Below, piece after piece: positions 1-64,000 of a stretch of 64,000 nt of DNA (position 1 is its first letter; each line of letters starts with the position of its first letter). The stretch spans positions 3,616,001 to 3,680,000 of the forward strand of contig CBDCDZ010000004.1 of assembly GCA_965215565.1 (NCBI GenBank), read 5' to 3'. The stretch comes from Trueperaceae bacterium (GTDB lineage: Bacteria > Deinococcota > Deinococci > Deinococcales > Trueperaceae). Both the position numbers and the translations under genes were made by a program. Under the pieces are notes generated by a model. That model was not told the origin of the DNA. It ran no database searches and saw only the letters and a list, made by a program, of their open reading frames with translations.

Positions 1-425
1 AAGGGAAATTCTTGTAAAAATCTAGCGATGCCTGGTGTCCACTTCGCGGGGGCAAAAAACGGAGCTACAACAGAGTGAAGAGCTTGTCCAAATTCGCTAC
101 CTGGTGAACCTATCAGTTCAACCTCGATAGCCCCAATATCTAATTCTTCCACAAGCTCCTCTGCGGTTTGTTTACCAAGAGGAGAAAGAGACCAGCCCTT
201 ACTATTCTTCTGCTTCAGCGTGAGTTCTTCTTTAGCAAGTGCTTGAAGTTCGCGAGGAATATTTGCAGGTTGTGGGATATAAAGTGCTTCGAAGAGGCTA
301 CCAAGTTCCGATGGGCTAAACCAGCCGGAGCTTTTTCGAAGCTCGAGAACCCGTCCAATCACAAGCACCTTGTCTCTCGCTCGAGGTAGCTGCTGAATCG
401 CTAGGGCTATGTTTGTCCGGCTCAG
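1..425 (-). CDS. Hypothetical protein, partial (runs off left edge), N-terminal winged-helix-like region
   Basis: Not in ORF track. Open minus-strand frame from a CTG overlapping the upstream TGA (CTGA): LSRTNIALAIQQLPRARDKVLVIGRVLELRKSSGWFSPSELGSLFEALYIPQPANIPRELQALAKEEL...GWSLSPLGKQTAEELV...ARFLQEFP. WSLSPLG looks like a wHTH wing. The non-canonical start is uncertain. Confidence 0.6.
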   Translation of the reverse strand, partial: MSRTNIALAIQQLPRARDKVLVIGRVLELRKSSGWFSPSELGSLFEALYIPQPANIPRELQALAKEELTLKQKNSKGWSLSPLGKQTAEELVEELDIGAIEVELIGSPGSEFGQALHSVVAPFFAPAKWTPGIARFLQEFP

Positions 426-1024
426 GATTCTTCTCCCGAAGATAATCTTCTGACCAAGTCTTTAGCTTCTTCAAGAGCTGAGCGCGGAGCTTTAAGCTCT
501 CTTTTTTGTCCTGAACCCTTGAAACGAAGAGAATTTATTGATGTAATCGCTTTGGAGAAATTTGGTGCGTCAAACGGTCCTAAATTGATACACGCTTCGC
601 GGACTTCACTAATAGGTGTCCATTCCTCGAGATTAGAGTACTGGCGTGCCACAGTAACGAGTAAAGCAATCTCTTTCATTGCACCTGCTGTGGATTTATC
701 AAGTTGCCGGGGGCTGATGATTAGTTCTAAATGCTCGCCGTCAAAGTCAAATACCTCTTTAACTTGCTCCAGGGAAACTTCCAAAGAATCGGCTAGCTGA
801 GAGAGAGGTGTATCATTTCCACCCCGATTGGGTTGTGATTTGGAGGTAGAGAAAGCATTATTCTGTGTATCGTTGGTTGAGCTTATGCTTGCTCCTTGAT
901 AAAGAATGTCTATAGTTTTTGTAAAGGCGACATCCCGCAAATCTTTCGGGATTTTCTCCTCTTCAATTAGCTCTCCAACCAGCGTAGAAGCTTCGATTAG
1001 CAGCTCCTTAATATTAGTATTCAT
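422..1024 (-). CDS. Hypothetical protein (200 aa)
   Basis: ATG-started ORF with upstream GAAGGGA, low GC, no recognised family. Confidence 0.7.
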   Translation of the reverse strand: MNTNIKELLIEASTLVGELIEEEKIPKDLRDVAFTKTIDILYQGASISSTNDTQNNAFSTSKSQPNRGGNDTPLSQLADSLEVSLEQVKEVFDFDGEHLELIISPRQLDKSTAGAMKEIALLVTVARQYSNLEEWTPISEVREACINLGPFDAPNFSKAITSINSLRFKGSGQKRELKAPRSALEEAKDLVRRLSSGEES

Positions 1025-1415
1025 ATTTTTTGCTATCCCTTCGTAAATTAGAGTAGGCTTATTTCTTGCTTCCAGATAGGATTTTTAGGTTTTTAGAAGA
1101 TAAGAAGAGCGTAGTTACTAAAATTTATTATAATTTTTCATGCGCAATCTATTTCATCAGATTCTTTTCACTTCAAGCAATTTCAAGGAAAATACTTAGT
1201 TAAAGTTGAATAGAGGCGCAAAAGTCCTTGCATTTGACCATCTAATCTCAAATTCTCCGATATTTAAGTTGAAATCCTTCTGAGCTTGTTTACCTCCTAC
1301 ACACAATCGCTAAGAGCAAACCTAAATAATCCCTCAGAAGATATTAGCACTTCTACACATATTAATCAATACGCAGCTTGGCTCGTCAATCTTTACTAAT
1401 CTAAAATCGATACGA

Positions 1416-3095
1416 CTAATTAGCCCATTTTGGAAAAACGAGCTTGCTAGCTTGGACGTGTTTATCAGCAGGGTAGGCTACCAATTTTAATCTTCTCAGA
1501 TTTGCCAACGCTCGGCTAAACGCACTCGAGTCCTCCGAACGGTCAACGCGCTTCGCAAGTCCTCTGCGGCTTAGGGAGGAGGGATGCACTTCGATAAGCT
1601 CTTCTAAGAGCTGGCGTTCGTATGAGCGCAAGTAGGAGAACCAGCGTTCGTGCAAGTCTGCTAACGTTGCTGGTTTGCTAGGCGCGGGTATGCTGGCTCG
1701 TCCTTGCTCAGTGAGCGCGACTTGTCCCCCTGAAGGATAGACAACGAAACCGTCGCTATGCAGAGATGCGATGTGTCGACTGAACGCGCTCGATTTTGGG
1801 CTTTGCTCAGAGAGCACCGCGAGTGTAGAGCGGTCAAGGCTAGGAACATCTAAAAGTTCCATCTCTGCGAGAACATGCAAGATACGGCGTCGAGGATCGT
1901 CCGAGACTTGCTTAGCTACTGCTGAATTAGTTGGAACTGAAGCTATCCCTATTTGGTGTTTGCTCTGATGATCCGAAGTAGGCAAGCCTCGAGCAACTTC
2001 ACTGTCAGCTCTACCCAAGCGAGAGTCTTGTGAGATGTGAGCTGGTACAAGCTGCGCCGATTCCACGATAACGTTGTCTGCAAGTATTCGAATCTGCTCT
2101 AAAGTACTCTCTATATTCGTGGGGAGAGGTTTGACGGCTCTCTCCATCTCACGCTTCTCCGCCTTTTGTAGAGCGCGAGACTGGGCAGGGGCTCGAACTT
2201 TCTCATTGACCTCTTCCTCGGACGGCGCATCCTGATAACCGAGTCGGAGGTGCTCCAAAAGGTCGCCTAACTTTCTACTTGCGGGCGGTGTTGGGGGGGT
2301 AAGTTGCCCCGGCGCAGGGTGCGTACTTTTAGTGGCAACCGAACGAACTTTGACAACCTCTTGACTGAGCGCAGGACCGAAGGCGAAAAATTCTCCTGGC
2401 TCGAGGGTTTTCAGCTGCCGCCTTTCCTGCATGTTAAAACCAAGCTCCTCCGAAGCGCGTTTCATATCGTTGCCTAAAGTGGTGAGTCCGATAAGGCGAT
2501 TTGAACACATAGCGAGAAGGTTTTTGTTTAAGAGAGCTAGACGCTGAGTCGCCACAACAAGCCCGAAACCTCGTTTGCGACCACGCATCGCTAAGTCAGT
2601 CAGAGTATCAAGGGATGCACTGCCCGTATTAACTTGAGGCGCTAATGTCTGTGCCTCGTCAACGATAACGAGAACGTATCGCCAAGCATCTCGAGAAAGG
2701 CTCATGAGCCCGCGAATCACAGCCGCGCAGATGAAATCGCGCTCTTCGCCTCCAAATTCGCTCAAATCCAGTATGATACTGACGCCTTCAGCGATAAGGA
2801 GACGTGCGGTATTCTCTGCATTTTCTGGCGCGATATCTAAATCTCCGTCTCGCGCCTCGAGAATAATGTAATCATCGAAGACTTCGCGAAGTGTACGGAA
2901 CTCCCCTTCGGGGTCGATGATCAGGTGCTGTACATGTCCGTGAGTGCCCTCAATGAGCGTCCTAAGCAACCAAGACTTACCACTACCAGAGTTGCCTTGT
3001 ATTGCCAATCTGTGTGCTAAAAGACCCTCAAGATTTGCGACAACACCTTTCTTATCATTTGGGTCAAACGATAAAGTAGGTGTAGTGCCTTTCAT
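1416..3095 (-). CDS. HerA/FtsK-family (DUF87-like) ATPase with two C-terminal winged-helix-like repeats
   Basis: Walker A GNSGSGKS, IIDPEGEF, Walker B VIVDEAQ, RGRKRG, ATQR. Duplicated C-terminal motif SSAFSRHIASL / SSAFSRALANL. Confidence 0.8.
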   Translation of the reverse strand: MKGTTPTLSFDPNDKKGVVANLEGLLAHRLAIQGNSGSGKSWLLRTLIEGTHGHVQHLIIDPEGEFRTLREVFDDYIILEARDGDLDIAPENAENTARLLIAEGVSIILDLSEFGGEERDFICAAVIRGLMSLSRDAWRYVLVIVDEAQTLAPQVNTGSASLDTLTDLAMRGRKRGFGLVVATQRLALLNKNLLAMCSNRLIGLTTLGNDMKRASEELGFNMQERRQLKTLEPGEFFAFGPALSQEVVKVRSVATKSTHPAPGQLTPPTPPASRKLGDLLEHLRLGYQDAPSEEEVNEKVRAPAQSRALQKAEKREMERAVKPLPTNIESTLEQIRILADNVIVESAQLVPAHISQDSRLGRADSEVARGLPTSDHQSKHQIGIASVPTNSAVAKQVSDDPRRRILHVLAEMELLDVPSLDRSTLAVLSEQSPKSSAFSRHIASLHSDGFVVYPSGGQVALTEQGRASIPAPSKPATLADLHERWFSYLRSYERQLLEELIEVHPSSLSRRGLAKRVDRSEDSSAFSRALANLRRLKLVAYPADKHVQASKLVFPKWAN

Positions 3096-3194
3096 GTGCT
3101 CACCTCAACTTATACAAGTCTAGCACGATATTTGGGCGATTTACAGTTCATGCATAACTCCAAACATCGTTTCTTTCAGAGAAACTATCCACAG

Positions 3195-3229
3195 AAAAAG
3201 ACCCCCACTCGAGCCTCGAGCAGGGGTCT
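3195..3229 (-). terminator. Intrinsic terminator after rpsA
   Basis: Minus strand AGACCCCTGCTCGAGGCTCGAGTGGGGGTC followed by TTTTT, ~25 nt after the rpsA stop. Confidence 0.7.
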
Positions 3230-3253
3230 CAATATTAAACTAGTTACTAGAGC

Positions 3254-5692
3254 TTACGCCTCAGAAGTCTCCTTCTCAGCTTCTTCTGTTTGCTCTCGCT
3301 CCTCTTGCTGCGCCGGACGCCTCCCCTGACGGAACGCAGCGGTCAGCATCGCAGCGGCTTCGGCAGCGTCAATAGCGTTCTCAGGGTCCTCTTCAGTCTC
3401 TTCAGAAGAGGTCTGCTCGGCTTGAGGTTGAGCGTCGGCTTGTTGCGCGGGTTCAGCTTGCGCTTCGGTCTCTTGCGTATCGGCTTGCGCGGGAACTTGC
3501 TCTTCAAGCTCCTGCTCATTTACCTCGGCAACCTCTTCGACCTCAGCGGTCAAGGGCTCGGCGCTCGGCTGCGTGTCGGGCGCGGAGGTCTGCTCTTGCG
3601 CCTGCGGACCTTCTTCGCTCTTCTGCTCTTCAGAGCCGCCCGTGTCGCCTAAGCCGAACTGCGCGAAGAGGTCGGCGTAGACGTCGCCCAACTTGGTGGT
3701 AGTCTTCGCGCCTGAATCAGAAGCGGCGTAGGAGTAATCGTAGTCGATACCCTGGCTGCGACGTCCACCCCGGCGACCTTTGCGTCCGCCACGGTTCGAA
3801 GGTGCGCCTGAGGGAGCGCCCATGCCCATGTCGTCGCCAGCAGAGAAGGGCAGGAGGCGTTTACGCGACAAGCTGGCGCGTTGCTCGATGGGATCGATGT
3901 TGAGGATCACAGCGGTAACTTCATCACCACGGCTGAAGTGCTGCGAGACGTCGTCGATGTGCTCGTGCGCCAGCTCGCTGATGTGGACCAAGCCCTCAAT
4001 GCCCTCTTCTATTTCCATAAAGACGCCGAACTCGGTCATACCCGTGATAGGTCCGGTGATTTCGGTACCGGGCGGGAAGCGGTCGGGCAGGCTGCTCCAG
4101 GGATCGGGTTGTGTCTGGCGCAAACCTAGTGAGATGCGCTGCTGCGCGACGTCTATTTTGAGGATCATCGCCTCGACGTCTTGACCCTCTTCTAAGACCT
4201 CTTTCGGGTGGCGGATGCGCTTCGTCCAGCTCATCTCGGAGACGTGGATGAGTCCTTCTAGACCCGACTCGATCTCGACGAACGCGCCGAAAGGCGTGAG
4301 GTTCGTGACTTTGCCCTCGATCCTTTGACCGATGCTGAAGTTCGCCAGCACGTTCTCCCAGGGGTCAGCGCGTAAGGACTTCATGGACAAGTTGATGCGC
4401 TCGCGTTCCAAGTCCATGTCTAAAACTTCGACGCGGACCTTCTGACCGACTTCTAAGACCTCTTTGGGGTGATTGAAGCGTCCGTAGGAGATTTCACTGC
4501 GGTGGACTAAACCGTCGATGCCGCCCAAGTTGACAAACGCGCCGAAGTCGGTGATTTCGACAACTTCGCCCTCGAGCTTCGCGCCCGGCTCCAACTTGCG
4601 AAGCGTCTCCTCTTTTTGCCCCGCGACCTCTTCTTCGATGATGCTGCGACGCGAGATAATGACGCGGTTGCGCTTGCGGTTCAGCTCGATGATGCGCACC
4701 TTGAGGCGCTTGCCGACGAAGGGCGCTAAATCGTTGACGCGGCGCACGTCCACCTGGCTTGCAGGCAAGAACGCACGCACGCCCAAGTTCGCGACTAAGC
4801 CGCCGCGCACCTTCTCGACGATTTCAACCTCGACGGGCATTCCTTTATCGTAAATGTCCTGCAAGAGGTTCCAAGCGCGTTCTTGATCGGCGCGTTTTTT
4901 GGACAAGATAATGGTGTTGTTCGGAATGTCCACGCGGATGGCGTAAACTTGCAGTTCGTCGCCGGCTTTGAAATACTTGGCAGCTTCTTCGGCGTTCGCT
5001 TCGAACTCGAAAAGCTGGTTGTAGGGAACCAGACCCTCGATCTTCGCACCGACGTCCACGACGAGACCATCTTGCGACAACATGATGACGGTGCCGTTGG
5101 TCAGCGTGCCTCTATGGATGGGTTTGCGAGCGAGCTGCTCATCGCTCGCTGCCATGACCTCTTCCATCGTCATGTTGTTGCCACTATCATCTATGGTGTC
5201 GTCTATACCGTCGTCTGCGCCGGTATTCTCAGCGGTATCCGTGGTCTCACCGGCAGTGCTGTCGGTTGCGCTCAAGACTTGTTCAGCAGCGCCTTCTACG
5301 CCTGCCGAGGTCTCCGAGGTGGCGGCGCTTCCCTCTCCGTCTGAATGCGGCGCAACGTCGCTTGTAATGCGGACGCTCCCGGTGCCAGGGTCCGCTTCGG
5401 TTTGCGCTGTATCTTGCTGCGCCGCGTCCTGCTGCGCTGTGTCTTGTTGTGCCGTATCTTGCACACCTGTATCTTGTACGGAGGCTTCGTCAAGTCCGGT
5501 TACGGCTTCAGCGGTCTCGTCGAGCGCACTTTCAGAGCGTTCGCTTTGAGTATCGGTTTGAGCCACTGCCTCGCTTGCACCCTGCTCAGCATCCGCAGAT
5601 GGGGTCTGTTCAGAACGGTCGCTCGTGGCTTGAGAGGTGGTGGAGACGCCTTCTAGGGTGCTGTCTCCAGCCTGGTTTAATTTATCGTCCAT
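3254..5692 (-). CDS. rpsA: 30S ribosomal protein S1 with long acidic N- and C-terminal extensions
   Basis: Repeated S1 domains ([78 protein letters not shown]). AGGAGG upstream. Confidence 0.95.
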
Positions 5693-5994
5693 TATGTGGG
5701 GTTTCCTCCTTGCCTGGTAAAGAGCAACGCTTTATCTAATCTCGAGCGGGGTGAAAACGCATTGTCACAGAGTAATGAAGATGTTTTGCCCAGCCCCGGC
5801 GTCGTTGATTAGCACAGCATTGGCTCGCCCAGGTGAATACCTTTTATTATATACCCTTCATGCGCCTCTAGTAAAGGGCTCGCAGCGCGAAAGATAAAGT
5901 GTGAGGTTCATGCGTCGGTTGTAGCAGCAGGGCGAAGAGGTGCTTGGGGAGGGCTCGAGCAACCCATTCAAACCTGATTTAGCCAATATTTAGG

Positions 5995-7188
5995 TCAGCC
6001 GACGTAGCCCTGTAAGAGCGACACGCGCAGCCCGCCGTTACGAAATTCTAAGGCGGAGGTCAGAGGAAGCCTCACCCACGTCGGCTCCGGTGTGACGAGC
6101 GCGACGTGCCAGCCTCCCGCTCGGCGGAGGCGTCCGCTCAGCGCCTCGTAGAGAGCACTGACCTCTTGCGCGCCGCCCATCCGCTTGCCGTAAGGTGGAT
6201 TGGTGACGAGCAGCGCGCGCTCACCCTCCGCCCTAAATGCGCCGTAGTCAAGCCTGCGCGCGTCCGCTTGGAAGAGGTGAATATCGTCCGCTACGCCTGC
6301 GCGTTCGGCGTTCACCCGCGCCGCCGCCAGCACGTTTTCGTCAATGTCGCAGCCGACGAGTTTGGTGGGGCTCTCGGGGAGAGAGGCGCTCTGCGCTTCT
6401 GACTTGAGCCGCGCCCATTTGCTCTCCTGGAAACTCGGGAGATGTTCGAACGCAAAGTGGCGGTGCAAACCGGGAGCGAGCTTGCGCTTTAGCAACGCCG
6501 CTTCGATGAGAAACGTGCCCGTGCCGCACATCGGGTCTAAGATGAGGTCGTATTCCTCCGCGCGGCTCGCTTGCAGGATGCTCGCCGCCAGCGTTTCGCG
6601 CAGCGGGGCTTCGTTCACGTCTCTGCGGTAGCCGCGTCTATGCAGATGCTCGCCGCTCGTGTTGAGACTTAGGGTGCAGCGGTCTCTAAACATGCGGGCG
6701 TACAGCTCGAGCTTCGCCTCGTCCTCTAACTTGGGCTGAAGCCCTAAAGGTTCCAAAGAGGTCGAGATGGCGTCGTGAAGCGTCGTGGCAATATTCTTGT
6801 GATGCCGCAGCCGTGACCTCTTCGCGCTCACGTTGATACTCAAGGCTTCCTCAAACCCTACATAGAGTTCCCAAGCGGTGCGCCTCGTTCGGCTGAAGAG
6901 GACGGGGTAAGACTGCGCCAGAAAATCGTCTATCCGCAGGAGGACGCGGTGCGCGGTGCGCAGGCGCAAGTTGGCGTGGTACACCGCGCCCAGAGGTCCG
7001 CTGAATTCAACCCCGCCGCGCACGTTTTGAACCTCTTTAATATCGGGCAACGCCCGAACCTCTTCCTCTAAACAAGGTTCGAAGCCGGGTGCACATACCG
7101 CCAAAAAACGCTGCTCAGCTTTGAGGAAATAGCGTTTTAGGCGGCGCTCTAACGCCCGTTGACTGAGTGTAGAGGTAGACGCGGGCAC
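5995..7188 (-). CDS. THUMP-domain RNA m2G methyltransferase (RlmL/UPF0020-like)
   Basis: LHRRGYR, APLRETLAA, DPMCGTGT, TNPPYG motifs. Confidence 0.88.
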   Translation of the reverse strand: MPASTSTLSQRALERRLKRYFLKAEQRFLAVCAPGFEPCLEEEVRALPDIKEVQNVRGGVEFSGPLGAVYHANLRLRTAHRVLLRIDDFLAQSYPVLFSRTRRTAWELYVGFEEALSINVSAKRSRLRHHKNIATTLHDAISTSLEPLGLQPKLEDEAKLELYARMFRDRCTLSLNTSGEHLHRRGYRRDVNEAPLRETLAASILQASRAEEYDLILDPMCGTGTFLIEAALLKRKLAPGLHRHFAFEHLPSFQESKWARLKSEAQSASLPESPTKLVGCDIDENVLAAARVNAERAGVADDIHLFQADARRLDYGAFRAEGERALLVTNPPYGKRMGGAQEVSALYEALSGRLRRAGGWHVALVTPEPTWVRLPLTSALEFRNGGLRVSLLQGYVG

Positions 7189-7220
7189 CCCTTCACCTTA
7201 GCAGGTCGTAAAATCAAGCG

Positions 7221-7724
7221 GTGTCTGACCTCATCATTACGACGATACAGCTCGCTGATTGGACTAAAGTAAGCGAAATTTACGCGGAGGGTATCGCGAC
7301 TCGCTTAGCGACGTTTGAGACTCACGTGCCGACTTGGGAACAGTGGGATAAAACGCACCTCCCGGGTGCACGCCTGCTCGCTAAGTTAGATGAAACTATC
7401 GTCGGGTGGGCGGCGCTCAGTCCGGTCTCGGCGCGTCCGGCTTACGCGGGCGTGGCGGAAGTGAGCCTCTATATCGCTGAAGAGGCGAGAGGTTGCGGGG
7501 TGGGCAAGAGGCTACTGAGCGCGCTGATTCAGGAATCCGAACGGGCGGGATTATGGACGCTGCAAGCGGTAACGTTCAAAGAAAATATAGCGAGTATTAC
7601 GCTCCACAAAAAGTGCGGCTTTAGGGAGATAGGCGTGCGGGAGAAGATCGCGCGGCTTGACGGGGTGTGGCGGGATACGGTCTTGCTCGAGCGGCGTAGC
7701 CGAGAGGTTGGGACTCAAGGTTAG
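7221..7724 (+). CDS. GNAT N-acetyltransferase (phosphinothricin/MddA-like)
   Basis: ATFET, AEVSLY, RGCGVG, ENIASITLHKKCGF, WRDTVLLERR. Confidence 0.88.
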   Translation: MSDLIITTIQLADWTKVSEIYAEGIATRLATFETHVPTWEQWDKTHLPGARLLAKLDETIVGWAALSPVSARPAYAGVAEVSLYIAEEARGCGVGKRLLSALIQESERAGLWTLQAVTFKENIASITLHKKCGFREIGVREKIARLDGVWRDTVLLERRSREVGTQG

Positions 7725-7757
7725 CTTGAAGTGCTCGAGGTTTCTTCGCAAGACGCT

Positions 7758-8444
7758 TTATCCGTAGGCTGCATTACTACACATAAACTTAGGGCGGTAG
7801 GGTATCCGAATAGGAGGGTCACGCATCAAAATGCACCCCGTTATGGGCAGAGGTGGTGGCGCAAACCAACCTCCTACCTCTTCGTAGGTTGCAGGTCTCT
7901 CTCTAAATAGCTGTTTAGCGCTATATCGTACTGACTCGCGGCCCGATCCGTAGTTGAGCCTAGTGTCTTCAAGCTGCTCCTCTGTACCAACAACAAAGGT
8001 TTCTATTAAATAGTCTGCATTTCTATATCCTATGCTAGGTGACCAGATCATTGAATCATCACGGCGTGGGATGAAAAGTCTAAGAGGTGTACGAACGCCT
8101 TCATCATCGAGATAGTAGTATGAACCGCCTTCTGGTACTGGTATACGGCCAGACTGAAGTAATGAGGACGTTTGTAGGCGACCGTTCATCGGTATGAAGA
8201 AGTGGCGTAGATTGTCCTTGACTGGCAGCGGCGGTGCGCCCTGAATACCATACTCAATGACGACCTCGCCCACATAACCTTGCGGTATGAGGTATATCTC
8301 TGGTATGCCCGGCTCCCGGGTCAAGGTTCGTTCGTACGTCTCTTCACCTGGAAAGGTCAGCGCCCAGAAAAACAATCCTACGCTTAGAAAAAAGGATGCC
8401 CCAAAAAGGATTGCTATAAAGGCGCGCTGCGGCTCTCTTACCAT
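7758..8444 (-). CDS. Membrane-anchored hypothetical protein (DUF6843-like)
   Basis: N-terminal TM helix followed by YLIPQGYVGEVVIEYG. Confidence 0.6.
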   Translation of the reverse strand: MVREPQRAFIAILFGASFFLSVGLFFWALTFPGEETYERTLTREPGIPEIYLIPQGYVGEVVIEYGIQGAPPLPVKDNLRHFFIPMNGRLQTSSLLQSGRIPVPEGGSYYYLDDEGVRTPLRLFIPRRDDSMIWSPSIGYRNADYLIETFVVGTEEQLEDTRLNYGSGRESVRYSAKQLFRERPATYEEVGGWFAPPPLPITGCILMRDPPIRIPYRPKFMCSNAAYG

Positions 8445-8463
8445 TCTTCAAATATGGCACATA

Positions 8464-8639
8464 TAGCAAGTATCATTTGGTTTGAAACGCTCTCACGATG
8501 TAGAACACCGTTTCGCTTTGCGAAAACTTCGTAAGCAGCACGCACATTTGAGAATGAAATCCCGCTCTCAGGCGAAGCCTAGCGGGATGGCTACGGCTGA
8601 GACTTGCGCTATTCCAATCAGTACTTATGTTAATTGCTA
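8464..8639 (-). mobile_element. MITE-like repeat family A, copy 1 (110-bp core plus 43-bp and 23-bp inserts)
   Basis: Reverse complement aligns with copies at 22569, 43042, 43299, 43608 and 43869 (TAGCA...aatgtgcgtgct...caaaccaaatgatacttgcTA). Confidence 0.8.
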
Positions 8640-8742
8640 TGCTGGATTTAGCCGCGTAGCTAAGCTATCTGACCCCTTGGTCATTCTCAGATGCCCTCCT
8701 CATTGACATCGGTTTAAGTCTTGTGGCGATTCCAAAACTGCG

Positions 8743-9357
8743 TCACTGCTCCGTCAACGCAAGCCGAATCCCGAGCCCCGCAAACGCCGCCGCAAAGGAG
8801 CGTCTGAGCCAGAGGATGACTTGAGGTGAATTCACAACGTACTTGCGAACGCTGCTCGCTAAGATGCCATACAGAACGAAGATGATTAACGTAAGCGCCA
8901 TAAAGATAGTGCTCAGCATAACCATATCGGTAATCGGAGAAGAGGTGGCAGGCGAAATAAAAAGTGGCAAAAACGCGAAGAAGAAAACCGTCAGCTTAGG
9001 GTTCAAGAGGTTGAGTAACACAGCTTTGCCTGCGACACGCGGGGCGCTAGCTTGAGGTGACGCCGCGCCGAAGCTCAAGCCACCCGTATCACGCCACATC
9101 ACCCGGGCGAGGTGGAGCAGGTAGAGAGCGCCTGCGAATTTGATGCTCTGGAACACTACCGCGCTCATATGAAGGATAAAGGAGAGCCCTAAAATGCTCG
9201 CCAAGAGGTGTGGGAGGATGCCTGCGGCGCAGCCTATAGCGGCGGCGAGGCTTAGACGCCAGCCGTGAAAGAGCCCGGCAGAAACGGTGTAAATCACGCC
9301 CGTACCGGGGACGAGAACCACGATGAGCGAGGTCAGCAAAAACTCGGCGCTAAACAT
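8743..9357 (-). CDS. LysE/RhtB-family exporter
   Basis: LVPGTG, GALYL, LNLLNPKLTVFFFAFLP. Start moved to MFSAEF, which overlaps the upstream stop. Confidence 0.88.
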   Translation of the reverse strand: MFSAEFLLTSLIVVLVPGTGVIYTVSAGLFHGWRLSLAAAIGCAAGILPHLLASILGLSFILHMSAVVFQSIKFAGALYLLHLARVMWRDTGGLSFGAASPQASAPRVAGKAVLLNLLNPKLTVFFFAFLPLFISPATSSPITDMVMLSTIFMALTLIIFVLYGILASSVRKYVVNSPQVILWLRRSFAAAFAGLGIRLALTEQ

Positions 9358-10039
9358 CTGCTCCCGCCGTATAAACTTCGAGTTTTTCGACCTTAGCGCC
9401 CGGTGCGAAGAGCAGGACGTTCTCGCGGACAGCCCCAAGTTGCCTCATCACCTCTTCTTGGGGTACACCCGCAGGCGCGTAAGCCACGTAAAGCGCCCGC
9501 CGCGTCTGCACAGAGATAGGCGTGCGCCTATCTTGCCCGTAGAGAATTGTGCAGATGATCCCTTCGGCGTCGGACATCGTCGTGTCGCCAAATTTCAGAG
9601 ACTTTCGCGAACCGTTCATCTGCGTGAAACTTTCGCTGCCCTGCGCCGCGTCGATGCTGAGAGGTGGTCTGAGCAAAGCCGCGTCGTGCCCAGCCGTTAA
9701 GATGAACGTCTCGAGTTCAGCGGCGAAGTTGGCGTCTACGAGTGGGCTCACAGTGGGTAGCGGTTTACCTTCCACGACGGACTCGAGCTGCCCCTGCACG
9801 TGATAGGTGTTGCCGAACCTCTTGTAGAAGTCGCGGTACGCTCTGAGAGCCGCGAGTTCAAGAAAGTTATCCCTAGAAAATCCTGCGAACTTCTTCCTAA
9901 GCTTCGCTTCAACCTCTCGCTTTCGTGCGTCTAAAGGCGTGCTGCGCTTCGTGTTATCTACACTGCCAATAAGCAGCGCGCCGACGTGTCCACCAGGAAA
10001 GGTTTCGTGCCAGCGCTCAGTCGTTTCGATGTGTAGCAC
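9350..10039 (-). CDS. B3/B4 domain protein (PheRS editing-domain-like)
   Basis: AYRDFYKRFG, LPTVSPLVD, AGHD motifs. Confidence 0.8.
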   Translation of the reverse strand: MLHIETTERWHETFPGGHVGALLIGSVDNTKRSTPLDARKREVEAKLRKKFAGFSRDNFLELAALRAYRDFYKRFGNTYHVQGQLESVVEGKPLPTVSPLVDANFAAELETFILTAGHDAALLRPPLSIDAAQGSESFTQMNGSRKSLKFGDTTMSDAEGIICTILYGQDRRTPISVQTRRALYVAYAPAGVPQEEVMRQLGAVRENVLLFAPGAKVEKLEVYTAGADV

Positions 10040-10106
10040 TTTCAGGCTCCTTTGTGACTCGCAGCAAGAGCGTCGTCCTGCAAATCATCTGTAGAGCCTA
10101 TATCGT

Positions 10107-10976
10107 CTAGTCCAGGGTGTCTTGTACGCTATGACGGTGCTGGATTGCCTTGACTGAGGTGCGATATTGCCCCGGCGTAAAGCCCCAGAGCCGCCCCATC
10201 CAGCGCGTAAGGTGGCTCTGATCGGTGAAGCCGGTCTCGAGCGCGACCTCGGCGACAGGCTGACCCGCCGCTAAGCGCTCCTTTGCACGCTCGACGCGCA
10301 CCTGCCGCAAGTAAGCGTGCGGGGGTACGCCCACTGTTTCGCGGAAACTCTGCACGAGGTAGCCGCGGCTGAGTCCGGTGAGGTGCACCAAATCGTCCAG
10401 CGAGACGGGTTCAGCGTAGTGGTTCTCGAGGTGACGTTTCACCTGCGTCACCGCCTGTGTTTCTCGTCTCGGCTTAAATGTAGGCAACGGTTCGTCGGCG
10501 TAGCGCCCGATAAGCTGAGTCAGCACGCTCAGGAGGAGGCTGTCCTGCTCGAGCCTAGACGCTGTACCCTGCTCCAAACGAATATGCAGAGCGCGAAAGA
10601 GTGTCGTCAGCGCGTCGTCGGCAATCACGCCTGACTGGAAAAAGGGAAGGCTGCGCGGTCTGTCCGCCATCTCGGAGGTGAGCGTCTCGAGAAACGAGGT
10701 CTCGAAGTAAAACATCCGGTACGCCCAGCCCATGTCCGCGGCAGGTTGACCCGTGTGCGCTTCGCCGGGGATACACAAGCTGATGTCGCCGGACGCAGCC
10801 ACGACGTTCTCGCCGCGGTAGTGAAACCCTAGTGCGCCCGCCTCGATCACGCCGATAGCGTAGCGCTCATGGGTGTGACGCGGGAAAGATTGGGTTTGGT
10901 GCGCCGCGCGGAGCAGCTCTAAGTCGCCTAAGCTAGGCACGCGCCACACCTTTGTTTTGGCAAAACTCGACTTCAT
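10107..10976 (-). CDS. AraC-family transcriptional regulator
   Basis: FPRHTHERY cupin domain and C-terminal VALETGFTDQSHLTR...TPGQY. Confidence 0.92.
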   Translation of the reverse strand: MKSSFAKTKVWRVPSLGDLELLRAAHQTQSFPRHTHERYAIGVIEAGALGFHYRGENVVAASGDISLCIPGEAHTGQPAADMGWAYRMFYFETSFLETLTSEMADRPRSLPFFQSGVIADDALTTLFRALHIRLEQGTASRLEQDSLLLSVLTQLIGRYADEPLPTFKPRRETQAVTQVKRHLENHYAEPVSLDDLVHLTGLSRGYLVQSFRETVGVPPHAYLRQVRVERAKERLAAGQPVAEVALETGFTDQSHLTRWMGRLWGFTPGQYRTSVKAIQHRHSVQDTLD

Positions 10977-11010
10977 AAGCCGCCTTAGCTGTTGCCCAGT
11001 GGCGCTTCGC

Positions 11011-13518
11011 TCAACCTTTCACCACGATATTGACCAACCGCCCCGGCACGACGATCTCCCGCACGATGTTGACGCCTTCTACATACCGCGCCACATTTGG
11101 CTCAGCTTTCGCCGCGTTGAGGATGGCGTCCTTATCTGCGCCTTTAGGCACGTCCACCTCACCGCGCCGCTTGCCATTAACTTGCACGGCGATGGTGAGC
11201 GTATTTTGCTCTAAGGCGCTTTCGTCGTACTCGGGCCAAGACTGCGCGTGAACAGAACCTTCGAATCCCGAACGTTCCCACAACTCCTCAGCGATATGCG
11301 GCGCGAAAGGTGCCACTAAGCGGAGGAGCATTTCACGCGCCTCTTGCCACTCGTCCGCTTGTGCTACTCCGCTATTTTTCGCCTTGCTCATCACGTTCAC
11401 TAAGGTCATCAACTCTGCAATCGCGGTGTTGAACTGAAACCCCTCCAAGTCCTCTGTGACCTCTTTGATGGCGGTATGAACGGCGTGGCGTAAATCCTTG
11501 CGAGCGGCTTCGTCTGGGTTGCTGTCGCTCGAGACCTCATCGGTGATGAGCGCCCACACCCGGTTCAAAAACCGCGCCACGCCCTCGATGCCCGACGAGT
11601 TCCAGGGGCCACCCTGTTCCCACGGACCGATGAACATGAGGTACGCTCGCACCGTATCCGCGCCGTATTCGTCTACCAAAGCGTCCGGGTTGACGGTGTT
11701 GCCTCTCGACTTGGACATCTTTTCGCTGTCTTCACCTAAGATGATGCCCTGATTGCGGAGCTTTTTGAAGGGTTCGCTCGAGTCAATCAAACCCAAGTCA
11801 CGCATGACTTTGGTAAAGAAGCGAGCGTACAAGAGGTGCAAAATCGCGTGCTCGATGCCGCCCGTGTAGAGGTCAACGGGCGTCCACGCTCTGACGAGTT
11901 CCTTGTCTACAGGCGCGTCCTCTTTATGCGGCGAGAGGTAGCGAAACCAGTACCACGACGAATCCATAAAGGTGTCCATCGTATCGGTCTCGCGTTTCGC
12001 CGCGCCGCTGCACTCGGGGCAGGTCGCGTTCAAGAAGCCTTCGTGATGCTTCAAGGGCGACTCGCCCGTGGGCATAAAGGCGACATCTTCGGGCAAGCGG
12101 ACGGGTAAGTTCTCCTCTTTCTCCGCGACGATGCCGCATTCGTCGCAGTAGAGCATAGGGATAGGTGTGCCCCAATAGCGCTGACGCGAGATGAGCCAGT
12201 CGCGCAAGCGGTAGGTGATTTTGCCTTCGCCTATGCTATGTTCCTCGAGATAATCAATCGCCGCCGCAATCGCCGGGTTGTTGCGCCCCTTCTCGCCGTT
12301 GTTGAGTTTTCCGTCTATTGGACCGCTGTTGACGAGCACGCCCGGACCCGCGTAGGCTTCACTCATCGTCTCGGCGTCGAAAGGTTCTTCATCTTCGGGC
12401 TGCACCACCGGCACGATATCCAATTCAAACTTCCGCGCAAACTCGAAGTCGCGCTGGTCGCCAAAAGGAACCGCCATAATCGCGCCCGTGCCGTAACCCA
12501 TCATCACGTAATCCGCAATCCAGATGGGGATGCGCTCGTCATTCACCGGATTGACAGCATATGCGCCGATGAACTCGCCCGTTTTCTCCTTACCCTCGGC
12601 TTGGCGGTCGATTTCGCTCATGCTCGAGACTTTCTGCTTGTAAGCCTCAACCGCCTCGTTCTTGTCCGCCGTCGTCAGCTTCTCTACTAATGGATGCTCC
12701 GGCGCTAACACCATAAAGGTCGCGCCCCAGAGCGTGTCGGGTCGGGTCGTAAACACGGTGATGTCGTCGTCCTCTTCACTCTTAAAGGTGACGTTCGCGC
12801 CCTCGGAGCGCCCTATCCAGTTGGTCTGCATGAGGCGCACGCGCTCGGGCCAGTCTACGCTCGAGAAATCCAATAACTCATCTGCATAGTCTGTAATCTT
12901 AAAGTGCCACTGGGGCATCAAACGCCGTTCAATCAATGCCCCCGAACGGTCCCCGCGCCCGTCAATGACTTGCTCGTTCGCCAACACGGTCTGGTCCACC
13001 GGGTCCCAATTGACGAACGACTCCTTGCGGTACGCCAAACCCCGCTTGAACATCTGCACGAAGAACCACTGGTTCCACCTGTAATATTCAGGATCAGAGG
13101 TGACGACTTTTTTAGACCAGTCGAAAATCGCGCCCATCTGCTTGAACTGCCCTTCCATAAAGGCGATGCGCTCATACGTCAAACGCGCCGGATGGACCTC
13201 TTTACCCTCCCGCGCCGCCTTGATAGCCGCGTTCTCTGCTGGCAAGCCAAATGCATCGAAGCCCATCGGGAAGAGGACATTTTTGCCGCGCATCCGCTGA
13301 AAGCGGGCGTAGGCGTCCGGCACAGCGAAGGCGTACCAGTGACCGACGTGCAAGTCGCCCGAGGGGTAGGGGTACATCGTCAAGTAGTAAAACTTGTCCT
13401 GGTCCGCGTGTAAGTCAACCTCATACGCACCCGCCTCTTCCCAACTCTGCTGCCACTTGGGTTCGATTTCATGCGGGTTGTATTTTTCGCTTTTGTAGTC
13501 GGCTACGGTGTCAGCCAT
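11011..13518 (-). CDS. leuS: Leucyl-tRNA synthetase
   Basis: MYPYPSGDLHVGH (HIGH), FTTRPDT editing domain, RDWLISRQRYWG, KMSKS. Confidence 0.97.
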   Translation of the reverse strand: MADTVADYKSEKYNPHEIEPKWQQSWEEAGAYEVDLHADQDKFYYLTMYPYPSGDLHVGHWYAFAVPDAYARFQRMRGKNVLFPMGFDAFGLPAENAAIKAAREGKEVHPARLTYERIAFMEGQFKQMGAIFDWSKKVVTSDPEYYRWNQWFFVQMFKRGLAYRKESFVNWDPVDQTVLANEQVIDGRGDRSGALIERRLMPQWHFKITDYADELLDFSSVDWPERVRLMQTNWIGRSEGANVTFKSEEDDDITVFTTRPDTLWGATFMVLAPEHPLVEKLTTADKNEAVEAYKQKVSSMSEIDRQAEGKEKTGEFIGAYAVNPVNDERIPIWIADYVMMGYGTGAIMAVPFGDQRDFEFARKFELDIVPVVQPEDEEPFDAETMSEAYAGPGVLVNSGPIDGKLNNGEKGRNNPAIAAAIDYLEEHSIGEGKITYRLRDWLISRQRYWGTPIPMLYCDECGIVAEKEENLPVRLPEDVAFMPTGESPLKHHEGFLNATCPECSGAAKRETDTMDTFMDSSWYWFRYLSPHKEDAPVDKELVRAWTPVDLYTGGIEHAILHLLYARFFTKVMRDLGLIDSSEPFKKLRNQGIILGEDSEKMSKSRGNTVNPDALVDEYGADTVRAYLMFIGPWEQGGPWNSSGIEGVARFLNRVWALITDEVSSDSNPDEAARKDLRHAVHTAIKEVTEDLEGFQFNTAIAELMTLVNVMSKAKNSGVAQADEWQEAREMLLRLVAPFAPHIAEELWERSGFEGSVHAQSWPEYDESALEQNTLTIAVQVNGKRRGEVDVPKGADKDAILNAAKAEPNVARYVEGVNIVREIVVPGRLVNIVVKG

Positions 13519-13615
13519 TGTTAGAACTCCTTGTGAAAAACTTTTAGGTATTAGCGCCTAGCTATTCGCTTTTATATGGTATCAGCTAACGGCTATTTGT
13601 TCTGAAAACCAAAGG

Positions 13616-13643
13616 AAAACCCCAACCATTCAAGAGGTCGGGG
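13616..13643 (-). terminator. Attenuator terminator in leuS leader
   Basis: Minus strand CCCCGACC-tcttgaat-GGTTGGGG-TTTT. The G-U pair is valid only on the leuS strand. Confidence 0.75.
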
Positions 13644-13671
13644 AGGCAGAGCAAGAGCGGCTAAGAGGGCG

Positions 13672-13722
13672 CTAGTGTGTAGAGCCTCCTAGTAGTAGTA
13701 AATGGGTGAAGGGGTGAATCAT
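13672..13722 (-). CDS. leuS leader peptide MIHPFTHLLLLGGSTH (16 aa)
   Basis: ATG...TTA CTA CTA CTA...TAG, located between the promoter and the terminator upstream of leuS. Confidence 0.8.
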   Translation of the reverse strand: MIHPFTHLLLLGGSTH

Positions 13723-13731
13723 CTTGGGAAT

Positions 13732-13760
13732 ATGGTAGCGCTAAACGACATCTATGTCAA
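13732..13760 (-). promoter_or_regulatory. Sigma70 promoter of the leuS leader
   Basis: TTGACA-17 nt-TACCAT on the minus strand, 9 nt before the leader ATG. Confidence 0.75.
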
Positions 13761-14397
13761 CGATGACTCCGCTACTTCTTTCATTGTTTTGGCTATTATC
13801 GTATGGTTTTCACTGACGAGTAACATAGCATTACTCAGGATTTCCAATTCGTCATCCAACACAGTGATTTCATCTAAATTTTTAGGATGTGTAATTCTAT
13901 CTCTAATTTTCAGAGATTCTAAAAAGCTCTGCCAACCGTTTCCGCCGAAGTCGAGGAGATAGCCCGTCGCCATCCTCTCGTGAAATAAGGAAAGTGAGAA
14001 TCTAAAGTTATCGGCTGTTCTTAGTTTCATCTTTTGAACACTAATCTTGCCGTTATTCTTGAGTCCGTAGCTCTTTTCCTCTAAGATAGTTAATTCAGGT
14101 AAAGATAGTTCTATTATTCCAGCTTGGGAATAGTACATTAAATTCTGCCTAACAGCGTGCGTTAATAGCTCAGTAGAGGCAAACAAAGTTCTTACCATTG
14201 TTCTGCGCCAAAACTGAGATTGAATATCTTTCTCGAGGGCATTCGAGCAGTAACTAAAATCTTGTGCTAGCTCTAAGGACGCTTCAGCTATGCTAAAGAT
14301 AGCTACTAAAATCTTGTGCTAGCTCTAAGGACGCTTCAGCTATGCTAAAGATAGCTATCGCTTTCTCTTCTAAATTTCCTACTTCTTCCGTATCCAT
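13752..14397 (-). pseudogene. HEPN-like protein gene frameshifted by a 52-bp tandem duplication
   Basis: Removing one 52-bp copy gives a 197-aa ORF MDTEEVG...SQFWRRTMVRTLFAS...IRDRITHPK with an Rx4H motif. Confidence 0.7.
14254..14357. repeat. Perfect 2 x 52-bp tandem duplication
   Basis: ctaaaatcttgtgctagctctaaggacgcttcagctatgctaaagatagcta at 14254-14305 and 14306-14357. Confidence 0.95.
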
Positions 14398-14437
14398 GTG
14401 AATATACTAGCCTTCTTTTTTGGAAGACTCGAGCCTC

Positions 14438-14659
14438 CTATCCCAACTCCGCCACATGTTCATCCTCATACCGCTCAATCAGCACCCCAATCACTTCCAT
14501 GAGCGACGCGAGCGGATGCGTTTCATCTTCACCAACCTCATCAATAAGTTGGTCAAGCATCCGAACAAGTTCGTCGTAATCCTCTTCGGTGTGAGGGACG
14601 ACAACCTTATCTGACAGAGGTAGCCAGGCATTGAGAGTTTCAGAAACACTTAGCTGCAC
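14438..14659 (-). CDS. higA: HigA-like antitoxin, short form lacking the C-terminal HTH
   Basis: PHTEEDYDELVRMLDQLID...LMEVIGVLIERYE, directly downstream of higB. Confidence 0.7.
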   Translation of the reverse strand: MQLSVSETLNAWLPLSDKVVVPHTEEDYDELVRMLDQLIDEVGEDETHPLASLMEVIGVLIERYEDEHVAELG

Positions 14660-14662
14660 CGT

Positions 14663-14950
14663 TTACTCCTTCCACGCCCCTCTATCATACTCCTCGTGCG
14701 TAAGAATGGCGCGAATATAAACCTTCTGGCGGTCGTAGTGAATAGCGGCGATGAGCCGCGCTTTGTTGCCACCGAGGTTGAAAACTGTGAGTTTGCCGAC
14801 TTGGTCGGCGGCAGAAAAATCACTGCGCAACTCGGCGAAGTTGCTGTAACGCTTACGTTTGACGAGCCTGTACCAGTGCGTTAGTGCGGCGTTGGCTTCG
14901 GGATGTTTGGCGGCATACTCGTTGAGGCGTTTTCTCGTGATGACGTGCAT
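14663..14950 (-). CDS. higB: HigB-family mRNA interferase toxin
   Basis: MHVITRKRL, SAADQVG, VFNLGGNKARLI, ILTHEEYD. Confidence 0.9.
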   Translation of the reverse strand: MHVITRKRLNEYAAKHPEANAALTHWYRLVKRKRYSNFAELRSDFSAADQVGKLTVFNLGGNKARLIAAIHYDRQKVYIRAILTHEEYDRGAWKE

Positions 14951-14980
14951 GAGATGGGGTAACTATACCAGATTCGAGCC

Positions 14981-15586
14981 TCACCAAATCTCTGCCAGCT
15001 CGAGCCTGAATCCCTCCAACACACCCGTTCCTACAACCTCTTGGGGCTGCCCTAGTTCTTCCACACCCTCAGCCGTATAGATGTAAAACTTTCCTTCAAT
15101 GGGGTCGATGAGCCAGCCAAGTTCTGCGCCGTTTTCCATATACTCGCGCATTTTCTCTTCAACGACTTCCAAACGATTCGTGTGCGAGCGAAGCTCTAGG
15201 ACAAACTCGGGACAGAAGGGCGGAAACTTATCCATTTGCTCGTCTGTTAGTTTGGCTATCTTCTCCTCACTTACCCACGACACATCAGGGGAGCGAACTG
15301 CGCCGTTGGGCAGATGAAATCCCGTGGAGGAACCAAAGACTGTACCTCTTCTATGTTGCTGATTCCAAACTGAGAATTGATAGGTGAGGTCTGAGTTGCG
15401 AATCCCGGTCCCTCCGCCAGTAGGTGGTAGAAGAATAAGGTTCCCCTCGGCGCTGAGTTCCATGCGGAGGTCTTTGTTTAACGAGGCAATGTGCAAAAAG
15501 GTATCGGCGTCGAGATGCATAAAGGGATCAAGACGCATGGTGAGGGGAAGAAATTCGTCTGCGGGAACAGATTCAACAGCCATCAT
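14981..15586 (-). CDS. Uma2-family endonuclease-like protein
   Basis: STGFHLPNGAVRSPDVSW, PEFVLELRS, LGWLIDP. Confidence 0.9.
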   Translation of the reverse strand: MMAVESVPADEFLPLTMRLDPFMHLDADTFLHIASLNKDLRMELSAEGNLILLPPTGGGTGIRNSDLTYQFSVWNQQHRRGTVFGSSTGFHLPNGAVRSPDVSWVSEEKIAKLTDEQMDKFPPFCPEFVLELRSHTNRLEVVEEKMREYMENGAELGWLIDPIEGKFYIYTAEGVEELGQPQEVVGTGVLEGFRLELAEIW

Positions 15587-15699
15587 GACTCCTAATGCGC
15601 TTATTCTAGCACTCCTGATTTTAGAGCCCCAAAGAATCTTAGCTCGAGCCCGGCGTCACACCTCTTCACGCTACACGAACTGAGATGCGCCCGCACAAT

Positions 15700-16851
15700 C
15701 TATTTCAGCTCATCTGAAGAGCGCTCGAGCTTCACCCAGCTTCGCGTAGCCGCCGGGGTGGACGCCTCTACCCGCTTAGGAAACACCACGCTAAAGCGGC
15801 TCCCCCTACCCGTCGCGGGGTTGGGCGACTCGCAGCGCACCCAGCCGTTCATCGCCTCGGTCAAGGACTTGACGAGGTGCAGCCCTAAGCCGACGCCCGT
15901 AGACTCGCGGGTCAACTCGTTACCGACGCGGTAGAACTTGTCAAAGACGCGCCGCGCCTCTTGCAGGTCCAAGCCGACGCCCTCGTCCTCGACGTGAATG
16001 GCGGCGACGTGCCGCTTCGCCTCGAGCCGCACGCGCACCGTTCTATCTGCGCCGGAGCTATACTTTGCGGCGTTGTCCAAGAGGTTGTTGAGGATGATGC
16101 TGAGCGCGTCCAGGTCGAGAGAAACGGGAATAGGCGCGTCGGTATAAGCGGTCTCGAGCCTTACCCCCCGCGCCTCCAAGCTGCTGCGCGACTGATTGAC
16201 GATACTCCGCACAGCGCTGCTAAGGTCGGCGGCTTGAAGAGGTTGAGTGGTGTGTTGCTCTAACCTAGCCGACGCCAAGACCTGCTCACTCGTTGCTTCT
16301 AAACGGGTCAATTCGCGCTCCATGCGCTCCAAGTAGTCGCGCTGCTTCTCAGGTTTGAGGGAGCGGTAGAGCGCCGTTTCAACCAGTAAACGGAGCGTAC
16401 TTAAAGGCGTTTTGAACTCGTGACTGACTGCGTTCAAGAAGTTCTGCTGCCGCTGTTTGAGTTCGCGCTCCGTCCGTAAACTTTTAGCGATGATAAAAAG
16501 ACCTGTTAGAACGACGAGGCTAAAAAACGGTCCTTCAAACGCGAACATGCGGATGTAACCGCGCTGCTCGCTGGTAAAGGTTTGCACAGCGCGTCTATCC
16601 AGCACGAAGCGTCCGTCTTGAAGTTGCAAATGCGGATAGTCCCGCTGGACCTCTTCAGTGAGCGCGGCATCCTCGGGTGAACGCTCGAGTAAGGCATTGA
16701 CGGCGGCTGCGTCCTGCCGCCAATTCGCCAGCGTCGCCTCCGTCACGCCGCCGATATAGCGCGCCTGAAAGATAATCCACCAGACGACTTGCGCCAACAC
16801 AAAGACGATGATGACGCCAAAAGCGATGCGGGTGACGCGGCGGGAGGTCAT
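15700..16851 (-). CDS. Membrane sensor histidine kinase
   Basis: Two TM segments, H-box SHEFKTPL, NLLDNAAKY, DEGVG, GVGLGL. Start placed at MTSRR because the upstream extension is heptamer repeat sequence. Confidence 0.92.
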   Translation of the reverse strand: MTSRRVTRIAFGVIIVFVLAQVVWWIIFQARYIGGVTEATLANWRQDAAAVNALLERSPEDAALTEEVQRDYPHLQLQDGRFVLDRRAVQTFTSEQRGYIRMFAFEGPFFSLVVLTGLFIIAKSLRTERELKQRQQNFLNAVSHEFKTPLSTLRLLVETALYRSLKPEKQRDYLERMERELTRLEATSEQVLASARLEQHTTQPLQAADLSSAVRSIVNQSRSSLEARGVRLETAYTDAPIPVSLDLDALSIILNNLLDNAAKYSSGADRTVRVRLEAKRHVAAIHVEDEGVGLDLQEARRVFDKFYRVGNELTRESTGVGLGLHLVKSLTEAMNGWVRCESPNPATGRGSRFSVVFPKRVEASTPAATRSWVKLERSSDELK

Positions 16852-16860
16852 AAAAGTGAG

Positions 16861-16961
16861 TAGCGAGCAACGAGCAATGAGCAACGAGTGAAGGTCAAAA
16901 GCTTTTTACTCATTGCTCACCGTTCGTCCAGCTTGACTGGATTGCTTTGAACTCATTGCTC
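16861..16961. repeat. Heptamer (GAGCAAY) tandem repeats with inverted copies
   Basis: GAGCAAC GAGCAAT GAGCAAC followed by two ACTCATTGCTC copies. The same motif occurs at 37351-37438. Confidence 0.7.
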
Positions 16962-16963
16962 CC

Positions 16964-18001
16964 CTACACCCACCCCTTCTCAACCGCGTCTAACGCATGG
17001 TAGCTGATGATGAGGTCCGCCCCCGCCCGCCGAATCGAGAGCAAGCTCTCGCGCACCGCCGCCGCTTCGTCGAGCGCGCCTGCCGCCGCCGCCGCTTTGA
17101 GCATGGCGTACTCGCCCGAGACGTTGTAGGCGACGACCGGCAAGGTGGTTTGTTTGCGGAGTTGAGCGAGCACGTCTAAGTAAGGAAGCGCAGGTTTAAC
17201 CATGAGCATGTCCGCGCCTTCGGCTTCGTCTAGCGCGGCTTCGCGGACGGCTTCGCGAAGGTTGCGTGAGTCCATCTGGTAGCCTTGCCGGGTTTTGGGC
17301 GGCGACTTCTCGCCCGTGACCTCTTTGGGTGCAGAGCCCGCCGCTTCTCTAAAGGGTCCATAGAAGGCGGAGGCGTACTTGACCGCGTAGGAGAGGATAC
17401 CAACCTCTTCGTGTCCAGCGTTGTCTAAGGCTTGCCGGATGTAGCCGACGCGCCCGTCCATCATGTCCGAAGGTGAAACCATGTCCGCGCCCGCTTCCGC
17501 GTGAACTAGAGACATTTCGGCTAAAACGGGGAGGCTCGAGTCATTGTCCACCCTCAACCCTCTCGGCGTCTCTTTCAGAAGTCCGCAGTGTCCGTGATCG
17601 GTGTAGCCGCATAAGCACACGTCTGTGATGAGCACTAAGTCGTCCCCAAAGGCGCGGCGGGCGGCGCGTAAAGCGTCGGGGACGGGTCCGTGCGGGGAGT
17701 AGGCGGCTTTGCCGGAAGAGGTTTTCTCATCCTGCGGGACGACGCCGAAAAGGACAGCGGATTTGATGCCCGCGTTTAAGGTGCGCTCGAGCTGCCCCAA
17801 AAGCATATCCACGCTGTAACGCGATACGCCGGGAAGTGCGCCGATCGGCTGCTCCTCACCCTTACCCGGCACGACGAAAAAGGGCACGATGAAGTGCTCG
17901 GGGCGCAAGAACGTCTCCGCGACGAGTTCGCGCATGGCGGCGCTTTGGCGCAAGCGGCGCGGACGCTCTTTGAGGTGTACTTTTCCCTTGTCTAGAATCA
18001 T
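16964..18001 (-). CDS. hemB: Porphobilinogen synthase
   Basis: RPRRLR, DVCLCGYTDHGHCG, SDMMDGRV, YASAFYGPFR, MVKP, YNVSGEY. Confidence 0.97.
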   Translation of the reverse strand: MILDKGKVHLKERPRRLRQSAAMRELVAETFLRPEHFIVPFFVVPGKGEEQPIGALPGVSRYSVDMLLGQLERTLNAGIKSAVLFGVVPQDEKTSSGKAAYSPHGPVPDALRAARRAFGDDLVLITDVCLCGYTDHGHCGLLKETPRGLRVDNDSSLPVLAEMSLVHAEAGADMVSPSDMMDGRVGYIRQALDNAGHEEVGILSYAVKYASAFYGPFREAAGSAPKEVTGEKSPPKTRQGYQMDSRNLREAVREAALDEAEGADMLMVKPALPYLDVLAQLRKQTTLPVVAYNVSGEYAMLKAAAAAGALDEAAAVRESLLSIRRAGADLIISYHALDAVEKGWV

Positions 18002-18696
18002 TACGCTACCTCTTCTTTTTCTTCACGCTCGAACATTTTTAAGATAGCTTTGGTACTCGGTGTTTCTGCCTGTATGCAGCGCCAACCGCGCAGCGCTACC
18101 GCTTGGCTCGTGCTCGGTCCTATTGAAGTCAGTTTAGCGTGCTTTCCAACCTCTTCAGGTAGCGCTTGGACAGCAGATGGGCTCGCCAAGACAACCGCGT
18201 CCACCTCACCCGCTTGCCAGTCACACGTCAGCGTTTGATAGATTGTTACAGGCGAAGTTTTGACGCCCCCAGCCCCCAACCTCTCCTGCAAGATTTTAAG
18301 GGAACGGTTGCCCTGGGGCAGTCCCACAGTTCCTTTGACCTCTTGCTGTTTCAAAAAGAGGTCAGCCAAACCCTCAGCATGTTGCGGTTCACCTACCAAT
18401 GAAACGTCACCACCCAACTTACCTATCGCCCGAGCCGTCTTCTCGCCCACCACGCCAATTCGAGGATTGATGCCGCGTAGAGAGAGTCCTAAAGCGTGCC
18501 ACGCTTCTACAGCGTTTGGGCTGGTAAAGAGGAGCCAAGAACATCCGAGAAGTTCTTCTGCCTGACCTCTCACCTCTTCGCTCAATATCGGCTCCGTTCG
18601 GATAAGAGGTTGGCGAATGACCTCATGCCCGCGCTCAGTAAGCGCTTCCGCCAAGCCCGCCAAACGTCCTTCCGACTGCGTGAGTGCAACTTTCAT
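18001..18696 (-). CDS. hemD: Uroporphyrinogen-III synthase
   Basis: FTSPNAV, VGEKTA, LASPSAV, IGPSTS. Located in the hem operon. Confidence 0.9.
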   Translation of the reverse strand: MKVALTQSEGRLAGLAEALTERGHEVIRQPLIRTEPILSEEVRGQAEELLGCSWLLFTSPNAVEAWHALGLSLRGINPRIGVVGEKTARAIGKLGGDVSLVGEPQHAEGLADLFLKQQEVKGTVGLPQGNRSLKILQERLGAGGVKTSPVTIYQTLTCDWQAGEVDAVVLASPSAVQALPEEVGKHAKLTSIGPSTSQAVALRGWRCIQAETPSTKAILKMFEREEKEEVA

Positions 18697-18700
18697 CCTG

Positions 18701-19609
18701 CTAAGAGGTCAGTTTAGGCGCGGGACGTCCTAACGCTTCGTAAGCGAGAAATGCTGCACCTTCGGACGACGGATGTGAAACGGTGACGCGCTCGCCTTCG
18801 TACCAAGCGGTGAGTTCGATTTCACCGTTTTTGAGAACACCGTGTGCGCCGAGTGCGAGTTGACAGCCGCCCTGAAGCATCGCCATCAAACCGCGCTCCG
18901 CCGCCACCACTTTGTACGCCTCTACCGAGTGAAGCTCGGTCAGTACCGAGGCCAACTCGAAGTCGTCGCGGCGGCACTCGAGCGCCAACACCCCTTGCGC
19001 GGGCGCAGGCGCGAAGAGGTTGGGCGATAAAAAGTGGATTTCTAAGCCTTGGAGGTCAAGCTGCAACCGCGCCAACCCTGCGGCAGCCAAAACGATGGCG
19101 TCATAGCGTCCATCACGAAGCTTTTGCACCCGTGTGGGCACGTTACCTCTTAGTTCTTGTACCTCTAAGTCCGGGCGGAGGTGTAAAAGTTGCGCTTGTC
19201 GGCGGGCTGCGCTCGTACCGACTTTTGCGCCTTGTTTAAGAGGTAAGTTATCGCCATCTATATCAAACGCTTCTGGACGGACGAGGAGGACATCTCGAGG
19301 GTCTTCGCGCCCACTTATCGCGGCGACTTCTAGCCCCGGCATCGGCGCACTCGGCAGGTCTTTATGCGAGTGAACTGCAACGTCCGCCTCTTGCGCAAGC
19401 ACCGCATCTTGCACCGCTTTGGTGAAAAACCCTTGCCCCTGCATCAGCTTAAAGGCGTCTTGCTCGCGGTCTCCTTGCGTTTCGATGAGGACGAGTTCGG
19501 TGGTGTGACTGAGGGACTCGAGCCTGTCCTTGACCCAGTTCGCTTGCCAGAGCGCCAGGTCACTTTTGCGCGTGGCGATACGCACATGTCTACTCGCAGT
19601 CTTACTCAC
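18701..19609 (-). CDS. hemC: Hydroxymethylbilane synthase
   Basis: ATRKSDLALWQ, VHSHKDLP, GTSAARR, RGNVPTR, GGC (cofactor Cys). Confidence 0.96.
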   Translation of the reverse strand: MSKTASRHVRIATRKSDLALWQANWVKDRLESLSHTTELVLIETQGDREQDAFKLMQGQGFFTKAVQDAVLAQEADVAVHSHKDLPSAPMPGLEVAAISGREDPRDVLLVRPEAFDIDGDNLPLKQGAKVGTSAARRQAQLLHLRPDLEVQELRGNVPTRVQKLRDGRYDAIVLAAAGLARLQLDLQGLEIHFLSPNLFAPAPAQGVLALECRRDDFELASVLTELHSVEAYKVVAAERGLMAMLQGGCQLALGAHGVLKNGEIELTAWYEGERVTVSHPSSEGAAFLAYEALGRPAPKLTS

Positions 19610-20783
19610 GGTGCGCCGCTTCCCCTAAGCCGGCTTCCGTCAAAAAGGTCTTTGCCGCCTCTAAGCCGTGCTCTCTCGCAACGGCTCGGAGCCCTTTGAT
19701 CGGTACGTGTGCGAACTTGTGCGCTAGTCTCTCCGCCTCCTCTTGCGGAAGGGAGTCGCCAATCGTAGCTAGGTACATCTCGCGGAGCCGCTTGATGGAA
19801 GGTCCCAGTTGCCGCTCGGTCCAGTTCGTGAGGGCTGCCTCTAACTCACGTTGGACGATCCCCTCCGCCTCTGCGAACTTTTCCGCGAGTTCGCCGCGCC
19901 GCCCCCTTCCCACGCTCTGCAAGGTGTCTACGTTTAGAACGAAGAGGTCACAGGCTTTCGCTGCCGCGCGGTTCACGTTGCGCGGAATGCCTAAATCGAC
20001 GGCGATGGTGAGGTTGGGAAGGTTCGCCAACAAGGTCTCGTTCACCAAATCTTTGACGGGCGTCGCGCAGATGAGGGCGTCCACGTCGGGCGGATGCGCT
20101 AAGAAGTCAGCTAGGGAGAGGCTCGAGATCGCTCGGTTAGGGCTCCCCAGGTGCTTGGCGATCTGCTGCGCCCTCTCAGGTGTGCGGTTCACGATGATGA
20201 GGTCCGTGTTTTCGCGGCTCGCCAGCGTCTTCGCGGCGAGCGTGCCCATCTCGCCCGCGCCGACGACGGCGACGCTCGCACGGTGCGGAAGCCGCTTTTC
20301 CAGTTCGGGGCGTGCCAGGCTGAATAGGGAGGTGTTTAGGGGCGCGAGCGCCACCTCTCGGCGCACCTTTTTGGCGGTGCGTAGCGCCATGTTGAACGCG
20401 AACGAGGTTCGCGGTCCGGTTGTGCCTGCCTCTTGCGCTGCCGAAAATGCCCCCCTTACCTGCGCCATGATCTGATCCTCGCCGGGGTTGAGCGAATCGA
20501 GCGACGCCGCGATGCGCGTGATTTGCTCCAGCGCGCCGTCTTCGACGTAAGCGTAAGGGCGTACGTGCTGACCTTCCGGGGTGAGGGCGTCTCGCGCACC
20601 GCTCAAGGACATGTCGCCGGGTAAAACGGCGACTAAGTCCCAGCGGTTACAGGTGACGATGGCAACGTGCTCCGCAAAACCCAGCCCCGCCAAAACCTCT
20701 GGGGTAAAGGTAGTTTGCCACGCCTCGAGCGCCGCCGCGCCGCCGCGCCGGTGTGAGACGCCTATGAGTGCGAGTCTGTTCAC
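19602..20783 (-). CDS. hemA: Glutamyl-tRNA reductase
   Basis: TCNR, SLDSLNPGEDQI, GAGEMG, DLGIPRN. Confidence 0.93.
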   Translation of the reverse strand: MNRLALIGVSHRRGGAAALEAWQTTFTPEVLAGLGFAEHVAIVTCNRWDLVAVLPGDMSLSGARDALTPEGQHVRPYAYVEDGALEQITRIAASLDSLNPGEDQIMAQVRGAFSAAQEAGTTGPRTSFAFNMALRTAKKVRREVALAPLNTSLFSLARPELEKRLPHRASVAVVGAGEMGTLAAKTLASRENTDLIIVNRTPERAQQIAKHLGSPNRAISSLSLADFLAHPPDVDALICATPVKDLVNETLLANLPNLTIAVDLGIPRNVNRAAAKACDLFVLNVDTLQSVGRGRRGELAEKFAEAEGIVQRELEAALTNWTERQLGPSIKRLREMYLATIGDSLPQEEAERLAHKFAHVPIKGLRAVAREHGLEAAKTFLTEAGLGEAAHRE

Positions 20784-20967
20784 ACCTTTTATCTTAATCG
20801 GAATGGTTCTGAAAGAGTGTCATGGGGGTGTCACAGAGAGGTCTCAGCCGTCAGGCTAGCGGGATGTCATCTTTCAACAGACGCAACCAGTTGAAAACGC
20901 GCCGCAGCATCAGGAAGCATTTCAGCCTGTCAGCAGGTCAGGAAAACCCAAAAACCTGAGCGGCTGA

Positions 20968-21561
20968 CTAACTGAAAACCTCTCTACCCCTCGCCCACTC
21001 GAGCAACCTCTTCGCCGCTCGCCCCCTATGACTCACGCGCCGCTTCTCCTCACTCGTCGCCTCGGCGAAGCCCTTCTCTAAGTCGTGGCTGTAGAAGACG
21101 GGGTCGTAGCCGAAGCCTCCTCGACCTCTTGGTAAAAAGAGAATCTCACCCTCACAGACGCCTTCAAACGAGTTGACCTCTCCTCTTGGCGAAATCAGCA
21201 CGAGGCTGCAAACGAAGCGTGCGCCGCGCTCGCCCTCGGGTACGTCACGCAGGTTGTCGAGGAGATAGGTGACGCGCTCCTCCGAGGAGAGAGTGCCGCC
21301 GAACCTAGCGGAGTAGAGCCCTGGCTCACCGTTCAAGGCGTCTACTTCTAAGCCGGAATCGTCAGCCAGCGCAAAAGCGTCGGTTTGACCTGCGACGTGC
21401 TCGGCTTTAATGAGGGCGTTTTCCCTGTAGCTGTGACCCGTCTCTTCGGGAAAATCCGTCACGCCCACCTCTTTCGCGGAGATGACTCCCGTACCAAGTT
21501 CAGCCAGTATCTCCCGAAACTCCGCGACTTTCCCCTCGTTGCCCGTCGCTAAAACGATCAC
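20968..21561 (-). CDS. rdgB: dITP/XTP pyrophosphatase
   Basis: ATGNEGK, ADDSGL, PGLYSARF, GFGYDPVF, SHRG. Confidence 0.95.
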   Translation of the reverse strand: MIVLATGNEGKVAEFREILAELGTGVISAKEVGVTDFPEETGHSYRENALIKAEHVAGQTDAFALADDSGLEVDALNGEPGLYSARFGGTLSSEERVTYLLDNLRDVPEGERGARFVCSLVLISPRGEVNSFEGVCEGEILFLPRGRGGFGYDPVFYSHDLEKGFAEATSEEKRRVSHRGRAAKRLLEWARGREVFS

Positions 21562-22301
21562 CCTAAGTCCCCGCGGATAGACGCAAAGATGTGTTGCACG
21601 GCGGTGATGCCCGAGGCGACGAGTTGCACGTACGTTTCAGCGGGAATCGGCTTCTCTTCGCCGCCGCCTTGCACCTCAACGAGTTGCCCGTCGGCGGTGG
21701 CGACGACGTTTAAGTCCACCTCGGCGCGGCTGTCTTCGGCGTACTCTAAGTCGACGAGTGAAACCCCCTCGACGACGCCGACGCTCACAGCGCCGAGTTC
21801 GTGCGTGAGGGGCCACTCGTCTAAGCTCCCTTTGCGGATGAGCTTATTCGCCGCGTCGTGCAGCGCGGCGTAGCCCGCTAGGATGCCTGCGCAGCGCGTG
21901 CCGCCGTCCGCTTCGATCACGTCGATATCCACTGTCAGAGTTTTGCCGTTGAAGAGTGAAAGGTCTGTTACACTGCGCAGCGAACGTCCGATGAGCCGCT
22001 GAATCTCTTGGGTGCGCCCGCCCGAATAGAGGCGTTCGCGCTGTACTCGCTCGGGCGTGCTGCGCGGCAAGAGGGCGTACTCGGCGTTGAGCCAGCCGCT
22101 TTTATTGCCCTTGCCACGCAGGTGCGGCGGCAACTTGCTCTCCACCGTCACGGTAGCGAGCACGCGGTTATGTCCCCATTCGATCAGCGCGGAGCCCTCA
22201 GCGTGGCGGCTATAGCTGGGCGTGAGCACGATATCGCGGAGTTGTTGCGGACCTCTGTCCGGGCGCACGGTGCGCGCTCGTTCGGTTCCTTTTGTGGTCA
22301 T
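21558..22301 (-). CDS. rph: Ribonuclease PH
   Basis: AEGSA, AEYALLPRST, GRTQEIQRLIGRSLR, ADGGTR, DLEYAED. Confidence 0.96.
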   Translation of the reverse strand: MTTKGTERARTVRPDRGPQQLRDIVLTPSYSRHAEGSALIEWGHNRVLATVTVESKLPPHLRGKGNKSGWLNAEYALLPRSTPERVQRERLYSGGRTQEIQRLIGRSLRSVTDLSLFNGKTLTVDIDVIEADGGTRCAGILAGYAALHDAANKLIRKGSLDEWPLTHELGAVSVGVVEGVSLVDLEYAEDSRAEVDLNVVATADGQLVEVQGGGEEKPIPAETYVQLVASGITAVQHIFASIRGDLG

Positions 22302-22568
22302 CGCGCTGCCAACCTAATCATCCGAGCTACTAACCTATCTGTCGGTCTATAGCGGAACGCTAGCAGATATGAAGGGCGGAGAGGCTGAGGCTCCGACAAT
22401 GTCAGAGTACATAAAGCGTACATGGTCTTAGCCTATCACTTGAAGGTTCATCTTTAGCTCGGCGCACTTCCCTTCTCGGGTAGTGGCTCCGTCTGGAATG
22501 ACACGGACGTCAAAGCAAGGGGTTTCAACCCCTCAGTCGGCGCGTTAAGGCGGCGGAAGGACTAGGCG

Positions 22569-22699
22569 TAGCACTTTCAGAATATATTGAGAAAAATAGA
22601 CGCGGATCTCAGCGAAGCTAGCGGGATTTCATCTCATGATGTGCGTGTTAGGCGGTGTTTGTTACAGCGAGAGCGTCTCTGATCAGATGATACCTACTA
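22569..22699 (+). mobile_element. MITE-like repeat family A, copy 2 (111-bp core plus 20-bp insert)
   Basis: tagcactttc...gacgcgga[tctcagcgaagctagcggga]tttcatctca...cagatgatacctacta. Confidence 0.8.
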
Positions 22700-22925
22700 G
22701 CGGTAGCATTCGAATTAAAACCACTACCCTTTCCTGAAAATTGAATTAAAACTCTGTGTGACAAATTACCCAAGTTCTCAAACGTTAAAAAGGTAACTTT
22801 GGGACTAGGAAAACGTGCTGTGTGCGTTTTTTCGCTGCGCCACTGAGGGCGTAGAGAGCATGGCGCTACGAGAATACACAGCGCATGGCGCGATTAGAGA
22901 CCGCAACTATCAGGGGAGAACCGTT

Positions 22926-24230
22926 ATGAAATCCTTTTTGAAACCCTCAACCTTTAAGCTTGCCCTCGTTACGCTTAGCTTCGTTCTACTCGCTGCTTGC
23001 AGCAGCGTCCAATCCACGCTGCCAGAAGCCACCTCACCAACTACCCCGATGACAGATGTGTATACGCACTCACTCAGTGTCGATATTGACGCCTCGAGCC
23101 TCAAAGAAAACGTCGAAGCGCGCTACAGCGGCGACGTTATCGTGTGGCGTCCCGAAGCGGGCTTTACCGTTTTGGGGCTCAGCGAGATGAGCATACTCAG
23201 CGCGCAATCTTTAGAGGGGATAGTAGTCGAACCCAACCAGGACGAAGTTGCTGCGCCCGAGGCGGAGGTGGCGGCCTCGAGCGTGTGGGGCGAGGGAAAA
23301 AATGCTTGGTCGGGAGGTAAAAACGCTTGGTCAGGCGGAGCAGGCATCACTTTAGAACCTACCCTGTCCTGGCAGAACGCCGATGCCTGGTGGCAGATTG
23401 ACCTCAAAGGCGGCTCCTCATTAGCGCCGCGCAAAGGGGCAGGCATCAAAGTCGCTGTAATCGACAGCGGTCTCGATCTAAACCATCCCGCTTTCGCCAA
23501 CCACCTCGCGCCCGAAAGCGAATGGAAAGATTTCGTTGACGGCGATACCTACCCCCAAGAGGAGCGCTCAGAGGATGGCGACAACAGCAACTATGGTCAC
23601 GGTACGGGCGTCGCGGGTGTAGTGCTGCAAGTTGCGCCCAACGCGACGATTCTGCCCTTGCGCGTGCTCGACGCTGAGGGGCTCGGTGACATCACCGACG
23701 TAGCAGCGGCGATAGACCACGCGGTTGCGGCTGGCGCAGATGTCATCAACCTCTCGCTCGGTACGGACGAAGACTCCGAAGCGCTCAACCAGATGATCGC
23801 CTACGCCGCTGAGAAGAGGATTTTTGTTATCGCTTCATCGGGCAATACGGGCGACAAAAATATCACCTATCCCGCTCGCAATGCCAAAGAGCCGAGCAAG
23901 ATGGGAGAGTACTTGCTGAGCGTCGGCAGTGCTAAGACCTACTGGGGAATACTGTCGTCCGTACTGTCTCAATTTTCCACCTACGGAGACGCTTTAGAAA
24001 TGACAGCGCCAGGTGAATATATCTATACGGCTTTTCCCGACAATCAAGTCGGTTACTGGAGTGGCACGTCGTTCTCCGCGCCGATGGTGTCGGGTACGCT
24101 CGCGCTGATGCTAGGTGAGGAAGAGGATGAAAGCCGCATCGCTGACAAGCTAGACAGTGTCGTGAGCGAAGCGAATCTGAGCTATCTGCCTCTACACGTC
24201 AAGGGGTTCGTTGACTGGGCGCTGGACTAA
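22926..24230 (+). CDS. Subtilisin-like S8 peptidase, lipoprotein
   Basis: Lipobox LAAC and catalytic triad VIDSG / HGT / GTSFS. Start at MKSFLK after GGGGAG. Confidence 0.92.
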   Translation: MKSFLKPSTFKLALVTLSFVLLAACSSVQSTLPEATSPTTPMTDVYTHSLSVDIDASSLKENVEARYSGDVIVWRPEAGFTVLGLSEMSILSAQSLEGIVVEPNQDEVAAPEAEVAASSVWGEGKNAWSGGKNAWSGGAGITLEPTLSWQNADAWWQIDLKGGSSLAPRKGAGIKVAVIDSGLDLNHPAFANHLAPESEWKDFVDGDTYPQEERSEDGDNSNYGHGTGVAGVVLQVAPNATILPLRVLDAEGLGDITDVAAAIDHAVAAGADVINLSLGTDEDSEALNQMIAYAAEKRIFVIASSGNTGDKNITYPARNAKEPSKMGEYLLSVGSAKTYWGILSSVLSQFSTYGDALEMTAPGEYIYTAFPDNQVGYWSGTSFSAPMVSGTLALMLGEEEDESRIADKLDSVVSEANLSYLPLHVKGFVDWALD

Positions 24231-26047
24231 CACTTGATTTGGTTTTTGCCGCTCCGCTTAGCCTCGTACATCTTATCGTCTGCGAAGCTGAGCATCTTTT
24301 CGTAGTCGAGCACCTTGATGTCGTCGGTGAGCCCGATGCTCGTGGTCACGCTCAAGTTGGGGTGAACGCTCTGCCAAGGATAGTCCACGACGGCTCGCCA
24401 GATTCGTTCGCAGATAAGTTTGGCGTCGCTCGCCGAGGTTTCAGGGAAGTAACCGACGAACTCCTCGCCGCCGTAACGCGCAACCGTGTCGATTTCGCGA
24501 ACGCTATCGCGCAGAAGCCGCGCTACAACTCTCAGTACCTCGTCGCCTACGCGGTGTGAGAACCTGTCGTTGATTTTCTTGAAGTTATCGAGATCGCAAA
24601 TCATCACGCTGAGGTTGAGACCGAAGCGGCGCGTGCGGGCGAACTCCTGAGCGAGTTGGATGTCGAAGTGGCGGCGGTTGTAGAGACCCGTTAGGGCGTC
24701 TTCTCGCGCTTGGCGCTCGAGCTGCTTTAGGAGTTGCGACTTCTGGTGGTTGGCGCGTTGCAGTGACTCTGTTAGGGTTCTAAGTCCCTCGTTTGCCTGC
24801 GCCAACTCGACGTTTCTGAGCCGATAAATTTCAGTTTCTTTTTCGGCTTGCTCAATCTCAAACTGGACGCGCAGACCCTGAAGCCTGAGGTCCGAACTTT
24901 CGTTGAAAACTTTGTCTTTCACTTCAATGTACTGTTGCAGGTGCTCGAACGCTTCACGAAACGCTTCTTTGTACCAGTAAGCTTCAGAGAGCGTCTCATG
25001 AGTTTTATATATGTCGGCCTGGCTGCCTACTCGTTGCGCGTTTGTGAGCGCTTCACGTAGCGTTGTGATAGCTTCATCATAGCGCCTCTCTCGTAGACGT
25101 AGCTGCGCCAGAAAAACCTGGGTTTCTGCTTTATCCTTCAGATCGCCGACTTCTTCTTTAATGACTAAGCTCTGTTCAAAAGACGCTTCAGCCTCGCGAA
25201 ACTGATACAGCTCGAGCTGCGTCAAACCTAGGTGAGTAAGAACGTTGCTCACGCCGAGACGGTCTCCCATATCGTTCATGTGCTCTAGGCTTTTGCTACC
25301 ATAGCTGCGTGCCTGCTCATAACTGCCAAGCTTGAGATAGGTGCGCCCAGTGTGGAACAGGCTAAGAGCCTGTGTGTACCTCTCTTGCATCGCCTCACTA
25401 ATCTTCAGACTTTGCAGAAAGTACTCGAGTGCTTCGCTGTAGCGCCTACGTTCGTAGTAAACTGCGCCTACATTGATGAGCGCCTCAACCTCACCCCTGC
25501 GATTGTCAAGTGCTCTAAAAAAACGCAGACTTCGTAAATGATAATCTAAGGCGTTGGCATAATCACCGATAAACGCATAAATCGTACCTATATTATTGAG
25601 TGTACCTGCCTCGCCTTGCCTATCACCCAGTTCAGCGCAGAGCTTCTGCGCCTCTAAAAAGACTTTGAGCGCCCCCAAGAGGTCGCCCGAGTCGCCGTAG
25701 ATGATGCCTAAGGTATTGAGCGAGCGTTGCAACCCCTCTCTATCCCCAAGCTGCTCAAAAAAGGCTCGAGCCTCCGCCACATTTGCAAGCGCCTCGTCGA
25801 GTTCCGAGAGGCGCATCTGGCAGTAGCCTTTGGTGAGGAGACTGTGGGCGAGACCGTGCGTGTGCCGCAATTCCCTGGCTAGCGCGTGCGCCTCTTCGCT
25901 CAGCCCTAAGGCCCGCCTCGTGTCCACGCGCCGCAACTCCCAAGCGAGTTCACCGAGGAGGTCTAGGCGAGTCGCAGAGCTTTCCTCTGCGACTTGCGCT
26001 AGGCTGATCTCTAGGTTCTTGACGCGCTCGACTTGCTCGGCATTCAT
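24227..26047 (-). CDS. TPR-repeat diguanylate cyclase
   Basis: TPR repeats, DALTGLYNRR, FKKINDRFSH, RYGGEEF. Confidence 0.92.
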   Translation of the reverse strand: MNAEQVERVKNLEISLAQVAEESSATRLDLLGELAWELRRVDTRRALGLSEEAHALARELRHTHGLAHSLLTKGYCQMRLSELDEALANVAEARAFFEQLGDREGLQRSLNTLGIIYGDSGDLLGALKVFLEAQKLCAELGDRQGEAGTLNNIGTIYAFIGDYANALDYHLRSLRFFRALDNRRGEVEALINVGAVYYERRRYSEALEYFLQSLKISEAMQERYTQALSLFHTGRTYLKLGSYEQARSYGSKSLEHMNDMGDRLGVSNVLTHLGLTQLELYQFREAEASFEQSLVIKEEVGDLKDKAETQVFLAQLRLRERRYDEAITTLREALTNAQRVGSQADIYKTHETLSEAYWYKEAFREAFEHLQQYIEVKDKVFNESSDLRLQGLRVQFEIEQAEKETEIYRLRNVELAQANEGLRTLTESLQRANHQKSQLLKQLERQAREDALTGLYNRRHFDIQLAQEFARTRRFGLNLSVMICDLDNFKKINDRFSHRVGDEVLRVVARLLRDSVREIDTVARYGGEEFVGYFPETSASDAKLICERIWRAVVDYPWQSVHPNLSVTTSIGLTDDIKVLDYEKMLSFADDKMYEAKRSGKNQIKC

Positions 26048-26286
26048 GTGGTATTCATTGCCCCTCACTCCACAGTGTATCTCGCTTTGCGCAAGAATGA
26101 AAGCTCGAAAACTCGGGTGCTGCGCAAGGTCCAACATCGGATCAGAAAGAAGAGGTGAGTAGGCTCGTCCGACGTTTAAGGCAAAGCTCCGCTGCCCCCC
26201 TTACTCCCTTACTTAACGTTCTAGCTCGAGATGTTCCTTCCAACAGCCTCAATGGGTCTACACCGGTTTACGATGTACCTGACCGC

Positions 26287-26340
26287 TTGACAGAGACACA
26301 CATCGTTATCTATACTGAGCTTACCTTAATAAATAAGGTA
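26287..26340 (+). promoter_or_regulatory. lexA promoter and candidate operator palindrome
   Basis: TTGACA-18 nt-TATACT, then TACCTTA-ataaa-TAAGGTA (26322-26340) over the likely +1. Confidence 0.65.
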
Positions 26341-26379
26341 GTCAATGATGAGACCAAAGAGGGAGAGTAGAAACGAGCT

Positions 26380-26994
26380 ATGACCCAGTTACCCAAGATG
26401 CAGCGCAAGGTCTACGAGCGAATCTGCGAGCACAAGTCGCGAACAGGCACGTGCCCTGAACTCGCCGTTTTCGCGCGTGAGCTTAACATCCACTACGTGT
26501 CGCTCAAGCAGCATCTCGAGGCGCTCCACAAAAAGGGTTATCTGGTCTTCGAAAGCCGGGGTAGAGGGCAGTCGCCGAGGCTCGAGCTGCCTGCCAGAGC
26601 CACGGGCGTGCCCGTCTTAGGTAGCATCCCTGCAGGTCCTTTGAGCGAGGCGTTAGCCGAGCCTGAGGGTTACTTGCCGCTCCACGACGGACAGAGTAAC
26701 TTCGCCCTGCGCGTTTCGGGCGACTCGATGGCTGACCTTATTCAAGACGGTGACGTGGTGGTCTTCAAGAAAGGCGTGCCTATGCGCAGCGGCGAAATCT
26801 GCGCGGTGCGCGTCGGCAACAGCGAGGTTACGCTAAAGTACCTCGACAAGCTCGACCCTAAAACTGTGGCGCTGAGACCTCACAATCCGCGGTACCCGAC
26901 GCTTTCGGTGGACGCGCGAGAGGTGCATATCGAAGGGATTTACTTGGGTCTTGTGCGCGGTGAACTGCTCAGTTCGCTCTATGAGGAGGTGTGA
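26380..26994 (+). CDS. lexA: LexA-family repressor
   Basis: N-terminal wHTH, Ala-Gly cleavage site IPAG, catalytic Ser in GDSM, Lys in TLK. Confidence 0.88.
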   Translation: MTQLPKMQRKVYERICEHKSRTGTCPELAVFARELNIHYVSLKQHLEALHKKGYLVFESRGRGQSPRLELPARATGVPVLGSIPAGPLSEALAEPEGYLPLHDGQSNFALRVSGDSMADLIQDGDVVVFKKGVPMRSGEICAVRVGNSEVTLKYLDKLDPKTVALRPHNPRYPTLSVDAREVHIEGIYLGLVRGELLSSLYEEV

Positions 26995-27246
26995 ATTGGC
27001 GTAAAACCGTTTTGAAGAGCGCAGATATCCTCACCGAATGAACGAGCCAACGCAACACTTCACTGAGTGAGATCGTCGGTAATCAGATAATACCCGCTGC
27101 GTATGTAGAGATTCCTCTCAAAAGCGGATTTCCAAAGCTCAAGCCCGCGCCCCATCCGCCAAGAGTTGCGCGAGCCCACGCCTTGTCAATCTAGCTCACA
27201 CCCGTTGTCACGAGTTGTTGTAACGGGACTAAAGGAGAACTAGCTC

Positions 27247-27618
27247 ATGAACTATCCTGCACGTATCTTTAGGGATTTGTCAAGTGTTTGGCAAAGGGAC
27301 GCCGCAAGTGGGCGCGTCGACAGCTTAGCCGCTGAACTCACCGCTTGCGTCGCCGCGCAAGGCGCGCTCTGCTTAGGTGTCATCCGCGCCGAGGCGGTAC
27401 CCAAATATTACGGTCTCGTTTACCTCTTAGACAGCTACGGCATCTTGCTGCGCAAGCGTCATAGAAAAGAGGGGGGCGTGCTCGTCTTCGCTGAGGTCAA
27501 GCAAGAGGTAGCGTCCGAATTTGCAGGCGCGGTGGTCTTCGAGCGCACCTTAGCACCCTCTGAAGCTGCCGTAACGCTCAGCCAGAGCACCGAGAGAGAA
27601 TTCGCGCAGGCCGCGTAG
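27247..27618 (+). CDS. Hypothetical protein (123 aa)
   Basis: AAGGAG RBS, co-oriented and closely spaced with the Rad52-like gene. Confidence 0.7.
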   Translation: MNYPARIFRDLSSVWQRDAASGRVDSLAAELTACVAAQGALCLGVIRAEAVPKYYGLVYLLDSYGILLRKRHRKEGGVLVFAEVKQEVASEFAGAVVFERTLAPSEAAVTLSQSTEREFAQAA

Positions 27619-27629
27619 GGAGGGTTGAG

Positions 27630-28310
27630 ATGAATATGAGCACAGACTTGACCTGGGAAACATTGTTAGAAAAACTTGCGCAACCCTTCCCGGCGTCTTC
27701 CATCTACTGGCGGGCGGGCGTCGTGAGCCGTGACAAAAAGCGGGCGCAAGCGCTGCCTTACGCCGAGCCGCGCGTGTACGAAGACCGCCTCAACAGCGTC
27801 TGTCCCGGTCTCTGGAGCGTGTCGTTTCGTCCCTGGGGGGAGTCGCGCATCATCTGTGACCTTTCTATTGGCGAGCTGACGCGCGCGTCAACAGGTGAAG
27901 AAAACGAGGGTTTCGCGCCCGGCACAGCGGCGGAGGCGCAGGCGTTCAAGCGGGCCTGCGTGAAGTTCGGTCTAGGGCGCTACCTCTACGACGTGCCGAT
28001 CATCTGGGTGCCTTACGACGAGAAGGCGCGCAAACTCTCCGAAACGCCGTCGCTACCCGAAAAGTTTTTGCCCCGGAGCAAACAGAGCGCGCCGCACACC
28101 CTCTCCGAAGGACGCGCCGTCGCCATGCGCCGCGAACTGGAGAAGCTAGGGCTGAAGGAGCGCGAGCAGTACCGGCTCGCCGCCGACGTGCTCGGTCATG
28201 ATATAGCGGCGTTCACCGCGCTCACCGAAGCCGAGGCGCTAGAGGTCTGGAACGTCGCCAAGCGTGCGCACGTGGCGCGAAACGGTATGTCGGCGCAGCG
28301 AGCGGCGTGA
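27630..28310 (+). CDS. ddrA: Rad52/Rad22-family ssDNA annealing protein (DdrA-like)
   Basis: LAQPFP, EDRLNSVCPGLW, AFKRACVKFGLGRYLYD. Confidence 0.8.
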   Translation: MNMSTDLTWETLLEKLAQPFPASSIYWRAGVVSRDKKRAQALPYAEPRVYEDRLNSVCPGLWSVSFRPWGESRIICDLSIGELTRASTGEENEGFAPGTAAEAQAFKRACVKFGLGRYLYDVPIIWVPYDEKARKLSETPSLPEKFLPRSKQSAPHTLSEGRAVAMRRELEKLGLKEREQYRLAADVLGHDIAAFTALTEAEALEVWNVAKRAHVARNGMSAQRAA

Positions 28311-28477
28311 CGGGCACCCTTACGGCTGAACCTCACGAGCGCGAATACCTCTACCGGTGCCCCAAGTGCAAACGGCGCGTAACGGTGCTACTCGAGAACG
28401 TCGCCGTGAGTTGTAGCCGCTGCGGTCGGGTGATGAAGTGCGTCGACACTCGAGCTGAGCGGAGACATATAGCTTAG
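28307..28477 (+). CDS. Small zinc-ribbon protein (56 aa)
   Basis: Below the ORF-track cutoff. GTG overlaps the upstream TGA. YRCPKC...CSRCG. Confidence 0.65.
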   Translation: MTGTLTAEPHEREYLYRCPKCKRRVTVLLENVAVSCSRCGRVMKCVDTRAERRHIA

Positions 28478-28529
28478 CTACTGACCAGGAAGAAGCGTAT
28501 CAGCTACAAGGCTAATGGGTGGATAGAGG

Positions 28530-28570
28530 AGAGGCTCGAGCGGCGCACCGTTAAAGCTCGAGCCTCTTTC
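28530..28570 (+). terminator. 12-bp stem-loop, possible terminator
   Basis: AGAGGCTCGAGC...GCTCGAGCCTCT followed by only a short T run. Confidence 0.4.
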
Positions 28571-28621
28571 AACCGACACCCTGTAAAGACGGAGTTAAAC
28601 AACATTAATGGGAAGGACGGC

Positions 28622-28885
28622 GTGAATACCGGACTTATTCTTATAACCTGCCCGCACTGTGACGGCGAAGGGGGCGAGGAGTACGCGGCGGGTCCAGGCT
28701 ACCGGGCGCATCATTCTGGCGGCTATCTCCCCTTCGAACACACCCATTTGTGCGAGGTGTGCGAGGGCGCGGGCGAAGTAGAGGCGTGCGCCTACTGTTT
28801 GGAACCTTTAGAGGTCTTGCGCGGCGAAGAGGTATGCGGCTGCGCCGCGCTGAGCGTAGCGGCGGACGTGCGGCGAGCTGCGTAG
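28622..28885 (+). CDS. Cys-rich protein with DnaJ-type CxxCxGxG motifs
   Basis: CPHCDGEG, CEVCEGAG, CAYC, CGC. Confidence 0.65.
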   Translation: MNTGLILITCPHCDGEGGEEYAAGPGYRAHHSGGYLPFEHTHLCEVCEGAGEVEACAYCLEPLEVLRGEEVCGCAALSVAADVRRAA

Positions 28886-28890
28886 AAGCA

Positions 28891-29745
28891 TTAGGGCGCG
28901 CGCTGCTTGAGCTGGTCTGAGACGTCTTGGGCTAGCTCGCGCCCTAGCTCTGCCGCCTCGCTCGCCTCGCCTGCAATCTCTGCCTGAATGACGAGGTCGC
29001 CCGTCATATCGGTCACTGCGCCGAAGAGGTTTAGATCGCCCTCCGGGGTGACGCTGGCGAGGGCACCTAGCGCGTAGGACGAGGCGCTCTCCAGTGCTCC
29101 GACAAAGCTCCGCTCGGCGCGGACGCGGTCGAAGCTGGGGCGGTGCTGGAGGGTGTAGGCGAGGTCGACTGCAAGGTCATCGTCCTCTTTGACCACCAAA
29201 CCGAGCGAACCCTGCCCGGCGGCTGGCGCGAAGATGGCGGGCTCTAAGAGCGCGTTGATGCGTTCTCTGCGCTCGAGTTGCAGCAGATTTGCGCTCGCCA
29301 TGACGAGCGCGTCTACCTCGCCTGTGGCGAGCAGCGACAACGTCGTGTCGACGTCGCCGGAGACTATCTTGACCTCGATATCTTTACGGTTAGCGAGTAA
29401 AAAGGCGCGGTCACGCGGGGCGTGAACGCCCACCACGCTACCCGCTGCTAGCGACGCTAAATCCCTGCCTACCCGGTTGACTAAGGCGGCGCGGGGCTCG
29501 AGCCTCTTCGTCACGGCGGCGAGCATGAGACCGCCCGGCAGAGTTGGCGGCAGTCCTTCCAAACTTTGCAAGGCGATGTTGATGCGTCCGGCTGAAAGCG
29601 CGTTTAGAAGGTCATTCACGCCGCCCTGTACGGTCTTTTGGATGATGTTGACGTCAGGCCAGCCCTCGCTCAGCTCGGCGAGGACCCCCCGCGCTTGCGG
29701 CAGCGCTAAGATGCCACCCCGGTTGCCCAGAACGATTCTAGGCAT
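28891..29745 (-). CDS. HemC paralog lacking catalytic residues
   Basis: HemC-like fold motifs (PAAGQGSLG, AERSF), but HSxKD reads QSLEG, GTSSxRR reads GVHAPRD, and there is no cofactor Cys. Confidence 0.75.
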   Translation of the reverse strand: MPRIVLGNRGGILALPQARGVLAELSEGWPDVNIIQKTVQGGVNDLLNALSAGRINIALQSLEGLPPTLPGGLMLAAVTKRLEPRAALVNRVGRDLASLAAGSVVGVHAPRDRAFLLANRKDIEVKIVSGDVDTTLSLLATGEVDALVMASANLLQLERRERINALLEPAIFAPAAGQGSLGLVVKEDDDLAVDLAYTLQHRPSFDRVRAERSFVGALESASSYALGALASVTPEGDLNLFGAVTDMTGDLVIQAEIAGEASEAAELGRELAQDVSDQLKQRAP

Positions 29746-29924
29746 GGGGTGTCGAGGTTTTGTAGTGTTGTGACTGGTGAGGCGCTCTGTCAGATACATG
29801 AGTAAACGTATAGCTAAACACACAGCATTTTACAGCAAATGCGCGGCAGGCGCTACAGACCGTCACTTCGCGAGATGTCCCTCAAAGCCTTGTGATAACG
29901 TTTCCGGTTAATTCCTTTAGGAAT

Positions 29925-30089
29925 TAACCCGAGTAAAGAGTTTTCAACCGATGGTAACATCAACGAATAGCCAGTACGAGCCGTTTACAATGGCATGATA
30001 CGCAGTCGCGTGGACCCTAGAACGGGCAAAGCCCGCCCCGTTGGGGCTAGTTCGCTCCCGCTAGCGGTTGAGGACTCTCTAACGAGTTA
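29925..30089. mobile_element. TA-flanked MITE-like element, family C (single copy here)
   Basis: Imperfect terminal inverted repeats taacccgagtaaagagttttcaaccg / cggttgaggactctctaacgagtta. Contains a branched hairpin at 30017-30053. Confidence 0.5.
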
Positions 30090-30096
30090 AAAAAAC

Positions 30097-30159
30097 TACG
30101 GATTCCGATGATTACGGAAGAAACGAAGGAGTTCAGGTAGTAATTAATCGGAATCCGTA
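30097..30159. mobile_element. TA-flanked MITE-like element, family B, short copy
   Basis: TIRs tacggattccgatgattac / gtaattaatcggaatccgta. Second copy at 43415-43568. Confidence 0.75.
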
Positions 30160-30169
30160 TGACCTCTTG

Positions 30170-31213
30170 CTAACCCGTGAAATAGAGCAGCGCGAATGAG
30201 CCGAAGTAGAGCGCTAGCGTTAGGAAACTCTCGAACCCGATGTTGCCGATGCCCTGTTTTTCGCGCCGCAAAAGCCCTAAAAGCAGAATGCCCGTCATCA
30301 GGATGGTCAGCGCGATGATAAAAACTTGCTGGTTGGTGATGGCGTGGTAGATGGACCCGTCTCTGTAGGCGAAGTCCGAGAAGGCGACGAAGAGCGTGTC
30401 GAAGGCGTTGCCGCCGATGACGCCGCCCACCGCCAAGGTCAGCGCGCCGCGCCGCACGGCGGCGATGGTGGTGACAAGCTCGGGCAGCGAGGTGGCGATG
30501 GCGGTGAGCAGCCCGCCGACGATGGTCGCGGAGATGCCGGTTTGCTCTGCGATCTGCACCCCCGTTCTGGCGACGACGAAGCCCGCGACGCCTAAGAGGA
30601 GTGACAGCGCGAAGAAGCTCATCCACAGGCGCGTGAGGCTGGTCTGCTTGGCCTCCTCTTCCGACTCGTCAGGGTCGTCCTCTTTCGTTTCAGGGGTGCG
30701 GTAGGGGTCCCACATCGGGTCCTCTTCCGCCTGAGCGATAAGATAGATGCCGAACCCGTAGGCGAGAATCAAAATAATCGAAGCGGGGTGAATACCGAAG
30801 TAGCTCACATCAGGACCGGCGAGCGCCATGATGGGAATCGCGAGCAGCGTGGCAAGAAGCGTGCCTTGCATCAAGTTGGCGATCGAAGCGGCGGCGTGCT
30901 CCAAGTTGATGTTGCGGTAGCTCATATCCGCCACCGCCAGAAAGACCGTTTGCGCCGCGACGCCGCCAAGCGCGTTGCTGATGGCGAGTTCTGCCGCGCC
31001 GCCCGCCGCCGCCGTCACCGAGGTGACGATGCCCGAGAGCGAGGTAGCCGCGCCCAGCATGACCGCGCCGACGATCGCTTCGCCGAGCCCCGTTTTATCC
31101 GCTAAGAGGTCGGCAACTTTGGTGAGGCGCGTGCCGACGAGCGCGATGACAACGGCTGCTGCGGTGAAGAGGATGAAGATGATGGGTAGGGAAAACGCAG
31201 AGAAATCGACCAT
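30170..31213 (-). CDS. Sodium/calcium exchanger (CaCA) family antiporter
   Basis: Alpha repeats ATSLSG...SNALGG and ATSLPE...GGNAFD. Confidence 0.9.
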   Translation of the reverse strand: MVDFSAFSLPIIFILFTAAAVVIALVGTRLTKVADLLADKTGLGEAIVGAVMLGAATSLSGIVTSVTAAAGGAAELAISNALGGVAAQTVFLAVADMSYRNINLEHAAASIANLMQGTLLATLLAIPIMALAGPDVSYFGIHPASIILILAYGFGIYLIAQAEEDPMWDPYRTPETKEDDPDESEEEAKQTSLTRLWMSFFALSLLLGVAGFVVARTGVQIAEQTGISATIVGGLLTAIATSLPELVTTIAAVRRGALTLAVGGVIGGNAFDTLFVAFSDFAYRDGSIYHAITNQQVFIIALTILMTGILLLGLLRREKQGIGNIGFESFLTLALYFGSFALLYFTG

Positions 31214-31225
31214 GAGTAGCTTAGT

Positions 31226-32752
31226 TTACCTTTTTGTAGTGGCTACCTCTGCGCCACTCGTACCTTTGTCGCTGGCTTCGTCAACTCGCTCAGATTTGTC
31301 CGCGCGCTGCCGCCGCCGGAAGAGGTCCCACACGCAGAGAACGAGCGCGAGCGCGATCATCACCTGGATGAAGGTGAACATGTCGTGCAAGCCGCCGATT
31401 TGCGCCTCCACGGGTGCGTTTGTCGCGTCGCCCCCTACTTGACTCGGCGCGCGCGCCGCCACACGCGCCGCCCACAGCGTTCCCAAAATGGCGATGCCGC
31501 TAGTTTGTCCGAGCGCCCGCGTTTCCGATAAGAGCCCGCCCGCCACGCCGGACTTCTCCCTCGGCACCGAGCCCATAATAGCGCTGTTGTTCGGCGACTG
31601 GAACACGCCCATGCCCAAGCCGACTGGCAAAAAGAGCAGCACGTAGCTGAGCGCGGTGGTGTTCGCGTCGAGCGTGCCGATAGCGAGGTAACCCGCCAAG
31701 ACGAGCACCAGCCCGATAACCGTGATAGGTCTCGCGCCGAACCTGTCCGACAAGCTGCCCGCGACGGGTGCGATAAAAACCAGCACGATGGGCACGATAG
31801 CCATGAGTAAGCCGACGTTGCGCGGCGCGTAGCCGAGGATGTTCTCCAGATAAAAGGGCATCAGAAAGATCGTTCCTGCAATAGCGACAAACGTCGCAAA
31901 ACCCGTGACTAAGCCGATGCTCAGGTCCGCATTCTTGAAGAGGCGCAAGTCAATAACGGGGTCTTCGACGCGCAGCTCGAGCCACACGAAAACGGTGAGC
32001 AAAAGGGCGCTCGCCGCGAATAGCCCGAGAATGAGAGCGCCGCCGAAGCCGCGCTGCTGCCCCAGCGTAAGCGCGAGTAGAAGCGCCAGAAGACAGCTAA
32101 AGAGCACCGCCGCCCCCGGCAAGTCGAAGTGCTGCCCGCCTTTAGGCTCGTAAGCCGGAACGAAGCGGAGCGCCAAAAGCGTGCCGAGGATGCCTATCGG
32201 CACGCCGATAAAGAAAACCCAGTGCCACGAGAGCGTATCTACGAGAAAGCCGCCCAACGTCGGACCGATGACGATACCGCTCGAGAGCACCGAGCCCGTG
32301 ATGCCCAGCGCTTTGCCCCGCTCGTTATCGGGAAACACATCGGTGACGATCGCCAAGCTGAGCGCTGTCAGGAGCGCCGCGCCCGCGCCCTGTAAAACCC
32401 GAAAGCCGATCAACCAATACACCCCTTGTGAGAGCCCGCAAAGGAGCGAGCCGAGCGTAAAGATGACGTAACCCGCGATAAAAAGCGACTTCTTGCCGAG
32501 CATGTCCGCCAAGCGCCCGACGATGGGCAAGAGCACCGCGTTCGTCAGCAAAAAAGAGAGCACCACCCACTGCACGACTGCAAATTTCGTCCCTAACACG
32601 CTCACGAGCGAGGGCAGCGCTACGTTGACGCTCGTCGCCATGACCGTGCCTAAAAACGTGCCGAGGCTCGCGGCGATGAGAACGAACCACTTGCGGTTGT
32701 CGGCTTCTTTGTCGCGATTGGATTCAGAGGGCATAATAGTTAAGTAGAACAC
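31226..32752 (-). CDS. MFS DHA2/EmrB-family efflux transporter
   Basis: About 14 TM segments, GRLADMLGKK, FRVLQGAG, GPTLGG. Confidence 0.92.
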   Translation of the reverse strand: MFYLTIMPSESNRDKEADNRKWFVLIAASLGTFLGTVMATSVNVALPSLVSVLGTKFAVVQWVVLSFLLTNAVLLPIVGRLADMLGKKSLFIAGYVIFTLGSLLCGLSQGVYWLIGFRVLQGAGAALLTALSLAIVTDVFPDNERGKALGITGSVLSSGIVIGPTLGGFLVDTLSWHWVFFIGVPIGILGTLLALRFVPAYEPKGGQHFDLPGAAVLFSCLLALLLALTLGQQRGFGGALILGLFAASALLLTVFVWLELRVEDPVIDLRLFKNADLSIGLVTGFATFVAIAGTIFLMPFYLENILGYAPRNVGLLMAIVPIVLVFIAPVAGSLSDRFGARPITVIGLVLVLAGYLAIGTLDANTTALSYVLLFLPVGLGMGVFQSPNNSAIMGSVPREKSGVAGGLLSETRALGQTSGIAILGTLWAARVAARAPSQVGGDATNAPVEAQIGGLHDMFTFIQVMIALALVLCVWDLFRRRQRADKSERVDEASDKGTSGAEVATTKR

Positions 32753-33274
32753 GTTTTGTGTAGAAGAGGTTAAGCGCAGCCTACGGAGGAGATTATGTGG
32801 AGATTGCGTGGGAACGGCTGGACATGCTGTTCGCCTACCCCTAAACCTCTTATTGTTGTCTCACCCCCTACTGTCTCACCACGTGAAAGAGTCGTCAATG
32901 AAGGCCTCCGAACTGCAAAGAGCGGCGGCGTGGCAAGAGCGGCGGTGAGAAATTCGAAGAGGTCTGGCGTTACGCCTGCTGGGACGTTGCCTCACATCAC
33001 GCTGCTCCGCATCGCTTTGCCGCACCGCTTCTTTTCAGAGCAGGTTCCATACAAAGATTAGGGAGAACGCTCGTCCCTCACGCGCGTTTATAAGAAGACT
33101 TAAAAACGCACGCAAAATTGCTCACATGTAGGTCTGCTGACCGGCTCGAGTGACGAAGCCCACGCCCTTTGGCGCGTGAAGACCGTACAACTAGGGAAGC
33201 TATGACCAACTCTATTTTGCGCTTCATATCTTTTATTACGCGGGCTCGTGTGACCGGTTTAGCGTCAACTCGGG

Positions 33275-35332
33275 ATGGTTTTATATCAAAGGACCGCCGT
33301 GCAGCCTACTGACCGAACCCCCCTCACAGAGACGGCGCACGAAACGCCCCGCAAGCTGCGCTGGTCTGTGCGCACGCGCTACCTCACGGCGTTAGCGCTC
33401 GTGGGCTTGCTCAGCGTCGGCGCGTTCGTCGCGCTCAGCAGCGTGATTCAGACGCAAGGGCACTACGGTACGATTATCAACGTGAGCGGACGCCAGCGGA
33501 TGCTCTCGCAGCGCACCGCGCTCTACGCGCAGATGCTCGCCTCTACGCAGAACCCCGGCGAGCGCGAGGCGTTGGCGCAAACTTTAGCGCGTGACACCGA
33601 CCTGATGGAGCGCTCGCATATCGGGCTCACCGAAGGGGACGAGGAGCTAGGTCTGCCCGGCAACCCGTCCCCTGCGGTTGCCGCGCTCTATTTTGGCGCG
33701 CCGACGGACCTAGACGCGCAGGTTCGTGAGCACATAAGCCGGGTGCGCAGCCTTCTAGCCGCGCCCAGAAGCGACCTTACGCCCAACAACCCCAACTTAC
33801 AAGCGATCCTCGCCACCGCGCCTACGACGCTCCTACCCGCGCTTAATGACGTGGTCGCGCAGTACGAGGCGGAGTCGAGCGCGCAGGTGGCGCGGCTCAA
33901 ATGGGTGGAGACCGGCGTGCTGCTCGCGACGTTGCTGACACTGGTCTTAGAGGCGGTGTTCATCTTTCATCCGATGGAGCGCGCCATCCGCTCGAGCCGC
34001 CAAAAGCTCGTCCACGACGCCTTTCACGATGACCTCACAGGTGTGCCCAACCGCGCGCTCTTTGTGAGGCGCTTGAGCCGCGCGATCGGGAAGCGCCAGG
34101 AGAGCGAACGCGCCTACTTCGCCGTGGTCTTTTTAGACCTAGACCGCTTCAAGACCATCAACGACTCGCTCGGTCACTCGGTGGGCGACGCGCTCCTCGT
34201 TGCCTTTTGCGAGCGGCTCTCGCGGTGCGTGCGTCCGGGTGATACGGTGGCGCGGCTCGCGGGCGACGAGTTCACAGTTCTGCTCGAGGATATGAGCAGT
34301 CCCGAGGACGCGCTCAGCGTCGCCGAGCGCATCGAACACGCCTTAGAAGCCCCCTTCAGTTTGACGGGTCACAGCGTTCACGCGACGGCGAGCCTGGGCA
34401 TCGTCTCCTCGGAAGAGGGCTACACCACTGCCGAAGAGGTCTTGCGCGACGCCGACATCGCCATGTACCGCGCGAAGGTAGGTGGTCGCGCCCGGCACCA
34501 GCTCTTCAGCCCCGAGATGCGCGAAGAGGTCGTTCAGGCGATGGTTTTCGAGCGCGACCTGCGCAGCGCTGTCCCTAAGGGCGAGTTAGAGGTTCACTAT
34601 CAGCCTATCGTGTCGGTGGCGGCGGCTAAAACTGTCGGCTTCGAGGCGTTGGTGCGGTGGCGTCACGCTCAGCGTGGGTTGGTCTCGCCCGCTGACTTTA
34701 TCCCTATCGCTGAGGAGACGGGCGTCATCGTCGACATCGACCGTTGGGTTTTACGCCAGGCGTGCGCGCAACTCGTCATCTGGCAAGCGCAGTTTGCCAA
34801 CCCCCTCACCCTCAACGTCAACCTCACCTCACAGCAGTTGGAGCGCCCCGACTTCGTGGAGGTTGTGCGCAAGACGCTCGCCGAGACGGGTTTCGAGGCG
34901 GCGCAGCTCCACCTGGAAATCACTGAAAGCACGCTGGTCAACCGCACGGAAGAGGTGATGGCGGCGCTCGGGCAGCTCGAGTCCCTGGGCGTCGAACTCC
35001 ACATCGACGACTTCGGCACGGGCTACTCGTCCTTATCCTACCTGCAAGGCTTCCCGGCTGACGCGCTCAAAATCGACCGCTCCTTCGTCAATAAGCTGAC
35101 CCAAAACGCGGAGAGCGCGCGCTTAGTGCAGACCATCGTGGCGATGGCGCACGGGCTCGGCTTGCGCGTTGTGGCTGAGGGGGTGGAGACGGTAGAGCAG
35201 CTAGAGCACCTGCGCGGCTTAGGCTGCGAGTACGCGCAAGGCTTTTACTTCGCCAAGCCGTTAGAAAAAGACGCCGTCGCAGAGTTTTTGACGCTTTCAT
35301 CCAAGGAGAGGGCGGACAAGGCGGCGGCGTGA
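33275..35332 (+). CDS. PilJ/NarX-like sensor-GGDEF-EAL protein
   Basis: IINVSGRQRMLSQR between two TMs, RLAGDEF, EALVRW, DDFGTGYSSL. Confidence 0.92.
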   Translation: MVLYQRTAVQPTDRTPLTETAHETPRKLRWSVRTRYLTALALVGLLSVGAFVALSSVIQTQGHYGTIINVSGRQRMLSQRTALYAQMLASTQNPGEREALAQTLARDTDLMERSHIGLTEGDEELGLPGNPSPAVAALYFGAPTDLDAQVREHISRVRSLLAAPRSDLTPNNPNLQAILATAPTTLLPALNDVVAQYEAESSAQVARLKWVETGVLLATLLTLVLEAVFIFHPMERAIRSSRQKLVHDAFHDDLTGVPNRALFVRRLSRAIGKRQESERAYFAVVFLDLDRFKTINDSLGHSVGDALLVAFCERLSRCVRPGDTVARLAGDEFTVLLEDMSSPEDALSVAERIEHALEAPFSLTGHSVHATASLGIVSSEEGYTTAEEVLRDADIAMYRAKVGGRARHQLFSPEMREEVVQAMVFERDLRSAVPKGELEVHYQPIVSVAAAKTVGFEALVRWRHAQRGLVSPADFIPIAEETGVIVDIDRWVLRQACAQLVIWQAQFANPLTLNVNLTSQQLERPDFVEVVRKTLAETGFEAAQLHLEITESTLVNRTEEVMAALGQLESLGVELHIDDFGTGYSSLSYLQGFPADALKIDRSFVNKLTQNAESARLVQTIVAMAHGLGLRVVAEGVETVEQLEHLRGLGCEYAQGFYFAKPLEKDAVAEFLTLSSKERADKAAA

Positions 35333-35336
35333 ACCC

Positions 35337-36203
35337 CTACCCCTTCACCGATCCCGCCAAGAGCCCCCGGATGAAGTAACGCCCTAAGATGATGTAGATA
35401 AGGAGCGTCGGCAGCGCCGCTAAAATCGCCCCCGCCATCGGCAGGTTCCAGTCCACTGCCTGCCCGCCCGCAAGCTGCGCGAGCGCCACGGTGATGGGCT
35501 GCGAACTCTGCCGCGTTAGGGTGACGGCGAAAAGGAATTCGTTCCACACCTGCGTGAACTGCCAGATGATCACCACGACGAAACCCGACACTGAGAGCGG
35601 AAAGACGATGCGGCGGTAGAGCCCGAAAAAGCCCGCCCCGTCAATCTTCGCCGCCTCCAACATCTCGTCGGGAATCTCCGCGTAGAAGTTGCGAAAGATG
35701 AGCGTGGTGATCGGTAAGCCGTAGACGATGTGCGTGAGAATGAGCCCCCAGAGCGAGCCGTAGAGCCCTAAGTTGCGCAAGAACTCGAAGAGGGGAATCA
35801 GCACGCTCTGATACGGGATGAACATGCCGAAGAGGATGAGTGGAAAAACGATGTTCGCCCCCGGAAAGCGCCACTTCGAGAGGATGTAGCCGTTCATCGA
35901 GCCCAGTAGCGCCGCGCCGAGAGTCGCTGTCACCGTGAGAATCAAGCTGTTCAAAAGTTTAGGCGCGAACGCCTCCCACGCTTCGGCGAACGACTGCCAG
36001 TACCAGACCTCGGGCAAGCTCCAGGTGTTCGCGAGGTTGATGGCGGCGGGCTCCTTGAGGCTCGTCACAATCACGAGGTAGACGGGCAGCAAGAAGAACA
36101 CTGTAGCAATGCCCAAAAGGAGGTAGATAACCCAGCGCGTCCCCGCGCCACGTCTGCTCGTCTGCACCTCTTGTTTCGTCGCCGCTTTCTGCGTTGTGCT
36201 CAC
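35337..36203 (-). CDS. Carbohydrate ABC transporter permease
   Basis: [11 protein letters not shown] motif, WNEFLFA. Confidence 0.93.
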
Positions 36204-37318
36204 CGCCTCACTTCCCCGCGCAAGCTGGTGTAGAGGTAGGGGATGATGACCGCCGCTACCATAACGAGCAGCACGACGGCTATCGCCGCGCCTTCCGCGA
36301 ACTGGTTCGCCCTAAACGAGCGCAGGTACATGAGAAGCGCAGGCACGTCCGTCGTCGCGTTGTCCGCACCCGCCATCGCGAAGATGAGGTCGAAGATTTT
36401 TAGGCTGATGTGTCCTAAGATGATCATAGCGGAGAGCGTGATAGGCGCGAGGAGCGGAAAGATCACGAAGCGGTAGAGTTGCACCTCAGTTGCGCCGTCC
36501 ACCCGCGCCGCCTCGCGTAAATCGTCGGGGATGCCGCGCAACCCCGCTAAGTAGAGCGCCATCGTATAGCCCGACATCTGCCACACCGCCGCCATGATGA
36601 TGCCGATAAAGGCGAGGTTGAACCCATGTGTCTCGCTAAAAGGCAACAACGCGACTGAACGCGCCCCGGTGAACAGCCAAACGATGAGCACCGCCGCCGA
36701 AACGCCTGCAAGCAAACTGCGCCGAGTGTTGCCACTACGAAAGGCGCGAAACGCCACCCATAACAAGATAAGTGCAACTAAAATACCCGTATAAATATGG
36801 AGGTTTTGCCAGTTAAATTGCCAGACCTGCTCACGACTCGCCAGCCAGCGAAACTCGCCCTTGGGGAGTCCAACCACCGTCGGCAAGACGTTGACGCCCC
36901 CTTGCGGTTGCAACATCCAGCGCCAGATGGTGCCCGTAACGATAAACGCTAAAGACATCGGAAAGAGAAAAACCGTGCGAAAAAAGCCCTCGCCGCGCAC
37001 GTTTTGCTCGAGCAAAATCGCCAGCAAGAGCCCTACACCCAAGCAGCCCGCCAAGAAAAATATCGTGAAAAAGAAGGTGTTGACCAAATCCTGACGAAAG
37101 CGTGCGTTCGTCGCGCCCGTGAAGAGGCGGTCGTAGTTGGCTAAGCCCGTGAACTCGAGCTTGGGGTTGAGCGCCAACGCCTGCGCAGGGTCCTGCCCCC
37201 AGTTGGTCAGCGACACCCAAAAGGTCTGCCCGATAAAGCCGTAGACGAAGATGCCCAACAAGACGAGCGAGGGCAGAAGCATCAAGATAGCAGTGAGTTT
37301 GTCGCGATAGTTTTTCAT
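36200..37318 (-). CDS. Carbohydrate ABC transporter permease
   Basis: [11 protein letters not shown] motif. Start placed at MKNYRD. Confidence 0.92.
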
Positions 37319-37350
37319 AATGATCCGTCTCTTGCGGTTACGAGTTAAAA

Positions 37351-37438
37351 GCGAGTTAAAAGCAATGAGCAATGAGCCTAAAGGTTTTCACTCATTGCTC
37401 ATTGCTCGGTACTCATCGCTGTTTTCTGCTCATTGCTG
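37351..37438. repeat. Heptamer (AGCAATG/CATTGCT) tandem and inverted repeats
   Basis: agcaatgagcaatgagc ... ctcattgctcattgctc ... ctcattgct, between the binding-protein and permease genes. Confidence 0.7.
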
Positions 37439-37440
37439 TC

Positions 37441-38673
37441 TTAGTTCCCGATGCCCGTCTGCGACGCAATCTCCTGCGCGGCGTTCGCTGCCGCTTCGGG
37501 ATTACGCGAGCTTAAAAAGCTCTCCATCACGCTGGCGAATTCGCTCATGAACGTCTCGTTGGCGACTGCGCCGTGTACGAGCGAGCCGACTTGCGTATTT
37601 TCCTGATAGTCCTCAGCGGCGGACTGCGAGTAGGCGTTGTACTGGCTTAAATCGCTGTCTAAGCGCGGCGAGATGGAGCCTTTGAGCGGGTTGAAGGTGT
37701 CCTGACCCTCTTGCGAGCCCACAAGTCTCAGCCACTCCCGCGCGTTTTCGGGATGCGGCGCGCCGACGGGCAAGCCGAACGAGTCGGACAAGAGCATGAA
37801 GTTACCTTCCGTACCGGGGGACGCCGCCCAACCGAAGCCTTCGCTCGGGGTGAGCCCCAGCGTCGTGCTCATGTAGCCCGCCGCCCAGTCGCCCATGACG
37901 TTAAAGGCGGCGTCGCCGTTCGCCACGCGGTCGGTGGCTTGCTGCCAGGTCAAACCGGTGGCGTCCTCGTTCGTACAGTCTAAAATCTGCCCGAAGGTCT
38001 CCCAGACCTCCACCACTTCGGGATCGGTAAAGGAGAGTTCGCCGCTCCAGAGCCGCCCGTAGTTTTCGGTGCCGAGCGTCGCCAACGCCACCGATTCCCA
38101 GAGGTGCTGCTGCGTCCAGTTCTCGCCGACGACCAAAGGCGTGACGTTCTGCTCTTGCAAGGCGGGGCAGGTGGTGTTCAAAAATTCGTCCCAGCTTGAC
38201 GGCACGCTGACGCCCCACTCCTCCAAGTTACTCGGCATGTACCAGAGGACGTTCGAGCGGTGGATATTGACAGGTACGCTCCAGATGCCCCCCTCCGTGC
38301 TGATGAGGTCGAGTAGCCCTTGCGGGAAGGCGTCCATCCAGCCCTCTTCCTCGAAGAGCGGGGTGAGGTCTTCCATGCGCTCCGCTGTGACCCAGGTGCC
38401 GATGAGTTCTTGCCCGGCGTGAACCTGGAACGAATCGGGCGGATCGCCGCCCAACATGCGCGTTTTAAGAACAGCGCGCGCGTTCACGCCCGAGCCGCCC
38501 GCGACGGTGGCGTTGATGACCTCGGTGTTCTCGTATTCCTGCTGATATTGGTCGATTAGCGCTTGTAGCGCTGGACCCTCGTCGCCCGCCCACCAGGAGA
38601 AGATTTCAAGCTCCTCTTGGGCGTAAGCGGCGCTCAAGAAGAGGGTGAGAAGTAGAACGGCTAATCGTTTCAT
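37441..38673 (-). CDS. Sugar (glucose/mannose-type) ABC substrate-binding protein
   Basis: Signal peptide MKRLAV after [35 protein letters not shown]. Confidence 0.92.
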
Positions 38674-38908
38674 GATGTCTCCTTTTTCAAATCTTTCCGA
38701 GTAGTGAGGTCTGAGACTCGAGGGTTGTGAAGAAGCCGTTCCGGTGCTTGCTACTACCTCAAAATCGCCACTAGGGAAATTGAGCATACCGCTAAGCAGC
38801 GCGGCGTTCTTTTGGTTCCATCCGAGTTGTGACCTTCGCTCCTCAGCATAGCGCGTTTTTGTTGGCGGGTAAAGAAGCCTGCTAAGCTGAGTACACATTG
38901 ATGAAGAG

Positions 38909-39970
38909 GTGAGCGTTGTGCACGTAACGAAAGAACCCTGGGGCGAGGTAAACGGCGAGGCGGTGAGCCTCTTTACGTTGAGGACCGAGAATGGTCTGAG
39001 CGCCAAGATAACGAACTACGGCGGCACTTTGACCGAGTTGCGCGTGCCGGACGCGAGAGGCGCGTTGGCTGACGTCGTGCTGGGCTTTAAGCGGCTCGAG
39101 GATTACAGGTCCGACGCCTATGAGGAGAGTAGCCCCTACTTCGGCGCGCTCGTCGGGCGCGTTGCTAACCGCATCGCAGGAGCGCAGTTTTCACTCGGTG
39201 AAGAGGTCTACACGCTTGCGGCAAATGAAGGCGAGCACAGTATGCACGGCGGCGCTCGCGGCTTTGATAAGCGGGTCTGGCAGGCTCAAGTTTTGGACGA
39301 GGGGCTCGAGCTTCGCTACACCTCACCGGACGGCGAAAAGGGCTATCCAGGACGGCTCCGGGTGAGCGCACTTTACACTCTGAAAGAGGGCAGGCTGAGG
39401 CTCGAGCTGCGCGCCGAAGCGGACCGAGCCACGCCCGTCAACCTCACGCAGCACAGCTACTTCAATCTTGCCGGAGAGGGCTCGGGTGACATTCTGGACC
39501 ACGAGTTGACGCTGAACAGTCGCTTCTACACGCCGACGGATGAGACCTCTATCCCAACGGGAGAAATTTTAGAGGTTGAGGGAACGCCCTTTGACTTCTC
39601 GGTAGCGAAAAGGATAGGTGCAGACATCGAGCAGCCAGCCGTGCAGCGCATCTCGGGCGGCGGCTACGACACGAACTTCGTCATCGCGGGCAGGGGCGAC
39701 TTGCGGTTTGGAGCGCGGCTCCGTGACCCCTCTTCAGGGCGGACGATGGACCTTTACACAACGCAACCGGGGCTGCAAGTCTACAGCGGCAACTTCCTAG
39801 AGGGAAAGTTGAGAGGTAAAAGCGGCGCACTCTACGAGAAGCACGCAGGGGTGGCGCTCGAGCCCCAGCACTACCCCGACGCCGTCAACATCCCGCACTT
39901 CCCTAACACTATCTTGCAGCCAGAAGAGGTCTACCGCCAAGTGATCGAATACAAATTTTCAGCTCGGTAA
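38909..39970 (+). CDS. galM: Aldose 1-epimerase
   Basis: [28 protein letters not shown]. Confidence 0.93.
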
Positions 39971-40233
39971 AGGTGGAGTAGAGGCGGAGTGGCTCGAGCT
40001 TTATCCGGTTCTCCTACCGCGTCACCGAAATACCTAGCGTCTCCGCGGAAAACTCACAGTCGGGATAGAGACCTCTTAGGTTGTGGGCTGCTCGCGCAAC
40101 TGACCGCAGGCCCGTGGTGCCCGTGTGAAGTTCGCGATACTGGGCTCGTCACCCCGGCGAACGCCGAGAAAGTGCGGCGCTAATGTGGACTTTATCAGGT
40201 CACCTCGTGAGGGGGGCGCGTTAGACTGACGGG

Positions 40234-40992
40234 GTGCGATTAGGGCAGATAGGTCACGGTTCAGATGTCGGCAGGGTGAGGTCTCTCAACGAGGACTATC
40301 ACCGGGTGTGGCAGTTCCCTTGCGCGGACGGCTTGGCGCTGCTCGCCGTAGCAGACGGCATGGGCGGCGCGGCGGCGGGTGAAGTCGCGAGCAAGCTGGC
40401 GATGGAGGTTATCGACGAGGCGTTCAGCCGCTACGTGGGCGCGCTCCAGCAGGGGCAACCCGTTGTCGGCATCGACAAGCTGACCGAAAAGGCGCTGCGC
40501 TTAGCCAACCGCCGCGTGTTCGAAGCGGCCACCTCGAATACGGGGCGGCAGGGCATGGGCACGACGCTGACCCTAGTCGCGGTGAGCAACCATAAGGCGT
40601 ACTTAGGGCACGTGGGCGACTCGAGGGCGTACCTCATTCGCGGCGAGCAGATTTACCAACTGACCAAAGACCACTCGTGGGTGGAAGAGCAGCTCGAGCA
40701 GGGTCTCTTGAATGAGGAGCAGGCGCAGAACCACGCCTGGCGCAACCTCATCACCCGCGCGCTCGGCACAAGAGCGCAAGTCGTGCCGGACATCGCGCAG
40801 ATCGAGGTGCAGCAGGGAGACGTATTTATCATCTCGACAGACGGCCTGCACGGGCTCATCCAACCCGGCGAGATTTTGGATGAGGTCAGGAGGCGCTCGA
40901 GCCGTCAAGCGTCGGTGGAATACCTCATCGACTTGGCTAACGAGCGCGGCGGTCCCGACAACATCACGCTGGTCATCGCGGAGGTCGGCTGA
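40234..40992 (+). CDS. PP2C-family Ser/Thr phosphatase
   Basis: NED, VADGMGG, GMGTT, HVGDSRAY, TDGL, GGPDNIT. Confidence 0.94.
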   Translation: MRLGQIGHGSDVGRVRSLNEDYHRVWQFPCADGLALLAVADGMGGAAAGEVASKLAMEVIDEAFSRYVGALQQGQPVVGIDKLTEKALRLANRRVFEAATSNTGRQGMGTTLTLVAVSNHKAYLGHVGDSRAYLIRGEQIYQLTKDHSWVEEQLEQGLLNEEQAQNHAWRNLITRALGTRAQVVPDIAQIEVQQGDVFIISTDGLHGLIQPGEILDEVRRRSSRQASVEYLIDLANERGGPDNITLVIAEVG

Positions 40993-42986
40993 TGCCCTGG
41001 TTGCTACTAGGTCTCGCCCTCATCGCAATTATCGCCTTGTTGCGCGCGCCGCGCTGGGTGAGCGCGGCTTTGTTCGGCTTCTCGCTGCTGCTGAGCGCCG
41101 GGCTCATGGTGCTCTCTGGACCGGAGCGGGCGATCGCGCCGATCTTGCTGCACGCTTTCGCCTTAGGGTTGTTCGTGCCGGCGGGCGCACGCGCGACGCG
41201 CATGGCGCGCGTCGCGCCCGCGCAGCGGCGCAGGGAGGCGCGCGAGGCTGAGGACACCTCGTCACCTTTTGATATTTCCGACATTCCCGGCTACGACGTG
41301 TTGGAAAAGGTCGGCTCGGGCGGCATGGCGAGCGTCTACCGCGCGCGCCGCAAGCGCGACGGGAAGACGGTAGCGCTAAAAATTCCGATGGAGCAGTACG
41401 TCGCCGACGCGAAGTTCATCCGCCGCTTCCACCGCGAGGCGGAGGTGGCGCAGCGCTTAGACCACGTCAACATCGTGCGCACTTTTGAGCACGGCAGCGT
41501 CGGCGCGAAGCACTTCATGGCGATGGAGTTCGTGGACGGGCGCTCGTTAGAGAGCTACGTCGAGGGGCGAGAGCTGAGCCTCGAGTCGAGCGTCCAGATC
41601 ATGCGCCGCGTGGCGGACGCGCTGCAACACATCCATATGGCGGGCATCATTCACCGCGACATCAAACCTGCCAACATCATGATTATTAGAGGGGGCGTCG
41701 ACGAGGGCGACGAGTGGGACGACCCTTACGTCGCGCCCGACGCCGTGAAGCTCATGGACTTCGGCATCGCGGGCGGCAAAATCTTGTCGCGTCTCACCAT
41801 GACGGGCGCGCGCATCGGCACGCCTATCTACATGTCGCCCGAGCAAGCTAGAGGGCTTAAAATCGACCACCGCAGCGACATCTACAGCTTAGGGCTCGTC
41901 TTTTACGAGATGCTCACGGGCGAAACAGCTTTTAAGGGCGGCTACGAGGTCATCGTGCACCAGCAGATTTTCCAGATGCCGCCGCCACCTAGACAGCTCA
42001 ATATTGCGATTCCGCAAGCGCTGGACGCGCTCGTGATGCGCATGGTGGCCAAAGACCCCGACGAGCGCCCGGAATTAGAGGAGATCGCGGCGCTTTTGGA
42101 GGGCAACTTAGAGGTGCCTCTCGCAGGCGTCGCAGCGTCGAGCGACCGCCTCATCTTGGCGGCGAGCGCGCGCCAAGGGGTGCTGCGTGTCCTCGATACG
42201 AACGGCAACTTGTGCGCGTCTTTCGGTGAAGTGGGCGCAGGTGAGGACGACTTCTCCGCTGCGCCGCAGTCCGTCGCGGTGGACCGCAGCGGTAACTTCT
42301 ACGTGGCGATTTTCGAATACCGCGTGGGTCAGGCGAGTTGTCCGATGATCCACAAGCTGAGCCCTTCAGGGGCGCGTCTCCTCTCCTTTGGGCATTACGG
42401 CATGAAACCCGGAGAACTGCTCTACCCGACCGCCGTTTCAGTCGGACCCGACGATACGGTCTACGTACTCGACGCGGAGACCTGCACCGTGCAGCGTTTC
42501 GACGTGGACGGAGACCACCTGGGTAGCTTCGGCGGACGCGGCGAGGGACACGGGCGCTTCAACGATCCTAAAACTCTGATTGCCGATGAGCGTGGCGTCT
42601 ACGTACTCGACTATGGCAACCGCCAGATTCAGCGCTTCGACGCCGGGGGTCATTACGAGACCCGCTGGGCGTTCAAGATGGACGAGGGGATGCGCACGCT
42701 GAGCGGTCTCGCGCCGGACGAAGCGGGCAACCTCTACATCGCGGAGCGCTCGAGCGGCAAGGTGCGCAAAGTCACCCCGGCGGGCGATATCGCGGCGTCT
42801 TTTACCGTTCAACCTCTGCAAGCTGACAGCGACGCGCTCTTAGACCTCGCGGTAGACAGCGCGGGCAACCTCTACGCAGCGCAGCGCGGCGAGCAGCTCA
42901 TCTATATCTACGACGCCGAGGGCAATCTCACCGACACAGCTGAGGTCTACGCGCCCATCAGTCAGATGATTTTGGCAAGAGGGTAA
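40992..42986 (+). CDS. Membrane Ser/Thr protein kinase with C-terminal NHL repeats
   Basis: GSGGMASVY, HRDIKPAN, DFGIA, YMSPEQ, followed by NHL-type repeats. Confidence 0.93.
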   Translation: MPWLLLGLALIAIIALLRAPRWVSAALFGFSLLLSAGLMVLSGPERAIAPILLHAFALGLFVPAGARATRMARVAPAQRRREAREAEDTSSPFDISDIPGYDVLEKVGSGGMASVYRARRKRDGKTVALKIPMEQYVADAKFIRRFHREAEVAQRLDHVNIVRTFEHGSVGAKHFMAMEFVDGRSLESYVEGRELSLESSVQIMRRVADALQHIHMAGIIHRDIKPANIMIIRGGVDEGDEWDDPYVAPDAVKLMDFGIAGGKILSRLTMTGARIGTPIYMSPEQARGLKIDHRSDIYSLGLVFYEMLTGETAFKGGYEVIVHQQIFQMPPPPRQLNIAIPQALDALVMRMVAKDPDERPELEEIAALLEGNLEVPLAGVAASSDRLILAASARQGVLRVLDTNGNLCASFGEVGAGEDDFSAAPQSVAVDRSGNFYVAIFEYRVGQASCPMIHKLSPSGARLLSFGHYGMKPGELLYPTAVSVGPDDTVYVLDAETCTVQRFDVDGDHLGSFGGRGEGHGRFNDPKTLIADERGVYVLDYGNRQIQRFDAGGHYETRWAFKMDEGMRTLSGLAPDEAGNLYIAERSSGKVRKVTPAGDIAASFTVQPLQADSDALLDLAVDSAGNLYAAQRGEQLIYIYDAEGNLTDTAEVYAPISQMILARG

Positions 42987-43041
42987 TTGAGGTCAAGGTT
43001 CTGCCGTTACATCTTTGAAACTACGTGCGTTGTCGTTAAGC

Positions 43042-43256
43042 TAGCACTTCCAAAACATATTGAGACAGAGTGCCGCAGGTATCACCTCACAATGTGCGTG
43101 CTAAGTACTTCGACTTCAATAATCTAAACTATCTCGAGGAAGTTTTTGCGCTCAGAACGAACTTCGTTGACATTCTCTAGTTTAGGTTATTTCGACACAT
43201 CTACTTAAACAGTGTTTTCTACAGTGAGGGTGTCTCAGACCAGATGATACCTGCTA
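43042..43256 (+). mobile_element. MITE-like family A, copy 3 (111-bp core plus 104-bp hairpin insert)
   Basis: Core aligns with the other copies. The insert has nested inverted repeats (aataatctaaacta / tagtttaggttatt). Confidence 0.8.
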
Positions 43257-43298
43257 AGCTTATCAGCCCCGGCTGAAGGCTCCTTTGCGCGCAGAAAA

Positions 43299-43409
43299 TA
43301 GCAGGTATCATCTGGTCAGCTACACTCTTACTTATAAGAACATTGTTTAGCACGCACTCTGAGGGATGATATCTGCGGAGAAGTGTAGCAATGAAACGTG
43401 GAAATGCTA
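43299..43409 (-). mobile_element. MITE-like family A, copy 4 (bare 111-bp core)
   Basis: Reverse complement tagcatttcc...gaccagatgatacctgcta. Confidence 0.8.
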
Positions 43410-43414
43410 AAAGA

Positions 43415-43568
43415 TACGGATTCCGATGAGCTTCACGAAGTACCCCTGAAAGGGACGGAATCAACTCCGACTCCGTAGAAGCGCGAAGCGTCTGCTGGTT
43501 ACGAAGTTTCCCTCCGGGAAAGCAAAATTTCATAACGGAGTGTATGCAGTAATCAATCGGAATCCATA
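43415..43568. mobile_element. MITE-like family B, expanded copy
   Basis: tacggattccgatga...gtaatcaatcggaatccata with several internal mini-hairpins. Confidence 0.75.
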
Positions 43569-43607
43569 TGAGAAGAGACATTCTGCCTTCTGTATTCTGC
43601 CTTTACT

Positions 43608-43788
43608 TAGCACTTCCAAAACATACTGAGACAAAGGGGCGCAGATCTCTGTCCGCAAGGACTAGCGGGATTTCATCTCATAATGTGCGTGTTGATTACG
43701 GAGTTTTCGCAAGGCGAAACAGTGTTTTTTATAGTGAGAGTGTTGCTTCGCAAAACTTACGTATACTCAAACCAGATGATACCTGCTA
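43608..43788 (+). mobile_element. MITE-like family A, copy 5 (111-bp core plus 25, 23 and 22-bp inserts)
   Basis: Core aligns and the three inserts account exactly for the extra 70 bp. Confidence 0.8.
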
Positions 43789-43868
43789 ACTCTATTCAGC
43801 CGGCTGCTTTAGGTCTTTCGCCAAGTCTCACGTCGCGAAGCGTGAGCTAGCAAACAGTGCGTTAGATA

Positions 43869-43979
43869 AAGCAGTTCACAGAAGTACTGAATTGGAATAG
43901 CGCAAACATCATTTAAGAATGTGTGTGCTCGTCGGTGTTCTCCAACGTGAGACTGGCTCAAACCAAATGATACTTGCTA
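43869..43979 (+). mobile_element. MITE-like family A, copy 6 (bare 111-bp core)
   Basis: aagcagttca...caaaccaaatgatacttgcta. Confidence 0.75.
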
Positions 43980-43992
43980 TAGTATCTGAACG

Positions 43993-44769
43993 TCAGGCGG
44001 CGATAGGTAGCGCCCGGGTGAGTGCGCCGAGCATCTCTTCAGCGCTGCCGTAGCGCTCGCAAGGGTTGTGTAAGAGCGCCTTTTTGATGATAGGTGCTAG
44101 AGGCGCAGCCTCGTTTGGCAACGCGCCGAGATGCACAGTTGGGTCGCCCATGAGAAAGCGAAACACGTCTTTGCCGTAGGGGGGACCGCCCGTCACCATG
44201 TGGTAGAGCACCGCGCCTACCGCGTAGAGGTCACTTCTTGGATCGCGCCGCTCGCCCGCGAACTGCTCGGGCGGCATGTAGTTGGGCGTCCCCAAAGACA
44301 CGCCCTGCTGGGTGATCGCCGCGAGCGCTAAGTCTTTGGCGAAGCCGAAGTCTGTCAGGAGTGCCTTCTCGCCGTTGATGAGGATATTCGACGGCTTGAC
44401 GTCGCAGTGAATAACGTCACTCTTGTGGGCGTAGGCGAGCGCTTGGAGCACGTCCGTAGCAATCTTGATGCTCCGCTCTAAACTGAGCGTGCCTTGATTC
44501 AGCGCTTTCTCGAGCGACACGCCGGGGCAGTACGCAAAGATGAGGCTCATATCTTGCACAGCTAGGAGGGGCACGATGTTGTCGTGCTCCAAAAAGGTGA
44601 CCACCGCAGCTTCGCGCCCTAATCGGTTGGCGAGCGAGGGCGAACCCCCTCTAAGCTCTTTAACCACCACGAGTTTATCGTGCCAGCGGGCTAACTCGAC
44701 CCTCATAGGTCCGTGGTCCGAAAGTACGCGAATGGGAGTAAACATTGCCATAAGGTTATCATGTTTCAC
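43993..44769 (-). CDS. Ser/Thr protein kinase (catalytic domain only)
   Basis: VVVKE, HCDVKPSN, DFG, GTPNYMPPEQ, SDLYAVG. Confidence 0.9.
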   Translation of the reverse strand: MKHDNLMAMFTPIRVLSDHGPMRVELARWHDKLVVVKELRGGSPSLANRLGREAAVVTFLEHDNIVPLLAVQDMSLIFAYCPGVSLEKALNQGTLSLERSIKIATDVLQALAYAHKSDVIHCDVKPSNILINGEKALLTDFGFAKDLALAAITQQGVSLGTPNYMPPEQFAGERRDPRSDLYAVGAVLYHMVTGGPPYGKDVFRFLMGDPTVHLGALPNEAAPLAPIIKKALLHNPCERYGSAEEMLGALTRALPIAA

Positions 44770-44772
44770 ATC

Positions 44773-45478
44773 TTAATAATCTTCATGGACAACGTGATTT
44801 TTCTTACTTTGAGTCTCAAGTGCGAGCTTCACCGCGCCCCCAACATGAGTTTGTAAGACGCGAACGCCGTGAGCCTGGAGCCGCTCCAAAACGCCCGTGT
44901 GTGGGTGCCCGTATCCATTTCTGCCGTAAGAAAGAACCGCCTGCTCGGGCTGCGCGGCCCTCAGGAGCGCGTCGGACGTTGAATGTTTCGAGCCGTGATG
45001 CGCCACCATTAAGATATCGACGTCGGGCACGAACAGCTCCCTTTCGACGGGGCTCGAGAGGTCCCCCAAAAAGAGCGCCTTAGTGCCTTTTACGTCCAGC
45101 ACAAAGGCCACCGAGTTGTCGTTGTCGCTCTCGTAAGGGACGGGCGGCGGGTTGAGAATCTCGAGGTCAGCCTCGCCTACGCTCAGCCTTTCGCCGCGCG
45201 TCACCTGCATCACCTTGACGCCCTTGCGCGCCGCAACCTCTAGGAGCGCGTCGAACACGGGTTTACCCGGTGCGGGTGCGCCGATGAGGAGCGTTTGCAC
45301 GGGCATGCCCTCTAATACACTGACGAGCCCTTCGATATGATCGGTGTCAGGGTGCGAGGCGACGACGAGTTCTAGTTCGTCCACCCCTTGCGCTCGCAGC
45401 GCAGGCAGCACCGTGCCCTTCCCCACGTCGAAATCGCTGAAGGGCGTCCCGCCCCCGTCCACTAAAATTTCGATGCGC
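44773..45478 (-). pseudogene. comEC: 3' fragment of ComEC/Rec2 (metallo-beta-lactamase domain) cut by transposon insertion
   Basis: RIEILVDGGG, SHPDTDHIEG, NDNSV, GD, VAHHGS, NGYGHP. The frame ends at the TGT transposon terminus and the Competence/TM domain is absent. Confidence 0.85.
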
Positions 45479-45545
45479 TGTCAGATACAATAATCTATGC
45501 GACTAAACAATAATCCTTGCGACTCTCACAATAATCTCTGCGACT
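45479..45545 (+). repeat. Tn7-like end: 8-bp terminus plus three TnsB-binding-type repeats
   Basis: TGTCAGAT, then ACAATAATCnnTGCGACT at 45487, 45507 and 45528. Confidence 0.85.
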
Positions 45546-45562
45546 GACGTATACTCACCTGA

Positions 45563-47345
45563 GTGAGTGTCGTACCGCCTATCGACAAATTTGTTTTGGG
45601 GGACCAATTATACTTCCTCGACTGGATAGGCGGTGTGACGCACAATCCAGGAAAGTCCAGCGAGCCCCTCATGCAGGTATTCACGAGCCCGGTCATAACG
45701 AACAGCGGCGGCATGTCTTACGGAAAGCAGTTCGCTATGAACGTCGGCGTCGGTTTACTCCCTTACATGAAGATCGGCTCCCTCTGGTATGAAGGCAACC
45801 GTATCGGCCTGTTTCCTCTCCGCAAAGTCACCTTTAAGTTAAGAATCGCATCCGACAACCCCATCGTCTCGACGCTTCAGGAAGCTCTGGGAGATGAGCC
45901 CGGTGCGAGTAGGGGCGGGCGTACAGTACTCGGCACCGCTTTGTTCGACACGATAAGTCGAACGAACTGCTTGGTTTACCGTTATGACACGACGCGCAGA
46001 AAGAAGAGCATACTCAGTAGCATCATCTTCCCGGTCATGGAAATTGTCAGGTTCTACTACGCGACCGGGACGAGGCTTAGCAACGCCCTCTTCACGGGCG
46101 AGGTGCAAGGGGAGGACTTGTCGCGACTGTGCAGTGAGGGTTCGGGTCTCTATGACGACGTCGCCATCGTCAAGCTGAAGTCCGAATACGCCGACAGCTC
46201 TGCTTACATCATCGGCAGATGGCTGGGGTCGCCTCACGCCAGGGCGCAAGCGATTAAAATCTACCAGACTGTCCGCAAGGGAACCATCAACCGGCGGGCC
46301 GACCCTTCGAGCGATCTGCACGTGTCGCCGGAAGTCACCTTTCCCTTCCTCGGACCCACCGATCTGAGTGTCCAAGGCACTTACCTTACCCGAGAGAACG
46401 GCGAGCGACATTTCCTGGTCAGTCGTCTCCTACGCTGCACTGCACCTTTTCCCTACGAGGCGGTCACAGTCGAGCGTCCCCTCGGCAAGATCGAAGAGAC
46501 GTTAGAAGGAGAAGAGGGTAATCCCATCTACAGGCGACCCTTTACTCGGAAGCGCAAACCTAAAGGCAGAATCAAACATCACAACGAACCGAACCTCGGA
46601 CTCCGAACCCTGAGCATCGACCTTTACGAAGAGAACTTCCCCGACTTAGAGAACAAACCCCTCCACAAGACCTACGGGGAAGCCTATATCCACCGCACCA
46701 AGAAGCGGAAAGAGGGCGAGGAAGGGGACGATTTCTCGAGCGGCTCCGGCGTCCACGGCGGCTCGGGTCCTAGAGGTATCAGGCTCAACACCGATCCTGC
46801 GGACGAGCCTCCTAAAGCGCAGAAAAAGCGTGCCACGCCGGTGCAGTTGGCGTTCACTAAAGACGCGCTGGACACGCTCAGGGACGCATATAAAGTTCCC
46901 TATACGCTCCTCGATGCCGACGGTCAGGAACTATCAGAGGGGGAAGGATTCGCACTTCTCCCTAGCGAACTTCGGCTGCTGAACGACTGGGCGGAGTACG
47001 AGGTGGGTGAGGAACAACACGCGCCACGTCCTCATCGCCGAACTCGAGCACGAATCTGGGCTTTTCACCATCTTCGAGGTCGAGCGGCGACTGAGCGGCG
47101 AGAGCGGTCGCTACCGGATGCTCATCGCCCATCTGATCACGATGGGAAGTTTGCGGTGGAATGTCAAAGCGATGCTCCAGGTCTTTGCAGAGGAGCAAAG
47201 GGTGTTCCTACCCGAAAAGAAAGCGTTGCAGGCGCTCAAGCCCAAATATTTCAATCATAAGATCGGAGAGACTGCGCCGGAATTTGCCAAGAGAGTATTC
47301 GACTACATGGAGGCACTAGCGAAGCGATCCCGTAAAGAAGGGTGA
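45563..47345 (+). pseudogene. tnsE: TnsE-like target-selection protein, frameshifted near 47000
   Basis: Blocks resemble Tn7 TnsE as recalled (FPVMEIVRF, IGRWLGS, FPFLGPTDLSVQG...FLVSRL). The C-terminal block RHVLIAELE..FTIFEVE lies in the +1 frame (47007-47345). Confidence 0.65.
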
Positions 47346-47403
47346 TTCCCTCATCTTTAGGCGTGTTAAACTCCCCCGAACTAAATCAAGGGGGATAATT
47401 TTC

Positions 47404-47685
47404 ATGGCAAACATCTCGAAAGCCGACCTCGTAGACACGCTCGCCGGGGAAACCGAACTCAACAAGAGCCAGGCGAAAGACGCTTTGGAAGCGGTTCTGA
47501 GCACCATCACATCGCACCTCGAGAAAGAGGACAAGGTCACTTTAACCGGCTTCGGCACCTTTGAGGTGAGAGAGCGCAACGCCAGAGAAGGGGTCAAGCC
47601 GGGTACGAGCGAGAAGATTCAGATACCCGCGACTAAATACCCGGCGTTCAAAGCAGGAAAGAACCTCAAGGATCGCGTGAAGTAG
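47404..47685 (+). CDS. hup: HU-family DNA-binding protein
   Basis: KADLVD, VTLTGFGTFEVRERNAREG.KP.T, PAFKAGK. Confidence 0.93.
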   Translation: MANISKADLVDTLAGETELNKSQAKDALEAVLSTITSHLEKEDKVTLTGFGTFEVRERNAREGVKPGTSEKIQIPATKYPAFKAGKNLKDRVK

Positions 47686-47718
47686 GCATTTATCTCGTTC
47701 AGCGCTTAAACTGTAAAG

Positions 47719-47985
47719 GTGACCAAGCCTTCCCTCTTCGACCCTGCCGTGCTCGATCAGTTGGAAGGCTTGAACGAGCGCTACGCCAAGCTGAGCGCTC
47801 GCATTGAAGAGCTGGAGGCCAGGATCGACGCGGGCGTAGCGTTCGACCTGCCGCCCGACACCGCGCAACTCGGCAGCTTGGTAGACACGCGACGTAGAGT
47901 CGAAGTTACGAAGTTTTCCGAAGGAAAGGAGGCTGTAGCGTTGCTCGAGACGCTCCTCAACGAGTTGAGAGAAGCAGCCCCTTAG
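47719..47985 (+). CDS. Hypothetical coiled-coil protein
   Basis: 88-aa ORF co-oriented between hup and the sulfotransferase gene. Confidence 0.55.
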   Translation: MTKPSLFDPAVLDQLEGLNERYAKLSARIEELEARIDAGVAFDLPPDTAQLGSLVDTRRRVEVTKFSEGKEAVALLETLLNELREAAP

Positions 47986-48044
47986 TTCTGCTGCCACCTT
48001 CCCCAATCGCATCCTATCTAATCGTCTAGTTTAGGGAGGTTCTC

Positions 48045-48731
48045 ATGGCACTTCAAGTCATCGGCGCAGGCACAGGACGCACCGGCACTATGTCGCTCAA
48101 GCTCGCCCTAGAACAACTCGGCTACGGCAGGTGCTATCACATGGTCGAGCTGCTCCAACATCCCGAGGACGTGGTCCACTGGGAGCGGGCGAATAGGGGC
48201 GAGCCGGTGGACTGGGACACGCTCTTCGCAGGCTACCGTGCTACCGTGGATTACCCCGGCTACCTCCACTACAAGACGCTCATGCAGCGCTACCCTAATG
48301 CCAAAGTCATCCTTACCGTGCGCGACCCCGACGCCTGGTATGAAAGTGCTCTCGCGACGATCTACCGTGCCGAGCCCGGTTTGGCGCAAAAGCTCAAAAT
48401 GGGCTTAGCCCTCCCTTTCTCCCCGAAGCTCCGCAAGCTCCTGCGCGTGTTCCAGCTCTCGGGCGAGGTTTGGGAGCGGGAGTTCGAGGGCAGGTTCGAG
48501 GACAAGGACTTCGCGGTAGCGAGGTTCGAGCGGCACAACGAAGAGGTCAAGCGCACTGTGCCCGCCGACAAACTTCTCATCTATGAGGTCAAGCAGGGGT
48601 GGGGACCTCTTTGCGAGTTCCTGGAGGTATCCGTAGCCGACACGCCCTTTCCCCGCTCTAACGACCGACAGGCGTTTCAGGCGCAGCAGAGGCGGGGATT
48701 GCGAGCCTTACTCAGGAATGACATCGCTTAG
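48045..48731 (+). CDS. Sulfotransferase-family P-loop protein (Sulfotransfer_4-like)
   Basis: VIGAGTGRTGTMSLKLAL, CYHM, KVILTVRD..WYES, GWGPLCEFL, FPRSN. Confidence 0.85.
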   Translation: MALQVIGAGTGRTGTMSLKLALEQLGYGRCYHMVELLQHPEDVVHWERANRGEPVDWDTLFAGYRATVDYPGYLHYKTLMQRYPNAKVILTVRDPDAWYESALATIYRAEPGLAQKLKMGLALPFSPKLRKLLRVFQLSGEVWEREFEGRFEDKDFAVARFERHNEEVKRTVPADKLLIYEVKQGWGPLCEFLEVSVADTPFPRSNDRQAFQAQQRRGLRALLRNDIA

Positions 48732-48762
48732 CGGAGAGGTTGCTCAAAACCGTTCTTCACAT

Positions 48763-48801
48763 GAAAGAACACCCGCTACTCGGTGTAGCGGGTGTTCTTT
48801 C
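48763..48801. terminator. Bidirectional terminator-like hairpin
   Basis: gaaagaacacccgctac-tcggt-gtagcgggtgttctttc between convergent genes. Confidence 0.7.
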
Positions 48802-48904
48802 GGTTCGAGTCGACATGTGGTGTCATTGTTGCGAGAAGCAACTGTAGAGCGTTGTTCCAACCTCTCATGCTACGGTCGCTGCTAGTCGATGCCTTCTGGC
48901 ATTT

Positions 48905-48945
48905 ATACCTAGGCGCTCCGCAAGCAAAGCGGAGCGCCTAGGTAT
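48905..48945. terminator. 17-bp perfect stem-loop after the lipoprotein gene
   Basis: atacctaggcgctccgc-aagcaaa-gcggagcgcctaggtat. Confidence 0.55.
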
Positions 48946-48948
48946 TTA

Positions 48949-50007
48949 CTATTGGAAGTTGAAAGAATCAGAGGTATTACAGGTGCCGGTTCTACCTCTA
49001 TCCGACGCCGTGTGAGTCGTCGACTCCGAGCCGGACACTTCGATGTTCAAGCCTGCAACCCAGTAAGGGATTCTAGGCAGCGCCGAACCGTAGCGGCTGC
49101 TGGTGTAAGTGCCTGTCCGACTGCCCACCTCTTTAACAACGGTTCCTGAAACTGTAACGTTTTTCCGAACGCTGAGGCTCAAGTCTCCTTTGTTGGGCGT
49201 GTATATCCGACCCACATTTCCGGTTCCGGCGAATAAGCCGTATACCGAGGGGTTTCCTGGTAACTTGATCCAGGTGAATTTTGCCGCGCCGCTTGCGCCC
49301 ACAACACGTCTGGCCCGGAGCCGTTTTTTGTAGTAGGTATCTACGCAGCTATCGGCGGCTAGCTCAGCTTTGGGGATCAGATATTCTTTGATGAAGGAAA
49401 TCAACCCTTGCGACTCCAAAACCGACGTACTCTCTACTGCGGCTGTAGAGCGCTCGATAGGGCTGTAGGCGACACCTAAATCCCTATTTGCCTGGGTGCT
49501 GAGAGACTCAGGCGTAGCAACAGCGCTCAGGTCGACCTGGGATAGAGAATCGACTGGGATAGCAACAATGTTATCGTCAGTGACAAGGTAAACGATGTCC
49601 GCGATCTGTACTAGACCCTTCTCGTTTAGAATACTTTGAAGGTAAGGGTCGTGAATGATGGTCCGGGGTAAGAGGTCTTGATCAGCGAGAGATTCACGCT
49701 CCTCTGCACTGAGTTGAGCGAAATCCTCCTCCATAGAGAGGTTTTGCTGCTCAATTGTGTGTCTTTCCGAAGTGTAGCCCATGCGTTGCTCGAGACTATT
49801 CAAGAACGCTTCATCCTGATTGATGAGGCTACCCCAATAGGTTGCGAAGGCGTCGAAATCCGGAAATGTAAGGCGACCGTCGACAAGCGACGCTTGAGCG
49901 GCAGAGTCGTATTCCTCTGGGGTTTGTACTGAGTTTTGCGTACCACACGCAGTTAAACCCACTGTTACAGACAGTAGTGCGACTAGTAGTAAGGATGTGC
50001 TTTTCAT
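48949..50007 (-). CDS. Lipoprotein with DUF4848-like N-terminal region
   Basis: MKSTS start after AGGAG, lipobox LTAC, GRLTF, DPYLQSILNEKGLVQI. Confidence 0.7.
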   Translation of the reverse strand: MKSTSLLLVALLSVTVGLTACGTQNSVQTPEEYDSAAQASLVDGRLTFPDFDAFATYWGSLINQDEAFLNSLEQRMGYTSERHTIEQQNLSMEEDFAQLSAEERESLADQDLLPRTIIHDPYLQSILNEKGLVQIADIVYLVTDDNIVAIPVDSLSQVDLSAVATPESLSTQANRDLGVAYSPIERSTAAVESTSVLESQGLISFIKEYLIPKAELAADSCVDTYYKKRLRARRVVGASGAAKFTWIKLPGNPSVYGLFAGTGNVGRIYTPNKGDLSLSVRKNVTVSGTVVKEVGSRTGTYTSSRYGSALPRIPYWVAGLNIEVSGSESTTHTASDRGRTGTCNTSDSFNFQ

Positions 50008-50446
50008 AATTATCTCCTGTTTGAAAGAACTCGGGTCAGTCAAAGCTGAATCCAACAGACGGGACTTTGGAAACTCAGGGGTGTGAGTGCCGAATGTTAG
50101 ATACTCGAACGAATCATGCTTACGGTGCTAAACGTAGCGTTGCTCCAGGCGCTTTGCAGCAAGGTGTCGAAATTTAGGTAGGATGTGCCCGCTCTACCTA
50201 TGCAGCTATGTACCGTGAAGAAAGCTTCCCTGCACCTACCTCCCTTTCTTTAGATTTAGGCTGTAAGCGTTACTAGTAACTTCAGCGATCAGTTGATCCA
50301 CTAACAACCTTGACCTAAATCAAAAGCCTTCGAGGGTTCCCGGACGGAGCCACAAATCCTGGAACCTATTTGGAACCAAATACAAGTAAGGCTGTAGGCA
50401 ACTTCGTTGAACTTGCGAAGCCGACAAGTAAGAAAGGATGACGACC

Positions 50447-50719
50447 ATGAAATATTTGCGCTTAGTTTGTCTTGGTATCCTCTTATTAGGGTTTGGTGCA
50501 CAGGTCTACGCCGAGCCAGCGCCCCCTTCGCAGGCTCAACACGAGAGCGAAGCGAGCGAGCATACCGACGCCGAAGACGCTTCTGGGCAGCATGAAGGTG
50601 GCTCGGACGAATCTACCGACCCTGAAGACCCAGGTGACTCAGTGGGGATGCCCTGTCCTTCAGGGGTCTGTGACAATAACGGGGGTGGCGCACGTAATCC
50701 GGTCGCTGCCGACCCGTGA
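50447..50719 (+). CDS. Small secreted acidic protein
   Basis: Signal peptide MKYLRLVCLG...VYA, C-terminal CPSGVC. Confidence 0.55.
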   Translation: MKYLRLVCLGILLLGFGAQVYAEPAPPSQAQHESEASEHTDAEDASGQHEGGSDESTDPEDPGDSVGMPCPSGVCDNNGGGARNPVAADP

Positions 50720-50781
50720 GCCTCAATTCAGTCCGCAGTTGAGGCGAAGCAGGACGAACCGAGCGCCCAGGCTGGCTTCTT

Positions 50782-50970
50782 ATGAACACGGTCGGAAAAG
50801 CGACGCCGGACGAGCAGGTTACCGAGCAGAGCACTGAGGACGAAGGACACGACGATTCCAAACAAATTCTGAAAGACCTCGAGATTGAGAAAGCTAAGGC
50901 GAGGGTGAAGGTTGCAGACGTCACCCTCGCCGCTTTAATCAGGCGACAACGCGAGAAAGATGAACCGTAG
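50782..50970 (+). CDS. Hypothetical protein (62 aa)
   Basis: ORF only. Confidence 0.35.
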   Translation: MNTVGKATPDEQVTEQSTEDEGHDDSKQILKDLEIEKAKARVKVADVTLAALIRRQREKDEP

Positions 50971-50975
50971 GTGCG

Positions 50976-53486
50976 CTAAAGAGCTAACTCGGCTCTCAAC
51001 TGCTGAATGCGGCTCAACACAATAGGGGTGCGCGGGTCGCTGGGCGACAGACGTTCCGGCAGCGTCTCCCACAACGCCAAATCGTCCACCATGACGGTCG
51101 AGAGATAGTATTGCGCCTCGAGGTCTCCTGTAGACATTACGGCCTCTCTCAGGGCGCGTTCGAGGAAACCCTGCTCCTCGATGAGCCGTGGCGACTCCGC
51201 TGCCGCCAACAAAGGACCACGGTAAAGCTCTATCGCCTCGGAAATGTCGCCGCGCTTCAAGTGTGAGAGGAGCGCATTGAAATCGGCCTCGACTTGCCCG
51301 CTCAGGCGGTAGGGACGTGTCGAAATCGGAACGTGTTCGCGGAGCCGCGCAAGCAGGGATTTGATACTCGCCGCCGCTGCGTCCTCGCCGTATAAGTAAG
51401 AGGCCAAGCGCTGTCCGCTCAGACCCTCCGGGTAGAGTGCGAGCAGGGCGAGCACCTCGAGTTGGCGGGTGGACAAGGTGAGTATTTGACCATCGAGCCG
51501 GACTTGCGGCGGTCCGAGGAAGGTCAGCTCGAGGTGCGCCTTACCCTGCTGCGTCCCGGCAACGACCTTCTGAAAGATCGTTGCGGGACCGACGAGGTAA
51601 CGCTCGCCGCTCGTGCCGAGCGCACTGAGGTAAGGCTGCACGTCTTCCATCACACGGTGCGCCGTCACCGTGTCGCCGCGCTCGACGTAGGTGAAGGCCA
51701 AATAGCTACAAGCGCGGGCATAATGTACGGCTTGAATAGGCGACTTGTAATGGTCCACCGTCCGCTGTAGGTAAGGCTCTGCCGCTGCTGCGTCGCTCAG
51801 AGAAAGTGCCATACCGAGGCTGAGGTCGGCTGCCGCGCGGTCTGTGGCAAGGTGCTGTGCGCGTTGCGCCCACTCCAGCGCAGCTTCGTGCTTGCCGAGT
51901 TCGAGCAGTGTACGCACGAGGTTGATGGCGTTCTCGCCGAACTGCGCCCTGTCCAAAGATTGCGCGTTGGCTTCGTAGTAGGGCAAGGCCCGGTCTGCCT
52001 GACCTTGCGACAACCAATAGTCACCCAAGGTCGAGCGGACTAGGGCCGCGAGCCCCGGCACGCTGGAGGCGAGATGGGCCTCTGCCTCTTCGAGCAGTGT
52101 TTCGAGTCCTGCCGTTTTACCCGTTAAAATACGCCCGAACGCCCACTCGTTGGCAGTGACCAACCACCGATAGGTATTTTTCAAATCGTGCTTATCGAAC
52201 AGCTCCAACGCCCACCCCGCCCAGGTCGTCCCCACATCGTAGCGGCCGACTAAAATGTAAGTCGCAGCGAGCGACCAAGCGTTTCTGACCACAGCGTACC
52301 CGTCCTCTTCCGCCTCGGCTTGCTCGACTGCCTCGTGCAAAACCTCGATGGCTCGTTCGGGCGCGTCGTAGTTCAAGGCCAGACCATACTCGTAAAGCGT
52401 AAAGGAGGTCCGTGCGAGCGCGACCGCACGTTCCGCCTGTGTAAGGTGGGTGTCGCCGCCACTCAAGGGTGCGTAGAACGCACGCAAACGAGGGGCATCG
52501 TGGTGCTGGAGAAAAGTCTCGATACGCGCCAGAAGGGGTGCGACTTGACCGACACGTCGCGCCGCGACCAGGAGCCAAAACAGCACGGCTTCGTTCTCTT
52601 GGTGCGTTTCGTCTAGCTGATTCAAGTGGCGCCACAACTGCCGATAGAGCCCCTGCGCTAAAAAGTAATTGCCGGACGCCTCGAGGATGGTGGGCACTTG
52701 CTCCGGTTTGAAGCGCACCGACAATTCCAATGCTTCAGACCATCGTTCCGTGTAGAGAAGGCTGGTGAGCACCTCACCGATGCTCGCTTCCTCCTCGAAG
52801 CCTTGTACGTACCAGTAGCCCTTCGCCGTCGGACGTAACGGAACGGGTCCGCCGTAGTGCTGATGGAGGAGCGCGAGAAAAGGCTCGAGCGCGCTGCGGC
52901 TTTCGGCCAGTAGGTCTGCGAGTACTGCGTCCGGAAGATCGGGGCTCAACTCACGTGCGTCGCCTAGCGACAAGGTGAGGGCGTCGCGGTCGAGGACGAG
53001 GCTGTTCGGGTAGGACAGCGGCAGCGCCTCATCGCTCGTCAAGATTAGGGAAGCCGTGCCGAGCGTGTTGCCTACGTCGGCGACGAATTGGGGGTAGAGG
53101 TCGGCGTAGGAGATCGCGATCTGGAAGGGGTCGAGGGCGTCGCGGCAGCGTTGCAGGACCGATAGCCCGTAGGGGTAGGGCATACCGTGCTGGAGGAGCG
53201 GACGACCGAGTGCACGGGTGAGCGCGTCGGCGAGACGGTTACCCAAGTAGACGGGGTCGCCCTGATCGTCCGGCTCCAAACTGAGCCAGGCGAGAGGTCG
53301 GTCCTCGGTCGGTAGACGATGGATGATCTGATGACTGCCCCAGGCCGGGTCGCCGGTAAATAAAACGGGCCCCTCGTGGTGCCGGATGCGCTCGGTATAG
53401 CGCGTGAGCCATGTGCTGTCGGCAAGGCGACCTAGAGTGACTGGCGCGGCGGATTCCCCTTGTCCGTACGAGTGTCTGCTATCCAT
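50976..53486 (-). CDS. MalT-like TPR protein with C-terminal HTH/BTAD-type transcriptional activator region
   Basis: LAWLSLEPDDQGDP (MalT-like), TPR-like helices, LTFLGPPQV...EVLALLAL.PEG, AIELYRGPLL. Start placed at MDSRHS. Confidence 0.75.
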   Translation of the reverse strand: MDSRHSYGQGESAAPVTLGRLADSTWLTRYTERIRHHEGPVLFTGDPAWGSHQIIHRLPTEDRPLAWLSLEPDDQGDPVYLGNRLADALTRALGRPLLQHGMPYPYGLSVLQRCRDALDPFQIAISYADLYPQFVADVGNTLGTASLILTSDEALPLSYPNSLVLDRDALTLSLGDARELSPDLPDAVLADLLAESRSALEPFLALLHQHYGGPVPLRPTAKGYWYVQGFEEEASIGEVLTSLLYTERWSEALELSVRFKPEQVPTILEASGNYFLAQGLYRQLWRHLNQLDETHQENEAVLFWLLVAARRVGQVAPLLARIETFLQHHDAPRLRAFYAPLSGGDTHLTQAERAVALARTSFTLYEYGLALNYDAPERAIEVLHEAVEQAEAEEDGYAVVRNAWSLAATYILVGRYDVGTTWAGWALELFDKHDLKNTYRWLVTANEWAFGRILTGKTAGLETLLEEAEAHLASSVPGLAALVRSTLGDYWLSQGQADRALPYYEANAQSLDRAQFGENAINLVRTLLELGKHEAALEWAQRAQHLATDRAAADLSLGMALSLSDAAAAEPYLQRTVDHYKSPIQAVHYARACSYLAFTYVERGDTVTAHRVMEDVQPYLSALGTSGERYLVGPATIFQKVVAGTQQGKAHLELTFLGPPQVRLDGQILTLSTRQLEVLALLALYPEGLSGQRLASYLYGEDAAAASIKSLLARLREHVPISTRPYRLSGQVEADFNALLSHLKRGDISEAIELYRGPLLAAAESPRLIEEQGFLERALREAVMSTGDLEAQYYLSTVMVDDLALWETLPERLSPSDPRTPIVLSRIQQLRAELAL

Positions 53487-53672
53487 ACATTCCCCCAAAG
53501 ACCGTGCTAGAGCACATGAGTACATGGAAGATACGAGGCTTGCCCTGAATTTCATCTGACTGCAAGCCTGTGGAGGCTGCTTCATACGTCTGAAAAAGTA
53601 TGTTGCGGTTCGCAACAGGTGGACGCAGACACCTGGGCTTGGTCTAAAACCTTGGACACTCAAAGTATACAG

Positions 53673-54639
53673 CTAAGCGGCTAGGCTCACCTCCTGAGTC
53701 TCTTTTCGCTGCTGGGATAGTTCAAAGGTGTCAGGCGTCTCATAGCCGAGCGAGCTGTGCAGCCGCTCGCGGTTGTAGTAGACCTCGATATATTCGAACA
53801 CCGCGACGCGGGCGTCATCGCGTGTGGCAAAGCGCTCAATGGGATAAACGAGTTCGCGTTTTAGTGTCGCCCAAAAGCTTTCAATGATGGCATTGTCGAA
53901 GCAGGCTCCTTTGCCTGTAAAGCTCGGCAGCATCTTGTGCGCTTCGAGTTCGCGCTGATAAGCGTAGGAGGTGTATTGAGAACCCCTGTCGCCTAGGTGA
54001 AGGCTAAGAGCCTTTGAGCTTCGCTCTAACCTTGTGATGAATCAAACCGGGCTGGGGCTTGCGCCGCGTCGTGGCTGAGCATAGGGCTTGCAGCACGAGG
54101 TCAGTCTTCATATTGTCACTCATGGCGTAGCCCACAACGCGCTTAGAGAAGCCGTCAATGACGCCCGCTAGATAAAGCCAGCCCTCGGCGGTCGGCAGAT
54201 AGGTAATGTCAACATGCCATACCTGATTGATCGCTGTTGGGCGTGGTTGTTCCAGCAACAGGTTCTGGGTCTCGAGATCACAGCGCTCATACTTAGTGCG
54301 GTGTTTCTTGTGACTCACAGCGTAGAGCCCTTCACGACGCATAAGACGTTTGACTCTGCCTAGCGAACACGAAACCTGCTGCTTCTTGAGTTCGGCGTGG
54401 ACACGGGGGCTGCCATATCTGCCCTTATTCTTCTCGAATACCGCTTTGATCTTCTCCAACAGCTCGGCGTTGCGCTTTTCGCATTTGCTCGGCTCCCGCT
54501 GCTGACGAGCCCGCCAGTGATAGTAGCTGCTCCTAGCCACGCCCAAGACCTTGCACAGCGCCGAGACGGAGAACTCGCTCTGGTGCGCCTCGATGAACGC
54601 GCACTTTAGGTTGTCTGTTTCGCAAAGTAAATGGCGGCC
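53673..54639 (-). pseudogene. IS3 OrfB transposase (DDE), disrupted in the HSDRGSQY motif
   Basis: YGSPR, WHVDITY, IHH[40-bp insert]SDRGSQY, CFDNAIIESF, YNRERLHSSLGY. Confidence 0.88.
53993..54032. repeat. 40-bp branched-hairpin insertion in IS3 orfB
   Basis: ct-aggt-g-aaggct(aag)agcctt-t-gagc(ttc)gctc-ta-acct. Its removal restores CAC AGC GAC AGG. Confidence 0.85.
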
Positions 54640-54911
54640 TTTTTTACGATCGCCAACTCTGTTTCAAGTCGCTTCACCTCCGCCTGGAGCCGTTTCAGTT
54701 CGGCTTCGTCAGCGGTCGGTTGTGCTCTTTTATGACCCATCACGAGTCGTCCCTCGCGGTATTGTCTACGCCACTTATGGATGTTCGACTCAGCAATACC
54801 CAAGCTCCGTGCCGCCTCGGTGATGCCGTAGCCCTTTTTCTCTACCAGTTCCACCGCATCGATCTTAAACTCCATTGGATACTGCCGAACCACCCTCTTG
54901 CCTTCTGCCAT
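54606..54911 (-). CDS. IS3 OrfA (HTH) with A AAA AAG -1 frameshift site at 54639-54645
   Basis: YPMEFKIDAV, AARSLGI, IVKKAAIYFAK. AGGAGG RBS. Confidence 0.9.
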   Translation of the reverse strand: MAEGKRVVRQYPMEFKIDAVELVEKKGYGITEAARSLGIAESNIHKWRRQYREGRLVMGHKRAQPTADEAELKRLQAEVKRLETELAIVKKAAIYFAKQTT

Positions 54912-55580
54912 CGTCTTCCTCCTTAGCAAAGTCTATTCCTACTAACTTTGTCCAAGGTAGTGGGCCAATGCCAACCTTAGCAAGCGAAGGTGCTCGAGGA
55001 ATAGTACGTAAAATCACAAAGAGATGTACTTTAACGTTTGATGAACGCTCAACGGGAGTTGACGAGGAGAGGCTGCGAAAGCGAACACTCGCCCGTTCGT
55101 TGTCTGGATTGAAGGGGGTCGAGGCTCTCCTCGACGACGCTTTCAAAGCGCTCTATCCGGACACACTTTTCCTTCGTAAAGACGAATTTTGCGGAGGTTG
55201 CCCGGAGACGAAATCGCTCAACGCCAACCCTTTAGCGACCACTGAGAAAGCCGCCAGGTCTTGAACCGATCCGACGGCTTTCTCTCGTTGTAGTTCCCCC
55301 GGCGGAGCACTCTTATTTTAACGCCGTCGTCATATCGAGAACAGGTGTGTACGGACTAGCTAATTCGGGGTTGGAGAACCTACAAAGAAAAAGCTCGAGG
55401 GGACCTCCAACCGGGGGGCGGGATGTAGAAGGTACGGTCCTCGAGACTTTCCTCAGCCTAGCCGCTCTCGGTCCCTCCGAATGAGCCATTGCGTTACCGA
55501 ACGTCACTGTGAAAAGGTTCACTCTTTCCGCCGAGGTGTAACAAATAATCGGAGTAGAGCACAGATTTACTTGCTTTCAC

Positions 55581-55874
55581 ATGTCTATAATTGTAAACAA
55601 AAGTATGATGCTAAAGGTGAAAAAGTCGAGTAAGCGCACCTCTTACGAACGGGCATTCTTTCGAGCAGTAGGTGCACGCATAGAGCTGTTCAGGTTGCGG
55701 CGCGGGCTGAGCTTGGAGGAAGTTGCTGCCCATACAGTGCATCCGCCCGAGTGGCTGAAGGGGCTCGAGGCGGGAGTGGAGGAACCGAGGCTCGACGACC
55801 TATTCGGCATCGCCAAGGCGTTAGGCACCGACCCCAGCGAACTCGTGAGGGTGGAGCCGAAGGTGTTTTCTTGA
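55581..55874 (+). CDS. XRE-family HTH protein
   Basis: VGARIELFRLRRGLSLEEVA...LEAG..EPRLDDLFGIAKALG. True start may be a later ATG/GTG. Confidence 0.8.
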   Translation: MSIIVNKSMMLKVKKSSKRTSYERAFFRAVGARIELFRLRRGLSLEEVAAHTVHPPEWLKGLEAGVEEPRLDDLFGIAKALGTDPSELVRVEPKVFS

Positions 55875-55924
55875 TACGGTCAGCTCTCACGGCAGCATAG
55901 GGGAACGTGTGACACGATGAGGGC

Positions 55925-56164
55925 ATGTCAGGACGCCGCAAGGACCCGGAATACCAGGCTTACAACCGCAAGGTCGGGGAGAGGATCAAGGAGCTGAGGC
56001 GGGATAAGAACCTCTCTCAGGAGGAGTTTGCTGCCGAGGTCGGACTCAGCCGCTCGTACCTGAGTTTGCTGGAGACGGCTAAGCAGGACCCGTCGCTCTC
56101 GACGCTCTTTAGGGTGGCGAAGGTTTTGGGGTTGAGTGTGAGTGAGTTGCTCGAGGTGGAGTAG
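55925..56164 (+). CDS. XRE-family HTH protein resembling restriction-modification controller proteins
   Basis: VGERIKELRRDKNLSQEEFAAEVGLSRSYLSLLE...PSLSTLFRVAKVLG. Confidence 0.88.
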   Translation: MSGRRKDPEYQAYNRKVGERIKELRRDKNLSQEEFAAEVGLSRSYLSLLETAKQDPSLSTLFRVAKVLGLSVSELLEVE

Positions 56165-56180
56165 CGTCACCAGAAACTCT

Positions 56181-57848
56181 TCAGTAATCTATATTCATAG
56201 CTGCACTATCGGCGATTTCGTCTGCTGCTAAAGATAGAGCGTGCCTAAGTGCTTCCTGATTTTCATTCTTGAGCAAGCTGAATCGCGATTGACTCTGTTC
56301 GGGCAAGAGGGTTACGCCCGCCTTTTGAAGAAGTCCTCTATACGCAGGATTAGCCACGAATCCTATCATGTTGGAATAATCGTGCTTATACTTTTCTATG
56401 AAATACATAAGCCTTTCGTAAACCCGCGCTTGAGCTGTTTTATCGCGTTTAGATAAGAGGAAGTCGTAATTCAAAACAGCGGGCTCTTTCACGTAACGCA
56501 GAGGAACAGGTCCGTAAAGCCCGGATAAGAAAACAATGTCGATATCGTTCTCTAGTCCCTGTAAACTTTTCACGACTCGCTTATATGACGATGAGTCGGT
56601 GTACGGTTTAGCCTGAGAACAGGTGAGAATTAGACAGATAGGTTTCTTGGCCTTAAAACGCCTTTTACGTATATCGAAGGCAGTAGGGTCATTTCTGACT
56701 GGCTTCACCTCCACTGCTTCCGGTAGAGGCTCGCCCTCAAGCAAGGCGCGGAGCTGGGCTCTTGGACGAGCTAGTTCAACGAGATAGTCTTCCAGTACGC
56801 CTTTCTCCCGAGCAGCAATTGCCTTATCAAGGATTTGCATATCCATTTCAAGATTGTGAAGTGCAGTCGCAGCATAAACGACACTCTTACGTCCCCGCTT
56901 AACCTCACCTTTTTTGGCTCGCATTACGAAAACATCTTCATGCACATCGCGCGAGTAGCAGACTTGACATGTACATGGATAGGACAAAAGTTCCCAAAGA
57001 CGTCGTTCTTTGTAATTGGGGGTGATGTATTTAAGTGAGCGAGCTTTCTGAATATAACCACTAGTGTCGAAAGTAGTCGCCCCTGCATGTAAGAGGAAAG
57101 GGACGAGAAGTCCGGTGACACCAAAAACATGCATCGGTAACTCTCCTGCAGCGCCACGTACAGCGCGGACATAACGGACGATCTCCTGCTGTCTCCCCGC
57201 CTTTCTTAACGGAACTATGGAACCTAGCCCTACCCCGTGAACGATCTGCATGAGATTTTCCTTGTCGAGACGTTCAAGCACCTCCTGCGTGAAGATGGCA
57301 GCTTGCTCGGGTGTATTCCCGTGAACAGGAACTACAAGATTTATATCTTTATCCGGTCTCTCAGAAAGAATTCTTGCGCAGTAAAGTGCATTTTGAAGTG
57401 TCTTGTTCAGTCGGTTACGCGACTCTTCTTCAGTTAATCCAGGCGGTATCGGGTAATCTAAAGACACAATCCTCGAAGCGCCTAAAGCTAGCTGGAGTTC
57501 GAGAATCTTTTCCTGCATGTTATGTTCAAAGAAGCCGTAGCGATCCAATCCAGCGGGTGGACCCTGCATGAACACGTAACCACCTGAGTCAGCTAAAATG
57601 TGTGCATGATAATCTAAGTCGAAATTGCCATTGTAGTGTTTACGCAGAGGTTTAGACAGCCACATCTCGAGTTGTTTTGGTAGTATGGCACCGTAGTTCA
57701 AAAAGTGTAGTGCTTGAACCATCACGGGTATATTACGCCTCAATAAACCTTGTTCCATGCCATGCAAGAGTTGCTTATACATGCCGCCGCCGTTTGGCGT
57801 TGTACCTGTCATCATAGCCGTAACTGGGTATAGGATAGAATTGTGCAC
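56181..57848 (-). CDS. DpdA/archaeal-type guanine transglycosylase fused to an ArcS-like (DUF5591-type) domain
   Basis: DSGG, SLDYP, PVHG, GSIVP, HVFG, TFDT, CTCQVC...HN, then C-terminal CSQAKPYTDS and SGLYGPVP. Confidence 0.8.
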   Translation of the reverse strand: MHNSILYPVTAMMTGTTPNGGGMYKQLLHGMEQGLLRRNIPVMVQALHFLNYGAILPKQLEMWLSKPLRKHYNGNFDLDYHAHILADSGGYVFMQGPPAGLDRYGFFEHNMQEKILELQLALGASRIVSLDYPIPPGLTEEESRNRLNKTLQNALYCARILSERPDKDINLVVPVHGNTPEQAAIFTQEVLERLDKENLMQIVHGVGLGSIVPLRKAGRQQEIVRYVRAVRGAAGELPMHVFGVTGLLVPFLLHAGATTFDTSGYIQKARSLKYITPNYKERRLWELLSYPCTCQVCYSRDVHEDVFVMRAKKGEVKRGRKSVVYAATALHNLEMDMQILDKAIAAREKGVLEDYLVELARPRAQLRALLEGEPLPEAVEVKPVRNDPTAFDIRKRRFKAKKPICLILTCSQAKPYTDSSSYKRVVKSLQGLENDIDIVFLSGLYGPVPLRYVKEPAVLNYDFLLSKRDKTAQARVYERLMYFIEKYKHDYSNMIGFVANPAYRGLLQKAGVTLLPEQSQSRFSLLKNENQEALRHALSLAADEIADSAAMNIDY

Positions 57849-57888
57849 AGGAAGACCTTACCGTACGAAGAGCGATAAAGCAAGACCT

Positions 57889-58335
57889 TCAAGTAGGAAG
57901 CAGGAATTCGTACCGCAACATTTTGCTTATATTCCTATGCGGGTTATCTACGATAAGAACGGTTTCAGCGTTGCGGTAAAAGCTGCCCCAGAGGAAGTTT
58001 GCTGACCCCACTAGAGCGATTTCATCAGTGATCAAACCCTTGCTGTGCAAGTGAGGAACAATGTGGTGTTTATCAGGCGTAAAGCGCGATAAAAGTGCAT
58101 TGAGCCTCCGGTCCGGTTCTCTCGTATAGATTGAGGTTCGATGCCCCTGTCCTTGTAGATAAAGTAGCAAGGTGCTCAGTCGTTGCGGTCCCGATTTATT
58201 GACAGGATAAGGTAGCTGTAGGGGTAGATCGTCCATCCAAGGGCTGACAATTGCGATGTCACCCTCGCTACTCAACATAATCTGAGGAACCAACCACGGC
58301 AGCTTCTTAGAGGCTAAGAACACGGTTAGGTGCAC
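57889..58335 (-). CDS. Single-domain phospholipase D-family nuclease (DpdK-like)
   Basis: IVSPW, HLHSKGLITD...VGSANF, NAE. Confidence 0.8.
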   Translation of the reverse strand: MHLTVFLASKKLPWLVPQIMLSSEGDIAIVSPWMDDLPLQLPYPVNKSGPQRLSTLLLYLQGQGHRTSIYTREPDRRLNALLSRFTPDKHHIVPHLHSKGLITDEIALVGSANFLWGSFYRNAETVLIVDNPHRNISKMLRYEFLLPT

Positions 58336-61300
58336 CGCTCTCGAGAACCATCGGTAAGTTTTTCCCCTCTCTAGCCCTTTCGGAAAGTTCTTTGTTGCTC
58401 ATCTCTATTATCAGCCTCGATAGTATTGACTCAGCGAGTAACCTTGAAGGCTCCTCGTCACCGATCTGCTGAGTACCGACACAAACGGGGCAGCCATCAG
58501 TTTCTAAACAGGTGTATTGGAATGGCTCCCCACTCGCTCGTTGGTTGATCAACCGGGTAAGTTCGTTTGAAACTTCGACGAAAATATCCTCTGGTAGCGT
58601 ACTCTGGGGATCGGGTAGGTTGAGGCGTGCCACCGTACGCGTACGTAATAGTTGGGCGTCTATACCATCGCGCAATGCCTCTTCAGCTAAACCGACAGGG
58701 CATAGCACAACACGTAGCAGTTCTTGGTAAACCTGAAGTGCATCAGCCTCAAGTGCTTTCTGGAAAACTTCGATAAGACCCGCGCCCCCCTCAAAAACTT
58801 CCCACACCGAAACGTTATTGTCGCCGATCGCAGACTCTAAATCTTCACGGTGCACGCCGACGACACTTGCTACTGCCCGATGAAGCAGCTCTCGAGCGGT
58901 GGCAAGTGCCACTCCTCGGAGTTGCTGCGGCTGCGCTCGTCCCTCACTAAGCTCGTTGAGCAAGTCATCGAGCTGCCATCCAAGTGCTTGCGTGTCTATC
59001 GTATACACCATTGGCTCAAGGTAACGGACTTCAAAGCGGTCTGGATCGCCGCTAGCCCTGAAATACTCTGCGTCCGCGTCTCTATCGTTTGAGTTACTCT
59101 TCAGATAACGATGTGACTCAACGTCAGAACCTAAAACTCTGGTCCTCCCTTGTCCCTCAAATACACGCAGTCGCTCGCTAATACACGTTCCCGTATGATT
59201 TTCGAAACGCCTCTCTAAGTAGGGCTGGGCGTAGAGCTTTCGAAATTCAAGTTGCCCGCCACATTCACAAACCCGCTTACTAAGACTGTGAACCTTGTAG
59301 CATTGCTTACAAAATTTAACGACTTGGCGTCCTTGACGGTCCGTACGGACGCCGCGTAAAGGTACAATCTGAGGACGTACACCCCCTTCTACACTTAAAC
59401 CCTCAATGGGTAAACGCACCCTGACCCTGCTTCCGTCAACCCAATCAGGGTGGTGTTCCGTATCGAGGGTTGCCAAAGTCGTGTCTCCATAATGACGATA
59501 AGTCAGTCTATACGGTAAATAAAGACTCGCTAAGTTGGAAACTTGCTCCTCTATGTAGTCAGAGCTGCCGCTAGAGTAACGCTTTTCGAAACGCAAAGGC
59601 TTTACGGTTTGAAAGTAAGATGAGGGTAGGAGAGAGCTGATGGAGACCGGACAGTTGTTCTCTACGCAGGTGTGGCTAGGTTCGCTTACTGCGTCGACGC
59701 CAGCGTGTAAATAGTAAAGCGAACCTAGCGTTACTTTTATGTCTTGTGGAGACGATTGGAAGGACCACCCTTTATTCCAGTGCTCCTTTAACGTGAAAAA
59801 GAAGTTGTGGAGCCGCTCGTAGTCAGAGATGCTTCCTTCGCCTGTTCGTCTTAGGTTATAGAGGTGAGCCCTAAGGTTAGTAAGCAAGGTCACTACTTCT
59901 GCGAGATGCTCGGCACGTTCAGGTTCATCAACGAGAATCTGGCTTACTTGGCTGATAAGACTATTGGTAGTAAGACGCTGTGTCGGCTGTGCTCCTCCAG
60001 CGAGGTAGTTGTCGATCTGCTCTCGGAATGCATCTAAGTCATTCATCAACTCGGTGGGAAAAGCGCTTCGAAGTTGAGTCAAATGGCGTCTCAAATCGAG
60101 GATAGGTCCGGTTCTCTCTAATTCTCTATCAGCCCAGCCAATCAAAGCATCTTTGAATCCAGAAAGATCGAAGTAGCCTGCAAATCTGTCTCTAAAATTG
60201 TCAAAGTCTTCCTGATACTTAGCACTCAATGTTGGGCAGGCTTCGAGCTGGTCGAGGATGTAACGTGCTATGGCCTTAGGTGGAAAACTTTCGTTTTGTT
60301 GGTAGTACTTGGCATATTGACTACGGTCCCGCTCCAGTCTCTCGTGTAATTGTTGAATAACCGCATTGTCCGTATTGAGGGGGATGTCGAAAACGCCATT
60401 TAGTAACCGTTGACGTCTAAAAAGTGCGAAGTTATCCGGAGCGTCGTTACCCAATATAAGGATGCTATGACTTAGATCGCCTTGCTTTCGTCCAGCGCGT
60501 CCGCGCCTCTGAGTAAAACCTGCTAGAGAACGCGGTGGTCTGTATTGGACAACAGCTTTGATCTGTTCATTGTCCACGCCTACCTCCAGTGTAGGCGAAG
60601 CGACAAGAAGATTGGGACTAAGATTTTTACCCGTCTTCGATGTGACTTGAGCTACTGAGAGAGGCTCTTCACTAACTACTTCTGCTGGTTCATAGCAATC
60701 TTTGCCACCATGTATTCCTCTCCAGCACTCGCCCGCACTATAGATATCGCAGCGCATAGGTTCCTTGCGAGGGCAGGGTTCATTATTCCCATTTAACGGG
60801 TAAGAAATATCTTCGACTACCGTGCGGAATGCCCAAAGCCCTTGATTGTGTTCAGCGTCTCGAAGCTGATTAAAAAAGCGCCCCGTCTGATCGAGAGAAT
60901 CCGCAAAAATGATAACCTTCTCTTGAGGGGTCAAAAAAGCGTGCCCGAGTGCCATAGCGCACTGGATGAGTAAGGAAGACGGAGCAGGGCTTGACTCATC
61001 AGTTGGCGTCTGAAGCGTGACAAACCCTTCTATTCCTCCCAACTCTTGCTCTGCTTCGTAGGCACTTGAAAGAGCCTCGTGTGCTCGGACTCCCTGGTCA
61101 CTCCCGTAAAATAATCGGCTCGCGAAACGTATAGGGTCCGAAATGGTTGCGCTGGCAGCAATGAGCGTGAGTTCTTTGCCAACAAGTTTCTTCAGCCGAT
61201 TGATGAGCTGATGAACGTGGACGCCGTAAAGCGAATCGTACAGATGCGCCTCGTCGATAACAATTCCGCTGAGTCCTGTAAGGAACGGTTCAAACTCCGG

Positions 61301-62194
61301 CCGAAGGTAGAAGGAATCGAGCGACTCGGCTGTCGTTACCATTATCGGTGGGTTTGCCTTGATATGCCCTTCACGCGATATTGACACCGCAAAAGTTTTT
61401 TTGCAATCTGGGCACTCAAGTTCTCGGTAGGGTTGCTCTCCTTTTGGAAGGAGTCGCAATTTGACCTTCGCACCACAGACGGGACATTCTTCTAGCGATT
61501 GAAATTCTCCTGATTCGAAGAGGGGAGAGCCATCATCGTCATATTGATTATCGACCGTTAATTGGTCAGAACGCTTGACGGAGCCGAACTGAATTCCTAC
61601 CGGAATGACATGACCTTGCTGTCGCGCGAAATAGGCTGCGCTCAACACCCGCGCAAGTTGATCCTCAAGCAGGGCGATGCGAGGATAGACTAAAATGAAA
61701 CGCTGGGTGGGGTTCTTCAAAAGACTGTAGATAAGAGGAAGTACGAAAACTTCCGTTTTTCCGGCTCCCGTAGGTGCCGTGATGACGAGTCCAGAGCGAT
61801 TCTCCACTGATCTCAAAACTTCAGCCCAACCGTCGACCTGAAATCTACTAAATTCTGGGTACGGGCTCAGTTTGGCGACAGCTTCCTGTTCGGTCGTAGG
61901 AAAAGTGCTTACGCTGCGAATAGGTCTTGTGCGAGGTATGGCGTCAAAACGGAGGCGTCCAACAAGAACATTGCCGCTTTCGCTCGCTCCAAAGCGCTGT
62001 TTTACCGTCTCCAAAATCCGCAGTAGCTCAAGCGTTCGTGGCACCTTGACACTAGGGGAAAGGGCGACCATATGTGCATCTGTACTGATAGCATTAGAAC
62101 GCCGCGCCACAACCGCCGCATCTGGCGTTGTGTTGTTGCGATTTACTTCTGTGCTAATTCGCTCCAATTCTGCGAGTAGTTCAGGCAGCATCAA
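58307..62194 (-). CDS. Large SF2 DEAH helicase with C-terminal DUF1998-like region (DpdJ-like)
   Basis: APTGAGKTE, YPRIALLEDQ, DEAH, SAT, SPTLEVGVD, QRRGRAGR, several CxxC, EGGAG, GCPVC. Confidence 0.85.
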   Translation of the reverse strand: MMLPELLAELERISTEVNRNNTTPDAAVVARRSNAISTDAHMVALSPSVKVPRTLELLRILETVKQRFGASESGNVLVGRLRFDAIPRTRPIRSVSTFPTTEQEAVAKLSPYPEFSRFQVDGWAEVLRSVENRSGLVITAPTGAGKTEVFVLPLIYSLLKNPTQRFILVYPRIALLEDQLARVLSAAYFARQQGHVIPVGIQFGSVKRSDQLTVDNQYDDDGSPLFESGEFQSLEECPVCGAKVKLRLLPKGEQPYRELECPDCKKTFAVSISREGHIKANPPIMVTTAESLDSFYLRPEFEPFLTGLSGIVIDEAHLYDSLYGVHVHQLINRLKKLVGKELTLIAASATISDPIRFASRLFYGSDQGVRAHEALSSAYEAEQELGGIEGFVTLQTPTDESSPAPSSLLIQCAMALGHAFLTPQEKVIIFADSLDQTGRFFNQLRDAEHNQGLWAFRTVVEDISYPLNGNNEPCPRKEPMRCDIYSAGECWRGIHGGKDCYEPAEVVSEEPLSVAQVTSKTGKNLSPNLLVASPTLEVGVDNEQIKAVVQYRPPRSLAGFTQRRGRAGRKQGDLSHSILILGNDAPDNFALFRRQRLLNGVFDIPLNTDNAVIQQLHERLERDRSQYAKYYQQNESFPPKAIARYILDQLEACPTLSAKYQEDFDNFRDRFAGYFDLSGFKDALIGWADRELERTGPILDLRRHLTQLRSAFPTELMNDLDAFREQIDNYLAGGAQPTQRLTTNSLISQVSQILVDEPERAEHLAEVVTLLTNLRAHLYNLRRTGEGSISDYERLHNFFFTLKEHWNKGWSFQSSPQDIKVTLGSLYYLHAGVDAVSEPSHTCVENNCPVSISSLLPSSYFQTVKPLRFEKRYSSGSSDYIEEQVSNLASLYLPYRLTYRHYGDTTLATLDTEHHPDWVDGSRVRVRLPIEGLSVEGGVRPQIVPLRGVRTDRQGRQVVKFCKQCYKVHSLSKRVCECGGQLEFRKLYAQPYLERRFENHTGTCISERLRVFEGQGRTRVLGSDVESHRYLKSNSNDRDADAEYFRASGDPDRFEVRYLEPMVYTIDTQALGWQLDDLLNELSEGRAQPQQLRGVALATARELLHRAVASVVGVHREDLESAIGDNNVSVWEVFEGGAGLIEVFQKALEADALQVYQELLRVVLCPVGLAEEALRDGIDAQLLRTRTVARLNLPDPQSTLPEDIFVEVSNELTRLINQRASGEPFQYTCLETDGCPVCVGTQQIGDEEPSRLLAESILSRLIIEMSNKELSERAREGKNLPMVLESGAPNRVLSL

Positions 62195-62633
62195 CGTCGA
62201 CCTCTACTCAACTCTGTATTCAGTTGCTTCGAAGCGGTGCTCACTTCATCGGAAGTCTTTGACATTTTATTGAACTCCTCTAGCACTCCAGCGCGTTCGC
62301 TCTTTGCGCTCCCCAAGCAGAGATTGTGGAGAAATAGTCTGAGAAAGGTTACTCCACATTCCCTTTTCTATCTGCTAGCTCTTTCCCCTTCCTTCAGGAA
62401 CTCATCGGTAAAAATTCACAAGAACTAAATGGAAGCGTAACACGACGTAACGACCTGATGCCATAGTGGATTAAGGGCGTGAGGAACTTCACAACTACCG
62501 TTAGAAATGGCCCTAATCTTCCGCTGAACCAAAGGCATTACGCACAGCATCTTGAGACTAGCTTCTTATATTCGAAATAGGTTAGCGTTATGAAGCTTAC
62601 GGCGACTTCAAAGTTTGAGAGAGTGAGATAAGA

Positions 62634-63245
62634 GTGCGAAGAGACGTGTTGATAACGGTTTTAGTAGCCATCTATATCGCTACTGAGTTAGTTTCGAACG
62701 CCACAGCGGGCCGCCTCGTGCAGCTAGGCGCATTTGTCTTCCCTGGAGCGATTTTTCTCTACTCCCTTACCTTTACACTGCGAGATGCGGTGCATACAGC
62801 GGGCGGTTGGCGCGTCGCCAAAGCGCTCATTTGGGCTGGCTTCATCGCGAACGCTATTCTCGCGCTTTACGGGTTGTCCATTAACGCATTTCCTAAACCA
62901 GTCTGGTTCGATGACTCAGCTTACCAAGCAGTGTTCGGAACGACGGCAAGGGTAGTCGCCGCTTCTCTGGTTGCTTATCTCGCGTCCACCTGGCTCGACG
63001 CTCTCATCTTTGAACGTTTCAAGCGCTCGATAGTCAACCGCGTGCTTGCCTCAAATGTCGTTTCTACGTCTGTCGATTCTGTCCTCTTTATTACTATTGC
63101 ATTCGCCGGCACAGGTGCCCCGCTGCTCAACCTCATTGTCGGACAGATAGTCGTTAAGATGATCGTAAGCACCCTACTCATCCCTGTCGTATATTGGGTG
63201 CGGGACACTTTACGTGAACAAGGGTTGGCGATGGAGGGATACTAG
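62634..63245 (+). CDS. yhhQ: Queuosine precursor (preQ0/preQ1) transporter, YhhQ/Vut_1 family
   Basis: FTLRD, RVVAASLVAYLASTWLD, SNVVSTSVDSVLF, GQIVVK. Adjacent to queC. Confidence 0.85.
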   Translation: MRRDVLITVLVAIYIATELVSNATAGRLVQLGAFVFPGAIFLYSLTFTLRDAVHTAGGWRVAKALIWAGFIANAILALYGLSINAFPKPVWFDDSAYQAVFGTTARVVAASLVAYLASTWLDALIFERFKRSIVNRVLASNVVSTSVDSVLFITIAFAGTGAPLLNLIVGQIVVKMIVSTLLIPVVYWVRDTLREQGLAMEGY

Positions 63246-63941
63246 ATGTCAAGAGCAGTCGTTCTACTCTCGGGTGGACTCGACTCCGCTACAGCAGCTG
63301 CACAGGCTATCGCAGACGGCTATGATCTCATGGCCCTTTCCTTCCGATATGGTCAACGTCACGAACGGGAACTCGAAGCTGCTAAAGCGGTAGCCGAAGC
63401 GCTGCACATTCAAGAGCACTTCGTTAGCGACGTCAACTTGGCACAGTGGGGTGGGTCGTCTCTCACCGATGAAGATATAGACGTGCCTACAGGAGGGAGC
63501 GACGCGAATGCCATCCCCTCGACCTACGTTCCCGGACGCAACACCGTCTTCATTGCGATTGCGCTCTCGCTCGCCGAGGCGAAAAACGCTGAAGCCATAT
63601 ACCTCGGTATCAACGCCGTGGACTACTCGGGTTATCCTGATTGTCGACCTGAGTACTTAGAAGCGTTCAAAAATCTCGCTGAGCTTTCGAGCAAAGCAGG
63701 ACTTGAAGGTAATGCGCCTAGGCTTGTTGCCCCACTCGTTATGGACTCGAAGGCAGACATCGTCAGGCGTGCCCTCAGGCTAGGTGTGCCCATCGAGAGT
63801 ACATGGTCCTGCTATCAAGGCATGGAGGAGCCGTGTGGAGTCTGCGATTCCTGTCGTATCCGTGATCAGGCTCTTATTAAAGCAGGGAAAGCAGACTTAG
63901 TCGGCTCCTTCAATTTATCTCGCGCTGTCCCGAGTTGCTAG
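63246..63941 (+). CDS. queC: 7-cyano-7-deazaguanine (preQ0) synthase
   Basis: [39 protein letters not shown]. Confidence 0.96.
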
Positions 63942-64000
63942 CCCCTGGTTCATTGTCCGCTCCAATAAGGTTCTTATAGCTTTCGGCAAAAAGTGAAAGC

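Follow-up and report, generated by a model that had tools for sequence, protein, structure and literature searches.

The window analyzed here, a 64,000-nucleotide stretch of a Trueperaceae bacterium contig, carries between positions 56181 and 63941 five intact open reading frames with zero internal stops, at the coordinates and on the strands originally predicted. Three of them form one tightly packed operon on the minus strand: a 1,295-aa SF2 helicase (58307–62194), a 148-aa phospholipase D (PLD)-family protein (57889–58335) whose reading frame overlaps the stop end of the helicase gene by 29 nt, and a 555-aa fusion (56181–57848) of a tRNA-guanine transglycosylase (TGT)-type barrel (~residues 1–375) with the ArcS catalytic core DUF5591 (~residues 385–540). 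Divergently oriented on the plus strand, yhhQ (62634–63245), encoding a YhhQ-family transporter of 7-deazaguanine precursors (PF02592 and TIGR00697, both above cut-off), adjoins queC (63246–63941), which encodes a canonical QueC (CDG/ADG to preQ0; TIGR00364, 229 bits, above cut-off). The Pfam domains of the five proteins (TGT and DUF5591; PLDc_2; DEAD and Helicase_C; Vut_1; QueC) bear out the predicted gene content. The lower GC content claimed for this DNA holds for the operon (48.9% versus a genome mean of 58.1 ± 2.6%, with equally low values in 1 of 732 6-kb windows) and is less extreme for yhhQ-queC, at 53.7%. No riboswitch or other RNA family was detected within 54900–64000 at E ≤ 1, and a promoter and terminator scan gave no more signals than shuffled sequences did.

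The cluster lies in a Tn7-family element of 52,120 bp, running from window position 45479 to C4:3713598, which confirms the Tn7-like carriage proposed in the original prediction. The element is bounded by perfect 13-bp terminal inverted repeats (TGT...ACA), with three repeated putative TnsB sites at each end; those at the end inside the window occupy 45479–45545 (plus strand), and the other end and tnsA-tnsB-tnsC-tniQ are located outside it, the latter at ~29–33 kb past the window end. The insertion splits the host comEC, of which the 3' part (44773–45478, minus strand) encodes the Lactamase_B domain and the remainder, past the other end of the element, the Competence domain. The comEC reading frame is uninterrupted in two of two same-genus genomes, and the rejoined host frame agrees with both. 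Tn7-family elements generate a 5-bp target duplication; the 4-bp duplication at this element is thus unusual for the family, yet is outweighed by the gene set. A 565-aa open reading frame close to the element end had no usable match in an Atlas search. Patchy spread, low GC content, and transposon carriage fit a defense cargo.

The fused enzyme is, judged by its residues and domains, a catalytically complete transglycosylase barrel of the preQ0 type joined to an ArcS core in one chain. The active-site set of the TGT/DpdA superfamily (two catalytic Asp, a base-binding Asp, a stacking aromatic, and a zinc site) is complete: in an alignment of 52 family members, D87, D131, and H176 occur in all rows and D261 in 51, with Y91 as the stacking aromatic and C292/C294/C297/H331 as the zinc site (CxCxxC-H). 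The residues described for the DpdA site, Asp95/Phe99/Asp130/His181/Met208-Val209-Pro210/Asp256 (PMC10164549), have as their counterparts, in order, D87/Y91/D131/H176/I211-V212-P213/D261. The fusion also carries the loop V212-P213-L214 (V212 and P213 are each conserved in 51 of the 52 rows), and a Val-Pro-Leu loop excludes preQ1 in preQ0-specific transglycosylases (PMC10164549). In the predicted structure (pLDDT 94, pTM 0.90), the barrel superposes on the archaeal arcTGT 1iq8 with Z 32.9 and an rmsd of 2.6 over 315 aligned residues.

This likeness bears on whether the substrate is DNA at all, as the barrel is nearer to the tRNA-acting arcTGT (E 2e-33) than to DpdA 7ui4 (E 4e-4), and both the closest solved structures and the NCBIfam matches of the fusion are arcTGT and ArcS. 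An RNA role, with archaeosine written into tRNA or other RNA by arcTGT and ArcS in one chain, would also be compatible with the domains present, since the PUA domain, which the fusion lacks along with the C2 domain in both Pfam and the predicted model, is reportedly dispensable for arcTGT. We nonetheless regard an RNA target as quite improbable: all five of the archaea that carry the fusion have a canonical arcTGT at another locus, neighboring genes encode DNA nucleases, helicases, and methylases, and no match to the RaSEA-like model TIGR01210 was found in three of three genomes of the genus. Pocket position 176 also argues against it, being His in 52/52 fusion rows and Gln in the 6/6 tRNA-enzyme rows checked. 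As a marker of DNA versus RNA substrates, His176 was dropped, because Gln stands at that position in four of four canonical DpdA compared. Compared with archaeal arcTGT (TgtA) and ArcS, the fusion shares the Val-Pro-Leu preQ0 pocket and the C-x3-KPY-x2-S motif but falls far below the TIGR00432 (83 of 350 bits) and NF040592 cut-offs.

The C-terminal domain matches the solved fold 2q07 with Z 16.2 and an rmsd of 2.0 over 129 aligned residues (next row, Z 7.4), and DUF5591 scores above its Pfam cut-off. Its top viral structural match is ArcS2 of Vibrio phage nt-1 (E 5e-6, TM 0.72). The ArcS-type C410-x3-KPY is present in 52/52 rows. Of the full motif, PC-x3-KPY-x2-S-x2-H, the fusion retains C, K, P, Y, and S but has Thr409 in place of the first P and Tyr422 in place of the last H; a slightly degenerate motif is also described for nt-1 ArcS2, which is active. 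Because the fused domain is an ArcS catalytic core, a base beyond preQ0 is predicted, its identity being uncertain, since Tyr422 replaces the motif His here and this His is found in just 19 of the 52 rows. The leading candidate is dG+, at a little under even odds. Next comes dADG, a less probable end point; an amine adduct and a product that stops at dPreQ0 are both rather unlikely. Viral YaaA/DUF6884 folds rank lower among the structural matches of the domain (5caj, Z 6.1), and a DpdC-like activity is therefore possible.

The best PADLOC and NCBIfam match of the helicase, a predicted restriction translocase, is DpdJ, at 168 bits (cut-off, 800). Homology to the canonical DpdJ profile was shown for residues 49–616 only (E 8e-59) and includes the stretch before the helicase core, from which we consider the helicase, on sequence grounds, to be a true DpdJ relative. 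Walker A, DEAH, SAT, and QRRGRAGR motifs are present, and the C-terminal half looks like MZB clusters (score 0.93), which points tentatively to a probable MZB/DUF1998 zinc domain. The PLD protein, a single-HKD member of its family and the predicted effector, matches DpdK at E 3e-10 (37 of 100 bits, below cut-off) and retains H97-x-K99-x4-D104, with H97 and K99 invariant in six of six orthologs. PADLOC, one of the tools proposed in the original prediction, thus matched the helicase and PLD to DpdJ and DpdK below cut-offs and missed the fusion, as do current defense-system models. In the literature searched, there was no description of this TGT-ArcS fusion or of the cluster.

In the host genome, which is 99.99% complete, no dpdA/B/D/E/G/H/I, DGQHR, or YaaA/DpdC gene was found, so what is seen here is no canonical Dpd island cut short. 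The fusion was unmatched by the DpdA models (NF041059 and PADLOC) at E ≤ 0.01, and canonical DpdA had no tblastn match in the genome; in a tree, the fusion barrel forms its own branch apart from four canonical DpdA. DpdB was found neither by TIGR03187 nor by tblastn with DpdB proteins in the genome, nor in any of 80 fusion loci, and DpdC neither by PF03883 in the genome nor by PADLOC. For DpdD–DpdI (DpdD named by NCBIfam, E–I labeled by gene order), tblastn of the canonical-cluster proteins gave only weak helicase-core matches of the DpdF-position protein. The absence of dpdB, dpdC, and dpdD–H noted for the window therefore extends to the element and the genome, and the complete dpdA–K set that might have lain just outside the window was not found in either.

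Precursor supply departs in part from what had been predicted. The QueC and YhhQ families were confirmed, and the copy of queC at the cluster is the only full-length match in the genome (none of two same-genus genomes has one above the TIGR00364 cut-off). The genes queD and queE, for which a search had been proposed, were not found in the host: queD had no match, and queE only a weak radical-SAM match and no tblastn match. QueC making preQ0 de novo in this host was accordingly ruled out. The single QueF match falls inside folE, and since queD, queE, and queF are all missing, yhhQ-queC likely salvages CDG or ADG. The cell would then need an external source to keep its DNA marked, a risky arrangement if the restriction arm is constitutive. 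The host's own tgt and queA are retained. Other roles in defense are proposed (for TIM-B proteins) or shown (for type IV CBASS) for TGT-like barrels and QueC-like proteins, and Cap10 weakly matches the barrel (E 1e-4), so the barrel might use a protein or small molecule as acceptor of the deazaguanine, the acceptor in turn regulating the effector. We consider this most improbable, as the QueC is canonical and far from QatC, nothing is missing from the nucleic-acid TGT site or the zinc subdomain of the barrel, and the cluster has no cyclase.

Beyond this host, the fusion occurs widely as a module that changes partners, and it is bound neither to this helicase nor to Tn7 elements. Its cultured carriers include Thermosporothrix hazakensis, Thermogemmatispora carboxidivorans, Planktothrix paucivesiculata, and haloarchaea. 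Among the 80 fusion loci, we found the helicase in 7, PLD in 5, DUF262 with HEPN in 9, NurA-HerA in 3, a DpdH-like gene in 3, DrmA in 1 (locus L012, where the fusion adjoins drmA-drmB), a DNA methylase in 14, and a precursor-supply gene in 20. Other nuclease modules accompany it in 23 of 39 non-Poribacteria loci. None of the searched partners was present at 30 of the 80 loci, mostly from Poribacteria, with a few on short contigs, and three Poribacteria records hold two fusion copies at different loci. Like R-M methylases, the fusion occurs either paired with other nuclease modules or on its own. No relatives were found in viral contigs, searched with two patterns only, and a phage origin was set aside on that basis.

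Partnerless loci, methylase neighbors, second copies at separate loci, and exchangeable partners, as in defense islands generally, would also suit a solitary DNA modifier, protecting from other restriction enzymes or acting epigenetically, with a helicase-PLD pair that travels along and does not read the mark. Helicase-first searches speak against this. Of 364 genomes from the host's phylum, two had a close relative (one of them the host itself), as did 3 of 401 Chloroflexota genomes, and one close match came from a metagenome scan that covered 5 of 64 parts and returned mostly generic helicases; all five non-self cases adjoin the fusion, two of them (G470 and L086) additional to the loci collected before. 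Together with DpdJ kinship and the packing of the three genes in one operon, this makes a solitary modifier unlikely. The fusion might instead act on invaders, excising or re-modifying deazaguanine in phage DNA or tagging foreign DNA for the helicase-nuclease. Defense against deazaguanine-modified phages exists (Dag glycosylases; GrwAB), and the DUF262 partner is a GmrSD-type protein, but the DUF262-HEPN pair also matches stand-alone defense models and the precursor-supply genes fit base insertion rather than removal; we judge such a role very unlikely.

In agreement with the original prediction of a variant or minimal system carried by a Tn7-like element, the best explanation is a deazaguanine restriction-modification system of three genes that would work independently of DpdB, to which we assign a probability of roughly 0.6; against it count the absence of PLD beside three helicase-fusion pairs (L015, L032, and G470), the 30 loci with none of the searched partners, and the fact that no target-recognition domain was identified. 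The fusion is likely a marker of self DNA, and the helicase and PLD would destroy unmarked foreign DNA. YhhQ would import preQ0 or its precursors and QueC would convert salvaged CDG/ADG to preQ0, a flow suggested by the missing queD, queE, and queF. The barrel would put preQ0 in the place of guanine at specific sites, needing no DpdB ATPase, with gene context suggesting DNA as its target. At the ArcS core, the nitrile would then receive a nucleophile; with ammonia, the likeliest one, the product would be dG+, and this step would also prevent back-exchange. From homology and co-occurrence, the helicase may engage unmarked DNA and PLD cut it. More tentatively, this could be the smallest deazaguanine R-M system, in which one chain writes archaeosine or a new preQ0 amine adduct into the chromosome without DpdB or DpdC, the restriction arm consists of nothing but the helicase and one PLD, and CDG or ADG is scavenged as the source of the base.

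Cellular Dpd systems comprise eleven genes, produce dPreQ0 or dADG, and have a restriction half without assigned roles (PMC10164549). Like Dpd of Salmonella Montevideo (dpdA–K; PMC10164549), the cluster lies on a mobile island with preQ0 supply genes, has a DpdK-like PLD behind a DpdJ-related helicase, and encodes a transglycosylase with the same residues for catalysis and in the preQ0 pocket; it differs in having three core genes, no DpdA ortholog or DpdB–DpdI, an arcTGT-like transglycosylase fused to the ArcS core, and a helicase and PLD below equivalog cut-offs. In DNA, dG+ has been reported for phages. Vibrio phage nt-1 DpdA2 and ArcS2, a DpdB-free DNA transglycosylase and a stand-alone DUF5591 protein, suffice to place it on plasmid DNA in E. 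coli (PMC10516641, PMC6884629); those are two separate phage proteins directed against host restriction, whereas here a single chain is encoded in a cellular genome beside restriction-type genes. DISARM shares the SF2 helicase, DUF1998-type domain, and PLD logic, and BREX-related capture (BRC; PMC12839542) uses a TGT without DpdB/DpdC, but no methylase, separate DrmB, PglZ, BrxC, or HerA is present in the cluster. Within the fusion family, the restriction arm at this locus appears to be the smallest. With a three-gene version, the roles of DpdJ and DpdK, and archaeosine as a cellular self mark, would become testable, and an enzyme that both installs and completes a deazaguanine base in one chain would be a simple DNA-labeling tool. 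On the more tentative reading, the fusion would serve several unrelated nuclease modules in bacteria and archaea as a plug-in marker, much as an R-M methylase does.

The cluster is real and intact, with all five open reading frames arranged as the original prediction had described them. On the minus strand, a three-gene operon encodes a helicase (58307–62194, 1295 aa), a phospholipase-D-family (PLD) nuclease (57889–58335, 148 aa) and a TGT-DUF5591 fusion protein (56181–57848, 555 aa), divergent from yhhQ (62634–63245) and a directly abutting queC (63246–63941) on the plus strand. The PLD and helicase genes overlap by 29 nt, and 40 nt separate the PLD stop from the fusion start. The lower GC content proposed for the region was borne out for the operon (48.9% versus 58.1 ± 2.6% for the genome), with one of 732 6-kb windows equally low. 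Just downstream of the operon (54004–54929 and 55581–55874) are fragments of IS3-like transposases (HTH_Tnp_1; truncated rve), together with a small XRE-type HTH gene. Where the window begins, low-GC DNA (422–3095, minus strand) encodes a HerA/DUF87 ATPase and an unannotated 200-aa partner, possibly another defense locus.

The Tn7-like carrier was likewise found, as a 52,120-bp element extending from window position 45479 to whole-contig position C4:3713598 and bounded by perfect terminal inverted repeats. Each of its ends holds three repeated sites, and tnsA-tnsB-tnsC-tniQ lie at the far one. It splits comEC, which is uninterrupted in both same-genus genomes, and is flanked by a 4-bp target duplication (window 45475–45491 and C4:3713586–3713602); 5 bp is usual for the Tn7 family. 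Among 80 comparison loci carrying the fusion, comEC-like genes adjoin it in five (L019, L021, L023, L065 and L067; some cyanobacteria and Poribacteria), possibly a shared insertion hot spot. A 565-aa ORF right at the element end (45563–47260, plus strand) had no Pfam, NCBIfam or Atlas match; its paralog (26%, C4:2978359) has another tnsABC-tniQ set (C4:3019873–3024216) some 42 kb away, and the ORF may be a target selector of these elements. Further cargo outside the window includes an ABC transporter next to a lanthipeptide synthetase (RamC_N, kinase, LanC-like; L002:13529–17946); the element also carries an XPB-like helicase paired with a DUF790 nuclease gene (L001:13906–16565).

A complete canonical dpd set beyond the window had been named as the counter-case, and none of the ORFs in the element's other 34 kb is recognizable as a dpd gene. 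Searching the 99.99%-complete genome by tblastn with 26 proteins of three canonical Dpd clusters returned only the window's helicase and weak helicase-core matches, DGQHR and YaaA/DUF328 models had no match in the genome, and none of the 80 fusion loci showed a homolog of DpdA, B, D, E, G or I. The cluster is not a clipped Dpd island; it can be likened to Dpd in its working, yet departs from it at DpdA, DpdB, DpdC and DpdD–I. Homology between the helicase and canonical DpdJ spans residues 49–616 (E 8e-59) and so takes in sequence ahead of the helicase core; the protein has intact motifs and a C-terminal half similar to MZB/DUF1998 proteins, a lead; the DpdK-like PLD retains H97-x-K99-x4-D104, and both score below equivalog cut-offs. 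A TGT without DpdB/DpdC has already been proposed for BRC systems (PMC12839542). A literature search of main texts found no description of the fusion or cluster, and an earlier mention is possible.

The fusion family comprises 90 proteins including the query, 89 with both TGT and DUF5591, while a profile search at E ≤ 1e-30 gave 158 cluster representatives that include fragments and non-fused relatives. Close relatives have the same short N-terminus, so the fusion is not a truncation (structure model pLDDT 94, pTM 0.90). The modeled barrel best matches arcTGT 1iq8 (Z 32.9, rmsd 2.6, 315 aligned residues), and its sequence match to DpdA is weak (E 4e-4) compared with arcTGT (E 2e-33). A quick tree built from 43 barrels groups the 30 fusion rows on the same side of a branch with SH-aLRT 94, away from four DpdA and five arcTGT. 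The residues that PMC10164549 assigns to catalysis and the pocket in Salmonella DpdA have equivalents in the fusion (D87, Y91, D131, H176, I211-V212-P213 and D261), zinc ligands are present as well, and the Val-Pro-Leu loop indicates preQ0 rather than preQ1 as the predicted substrate. His176 aligns with His181 of 7ui4; this position is Gln in all six tRNA enzymes checked but also in four of four other DpdA, so His176 is suggestive only. That the fusion modifies RNA is quite unlikely, given that canonical arcTGT is encoded elsewhere in all five archaea carrying it and that its neighbors are DNA-acting; we infer DNA to be the substrate. The viral contigs, searched with two patterns, contained no relative. 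An action of the fusion on invader DNA seems very unlikely, and a protein or small-molecule target would be the least likely of the options considered.

Folded alone, the C-terminal domain reached pLDDT 94, and its model aligns with 2q07, an archaeal ArcS-core structure, at Z 16.2 (7.4 for the next row). Against viral models, ArcS2 of Vibrio phage nt-1 ranks first and YaaA/DUF6884 proteins lower. According to Cui et al., nt-1 DpdA2 alone yields dPreQ0 and, with ArcS2, dG+ (archaeosine in DNA); Hutinet et al. (PMC6884629) report dG+ and dADG in nt-1 DNA and suggest that hydration of the nitrile, as carried out by DpdC, may be a further activity of some phage ArcS. Archaeal ArcS transfers lysine and requires RaSEA for completion (PMC11298593). 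C410-x3-KPY is invariant in all 52 family rows, and the His of the ArcS motif is Tyr in the fusion. A search of the host genus, with a model that we take to represent the RaSEA-like family, found no such gene. The C-terminal domain likely modifies preQ0 further, the final base perhaps being dG+, dADG or an amine adduct.

The original prediction had QueC making preQ0 and YhhQ importing it. These hold as family activities (QueC converts CDG to preQ0 through ADG; YhhQ carries preQ0, PMC5372724). The host genome encodes tgt, queA and folE of its own, and neither queD nor queE, nor queF, was found in it. Since queD/queE are missing upstream and queF downstream, QueC would have no part in de novo synthesis or in the host queuosine pathway. 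The cluster queC is the sole copy in the genome, and none was found in the two same-genus genomes; most likely, the enzyme turns CDG or ADG that has been taken up or recycled into preQ0. The same pattern recurs at two loci from incomplete MAGs (L028 and L036), where yhhQ-queC and a deoxyribosyltransferase lie beside the cluster, this queC is the only one in the genome and no convincing queD was found; of three other genomes tested, two have a queD-family gene, one of them also queC. Reliance on outside precursor supply is a weakness of the restriction-modification reading.

Within 6.5 kb of the fusion at the 80 loci, which were retrieved from a genome collection with one peptide pattern and are not independent because 41 are poribacterial, partners (families named from scans of 100 and 64 selected neighbors) were this helicase (7), PLD (5), DUF262+HEPN (9), NurA-HerA (3), DpdH-like (3), DrmA (1), a distant DpdJ-like helicase (2), DNA methylase (14), queC (10), queD (8), queE (6), yhhQ (7) and nucleoside deoxyribosyltransferase (2). 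The closest Deinococcota relative has a PD-T7-1-like defense gene (L004:8109–9485) between PLD and fusion, and queD-queE-queC instead of yhhQ. Haloarchaeal loci (L031, L042, L045, L046 and L050) combine the fusion with another His-type TGT of 420 aa, a DUF6884/YaaA protein, a GHKL ATPase and queC-queE-queD, a gene set suggestive of two marks within a single island. At L071, two copies of the fusion gene accompany DpdH- and DpdJ-like genes.

None of the counted partners occurs at 30 of the 80 loci; outside Poribacteria, 23 of the 39 loci have a nuclease or helicase module. That the fusion is a solitary DNA modifier beside an unrelated neighbor is unlikely. The host is probably a member of Deinococcota, as its one same-order carrier (genome G137) shares the layout of a locus labelled Deinococcales. 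Searched from the helicase side, two of 364 genomes in the host phylum carry it, identical to the two with the fusion, as do three of 401 Chloroflexota genomes, all among the five with the fusion; metagenomes gave one close match among 79 loci. The fusion adjoins the helicase in all five non-self cases, two of them (genome G470 and locus L086) new relative to the fusion-first set. PLD is missing at L015, L032 and G470, with other nuclease-type genes after the helicase at L015 and L032. The helicase depends on the fusion and not the reverse, a one-way dependence such as a restriction arm should show towards the modifier that protects against it. Gene content, residues, folds, co-occurrence and absences are direct observations; a DNA substrate, the product, restriction and salvage are inferred. 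In the best reading, to which we give a probability of roughly 0.6, the fusion would mark the host's own DNA, and the helicase and PLD would carry out restriction.
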